Notes: generated by a model not told the origin, from the letters alone. A stretch of 20,000 bases of DNA from an uncultured virus (IMG/VR IMGVR_UViG_3300044611_002505) (IMGVR_UViG_3300044611_002505), one strand, 5' to 3'; positions 1 to 20,000 are shown, counted from the stretch's first letter. Numbers and translations are program-made.

Positions 1-160
1 TGTTATTGATGAGGTTGCATTTAAGAATAAGCAGACTTTAACGCAAATGGCTAAGAATGGTGAAGCTAGACCAATCAGTGTGAACCATCTTGTTTCTGCT
101 ATTATTAAGTGTGATATGGACGCCAATGCTAAACTAGAACTTTTGAAGAATTTTTTCTAA
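1..160 (+). CDS. 3' end of a hypothetical protein (5'-truncated by the window)
   Basis: Open frame from nt 2 (VIDEVAFKNKQ...VNHLVSAIIKCDMDANAKLELLKNFF) to TAA at 158-160. Not in the ORF track. Its C-terminus resembles that of the next gene. Confidence 0.7.
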   Translation, partial: VIDEVAFKNKQTLTQMAKNGEARPISVNHLVSAIIKCDMDANAKLELLKNFF

Positions 161-181
161 ACTTTTAGGAAAGGATTTCCT

Positions 182-748
182 GTGGAAGATAAAAAGACTT
201 TATCAGACTTGGGTAAATCCCTATCTATAGATTGCAGTGATGTTGTTTTGGAAAGCAGACAAGATTTAAATGATTTGCTTTCCGAAAAAGATTTGATTTT
301 TGTGAAACAATATCTTCTCCAAAAAGGAGCCAAAGATATTAAAGAAACCCCAAACGAGGATGAAAATATGAACGCTTTGAAGATTTGCAAAAGAGGAATT
401 ACTGGAGCTAAGAATAGACAAGAGGTTTACAATCTGGTTAAGTCTATGATCAGAGACAATCCTTTGAAGCCTGGATTTAAAACCGGCTATAAAGAAGTTG
501 CCTCTTATTTAAACAAGCACGGATACAGAGACTCCAATGGTTATAGGTGGAAGGTAAAAACCTTAGTTGATTTTTACCATCACTACAACGAAAACAAGAC
601 AACAACTAAAATTAAGGCTTCCAAGTCACCTAAAGCTGTTGCAATAAAGCCCACGCATAAGTTGCAGGATCTTGTTAAGTGCATAATCGATTCGAACCTA
701 GATAGTGATTTGAAGTTAAAGCTTATCCCTCTTGTTTTGAAAGGATAG
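182..748 (+). CDS. Hypothetical DNA-binding protein with a recombinase-type (PF07508-like) helix motif
   Basis: 188-aa ORF, GTG start after a purine-rich AGGAAAGGA. GYKEVASYLNKHGYRDSNGYRWKVKTL resembles the 'IA..LN..G....G..W' motif of serine-recombinase DNA-binding domains; no catalytic domain is visible. Confidence 0.55.
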   Translation: MEDKKTLSDLGKSLSIDCSDVVLESRQDLNDLLSEKDLIFVKQYLLQKGAKDIKETPNEDENMNALKICKRGITGAKNRQEVYNLVKSMIRDNPLKPGFKTGYKEVASYLNKHGYRDSNGYRWKVKTLVDFYHHYNENKTTTKIKASKSPKAVAIKPTHKLQDLVKCIIDSNLDSDLKLKLIPLVLKG

Positions 749-770
749 TATAGAATAAGATAGATTAAAA

Positions 771-1058
771 ATGTTAAAAGAAGAAATTAACCACATTGTT
801 GAAAATGTGTTCAAAGATAATCTCAAAAATGAAGTCATGGAGATCATAGACCTAGTTTTTAAAACAAACAAACATGAGAATCATTTTAAGTTTATTCAAA
901 ATCACTATGATCTCGGAAGCGAAAACTCCTCACAACAAATCCACATCAGGATTGATTATATAAAATCGCTTTTAATCAAAGAAGGTTTAATGAAGAATAG
1001 CAGCGAAGATTATTTTGGAAAAATGGAAATATTAGATCTAGATCAGACAAACCTCTAG
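771..1058 (+). CDS. Hypothetical protein (95 aa)
   Basis: ORF fills the gap between neighbours on the coding strand; no recognisable motif. Confidence 0.6.
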   Translation: MLKEEINHIVENVFKDNLKNEVMEIIDLVFKTNKHENHFKFIQNHYDLGSENSSQQIHIRIDYIKSLLIKEGLMKNSSEDYFGKMEILDLDQTNL

Positions 1059-1069
1059 ATTTGTCTGAT
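1042..1069. repeat. 10-bp perfect inverted repeat spanning the stop codon of 771..1058
   Basis: ATCAGACAAA (1042-1051), 8-nt loop, TTTGTCTGAT (1060-1069); no adjacent U-tract on either strand. Confidence 0.7.
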
Positions 1070-1208
1070 AAACAAAAAAATTTTCTATGATGCAAAAATA
1101 TTTCTACCAGTCGCTTGCCTTTTGCTTTTGATCGTATATCTTTGAAGCAGAAACAAGATCAATGTTGTTCTTGTGGAAAGAAAGAAACCGCCAACTAGGA
1201 GAAACCAG

Positions 1209-1469
1209 ATGGCAACCGTCAAAAAATCTGATTCTGAAAAAAGGTCATATGTTTCGATAGAAGATTTCATTCGGGCGTATGAAGACACTCGAAATGAGTC
1301 TGTGGCAGAAGTTGCAGAGAAATTAGGCATCAAGCCACCAGCAGTTAGCCTTCGTGCAAGTAAGCTGCGTAAAGAGGGTGTTGAACTGAGAAAGTTCGCA
1401 CGTGGTGGTCGTCCAAGTGTCGTTGAAAAAGCCAAGGAAATTCTTGCTCAAATTCGTCGGGGCAGGTAA
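1209..1469 (+). CDS. Small basic HTH DNA-binding protein (86 aa)
   Basis: AGGAGA at 1197-1202 precedes ATG 1209, preferred over the ORF-track GTG at 1173. SVAEVAEKLGIKPPAVSLRASKLRKEG is an HTH pattern. Followed by a strong terminator. Confidence 0.75.
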   Translation: MATVKKSDSEKRSYVSIEDFIRAYEDTRNESVAEVAEKLGIKPPAVSLRASKLRKEGVELRKFARGGRPSVVEKAKEILAQIRRGR

Positions 1470-1493
1470 TTCTTCCGATCTGTCAGTCTCTTT

Positions 1494-1535
1494 AAACCCC
1501 TGCTGGAACTAAAATGTCCAGCAGGGGTTTTTTTT
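1494..1535 (+). terminator. Intrinsic (Rho-independent) terminator
   Basis: AAACCCCTGCTGGA (1494-1507) and TCCAGCAGGGGTTT (1517-1530) form a 14-bp perfect stem with a 9-nt loop; T run 1528-1535. Confidence 0.92.
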
Positions 1536-1544
1536 GTCGTTGTT

Positions 1545-1562
1545 GTTTCTTTGTGGTACGCT
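1545..1562 (+). promoter_or_regulatory. Recurrent motif GTTTC-N5-GGTACGCT, copy 1 (putative phage promoter)
   Basis: GTTTCTTTGTGGTACGCT just after the terminator and 17 nt before ATG 1580; identical to copy 2. Confidence 0.8.
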
Positions 1563-1579
1563 CGGTGGCTGGAGGATGT

Positions 1580-1759
1580 ATGACAAAAGAAGAGTTGAAA
1601 GAATCAAAGACAAAACAAGAAGATATTGAAAAGGCTAAGATTCAAATTGAAGAAATCGAATATCTAAATCATATTTGCGAAGAATATGAATCTTGTGTGC
1701 TGTATGATGAATACAGCAATGATGAAGAGGGGTATATTCAAACGGTTAGCAAAAAGTAA
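1580..1759 (+). CDS. Small acidic hypothetical protein (59 aa, MTKEELKES...)
   Basis: GGAGG at 1571-1575 precedes ATG 1580. The ORF-track start at 1514 lies inside the terminator. Confidence 0.7.
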   Translation: MTKEELKESKTKQEDIEKAKIQIEEIEYLNHICEEYESCVLYDEYSNDEEGYIQTVSKK

Positions 1760-1763
1760 ACAT

Positions 1764-1791
1764 TTGACAAATTTTTGAAAAAACGTATAAT
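1764..1791 (+). promoter_or_regulatory. Consensus sigma70-type promoter
   Basis: TTGACA (1764-1769), 16 nt, TATAAT (1786-1791); AAGGAG at 1799-1804; ATG 1812. Confidence 0.85.
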
Positions 1792-1811
1792 GTTTTGCAA
1801 GGAGTGCTAAA

Positions 1812-2132
1812 ATGCCGTATATTGATAAAAAAAGACGAGAAAAACTTGATGAATCTATCTTAGATTTAAGATCTGCTATTGAGAAGCAGGTAAATAGCGA
1901 ATCATCCTACGGTCTATCACCAGAACAAATATTGGAAATATCTGGTGATTTGAATTATTGCATAAGCAGAATTTGTGCTGGTTTAATTGGTTCGCCTTCT
2001 TATAAAAAGATTGCTGTTGTCACAGGTGTTCTTGAGAATGTTAACCAAGAACTTTATAGAAGGCTTGCCAGCACTTATGAAGATGAAAAAATAGAATCAA
2101 ATGGCGATATTCCAGAATACAAAAATTACTAA
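1812..2132 (+). CDS. Conserved phage hypothetical protein (DUF6899-like)
   Basis: Pattern MPYI...GDLNYCISR...SY...GVLENV.QELYRRLA..YEDEKI..NGD recalled from a widespread phage family; has its own promoter and SD. Confidence 0.65.
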   Translation: MPYIDKKRREKLDESILDLRSAIEKQVNSESSYGLSPEQILEISGDLNYCISRICAGLIGSPSYKKIAVVTGVLENVNQELYRRLASTYEDEKIESNGDIPEYKNY

Positions 2133-2137
2133 TAGAA

Positions 2138-2155
2138 GTTTCTTTGTGGTACGCT
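2138..2155 (+). promoter_or_regulatory. Recurrent motif GTTTC-N5-GGTACGCT, copy 2
   Basis: GTTTCTTTGTGGTACGCT, intergenic, 43 nt before ATG 2199. Confidence 0.8.
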
Positions 2156-2198
2156 GTTCGGTTGTGCGAGAGAGAGCCGACAATAAATAGGAGATAAG

Positions 2199-2309
2199 AT
2201 GCCTGCAACCGCCCCGCCGCCGGTAAAAACCCCGGCAAAGACGCCACAGACACCCACAAGCCCCTTTAAGGCACCCCGCCCAGCGGTAATGCCGGAGCCT
2301 AAGAACTGA
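2199..2309 (+). CDS. Unannotated 36-aa Pro/Thr/Ala/Lys-rich peptide (MPATAPPPVKTPAKTPQTPTSPFKAPRPAVMPEPKN)
   Basis: AGGAG SD at 2189-2193, ATG 2199, TGA 2307-2309 overlapping the next ATG (TGATG). Its Pro/Ala codons explain the local GC-rich patch. Confidence 0.8.
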   Translation: MPATAPPPVKTPAKTPQTPTSPFKAPRPAVMPEPKN

Positions 2310-3364
2310 TGTATAGCAATAGTTTGCACGTTAATCCGAAAATTAGAAATTTTTGGAAAGATTTGAAGAAGAATGAAAGCAATTTTCATGTTTTCAAGAA
2401 AAACAGGAATCTTGTTTACTTTGGCGATGATCTTTCTCAAAAGAGTTATGAGTTTGTTGATGATCGAATAAAGAATCTTGGGATCAATTTTGATTTCAAT
2501 TCTTTGACAAACAAGTTCATTGCTGCTCTTCAAGAAGAAAGTGGTAATGAGGATGTTCTTAAAGAACTCGCGGTTAAAGCTGTGAGTGAGGCTTTTGAGA
2601 TCCCAGAAGATATTTTGGAAGCTCACCTCAATAAAGAAGACATCGATGTTAATTCGACCGATGAAGCGTTCCCAGAAGAAGATTATGATTACGATTCGCT
2701 TTCACAATCTTTGAAGGATAGCATCAACAAAAGAATTCTTTTGAATTGTATTACTCAAGGTGCAAGCATTCATGCTTTTTATACGATGCACCACCTTGTC
2801 AAAAGTGATTTGGAAAAGATTTCAGAAGATATAATTGGTATTTATGATGAGGTAAGCGTTGGAACTGTTTACACATATTGGAAGATTGATTATTCTTCCA
2901 TGCTTGAAAGTTCTGCCAATTTGGATATGCTTGTTCAGGGCAGTTCAAAAGTAGAGTATGGTGAGAATGAAAATGATAATCCAAAAGTAGTGGCAAAGGC
3001 AAGAACGTTTGTTGTTCTTTGTCAAGAACTTGTTAAGGGCGCTATTGAACTGATTAATCTTAATGGTCTAAAAGATTTAGACGAGGAAGAACTCAAAACA
3101 ATATACGCTTTTGCAGATAAGCGTGTAGATGAGCCCAGGTATATTCAAATCTCAAGTGAAATTTGGCGGAAGGTTCTGGCTTTTATCAAGGTTTATAAGG
3201 ATGAGGTTGGAAAGATTTCAATTCCTGATCTTCTTATGAAGATCAGTTTGTTGAATCCAAAAGATATTGAAGATTTCTTTGAACATATGATTTCTGGCGA
3301 TAATACTCAAGCAATTAATTTTCTTAATACCAACGAAGGAGTTATTTCTAATGAAGATTTCTAA
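2309..3364 (+). CDS. Hypothetical protein (351 aa), acidic, with a possible degenerate zincin-like QELVKG motif
   Basis: Long ORF coupled to the upstream peptide and overlapping the rIIA start. Conserved-looking blocks KRILLNCITQGASIHAFYTMHHLV and VVAKARTFVVLCQELVKGAIEL. Confidence 0.75.
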   Translation: MYSNSLHVNPKIRNFWKDLKKNESNFHVFKKNRNLVYFGDDLSQKSYEFVDDRIKNLGINFDFNSLTNKFIAALQEESGNEDVLKELAVKAVSEAFEIPEDILEAHLNKEDIDVNSTDEAFPEEDYDYDSLSQSLKDSINKRILLNCITQGASIHAFYTMHHLVKSDLEKISEDIIGIYDEVSVGTVYTYWKIDYSSMLESSANLDMLVQGSSKVEYGENENDNPKVVAKARTFVVLCQELVKGAIELINLNGLKDLDEEELKTIYAFADKRVDEPRYIQISSEIWRKVLAFIKVYKDEVGKISIPDLLMKISLLNPKDIEDFFEHMISGDNTQAINFLNTNEGVISNEDF

Positions 3365-5522
3365 TAACGGCTCTGTTCTCGATACAAACAACAATAACGC
3401 AGACAGCCTTGAATTCGGTATTGGTGATGTTAGCACCATCATTGATATTCTTCGGAACAGGCTTTATTCAAATCCAATTCGCACTCTGACTCAGGAATAT
3501 CTTTGTAACGGCAGAGACAGTCATCGTGATGCTGGTAGTGCTAATGTTCCTTTAAGGGTTACTCTGCCAACAAAGCTTGACAGCGTTCTTAAGATTAGAG
3601 ATTTTGGAACAGGTTTGTCTCCGGATCGTGTTAAGGATGTTTTCGTTCTTTATGGAAGCAGCACCAAGCGTAAGGATAATGTTCAAACTGGTGGTTTTGG
3701 TATTGGTGCAAAAAGCGCATGGGCTTATACAGACAGCTTTGTTGTTGTGAGCTACCATGACGGTAAGTGTCGAACTTATATCGCTCATACTGGCAAGAAT
3801 AGCAACGGCACCCTTGAACTCATCAATGAAGTTGATTCAACCGAGCCCAATGGCGTTGAAATTCAGGTTCCGGTCAAGGAGTGTGATATTGAGCAGTTTG
3901 TTTCTGCTGTTTATCGCTGCACTTATTTTTGGGATGTTAAGCCTGAGTTGAAGGGAATTACGAATATTGAAATTCCTGCATCTTGGCTTGCAGGAAGTGA
4001 TAAGATTCTTTACAAGAAAGATAATTGGTTTCTTCTTGAAAAGGACGATCTTGTTAAGCGTCTTTTTGACTCATACAACCAGGACATTTATGTTCTGATT
4101 GATAAGATCCCATACAGCATCAATAAGTTTTCTCGGGAATGTCCTGAGGTTGAAAAGCTTAAGTCTGCTTCATATGCAGCTCACATGAGCTTTATTGAAG
4201 TTGGCAACGGTGTTCTTGAAGTTTCTGCTACTCGGGAAAGCATTTCCGACAAGGAAGGCAGCAAGCACAAGGTAAATGAGATTTGTGAAGAGGCAAGAAA
4301 GTCTCTTTATTCTTGTGTGGAAGAGCAGTTTGAAAAAGATTTCAAGGACATTCCATCTTATATTAACTTCTACTTTAAGCTTAAGGCTACATTCAATCTT
4401 GCGAATTTTCCCAAGACTTTGGATGTTGCTTTTAAGAAGAATGGATGTTCTTACAAGCTTCTTTCTAACGGAAAGATTGAATCATCCAGCTTTACTGGTT
4501 GTACGGTTGAGCGATATAACATCAAGCGTCAAAAGACTAGGCGAATTCTTAATCGTGTTGGAAATGCCGAAATTCATTTTGGCGAAGAAAAAGTTAAGTT
4601 TATTCTTGTCAACGAAGATAAGAATGGACGGCATGTCCCTGAATATGTTTTCAAGGAAAAGATTAAGAAGCTTTTCTATGATGATGAAACTCTGTCCTAT
4701 GTTTATGTAATTAATCATTACACGGAAGAGCAAAGGAATAATCTCAAGGATCATCTTGAGGCTATCTACATCACCGACATTCAGCTTGATAAGCCTGCCT
4801 ATAAAGCCAAGAAGGAAAGCGGCACTGTCAGCATCAGGTATATTAAGCCGGCTGATCATCGCTACGGATATAGGCATGGTAAGCTTGAATCTGATAGCAA
4901 GGAGGATGTAACTTTAGAGTCTATTGAGTCCAGTGCTCATAATTATATTTCTGTTCCTTTCTCGGGTTCAGAAGAGTATGATTTCGATAATCCTATCTTT
5001 GTTGAAAATATCAAGTTTCTTATTGAGCATGGTAAATACAAAATCATTAAGCTCAGTAAGAGAGATTATGATGCTGTGAATACCCTTGATAATGTTATGG
5101 AATATTCTGATGTTGCCGAAGCCATCAGTGATCATGTTGAAATTGACGACAAGATTATTGAAGACTTTGTTTTCAAGCAGGCAAGCAATACTTTTGAGCC
5201 TTTGAGGAAGTCTCTCGACAAGATCAAGTGTGATAAGATTGCGGAATATTTCCGGATCAAGGGTCAGGCTCCTGCTGATAATAGAAGGAATGCAACCACT
5301 ATTCCCGATAGGATTCTTGCAATGTATCCATACTATTCTAAGGTCAACGATAATGTAAAGAAGATTGCAAAGCTTGAAGAGGAGATCACTCAGAAGTATC
5401 CTCTAATGAAGCAGCTTAGTTATATCGTTGGCGGATACTACGGCAATCACACAGATCGCAATAAAGAGCTTAATGAGTTTGTATTTTATCTTAATGCCAA
5501 GCATGGCAAGGTGGCTTCGTGA
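3351..5522 (+). CDS. rIIA: rIIA-like protein with N-terminal GHKL (HATPase_c/HSP90-like) ATPase domain
   Basis: LYSNPIR...QEYLCNGRDSH (N box), IRDFGTGLS (G1), STKR.DN.QTGGFGIGAKSAWAYTDSF (G2); 723 aa; an rIIB-like gene lies downstream. Confidence 0.85.
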   Translation: MKISNNGSVLDTNNNNADSLEFGIGDVSTIIDILRNRLYSNPIRTLTQEYLCNGRDSHRDAGSANVPLRVTLPTKLDSVLKIRDFGTGLSPDRVKDVFVLYGSSTKRKDNVQTGGFGIGAKSAWAYTDSFVVVSYHDGKCRTYIAHTGKNSNGTLELINEVDSTEPNGVEIQVPVKECDIEQFVSAVYRCTYFWDVKPELKGITNIEIPASWLAGSDKILYKKDNWFLLEKDDLVKRLFDSYNQDIYVLIDKIPYSINKFSRECPEVEKLKSASYAAHMSFIEVGNGVLEVSATRESISDKEGSKHKVNEICEEARKSLYSCVEEQFEKDFKDIPSYINFYFKLKATFNLANFPKTLDVAFKKNGCSYKLLSNGKIESSSFTGCTVERYNIKRQKTRRILNRVGNAEIHFGEEKVKFILVNEDKNGRHVPEYVFKEKIKKLFYDDETLSYVYVINHYTEEQRNNLKDHLEAIYITDIQLDKPAYKAKKESGTVSIRYIKPADHRYGYRHGKLESDSKEDVTLESIESSAHNYISVPFSGSEEYDFDNPIFVENIKFLIEHGKYKIIKLSKRDYDAVNTLDNVMEYSDVAEAISDHVEIDDKIIEDFVFKQASNTFEPLRKSLDKIKCDKIAEYFRIKGQAPADNRRNATTIPDRILAMYPYYSKVNDNVKKIAKLEEEITQKYPLMKQLSYIVGGYYGNHTDRNKELNEFVFYLNAKHGKVAS

Positions 5523-5806
5523 TGAACTATAAAAAGTGGGAGATTTGTTATCGAGGATCTCTTGGTAAATGGGCGGAGCGTTTAAAAGAAAAAGATGAAA
5601 ATAAGATTGCAGATGGTTTATTTAAAAGATATCTTGATGCAAAGAAGAAACTAAATTCTTTGATCGACGAGATAAATAAGCTTGAAACAGACGCAGAATC
5701 AACGTATCTTTTACTGAACGCCGTTCCGCATAGTATGTCTGAAAGCGAAAATGCTGTTTTTCTTAAAGAATTAATTGTTTATATCAACTCAAAGGAAGAA
5801 AAATGA
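5519..5806 (+). CDS. Hypothetical 95-aa protein resembling the C-terminal helices of the upstream rIIA-like protein
   Basis: Overlaps the rIIA stop. INKLETDAESTYLLL...LKELIVYINSK parallels rIIA IAKLEEEITQKYPLM...LNEFVFYLNAK. Confidence 0.65.
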   Translation: MMNYKKWEICYRGSLGKWAERLKEKDENKIADGLFKRYLDAKKKLNSLIDEINKLETDAESTYLLLNAVPHSMSESENAVFLKELIVYINSKEEK

Positions 5807-6090
5807 AGACTATGGTAAAAGAAAAAAATGTCTCTGAGAATGTTGGAATCGATGTTGAAAAGAAAATCAGCGAGAGCGATGTGATTGATTTGCTTTTCAA
5901 GCAAGTCGAAAAGCCTAAGAATTGCATCAAGATCAAGGCTGTAAATGTTTATGGGAATCGTTATCGAATAAATATTTGGACTGTTGTTCAAGAAGATGGT
6001 TTTGATAAAAATAAGATTACTCAAAGCTATTTTGGTATTGTAGATAGCAATAAAATTAAGATTATAATGGGTGATAAGAAAACTTCGTAG
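5803..6090 (+). CDS. Hypothetical protein (95 aa)
   Basis: ATGA-type overlap with the previous gene; beta-rich-looking segment KAVNVYGNRYRINIW...ITQSYF. Confidence 0.7.
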   Translation: MKTMVKEKNVSENVGIDVEKKISESDVIDLLFKQVEKPKNCIKIKAVNVYGNRYRINIWTVVQEDGFDKNKITQSYFGIVDSNKIKIIMGDKKTS

Positions 6091-6107
6091 TTTCTTCTTG
6101 GTACGCT
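6090..6107 (+). promoter_or_regulatory. Recurrent motif GTTTC-N5-GGTACGCT, copy 3
   Basis: GTTTCTTCTTGGTACGCT; its first G is the G of the upstream TAG; 39 nt before ATG 6147. Confidence 0.8.
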
Positions 6108-6146
6108 TTCTTCTTAGACGGATTATCCACAATAAGCGGGCGTGAT

Positions 6147-7478
6147 ATGAAATACTATAATCTCAACAACTCCATAGTTCTTTCTTTTGATGGTATCGTC
6201 CACACTGTCAGTAAGGACGATTATCGCTACTCTAGGATCAAGGAAGCTCTTTCAAATCAAGATTTTGATTCAGTAAAAGTCGCCGTAGACCCAACCAAAA
6301 ATCTTGATAAGGAAGGGTTTGTTGTTGAGAATGGCTTGGTGTGTTTCAAGGGAGAGCCAATCCCCAGCGTTCTTGGCAATCAATTTTTGAAATACAAGGA
6401 GAGTAGCTGGGTATTCAAGAGTCTTCTCAATTTTTGGTTCAACCTCAAGACCAGGGTGGACAATGAAACTGCAAGCCAGATGATCAATGCTCTTGTTGAG
6501 AATGGGGCATATCCTATTACTGAAGATGGCTTTTATCTGGTCTACAGAAATGGTAATGCAGATCAAACCAAGAGTATTCTCAATAAAAGGAATCAAGAAG
6601 TTGGTTCTATTAACTTCTACAATGTCGCTTCTGTTCCCGAGGAATATAGTAATTTCTTTTACGAGAGAAAGAATCTTGACGATATCTTAACTTCTATTTT
6701 TGGCTTTTCTGCCAAAAAGCTGAAAAAGATTGCAATTCAAGAGATGTTCAAGCCAGCGATCAATTTCGTAGATCATACTTTTCTGCTTTTTGGAGATGCT
6801 TTCAAGGACGTTCTTCATCCAGATAATCTTTATGAAGTTCTTGAGAAAAAGCTTTTCAAGATTACTCATGGCGACGTTTCAAGCTATAGGAATTTCAATA
6901 CTTTTCTTAAAGAATACAGTGTTGAGAAAAATGGAACCTATAGTCAAAAGAAGATACTAAATCTTTTGTCAAGCGCAAAAGAACAAGTGCGTCTTGTTGA
7001 AATTGGTGGTTATTTTGTTGATCTTAAAGAAAAGATTAATCTGGATATCCAAAGAATTCAATTCAGCAACGATTGCCAGACAATCTTTGAATATCTTAGG
7101 TCTGAGCATAGAAAGCTCGGTGATCCAGAGATTGACCTTGATATTGACAAAAATTTCCCAGAATTTTGGGAACTCAATGATGTTGAGGTTGGTAAGCTCA
7201 GGTTTCTTTTCCCCAAGACAAACTATGACTTGAAGGAGTGGACCAACCTAATGCAAAATTGCATTGGCACACATGGATATGATAAAAAGGTTGTTCAAAA
7301 AGGATGTATTGTTTTTGCGCTAATGTCTACAGATACCAACGAAATGATTTATAACGTTGAAATTTCAAGCAAGAATATTGTTCAATTTAATGGTAGGGGT
7401 AATCGTCCTGCAACACCTTCCGAGAAAAAAGAAGTTTGCTCTCTCTTGATGGAAAAAGGATTGATTTTTAAGGAATAA
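6147..7478 (+). CDS. rIIB: rIIB-like N-terminal region fused to a C-terminal PcfJ-like domain
   Basis: N-terminal SIVLSFDG...LLNFWFNL...YPITEDGFYLVYR resembles rIIB. C-terminal PKTNYDLKEWTNLMQNCIG..GY...IVQFNGRGNR matches the PcfJ-like 'L..E...M.HCV..Y...Q..G..N' pattern. Confidence 0.6.
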   Translation: MKYYNLNNSIVLSFDGIVHTVSKDDYRYSRIKEALSNQDFDSVKVAVDPTKNLDKEGFVVENGLVCFKGEPIPSVLGNQFLKYKESSWVFKSLLNFWFNLKTRVDNETASQMINALVENGAYPITEDGFYLVYRNGNADQTKSILNKRNQEVGSINFYNVASVPEEYSNFFYERKNLDDILTSIFGFSAKKLKKIAIQEMFKPAINFVDHTFLLFGDAFKDVLHPDNLYEVLEKKLFKITHGDVSSYRNFNTFLKEYSVEKNGTYSQKKILNLLSSAKEQVRLVEIGGYFVDLKEKINLDIQRIQFSNDCQTIFEYLRSEHRKLGDPEIDLDIDKNFPEFWELNDVEVGKLRFLFPKTNYDLKEWTNLMQNCIGTHGYDKKVVQKGCIVFALMSTDTNEMIYNVEISSKNIVQFNGRGNRPATPSEKKEVCSLLMEKGLIFKE

Positions 7479-7485
7479 TTGATAG

Positions 7486-7514
7486 TTGAAAAACAAACAT
7501 CCATAGTGTATATT
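7486..7514 (+). promoter_or_regulatory. Putative sigma70-like promoter within the 17-bp hairpin
   Basis: TTGAAA (7486-7491), 17 nt, TATATT (7509-7514); ATG 7524 follows 9 nt later with no SD. Confidence 0.5.
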
Positions 7515-7534
7515 ATTTACACTATGGATGTTTG
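7494..7534. repeat. 17-bp perfect inverted repeat containing the probable start codon of the glycosyltransferase
   Basis: CAAACATCCATAGTGTA (7494-7510), loop TATTATT, TACACTATGGATGTTTG (7518-7534); ATG 7524 is in the right arm. Confidence 0.93.
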
Positions 7535-8789
7535 CATATTAACTTGTTATTATAATCCCACCAATTCTGAGAATAGAACTCGGAATTTCTATAAATTCTT
7601 GGATTCCGTTAAATCTAGCGGGATTGAAGATCATCTTTTTGTTTGTGAAATAACAAAAAATGATCAACCAAGATTGACTCCAACAAAAAATCATTTTTTG
7701 TTGTTGAGCGAAGATGATTTGTGGCACAAGGAATGTGCTATAAATTTTTTACTAAAAAAAATACCAGAAATCTATACGAAAATTATAGTTTCTGATTGCG
7801 ATCTTATTTTTAATGATCTTGGCTGGGTTAAAAAGACCAGCGATTTATTAAACGAATATGTGTTTGTCCAACCATACGATAAAATAAAGTATCTTGGACC
7901 CGTAGAAGGCTCCTACGACAGTTTTTATGCCGGTATTGTGTCGTATATGCAAAAGAGTAGGGTTGTGGATTTTGGCAATCCTGGGGCTCTTGTAGCGTAT
8001 AGGAGAGACTATCTGAGTGCTGTTGGCGGGCTTTTTGACAAATGCGTTGTTGGTGGAGGGGATACTATAAACATTATCCCTTTCTTTATTGATAATTTTA
8101 TGAAATTAAATTTTCTCAACAGAATATGCCCAGACACCAGAGTTGAAGCATTAGATCATATAAACAATTGTGTTGATTTTATTAAAAACAGCGGATTAGG
8201 CTCTGCAGCATATTTGAAGGATGTTGTTCTGACTCATTTGTTTCATGGAATGATAAAACACAGACAATACGATTCAAGATACAGTATAATCAATAAAATA
8301 ACATTTAAAAAGAATTTTAAGAAAAAAAATGAATTATACCAGATAACATCAAATGAAAAATTAAAAAGCGATTTAAAAGAATATTTAATTGAAAGAAAAG
8401 AAGATTTTAAGCTGAAAGATACAGCCTCCATATGTATTAATAGTGCTAAATATCCCGTTGAATATGACATATTGTGGTTATGCGAACATAATAGTTTTAT
8501 ATTTAATAATATATCAAGAGTTAAGTTTCATTTGAAGAAAGTTAAACAATTAAAGAATTTTAAAGTAATATCAAATGGTAAAGAAATATTCTCTGTATTT
8601 ATTGAAAATAAAGCGGTTATTGAAATTGAAAATCCAAATGTACTACTGATCAGCTCTGATTACTTTGTTCCCGCTGATCTTGGTGAAAGCAAAGATACAA
8701 GAAGGCTATCCTTTGTTCTTGAAAAAATAGAGATAATTGCTAAAGACGGAACAGAATATACTAATTATCTTTTAGGGGATATATCTTGA
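7524..8789 (+). CDS. GT-A fold glycosyltransferase (GT2/GT7-like) with a C-terminal accessory beta domain
   Basis: LWHKECAIN, IIVSDCDLIF (DxD), GALVAYRRDYLSAVGGLFDKCVVGGGD, HLFHG. Start ATG 7524 (MDVCILTCYYN) preferred to TTG 7479. Confidence 0.75.
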   Translation: MDVCILTCYYNPTNSENRTRNFYKFLDSVKSSGIEDHLFVCEITKNDQPRLTPTKNHFLLLSEDDLWHKECAINFLLKKIPEIYTKIIVSDCDLIFNDLGWVKKTSDLLNEYVFVQPYDKIKYLGPVEGSYDSFYAGIVSYMQKSRVVDFGNPGALVAYRRDYLSAVGGLFDKCVVGGGDTINIIPFFIDNFMKLNFLNRICPDTRVEALDHINNCVDFIKNSGLGSAAYLKDVVLTHLFHGMIKHRQYDSRYSIINKITFKKNFKKKNELYQITSNEKLKSDLKEYLIERKEDFKLKDTASICINSAKYPVEYDILWLCEHNSFIFNNISRVKFHLKKVKQLKNFKVISNGKEIFSVFIENKAVIEIENPNVLLISSDYFVPADLGESKDTRRLSFVLEKIEIIAKDGTEYTNYLLGDIS

Positions 8790-9997
8790 TTGAACAATTT
8801 TTAAACTCCGAGCTAGACCCAATTCAAACAATAGAAGCTTATTCTAAATTTGCTTCTAAATTAATGTTTTTAGAAGAGCTCGTCGTTAGAAAGGTTGTGA
8901 AAAAATTAAAGAAAAATATAGAGGATTGGGCAAAAAATAAAAGTTTGATTTATAAAAATTATAATGGCATCGAAACATACAACAGAAAAGATTTGTTGAA
9001 TAAAGATGGTTGGTATGTTCAAGAGTTGAAAGAGCAGTCGCAAAATTTTTCAACAAGCGGCAGCACAACCGGTGACCCCTTCTCATATAGTATTTGGAGC
9101 AAATACGTAAGTTATATAGAAGATGAACATCAATACGGCATGATATTGGATGAGTTCGATATCTCTAGAAAAGACGCCAATATATTGGTTTTAATGAAAC
9201 TGCCGTATAATCCCAAAATAGAAGAGTTTGGCACAGAGCAGATTGGCGACTCTGGTTATACAATGCATACTCATAAATCCACCACTAGTAAAAGGTGTTT
9301 TGTAAATTTTGATGGATACATTGAAGATGCAGAAACTTGGCATAAAAATTTATTTAAATTTATAGAAAACAAATCATTTGATGTAATCATATCGACTGGA
9401 CCGTCAATAAACACTCTTTGTTTTTATTTGAAAAAATTTAATTATACAAACAAACTCTGTAGATTACTGAGTCATACTGGTGAGTTTTTGATAAAGCAGG
9501 ATGCTTATTATTTAAAAGAAAACAAATATATTGATAATTTTTGTGATCACATGAGATGTTGGGATGGTGGAGCAACATTTTTTACATGTAAATTTGGAAC
9601 CTATCATTTGATGGATAATTTAAGTTGGGTTGAAGAAGGCGAAAACAATAAAATGATAAGCACAGATTACTTTTCCCTACCAGCTCCTTTTATTCGTTAT
9701 TGGAACGGAGATCTTTGTAAAATATCTGATGACTATCAAAGGTGTGATTGCGGTAGACTATATCGTTCCTTCAAGATGCTTGAAAACAGACCGTTTGGTT
9801 TAAAGGGAACAACAAAATTAACATCTATAAAACAACAAGTTTCTAATCTAGATTTTAAACAAGATATTTTGCAGGTAAAATTCGATAATTTAAAAGTTGA
9901 TATTGTTGCAAAAAGAGAACTTCTAGATTTTGAAAAAGAGCAACTAAAAAATATTTTTAATGAATATAAAATAAATTATAGCAATTATGGATCATGA
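8786..9997 (+). CDS. Phenylacetate-CoA ligase/CapK-like adenylate-forming enzyme (ANL superfamily)
   Basis: P-loop-like FSTSGSTTGDPF; TGE; ISTDYF...PFIRYWNGDL...CDCGR corresponds to the PaaK/CapK 'T.L...PLIRY..GD...C.CGR' block. Confidence 0.75.
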   Translation: MIEQFLNSELDPIQTIEAYSKFASKLMFLEELVVRKVVKKLKKNIEDWAKNKSLIYKNYNGIETYNRKDLLNKDGWYVQELKEQSQNFSTSGSTTGDPFSYSIWSKYVSYIEDEHQYGMILDEFDISRKDANILVLMKLPYNPKIEEFGTEQIGDSGYTMHTHKSTTSKRCFVNFDGYIEDAETWHKNLFKFIENKSFDVIISTGPSINTLCFYLKKFNYTNKLCRLLSHTGEFLIKQDAYYLKENKYIDNFCDHMRCWDGGATFFTCKFGTYHLMDNLSWVEEGENNKMISTDYFSLPAPFIRYWNGDLCKISDDYQRCDCGRLYRSFKMLENRPFGLKGTTKLTSIKQQVSNLDFKQDILQVKFDNLKVDIVAKRELLDFEKEQLKNIFNEYKINYSNYGS

Positions 9998-10016
9998 ACT
10001 ACTAAATATTTCATGA
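9992..10016 (+). promoter_or_regulatory. TAAATA late-promoter-like hexamer in the loop of a 7-bp hairpin containing ATG 10013
   Basis: TCATGAA (9992-9998) and TTCATGA (10010-10016); TAAATA at 10003-10008, 4 nt before the ATG. Confidence 0.5.
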
Positions 10017-10195
10017 GAACATTTTTTTTAATTTTACTTTTATCGTTGTTTTGCATTGGATGTAAAGAAGTTTCTTGTAAATGTGGAAGTGAAAAATGCG
10101 GTCCTGAGTGCAAAAATCAATGCGATGGACTTAGATGTATTCCTGGCGAACCTTGCTGCGATAAATGTATTTGTAGAAAAATAAATTACCGCTAG
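10013..10195 (+). CDS. Small Cys-rich putative lipoprotein (60 aa, 12 Cys)
   Basis: MRTFFLILLLSLFCIG/C signal peptide with a lipobox-like CIGC; 10 further Cys in the remaining 43 residues. Confidence 0.7.
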   Translation: MRTFFLILLLSLFCIGCKEVSCKCGSEKCGPECKNQCDGLRCIPGEPCCDKCICRKINYR

Positions 10196-10221
10196 ATTTA
10201 GGATATTTTTTTTGATACAAT
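10193..10221 (+). promoter_or_regulatory. Putative extended -10 promoter giving a leaderless gmd mRNA
   Basis: TG-A-TACAAT (10213-10221), weak TAGATT 17 nt upstream of the hexamer, ATG 7 nt downstream, no SD. Confidence 0.5.
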
Positions 10222-10228
10222 TCCTCAC

Positions 10229-11326
10229 ATGAGAAAAGCATTAATTACAGGTGTCACAGGACAGGATGGTTCTTATCTGTCCGAGCTTTTATTGAACAAA
10301 GGTTATGAAGTTCACGGAATTATAAGAAGAAGTTCATTAATAAATACCAATAGAATTGATCATATATACGATCAATTGAATCTTCATTACGGAGATTTGA
10401 CTGATTCCACGAATATTGTAAGAATTATTCAAAAGGTTCAACCAGATGAAATTTATAATCTGGCGGCTCAAAGTCATGTGAAAGTATCTTTTGAGTTGCC
10501 TGAATATACTGGCGATGTCGATGCTCTTGGAACTTTAAGAGTATTGGAAGCTGTTAGATTATTAGGACTTGAGAAAAACACAAGAATTTATCAAGCATCT
10601 ACTTCTGAGCTTTATGGTCTTGTGCAAGAAATTCCACAAAAAGAAACAACTCCGTTTTACCCAAGATCTCCTTATGGTGTTGCAAAACTGTATGGTTTCT
10701 GGATTGTAAAAAATTACAGAGAATCTTACGGAATGCACGCCAGTTCTGGCATTTTGCACAACCACGAAAGCCCAAGAAGAGGACAAACATTTGTTACTAA
10801 AAAAATAACAGATGCTTTTCACAAGATGTCTATTGGTCAACAGGATTGCCTTTATCTTGGTAATTTAAACGCTAAGCGTGATTGGGGTCACGCAAAAGAT
10901 TTTGTGGAGGCTATGTGGCTTATTCTTCAACAATCTGAGCCTGATGATTATGTGATAGCGACTGGTGAACAACACTCGGTTAGAGAGTTTGTTGAGAAAT
11001 CTGCCTCCTATTTTAATATGAAAATAGAGTGGCAAGGCGAAGAGTTAAACGAAATTGGGATTGATATAAATTCTGGCAAGACAGTTGTTAAAGTTGACCC
11101 CAGATATTTTAGACCAGCAGAGGTTGAATCCCTGCTTGGCGATGCAACAAAAGCAAAAGAAAAATTAGGATGGGTTCCTAAAATTTCTTTTGAACAACTT
11201 GTTGAGGATATGTGCTTAAATCAATTGGAACAAAAAAATGAACAAAACAAGCAGAATATTTGTGACCGGACACAAGGGTTTGGTTGGCTCAGCAATATTA
11301 AGAAATTTACAAAAAAATGGATATAG
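10229..11326 (+). CDS. gmd: GDP-mannose 4,6-dehydratase
   Basis: [80 protein letters not shown]. Confidence 0.98.
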
Positions 11327-12164
11327 CAATATATTTACGGTTGATAAAAAAAATCTTGATTTAACTGATTCGCGAGAAGTAGATAAATACTTTTTAGACA
11401 ATTGTATTGAATATGTTTTTAATGCTGCTGCTAAGGTTGGTGGTATAAAAGCCAATAATACGCAATCCGCTGACTTTATAACACAAAATATAAGAATACA
11501 AACCAATCTTATTGAATCTTCAAATAGACACGGTGTTAAAAAATTCTTGTTTCTTGGCAGTTCTTGTATATACCCAAAATTTGCAAAACAACCAATAACA
11601 GAAGATCAATTTTTAACTGGGCTCCTTGAGCCTACAAATGAAGCTTATGCTATTGCAAAAATCTGTGGAATTAAAATGTGTCAGGCGTATGGTCAGCAAT
11701 ATGGATTCAATGCTATTTCTCTAATGCCAACTAATTTGTATGGTCCAGGAGATAATTATGACCCCAAAAATAGTCATGTTTTGCCCGCAATGATCAGAAG
11801 GTTTCATGAGGCTAAAATTAATAATCTTTCTGAAGTGGTTTGTTGGGGAGATGGATCACCAAAAAGAGAGTTTTTATATGTAGATGATTTGGCGGATGCT
11901 TGTTTGGTTTGTATGTTGAATTACGAAAGCGACGAAATTATTAATGTGGGCACCGGCGCTGATATAACCATAAAAGAACTTGCCGAAATTGTTGCGAATG
12001 TTGTTGGATATAAAGGAAGTATTGTTTGGGATGACATTGCCGCAATAAATGGAACACCCAGAAAGGTTTTAAATATTGATAAGATAAAATCTCTTGGTTG
12101 GGAGGCTAAAATGGATTTGTCTACCGGCATAAGTGTAGCATACTCAAGTTTCTTGGCAAAGTAG
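11238..12164 (+). CDS. fcl: GDP-L-fucose synthase (GDP-4-keto-6-deoxy-D-mannose epimerase/reductase)
   Basis: [72 protein letters not shown]; directly follows gmd. Confidence 0.97.
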
Positions 12165-12181
12165 TTTCCTCCCGGTACGCT
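12164..12181 (+). promoter_or_regulatory. Recurrent motif GTTTC-N5-GGTACGCT, copy 4
   Basis: GTTTCCTCCCGGTACGCT; its first G is the G of the fcl TAG; 35 nt before ATG 12217; identical to copy 5. Confidence 0.8.
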
Positions 12182-12216
12182 CTGTTGGTGGCAGAAAGCA
12201 CCAACAAGAGAAATAT

Positions 12217-12846
12217 ATGTATAATTCCTTTAAGTATCTCTATCCTCCTCGACCAGAAAATGCTTTAACTCCCGATAGAATTTCATATTATGAGAAGCAC
12301 GGTTTTGTGGGTCAATACAAAAAGAATGGAACTTGCAGCATTTTTGCAATAAATCATCCAAATGATTTTATTGCTATGACAAGACACAACGATAACCATA
12401 AGCAGTGGGTGTTTTCACAATATTTCCACGGTTGTTTTGCTAAGTATCTTCCTGCTAATAAGTGGCATGTTTTTGTTGGCGAAGTTCTTCATTCAAAGAC
12501 AGTAAATATCAAAGACACGGTTTATATCTTTGATATTCTTGTGTATAATTCCGAGGAGCTTTATGGTTCAAAGTTTATGGACCGCCAAAATCTTCTCAAG
12601 GAAATCTTTCAGGCAGATCATAAGCAGCAGATGTATTCTCACTATGAGATCGAGCCGCGATTTCTATTGGCTCGAAATTTCGAAAGTGGTATGTATGATA
12701 TGTTTAAAAACATCGAGGATAAAACAGTAGACGAAGGTTTTGTTCTCAAGAAGAAAGACGCAATTCTCAAAGATTGTTATTCTGCAAGTAACAACAGCTC
12801 TTGGCAGATTAAGTTTCGACACCCATCTAAGAAATATCAGTTTTGA
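12217..12846 (+). CDS. Stand-alone ATP-dependent ligase/capping-type nucleotidyltransferase (adenylation) domain
   Basis: Motifs in order: I QYKKNGT, III FVGEV, IIIa YIFDIL, IV EGFVLK, V WQIKFR; ends at 209 aa without an OB domain. Confidence 0.75.
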   Translation: MYNSFKYLYPPRPENALTPDRISYYEKHGFVGQYKKNGTCSIFAINHPNDFIAMTRHNDNHKQWVFSQYFHGCFAKYLPANKWHVFVGEVLHSKTVNIKDTVYIFDILVYNSEELYGSKFMDRQNLLKEIFQADHKQQMYSHYEIEPRFLLARNFESGMYDMFKNIEDKTVDEGFVLKKKDAILKDCYSASNNSSWQIKFRHPSKKYQF

Positions 12847-13205
12847 TGGACAATCTGGATAAACTTATAAATGATTTAAGTGATGTTCTGCAAAGAAAGT
12901 ATATACAGCAAGCTTATTTAATTTCATCGAATTTATCAGTAAAAGTTACAAGTAGTGAAATTTTGCAAAATTGGTCTTGTTTTCTTGATAAAAATAATAT
13001 AGAGTTAATGCCAATAAGTTGTACCGCCGAAGCAGAAACCACACTATTAAATCTAATCAATAGAGAACAACATAGAATTAAAAATAAAATAATTTTTATG
13101 ACGGAATACCATTCGGCTAATGGTGATTCAATTGGTCGTTTTTATGTTTTGACAACCAGAGAAAATGCTCAAAAATTGGTTGTTCTCGGATCTTTTGAAA
13201 ATTAA
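12843..13205 (+). CDS. Hypothetical protein (about 120 aa)
   Basis: Coupled to the previous stop (TTTTGATG); converges on the minus-strand gene with a 4-nt overlap. Confidence 0.65.
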   Translation: MMDNLDKLINDLSDVLQRKYIQQAYLISSNLSVKVTSSEILQNWSCFLDKNNIELMPISCTAEAETTLLNLINREQHRIKNKIIFMTEYHSANGDSIGRFYVLTTRENAQKLVVLGSFEN

Positions 13206-13801
13206 ATCCAAAAGCTCAATGGACACCAAATTCTGTTTGATAAACCACACTTTCTTAATCCATTGTTGATCCAGTTGTTGCAATTTGTGATACAATTGTA
13301 GGTCAAATTCGACTCATAAAAGTCACCAATCTGATAGTGCCAATCTTCTTTTTTTATTTTTTGTTTATTATATGAATTTGATATATGTTTTTTTAATGTA
13401 TTGAATTGCTTTTTGTTTACAGTGAACTTTTTCAATCTTTTTTCTTTGGGAATTTCATCAAAAAAATCAACTCTCAATACGGTTTTGTTTAATCCAAAGA
13501 AAGCTTTGACGAAATTTTCCATTTTTAGGTCTGCCCACTTTTGTGTCTCTAAGAATATCGATCTGTCACCCCAACCTATCGAAACATATTTTTTTTTGGT
13601 TTTAAACACATTTATCCAATCTTTTGATTCAAAAACATAATCAGAATGAATGGCATCTTTTATTATAAAAATCTTTTTTCTGCCTTTTGATTTGTCGATT
13701 TTTCCAATTTTAAACATCGGTAAAAACAAGCAAGAAATTAAATAAATCAAGAATATTGGGGAAAAAATCAAAAATATGACAAAATAAAATAATTTTCTCA
13801 T
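13202..13801 (-). CDS. DUF2459 / TIGR02117-like protein with an N-terminal membrane anchor
   Basis: Hydrophobic N-terminus; IHSDYVF, YVSIGWGDR..FLET..WADLK, FYES...YN....CNNW.N.GL. The only minus-strand gene. Confidence 0.8.
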   Translation of the reverse strand: MRKLFYFVIFLIFSPIFLIYLISCLFLPMFKIGKIDKSKGRKKIFIIKDAIHSDYVFESKDWINVFKTKKKYVSIGWGDRSIFLETQKWADLKMENFVKAFFGLNKTVLRVDFFDEIPKEKRLKKFTVNKKQFNTLKKHISNSYNKQKIKKEDWHYQIGDFYESNLTYNCITNCNNWINNGLRKCGLSNRIWCPLSFWI

Positions 13802-13854
13802 GCATTAGCTATCCATTTTATTTTAATTTTTAAATAAAAGAATTATATATACTT

Positions 13855-13877
13855 ATAGAAGAAATTGTTTCTTCTAT
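13855..13877. repeat. 10-bp inverted repeat in the divergent intergenic region
   Basis: ATAGAAGAAA (13855-13864), loop TTG, TTTCTTCTAT (13868-13877). Confidence 0.7.
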
Positions 13878-13902
13878 TGTCTTAATTTTTAAGGAGAAAA
13901 AT

Positions 13903-14121
13903 ATGGCTAGCTATGCAGTTAAATTAACTCCCGATGTTGTAAACCTCGGGACAGAAGGTTCTTTAGACGTTCTTGTCAATGGCAATAGCATTCAAAGAAC
14001 AATGGATATGGTTCTTGTTAAGAACAGCGGTTACAAAATGGTCAGCAGACTAAAAGATGGCGACACATTTAATGATACCATTCAAACCGTTGCTGATTAC
14101 GCAAACGTTGTTGAACTTTGA
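13903..14121 (+). CDS. Small hypothetical protein (72 aa), apparently monocistronic
   Basis: Strong AAGGAG SD, ATG 13903, terminator downstream. Confidence 0.8.
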   Translation: MASYAVKLTPDVVNLGTEGSLDVLVNGNSIQRTMDMVLVKNSGYKMVSRLKDGDTFNDTIQTVADYANVVEL

Positions 14122-14148
14122 TTTATTTTTATAAAATGGTCTAAATTG

Positions 14149-14187
14149 GACGCTCTGGTTGAAAAACTTGGGCGTCTTTTTATTTTT
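14149..14187 (+). terminator. Intrinsic terminator
   Basis: GACGCTC...GGGCGTC stem (one G:U) extended by an inner GGTT-GAAA-AACT hairpin, followed by TTTTTATTTTT. Confidence 0.75.
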
Positions 14188-14197
14188 AGGTGAGAAA

Positions 14198-14950
14198 TTG
14201 ATTTACAAAAACCGATCTCAGGCAGTCAAAGAAACTGGAATTTCTTATTTAGGCTCTGTGAATCTTACTGCAAAACACATAAAAGCATATAATTACAACG
14301 AGCTTACATATTCTCTTTATCTAGCCCCAGCAGATATATCCGGATATGAAGTTTGTCCTCTTAGAACAAAAGATTGCACAAGAGCTTGTTTGCATGAATC
14401 TGGACTGAATAAAATAGATACCAAAGCAAACAAGATAAATAAATCAAGGATTGCCAAAACTAAATTATTTTTCGAAAATAGAGATTTCTTCATGCGTTGG
14501 ATGATTGATGAAATCCAAGCCACAAGAGAAAAAGCCACTAGACAGAATCAAAGGTTTTCGGTTAGACTCAACAATACAAGCGACATATCTCCAGAGCAGT
14601 TTGTTTTGGGTGACAAAAATATATTAGAAATTTTTAATGAAAATCAATTCTTCGACTACACAAAGCTCTACAGAAGAATAGCTCTCGCTAAAAAGTATCC
14701 TAATTACGATATAACTTTTAGCTACAGTGGTGAAAATAAAGAAGATTGTTTAAATGCCCTGAACATAGACAATACTCGGGTAGCGGTTGTTTTCAAAGAT
14801 GTCTTGCCTGAAAAATTTTGGGATTTTGATGTTGTGAATGGAGATGAATATGATATGAGATATTACGATCCCAAGAATGTTGTGATTGGATTAAAGTTTA
14901 AAGACGTTAGAAACGAAATAGATTTTGAAAACACTTCTTTCATAAACTAG
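14198..14950 (+). CDS. Gp88-like phage protein (Cys-cluster, radical-SAM-like family)
   Basis: LYLAPA.ISG..VCP....CTRACL..SG, VRLNNTSDI, FFDYTK, YDITFSYS, VAVVF, GDEYDMR, IGLKFK. Start TTG 14198 after AGGTGA; the ORF-track start at 14159 is inside the terminator. Confidence 0.75.
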   Translation: MIYKNRSQAVKETGISYLGSVNLTAKHIKAYNYNELTYSLYLAPADISGYEVCPLRTKDCTRACLHESGLNKIDTKANKINKSRIAKTKLFFENRDFFMRWMIDEIQATREKATRQNQRFSVRLNNTSDISPEQFVLGDKNILEIFNENQFFDYTKLYRRIALAKKYPNYDITFSYSGENKEDCLNALNIDNTRVAVVFKDVLPEKFWDFDVVNGDEYDMRYYDPKNVVIGLKFKDVRNEIDFENTSFIN

Positions 14951-14954
14951 TGTC

Positions 14955-15515
14955 ATGCCAAAATCAAATCTAACTCGTGGAAAAACCGTGAAACAGTGGG
15001 CGAAAGAATTAAATCTTTCTGTTGCTCGCGTATATCAACTTAAAAGAAAAAATCAGCTTGAAGCTAAAATAGATGGCTTTTGGCAACCCACAGTTAAAAA
15101 ATACCCAACATATTTTGGTCATTCTTCAAAAGAATGGGCTGAGAAGTTTAATACTTCAAGAGAAAATATAATGGGGTTAATCCGCAATGGGGAATTTGAA
15201 AAAGTAATTGAAGCTGGTGTTTTTCCTAAGAAAAAAGTTGGACGATTAATTGATGGCAAAAATCTTAGTCAATGGGCTAAAGATCTTGGTATAACAAGAG
15301 AAAGAGCCAGACAACTCGCAAATAAAAATCAACTTATTGGAAGAAAAATAAATGTGAATCAATACGAAGAATATAGAAAAAGAAAGCAAGAAGAAATAGA
15401 CAAAGAAAACAAATTAATTTTAGAAGTCTATAAAAGCCTCAAATTATCAAAAGAAGAATTAGCAGAAAAATTAAATACAACAATATACAAAATTGATAGG
15501 GCCTTAAATTCGTAG
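14955..15515 (+). CDS. Tandem HTH-repeat DNA-binding protein
   Basis: Three G-x5-WA...L HTH units at exact 46-aa spacing (G9/G55/G101, W15/W61/W107) plus a C-terminal LSKEELAEKLNTT HTH. Confidence 0.75.
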   Translation: MPKSNLTRGKTVKQWAKELNLSVARVYQLKRKNQLEAKIDGFWQPTVKKYPTYFGHSSKEWAEKFNTSRENIMGLIRNGEFEKVIEAGVFPKKKVGRLIDGKNLSQWAKDLGITRERARQLANKNQLIGRKINVNQYEEYRKRKQEEIDKENKLILEVYKSLKLSKEELAEKLNTTIYKIDRALNS

Positions 15516-15533
15516 GTTTCCTCCCGGTACGCT
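15516..15533 (+). promoter_or_regulatory. Recurrent motif GTTTC-N5-GGTACGCT, copy 5
   Basis: GTTTCCTCCCGGTACGCT directly after the TAG at 15513-15515; 43 nt before ATG 15577. Confidence 0.8.
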
Positions 15534-15576
15534 TTGCTGTTGTCGGGAACACAACACACATACTTTAGGAGTTGAT

Positions 15577-16635
15577 ATGTCTGAAAGCCTCATGATTGAT
15601 AGGAATCTTATTACCGGAAGTCTTGCCGATACTATTAGGCGCAACCGTAAGGATGAACGCCCAACTCTTATTTTTGGTCCTCCCGGTGTTGGTAAGAGTG
15701 AACAAGTTAGGCAAGCAGGCGAAGAAGCGGACACTGTAATTGATCTTAGGCTTAACAGCTTGGATTCAATTGATCTGCGTGGTCTGCCCACAATTCAAAA
15801 AGATGAAAACGGTAATCCGACCAAGGTTGTTTGGATTCGCCCTGAGTTTATTCCTTGGGATGGTAGGGGTATTCTTTTCTTGGATGAAATCAATACTGCT
15901 GCTCCAAGCGTTCAAAATCCGGCTCTACAGTTGGTTTTGGATCGCCGCATTGGATCGCATGAATTGGGTAAGGATTGGTATATTTGTGCCGCCGGTAATC
16001 GTGCAGAAGATAAGGCTCATGTTTACCCTCTTAGTGGAGCTTTGATTGATCGATTTGCTGTTTATGATTATCTGCCCGATTATATGACTTGGAGTGATTG
16101 GGCGATGAAGAGCGGTATTCACGATACCGTGATCGGCTTTATTTCTTTTAGGAAAGAGCTTTTGCTTCAGCCAAGAGTTGATGAATACACCCCTAGCACC
16201 AACCCCAGAAGCTGGTCTTATGTAAGCAAGAAACTTCACAATGGACACACAAGCCTTCCAGACATTAGGGCTTGTGTTGGATCGGCTGCAAGTGAGTTTC
16301 TTGCATACCTGGATGTTTATAAGAATCTTCCAGATATGGATAAGCTAATCAGCGGCAAGTCTAAGTGGAAGGAAGATAAGTCTAAGATCAGTGTTAGTTA
16401 TGCAATCAGCACAAGTCTTGCAACCCATCTTCTCGGCAGTAAGACTCCGGAAAAGATTCTCGATAATTGTATGAATGTTGTTCTTGAGATGAGTCCAGAA
16501 CCCGCAGCACTTTTTGTTCGTCGGGCAATGAATTCTACGTCGAAGATTAAGTCTCTCATGTATTCAAGCGATGTTGTTGAAAAGTGGCTTGAGAAAAATC
16601 GAGAACTTATTTCTGCATCTGTGGATCTTGTCTAA
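15577..16635 (+). CDS. MoxR-type AAA+ ATPase
   Basis: Walker A GPPGVGKS, DLRGLP, Walker B ILFLDEIN, AAGNR sensor, ALIDRF Arg finger, NPRSW; AGGAG SD. Confidence 0.92.
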   Translation: MSESLMIDRNLITGSLADTIRRNRKDERPTLIFGPPGVGKSEQVRQAGEEADTVIDLRLNSLDSIDLRGLPTIQKDENGNPTKVVWIRPEFIPWDGRGILFLDEINTAAPSVQNPALQLVLDRRIGSHELGKDWYICAAGNRAEDKAHVYPLSGALIDRFAVYDYLPDYMTWSDWAMKSGIHDTVIGFISFRKELLLQPRVDEYTPSTNPRSWSYVSKKLHNGHTSLPDIRACVGSAASEFLAYLDVYKNLPDMDKLISGKSKWKEDKSKISVSYAISTSLATHLLGSKTPEKILDNCMNVVLEMSPEPAALFVRRAMNSTSKIKSLMYSSDVVEKWLEKNRELISASVDLV

Positions 16636-16648
16636 TTAGAAAGAATAT

Positions 16649-17989
16649 ATGCCTACAAAGACAAAATCTAAGATGAAGACGGACAACAATAGTCTTGAGA
16701 TTTCTCAAGAAGAAGAAGAAGGATTTCGTAAGAGACTAGATCTCGTATTGTTTGGTTTTGCTCATTGGTTTCCTTTTTGGGGAATTTTGAGTGAAAGATG
16801 CCGATATAGTTTGACAAAGAACAATCTTCTTTGCCCGACTGCGTGCGTTGATAAAAATGGTCATATTATTTTCAACCTTGAGTTTGTTGCCACATTGAGC
16901 AACGAGCAATTTCTTTTCTTGGTTGCTCATGAAATTTGCCATTTTGTTTTTGAGCACGCCCCCAGAATGGGAAGTAGAGATCCTTTATTGTGGAACATAT
17001 CAGCAGATTATGCCATTAATTTGATGCTTCATTATCAATTCAACAACATGAAATATGTCATCAAGGACATTGTTTTTGATGATTCTTGGAAGAATGGCGG
17101 AGAGTGTAAGTACGACGGATTGACTGTCGAGGCTATTTACGAAGATCTTAAGAACGATAAAGACAATAAGTTTGTTAAGGCTATGGGGTCTGGCAACTCC
17201 CCCAGAGATATTGTTGTTTATGTTTTCGACGAAAATGAAAATGACTCAGGCGGCAAGCCGTCTGAGGGTGAAATAAAGTATGTTGAAGTTAGAAGTAGGC
17301 GTGTTCCACTTCCAACCAAAAAAGGTAAGTCTCCCGAACAAATTTCTCAGGAAATGAAGGATCATGTTCGTAAAGCAATTACCGAGGCTTTTACTATTTC
17401 TAAGAGCCAAGGTAATCTTCCCGCCAATTTTGAGCGAGCTATCCACAAGCTTTTAAAGCCAAAGATTGATTGGGTTTCTGCCCTAAGGCAGCGATTGAGG
17501 CATGGCGTCAGTAGAATGGAAAAAAGAGACACCACTTGGATGATTCCTAACCGTAGGTTTCTTGGTGGAGATTTTGTTTTTCCAAGTAATATTGGTCCCG
17601 AAAGTCCTAAGATTTGCTATGCCATTGATACAAGCGGCAGTATGAGTCCAGAAGATATTACCAAGGCTATTTCTGAGCTTGAGGAAATTCGAAAGAGGTT
17701 TAATGCAAAGGTTTATTTTCTTGATTGTGATGCAAATGTTTATTCAAGCAGGTGGATTGGTCCGAATGAGCCACTCCCTAAATTAGCCGGTGGTGGTGGA
17801 ACTGATTTTAGACCTGTGTTTGAACACTTGAACGATAAGAGAATCAATCCAGATTACTGTATATTTTTCACAGATGGATATGGTGAATTTGGAGCAAATC
17901 AAAAGCATCTGAACGTTCTTTGGATTATGACTAGCGATGTTGTTCCTCCATTTGGAGACGTTATTCGTTATAATGTAATGCAGGAGTAG
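16649..17989 (+). CDS. DUF2201-type protein: N-terminal HExxH metallopeptidase-like domain plus C-terminal VWA domain
   Basis: TACVD, AHEICH, WNISADYAIN; MIDAS DTSGSM, GGGGTDFRPVF, FTDGYG; the usual partner of the upstream ATPase. Confidence 0.92.
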   Translation: MPTKTKSKMKTDNNSLEISQEEEEGFRKRLDLVLFGFAHWFPFWGILSERCRYSLTKNNLLCPTACVDKNGHIIFNLEFVATLSNEQFLFLVAHEICHFVFEHAPRMGSRDPLLWNISADYAINLMLHYQFNNMKYVIKDIVFDDSWKNGGECKYDGLTVEAIYEDLKNDKDNKFVKAMGSGNSPRDIVVYVFDENENDSGGKPSEGEIKYVEVRSRRVPLPTKKGKSPEQISQEMKDHVRKAITEAFTISKSQGNLPANFERAIHKLLKPKIDWVSALRQRLRHGVSRMEKRDTTWMIPNRRFLGGDFVFPSNIGPESPKICYAIDTSGSMSPEDITKAISELEEIRKRFNAKVYFLDCDANVYSSRWIGPNEPLPKLAGGGGTDFRPVFEHLNDKRINPDYCIFFTDGYGEFGANQKHLNVLWIMTSDVVPPFGDVIRYNVMQE

Positions 17990-17993
17990 TGTT

Positions 17994-18659
17994 TTGAAGG
18001 AATATTTTTACAAACCAGTCAGGGAAGATGAAAAAGAACATAATGTTCTTTTTTGGGGCTGCTTACATTATGGGCACGATCCAGATTGGAATATCCCCCT
18101 TTGGAAAAACAGGGGATACAACAGTAGTGCTCAGCACGATTTGGGGATCGTGAATAATTGGAACTCTAAGGCAAACCAAAACACAATTGGTTTCCTTCTA
18201 GGGGATAATATATTTGGACATAATGCCGAAGAACGACTTAAAAAGTTTTTCCAAGACATAATGTTCAAAAAGCTTTATATCATGCCCGGAAATCATCAGG
18301 CTGGTTGGAAGCAGATATTTGAAAGTGTTCAAGAAAACGTTTATAATGAACATGGAAGAGAAGTAATTTTTGTTCCAAATTATCTTGAAGCCATAATTGG
18401 TGGTCAAGAAATTGTTATGTCTCATTATCCTTTGGCGAGTTGGAATCGTCAAAGTAAAGGTTCTTTTATGATTCATAGTCACACTCATGCCAATCTTTAC
18501 AAAAGTGAAGTCGGCAAAATTCTCTATAAAGCTAAAATTATAGATGTGGGTGTAGAAAATTGTCCTTTTCCAATGAGTTTTGCTGAAATAAAACAAAAAT
18601 TTAGAAATATGGACAACACTTCTTTCGACCACCACACTTCTGATACATTAATGCCCTAA
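17994..18659 (+). CDS. Calcineurin-like metallophosphoesterase
   Basis: GCLHYGH, LLGD, PGNH, MSHYP, IHSHTH, DVGVE; TTG start after AGGAG. Confidence 0.85.
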   Translation: MKEYFYKPVREDEKEHNVLFWGCLHYGHDPDWNIPLWKNRGYNSSAQHDLGIVNNWNSKANQNTIGFLLGDNIFGHNAEERLKKFFQDIMFKKLYIMPGNHQAGWKQIFESVQENVYNEHGREVIFVPNYLEAIIGGQEIVMSHYPLASWNRQSKGSFMIHSHTHANLYKSEVGKILYKAKIIDVGVENCPFPMSFAEIKQKFRNMDNTSFDHHTSDTLMP

Positions 18660-18670
18660 TAGGTTAAGCA

Positions 18671-19429
18671 ATGCTTAGACAAAGAATTCACTATTGGAGT
18701 TGTAGCAAACTTGCAAACCTTATTAGAGGTTGCGAAAAACCACCTTATTTAACCATGGAGGATTGGGAAAAGTGGAGAAGTGAAGTAAAAGCTAAATCCC
18801 CAATCAGATACTTTATTGCAGAAAAACTGCTTAATAAAATTCAGGATTTTATTAACTTTCCAAAAGATATTTACAATAGTGTTAGATATTACATAAGAAA
18901 TAGATTTGTTACCAAGACTCATTATCTTAAAACTGGGCTTGAGGCTGGAGTTTATCACGAACTTGATGAAAGAATTCTATATGGATTGTTTAATGAACTT
19001 GTTGATTTTGTAGAAGTTGAACAAGCGTGGATAAATTATATTTCTAATGACAAGAAATATAATTTCAAAAATGGACGAAGCATAGAATCTGGGCTTGATC
19101 ATCTTAAGTGGGCTTCTGAATTAAAATATGACGAAGATTGCGGAGTAACAGAAAACGAAGAAATTTATGGTAAGCCTACACCACAAGCAGAATCAGCATT
19201 AAAGATTTTAGAATTATACAATTGGTGGAAAGATAGAAAATATCGCCTTGATCCAATGGCGGCTAGTGGTTGGTCTGATTATTGTGAAAAAAAGAAAACT
19301 GAAGGTAGAGATGATGAAAAAAGTAGAATAGCTTTAGAAAAGCTGACTAATTTAGAAGAAAAATACGACAAAGAAGATGAAGATATGCTTATAGAATTAA
19401 TAAAAATTCGCAAACATTTGTGGACTTAA
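18671..19429 (+). CDS. Conserved phage hypothetical protein (252 aa, Trp-rich)
   Basis: Long ORF with HYWSCSK, LFNELVDFVEVE, ELYNWWK and LIKIRKHLWT blocks recalled from large-phage proteins; function unknown. Confidence 0.75.
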   Translation: MLRQRIHYWSCSKLANLIRGCEKPPYLTMEDWEKWRSEVKAKSPIRYFIAEKLLNKIQDFINFPKDIYNSVRYYIRNRFVTKTHYLKTGLEAGVYHELDERILYGLFNELVDFVEVEQAWINYISNDKKYNFKNGRSIESGLDHLKWASELKYDEDCGVTENEEIYGKPTPQAESALKILELYNWWKDRKYRLDPMAASGWSDYCEKKKTEGRDDEKSRIALEKLTNLEEKYDKEDEDMLIELIKIRKHLWT

Positions 19430-19434
19430 AACCA

Positions 19435-19457
19435 TAAATAACTCATGAGAGTTATTT
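19435..19457 (+). promoter_or_regulatory. TAAATA late-promoter-like hexamer overlapping a 9-bp hairpin with ATG 19445 in its loop
   Basis: AAATAACTC (19436-19444), loop ATGA, GAGTTATTT (19449-19457); TAAATA 19435-19440 lies 4 nt before the ATG. Confidence 0.6.
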
Positions 19458-19606
19458 GCACAAACAACAAAAATTATCCGGTTTCTCTCTCTTTAAATAA
19501 AGAGTATGAAGTTCTAAGAATAGAAGAATTTTTTTATGTTATTTTGGACGAAGCCCTAGAAGAATACTTGTACCCAATAGAGCTTTTTGAAATTTCAAAG
19601 GATTGA
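19445..19606 (+). CDS. Unannotated small protein (53 aa, MRVICTNNKNYPVSLSLNKEYEV...ILDEALEEYLYPIELFEISKD)
   Basis: ATG 19445 to TGA 19604-19606, filling the gap. Resembles a small beta-rich family with the pattern 'C..N..YP.SL...K.Y.V...I.DE..E.YLYP...F'. Confidence 0.75.
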   Translation: MRVICTNNKNYPVSLSLNKEYEVLRIEEFFYVILDEALEEYLYPIELFEISKD

Positions 19607-19631
19607 AAAAGCATCTAATATATCGTATAAT
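19603..19631 (+). promoter_or_regulatory. sigma70-type promoter, probably producing a leaderless mRNA
   Basis: TTGAAA (19603-19608), 17 nt, TATAAT (19626-19631); ATG 19639 lies 7 nt downstream. Confidence 0.7.
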
Positions 19632-19638
19632 GAAGTCT

Positions 19639-20000
19639 ATGAATCTCGAAAGGATTGTTGAGATTAGTTTTGCCCTTGCTGGCAAATATCCCTATAAAAA
19701 TAGGTGCAAGCACTTTAGTTTTATTCTAGAAAGAAATAGATTAATTTCTGTGGGCATAAATAGTCCCAAGACCCATCCTTTAAACTTGAAGTTCAATTAT
19801 GTAAACAAGCAAAAACTCAAGATAAACGATATAGTTGGAACACATTCCGAGCTGAGTGCTGTGATAAAACTTGGTAATGAAAACTGCAAAGGTTTAACTA
19901 TTGTTAACACAAGAGTCAATAGAAACAACGAAATAGATAACAGTTGTCCTTGTAACGGCTGTAAGGATATGATAAAAAAACTTGGTTTTAAAAAGCTAGT
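19639..20000 (+). CDS. Zn-dependent cytidine/dCMP deaminase-fold protein (3'-truncated)
   Basis: MNLERIVEISFAL...KHFSFI...SVGIN..KTHP...THSELSAV...SCPCNGC has HxE and PCxxC motifs; open to the window end; alternative in-frame ATG at 19630. Confidence 0.85.
   Translation, partial: MNLERIVEISFALAGKYPYKNRCKHFSFILERNRLISVGINSPKTHPLNLKFNYVNKQKLKINDIVGTHSELSAVIKLGNENCKGLTIVNTRVNRNNEIDNSCPCNGCKDMIKKLGFKKL

Follow-up and report, generated by a model that had tools for sequence, protein, structure and literature searches.

In type II toxin-antitoxin systems, and likewise with zymogen propeptides, a small gene for a disordered product lies upstream of a larger enzyme-like gene and is coupled to it, and such pairs are rare and patchily distributed in chromosomes. 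Tags of the Pup and ubiquitin-like kind are short peptides with a conserved C-terminal motif, GG[E/Q], served by a dedicated enzyme. Borosins are alpha-N-methyltransferase RiPP systems in which enzyme and peptide are made in one chain or from separate genes, in varied architectures (bioRxiv 10.1101/2021.12.24.474128). Prohead proteases of giant phages cut after Glu, at A-X-E or S/A/G(/T)-X-E, and free N-terminal propeptides, and the processed head proteins of SPN3US, phiKZ and 201phi2-1 are ejected into the host (PMC10052503, PMC5694885).

The locus described here lies in a 20,000-nt stretch of DNA from an uncultured virus (the window), encodes a 36-residue peptide and a 351-residue partner protein, and looks like an undescribed enzyme-peptide system. 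As in toxin-antitoxin and zymogen pairs, the small gene is upstream and coupled, binding between the two products is predicted, and the module is rare and patchy in chromosomes. It differs from them in having no DNA-binding part, in a motif that is family-wide and often in tandem, in a gene order that is reversed at some loci (L148-L150, L155), and in giving no match to PADLOC. The peptide resembles Pup and ubiquitin-like tags in being short and probably disordered, in its conserved C-terminal motif with a variable extension, and in lying beside a dedicated enzyme, but the motif is PxPK[A/N/G] instead of GG[E/Q], and family searches found no PafA/Dop or E1/E2 relative in the partner. A ribosomal precursor-like gene linked to or fused with an enzyme-like partner is what a RiPP system would have, and the plasticity between fused and split forms of enzyme and peptide is shared with the borosins (bioRxiv 10.1101/2021.12.24.474128). 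In contrast to the borosins, the partner domain is unrelated to the borosin enzyme and the bacterial loci have no conserved third gene. No known RiPP-modifying family, alpha-N-methyltransferases included, was matched in Pfam or NCBIfam by the window protein or by the 60 and 12 further proteins scanned. The literature yielded no description of the peptide/partner pair; a mention in a supplementary table is possible.

Genomic setting in a large phage

The source of the window, whose GC content is 35%, is a large uncultured phage. The nearest related record is a linear viral contig of 187,644 nt, the close homologs of the partner sit on viral contigs of 118-459 kb, and the gene content includes a rIIA-like gene, nucleotide-sugar epimerases, a GP88 protein and an AAA ATPase/VWA pair. 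The first-pass annotation had described a small ORF, missed by gene calling, as the first gene after the second copy of a repeated intergenic motif, with a strong Shine-Dalgarno sequence and a stop/start overlap with the next gene; all of these elements were found where it had placed them (Table 1).

Table 1. Features of the peptide/partner operon, numbered from the first nucleotide of the window
Feature	Position	Strand	Remark
Motif copy 2 of GTTTC..GGTACGCT	2138..2171	+	One of five intergenic copies
Shine-Dalgarno-like AGGAG	2189..2193	+	5 nt before the peptide ATG
Peptide gene, 36 aa, ATG start, TGA stop	2199..2309	+	Residues 1-21 variable, Pro/Thr/Lys-rich; 22-36 conserved motif
Docking motif PF..P....PxPKN, codons 22-36	2262..2306	+	Invariant residues and predicted interface
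TGATG stop/start overlap	2307..2311	+	Putative translational coupling
Partner gene, 351 aa, gluzincin-like domain with QExxK for HExxH	2309..3364	+	Unnamed family
rIIA-like gene	3351..5522	+	phrog_612, E 1.2e-76; 14-nt overlap with the partner end

All five copies of GTTTC(pyrimidines)GGTACGCT are intergenic and on the + strand, the other four at 1545-1578, 6090-6123, 12164-12197 and 15516-15549. They are probably a phage promoter or regulator site, and copy 2 would head the peptide/partner operon. GGTAC was present 28-51 nt ahead of the peptide start in 7 of 19 related loci. The five-copy motif was rejected as a sigma-54 promoter because the GG-N10-GC spacing of the consensus was absent, as judged by eye, in every copy. 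A perfect TTGACA-16-TATAAT site of the sigma-70 type is found at 1764-1791, ahead of a DUF6899 gene (1812-2132).

Expression from the same operon as rIIA had been part of the earlier inference. A functional link to rIIA was not borne out: of 19 phage loci, 6 have rIIA directly after the partner gene (7 had no following ORF called), and the bacterial loci have no common neighbour. We regard the rIIA-like gene as a co-transcribed neighbour outside the conserved module. In the window it opens a stretch (3351-7478) that continues with two 95-codon ORFs and a 443-aa protein with a rIIB-like N-terminus and a PcfJ-like C-terminus. The cluster at 7479-12164, with two unassigned 400-aa proteins and two genes of the nucleotide-sugar epimerase family (phrog_540), suggests phage-encoded sugar modification. 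Immediately after motif copy 5, an AAA ATPase gene is followed by one for a DUF2201 metallopeptidase-VWA protein (15577-17989).

Reality and conservation of the peptide gene

The peptide has 12 Pro and 5 Thr residues, and its gene has a GC content of 0.64 against 0.35 in the window. When the window and the relatives L001 and L002 were compared pairwise, the peptide genes differed at 4, 5 and 5 codons, always silently and at the third position. Three other phage pairs had 23 silent and 9 changing codons, and five bacterial pairs had 71 and 23, respectively. Because the differences to two close relatives are all silent and 29 of 34 related loci carry the gene, this 36-codon gene is real, and by these codon comparisons the peptide is a conserved gene. 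It is below the usual size for gene callers, so the pairing is easily missed.

P22, F23, P28, P32, P34, K35 and N36 were invariant in 18 of 18 aligned peptides (that of L009, whose natural product is three residues longer, was cut at N36 for alignment). The residue after the invariant Lys was A in 38, N in 17 and G in 2 of 57 motif copies, with free variation beyond it. Within the six frames of the window, PxPK[NAG] occurred only in the peptide gene and once in an antisense frame, and four viral records searched had one copy of the peptide apiece.

The tight TGATG join stood for the window, and 13 of 19 loci had a similarly close spacing of peptide stop and partner start (-1 to +2 nt). Such a join is not general, the whole range being -14 to +554 nt. 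Gaps of this range with varying phase exclude a programmed fusion of peptide and partner, whether by frameshift or by read-through. In L022 (2447-2886), two small ORFs occupy the 554-nt gap, and both genes are retained.

The 12 Pro codons, the position at the head of the operon and the TGATG overlap would also suit a cis-acting leader, that is, a proline-sensing attenuator or a ribosome-stalling upstream ORF, the peptide of which has no function. This we hold to be extremely improbable: the sequence motif itself is conserved, beyond its Pro content, and at other loci it is part of a fusion, follows the domain or stands at a distance of 554 nt; the + strand between 1300 and 3200 had no terminator-like site listed; and docking of the peptide is predicted, as described below.

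The partner belongs to an unnamed family

As reported before, the partner contains QGASIHAFYTMHHLV and QELVKG. Almost all of its 81 close homologs begin at a common MYxNSLHVNP-like end. A profile search of 1.84 billion representatives gave 1,191 clusters at E 0.001 and 752 at 1e-10; our distant set is the best 150 of the 1,191 matches, 148 of them new. The HELxKG proteins with a P..P.PK[AN] segment, which the first-pass annotation had brought up, do exist.

E240 and K243 were invariant among 149 sequences, and R142, N146, G151, Y179, D270, E275 and W286 were nearly so. For the distant representatives the counts were 148 of 148 for both E240 and K243, 145 of 147 for E275, 143 of 148 for D270 and 136 of 140 for N146. 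The partner had no significant match in Pfam (best E 0.018), PHROGs (0.029) or NCBIfam (0.064) and none in PADLOC; its best match among PDB sequences, at E 0.04, was to a designed protein. No homolog was detected in 50,697 phage records, and two queries of the ESM Atlas gave no usable match. The partner is an enzyme-like protein of an unnamed family that fits none of the families compared. A large family of this kind is now paired with a probable ligand, which is usually missing for such families, and producing and testing a 36-residue peptide with a 351-residue protein would take only days. Several long homologs (P0084, P0085, P0097, P0126, P0143 and P0176) join the domain to another phage domain, likewise unnamed, which has DP.G..YxxYI...TxWC.. 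blocks and had no Pfam match.

A gluzincin-like layout with a changed zinc motif

The model of the partner (pLDDT 91.3, pTM 0.91) is mainly helical with three strands, the last of which leads into helix 234-254 bearing Q239-E240-x-x-K243. Foldseek found no match in PDB at E 0.001 and a sole significant match in BFVD, UniProt A0A6J5Q1V8 (E 6.5e-8, TM 0.60 by query). This is an uncharacterized protein of an uncultured Caudovirales phage, probably of the same family as the partner; it differs in its length of 499 aa, has 14% identity to the partner and has no assigned function.

With Z scores all below the decisive level and in the tool's range for a possibly common arrangement, the unseeded structural search returned a DUF885 lipoprotein (3u24; a low Z of 5.2, rmsd 5.3 A, 201 residues), the M32 carboxypeptidase 1k9x (Z 4.7, rmsd 5.6, 191 residues) and oligoendopeptidase F 2h1j (Z 4.4, rmsd 5.2, 191 residues), and for a second model the top 16 of 48,161 chains were all M32, M3, M2, M1, M30, DUF885, MATCAP or alike (Z 4.5-3.2, rmsd 4.6-6.9, 145-204 residues aligned; best Z 4.5 with rmsd 6.0 A over 190). 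We take M32 (1k9x, 3hq2), M3 (2h1j, 4ka8, 1y79), M2/ACE (3nxq), the DUF885 lipoproteins (3u24, 3o0y, 3iuk) and MATCAP (7z6s) to be gluzincins, and the long structural alignments of both models lead to such peptidases. The zincin fold suggested earlier may be reflected in these long alignments, the scores of which are weak; the Foldseek search against PDB gave no sign of it. An hhalign comparison of the family profile with a DUF885 profile (29 loci) found no similarity (probability 0.3). As modelled, the partner fold resembles gluzincin peptidases weakly but consistently.

The gluzincin zinc motif is HExxH, and the window protein reads QELVK at this place. The residue before ExxK was Q in 80 of 81 close homologs; among the 148 representatives it was Q in 99 and H in 36 of the 139 parsed, and among the 50 bacterial loci H in 29 and K in 11 of the 40 parsed. 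The last motif position was K in all 148 representatives. The catalytic Glu of gluzincins and the downstream Glu that serves them as third ligand, which spacing would equate with E240 and E275, are present at the frequencies given above, the latter 36 residues after the first motif position in 80 of 81 close homologs.

In common with gluzincins, the partner has a small sheet followed by a helix with an xExx motif, a further Glu 36 residues on and, in prediction, a peptide along the edge strand and motif helix. In contrast to them, it has [Q/H/K]ExxK for HExxH and about 330 aa for 500-700 aa, and it is accompanied by its own dedicated peptide. Since HExxH reads QExxK, the partner is not a standard zinc protease; it is gluzincin-like in layout at most, the zinc motif placing it outside the gluzincins. 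It may descend from a gluzincin peptidase the metal site of which was rebuilt, the second His having become Lys throughout and the first often Gln or Lys. With the zinc motif changed in this way, the chemistry proposed for the partner is a guess. If active, a zincin-like centre in which Lys has replaced a zinc histidine would mean new chemistry; if inactive, it would make the protein a new kind of peptide receptor.

The predicted complex and what the partner may do

The model of the peptide-partner complex scored 0.88 in three runs, against 0.02 for the best of three controls; its contacts agreed to at least 91%, and the pLDDT of the partner was at least 64. This score mark was reached by 116 of 157 solved pairs and 2 of 215 mismatched pairs, counts that are rough with own alignments. 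No similar complex was found by sequence among solved structures, so that memory is an unlikely cause of the prediction. Peptide and partner very probably form a cognate binding pair.

The predicted interface on the peptide, residues 22-36, is precisely its conserved part. On the partner it includes 149, 209-215, 240, 243-245, 266, 270, 272 and 275, in strand 209-215, helix 240-255 and region 266-275, and so takes in E240, K243, D270 and E275. The best-defined pairs place F23 on 245-249 and P28-P32 on 259-266; the 25 best-defined contact pairs cover peptide residues 22-32, and the placement of K35/N36 on E240/K243 comes from the lists of interface residues. The interface lists do not name the histidine block singled out earlier (H155, H161, H162). 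An independent single-chain model, of the fused homolog P0107 (30% identity), gave the motif at 31-50 pLDDT of 90 and 86 and no regular structure, with flanks at 51-63 and under 50.

The T-P/S-P repeats, pointed out earlier, number 1 to 5 in each of 18 phage peptides, and the partner might accordingly be pictured as a kinase-like or RiPP tailoring enzyme that phosphorylates them or modifies their side chains. We consider this very improbable, as the sites belong to the variable stretch, which the predicted interface does not include and which the model of the fused homolog gives with low confidence, and the structural matches included no kinase or nucleotide-binding fold.

Our tentative preference is for a catalytic reading, in which the partner acts enzymatically on its own peptide, cutting or transferring it at the lysine; taken as a whole, it has close to, though somewhat less than, an even chance of being correct. 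The two genes would form a self-contained module of enzyme and cognate peptide. The last 15 residues of the peptide would lie along the E240-x-x-K243 helix, beside strand 209-215, and reach D270/E275, as in the predicted complex. The invariant Lys would be where the partner acts; most likely it would break the K-[A/N/G] bond and so leave a uniform PxPK end, and this end might be transferred to another amine, on a host protein or at the N-terminus of the peptide itself. An invariant Lys and a small residue followed by free variation suit a substrate cut at K-[A/N/G], as do tandem copies with no other processing site and the docking over an invariant cluster of acidic and basic residues. The acidic pocket with its Lys/Arg could, however, merely bind the Lys and C-terminus of the peptide, and an active-site plug or a non-catalytic receptor or head factor fits the docking equally well.

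The more specific proposal of tagging, by which a zincin descendant lacking the zinc motif uses a Glu/Lys/Glu centre to cut after PxPK and ligates the peptide to a protein target or to itself, is unlikely to be right in full. If true, it would provide an ATP-free, two-gene counterpart of ubiquitin and Pup tagging common to large phages and PVC bacteria; in many phages the system would be packaged in the head as a polyprotein and reach the host by injection.

Co-occurrence of peptide and domain in phages

Inspection of the homologs' upstream DNA and fusions, which had been proposed as a check, found the peptide with the domain in most of the window's clade, in fused relatives and in bacteria. 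The clade comprised 34 loci, found by the partner or by close alignment, several being one contig in two collections; 29 of them had an upstream peptide gene, in 19 distinct versions. In the others, L023 and L025 had no peptide, L034 was fused, and L016 and L033 had no upstream DNA. Among the 148 distant representatives, 46 had the strict motif and the domain in one chain, the motif standing on either side of the domain in 1-3 copies, with tandem units of 36-52 aa in ten proteins. A set of 26 viral loci, which leaves out three repeats of the window's clade, had 17 fused forms, 6 with the motif in a separate ORF and 3 without it (L097-L099). In the deeper viral set (70 of 74 loci, 42 distinct), the motif was in a downstream frame of 50-111 codons, at the end of the upstream protein or fused in 16 of the 42, and a wider search added two further loci; it was not found nearby in the remaining 24. 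The peptide gene lies downstream of the domain in L148-L150 and L155, and the PxPK motif also ends other phage proteins.

As to a peptide encoded elsewhere, a profile search of five records lacking a nearby one found none (no positive control; records 15-74% complete), and a DNA pattern had no real match in four such records of the same completeness, with G001 as positive control. Since the motif is absent near 24 of 42 deep loci and near L023, L025 and L097-L099, the domain may work without the peptide. Taken over the family, the peptide is found with the domain by sequence in every position named here: upstream, downstream, fused before or after it, and as the tail of a neighbouring protein. 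The proposal of a two-gene peptide/partner system held up in these homologs and in the predicted complex.

In a tree of 70 sequences and 183 columns (FastTree, midpoint root), the window clade (0.99), the bacterial clade (1.0) and other split forms branched at different places; no direction of change is drawn from it.

Bacterial cassettes

The domain was found at 50 loci in bacterial genomes, mostly of Planctomycetota with some Verrucomicrobia and other groups; Novipirellula herctigrandis and Singulisphaera sp. GP187 are isolates among them. At 48 of these loci, the domain gene is directly preceded by a small ORF of its own with PFxPxW...PxPK[A/G]; the exceptions are L057, with 83 nt upstream only, and L077, with a PK-L version beside a truncated gene. 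The bacterial peptide pattern had no match in 131,873 nt of control loci. No third gene, such as a target, transporter or receptor, was conserved, and the largest shared neighbour set covered 6 of the 50 loci. In L035-L083, two segments of the domain are in swapped order relative to the phage domain, with the invariant residues unchanged. Frameshifted or truncated partner genes were seen in L076, L077, L079, L081, L082 and L083 (the last an isolate genome), in some possibly through sequencing errors of long reads.

The module is thus common to large uncultured phages and about 1% of the Planctomycetota genomes sampled, and little work has been done on the phages of this phylum. This presence on both sides makes it a candidate phage-host conflict system, in which the processed peptide would be an effector, a tag or signal, in host takeover or in the conflict.

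In a toxin-antitoxin-like arrangement, the partner would be an enzyme with a different substrate, toxic to the host or remodelling it, and the peptide would plug its active site as a pseudo-substrate inhibitor, a detached propeptide; loss or dilution of the peptide would release the enzyme, in phages after injection and in bacteria on infection. The peptide covers the invariant cluster in the predicted complex, its gene is upstream and tightly coupled in the window clade and in bacteria, and the system has only two genes while its contexts change. The cassette is also rare, with 2 of 300 further Planctomycetota genomes of unstated completeness positive, one by a weak partial match, and 6 of 8 short-reading bacterial copies inspected were frameshifted or truncated, some possibly by long-read errors. 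Against this, one motif is kept across enzymes of about 25% identity and stands in 2-3 tandem copies, which makes turnover likelier than a 1:1 plug; the peptide gene can be downstream, as at the four-locus group cited above; numerous phage loci have no nearby peptide; and PADLOC, as mentioned, recognized nothing. We rate this arrangement, the chief alternative, as rather unlikely, and retain the catalytic reading.

A head-protease signature in relatives

Of the 148 representatives, 72 are extended at the N-terminus and have a domain start that can be placed. In 35 of these, [LMFIV]xE stands two residues ahead of the domain's first Tyr, and in 22 [KR]xA stands there, together 57, against a background of about 1.5% per position nearby; the sequences are related, so that binomial values overstate the excess. 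The predicted cut position corresponds to Met1 of the window protein. L090, L109, L110, L111 and L113 encode peptide and domain in two genes, and by eye either gene has a short leader of its own that ends in Glu. The [LMFIV]xE site was absent between tandem motif copies at 11 of 11 junctions. Both proteins of the window clade start at their own Met and have no leader. The fused gene of L106 is flanked by those for the portal and the head maturation protease, with the major capsid gene farther downstream; L092 adjoins a head maturation protease gene on the opposite strand, and L090 is near a major capsid gene. No other locus had a head-gene context.

The x-x-E at the domain boundary is shared with the Glu-ended three-residue cleavage motif of the ejection proteins of SPN3US, phiKZ and 201phi2-1, which is A-X-E or S/A/G(/T)-X-E, unlike the [LMFIV]xE or [KR]xA of the partner relatives (PMC10052503, PMC5694885). 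No homology of the partner to giant-phage ejection proteins was found in the 50,697 phage records. [LMFIV]xE resembles the T4 gp21 motif; a search for a published protease specificity matching [KR]xA found none.

This pattern suggests that the fused forms of relatives may be a virion-packaged polyprotein. All arrangements would then lead to two free products, the peptide (about 35-50 aa) and the domain, and many phages would package both; they apparently carry the module as injected head cargo. Joined to the catalytic reading, the module of most phages would be made as a head polyprotein from which the prohead protease releases peptide units (about 35-50 aa) and the domain, both to be delivered to the host. 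The leaderless window clade would make the two products directly, from an operon expressed at infection time.

The same loci could be read without catalysis, the partner being a dead zincin that binds PxPK segments as a receptor or head-assembly factor, perhaps one that loads, organises or clears the internal proteins of the head, and the separate-gene forms retaining a binding or signalling role only. The loss of both zinc histidines in the window clade agrees with this, as do the head-protease-like leaders of fused forms, the position of L090, L092 and L106 beside portal, protease or major capsid genes, and the motif at the end of other phage proteins. The pair also occurs, however, in bacterial chromosomes with no common neighbouring gene, and the window clade is leaderless and lies among non-structural genes; moreover, E240, K243, D270, E275 and N146 appear to be kept more strictly than a binding surface usually needs. 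We judge such a factor to be distinctly unlikely.

The N-termini of L034 (1243-4077) and of P0105, P0120, P0141, P0145, P0161 and P0220 are those of unrelated neighbours with a common basic leader, roughly SKKEWExIGxKAGW followed by [KR]xA. This leader is a candidate signal for targeting to the head in a group of phages whose head protease would not be Glu-specific.
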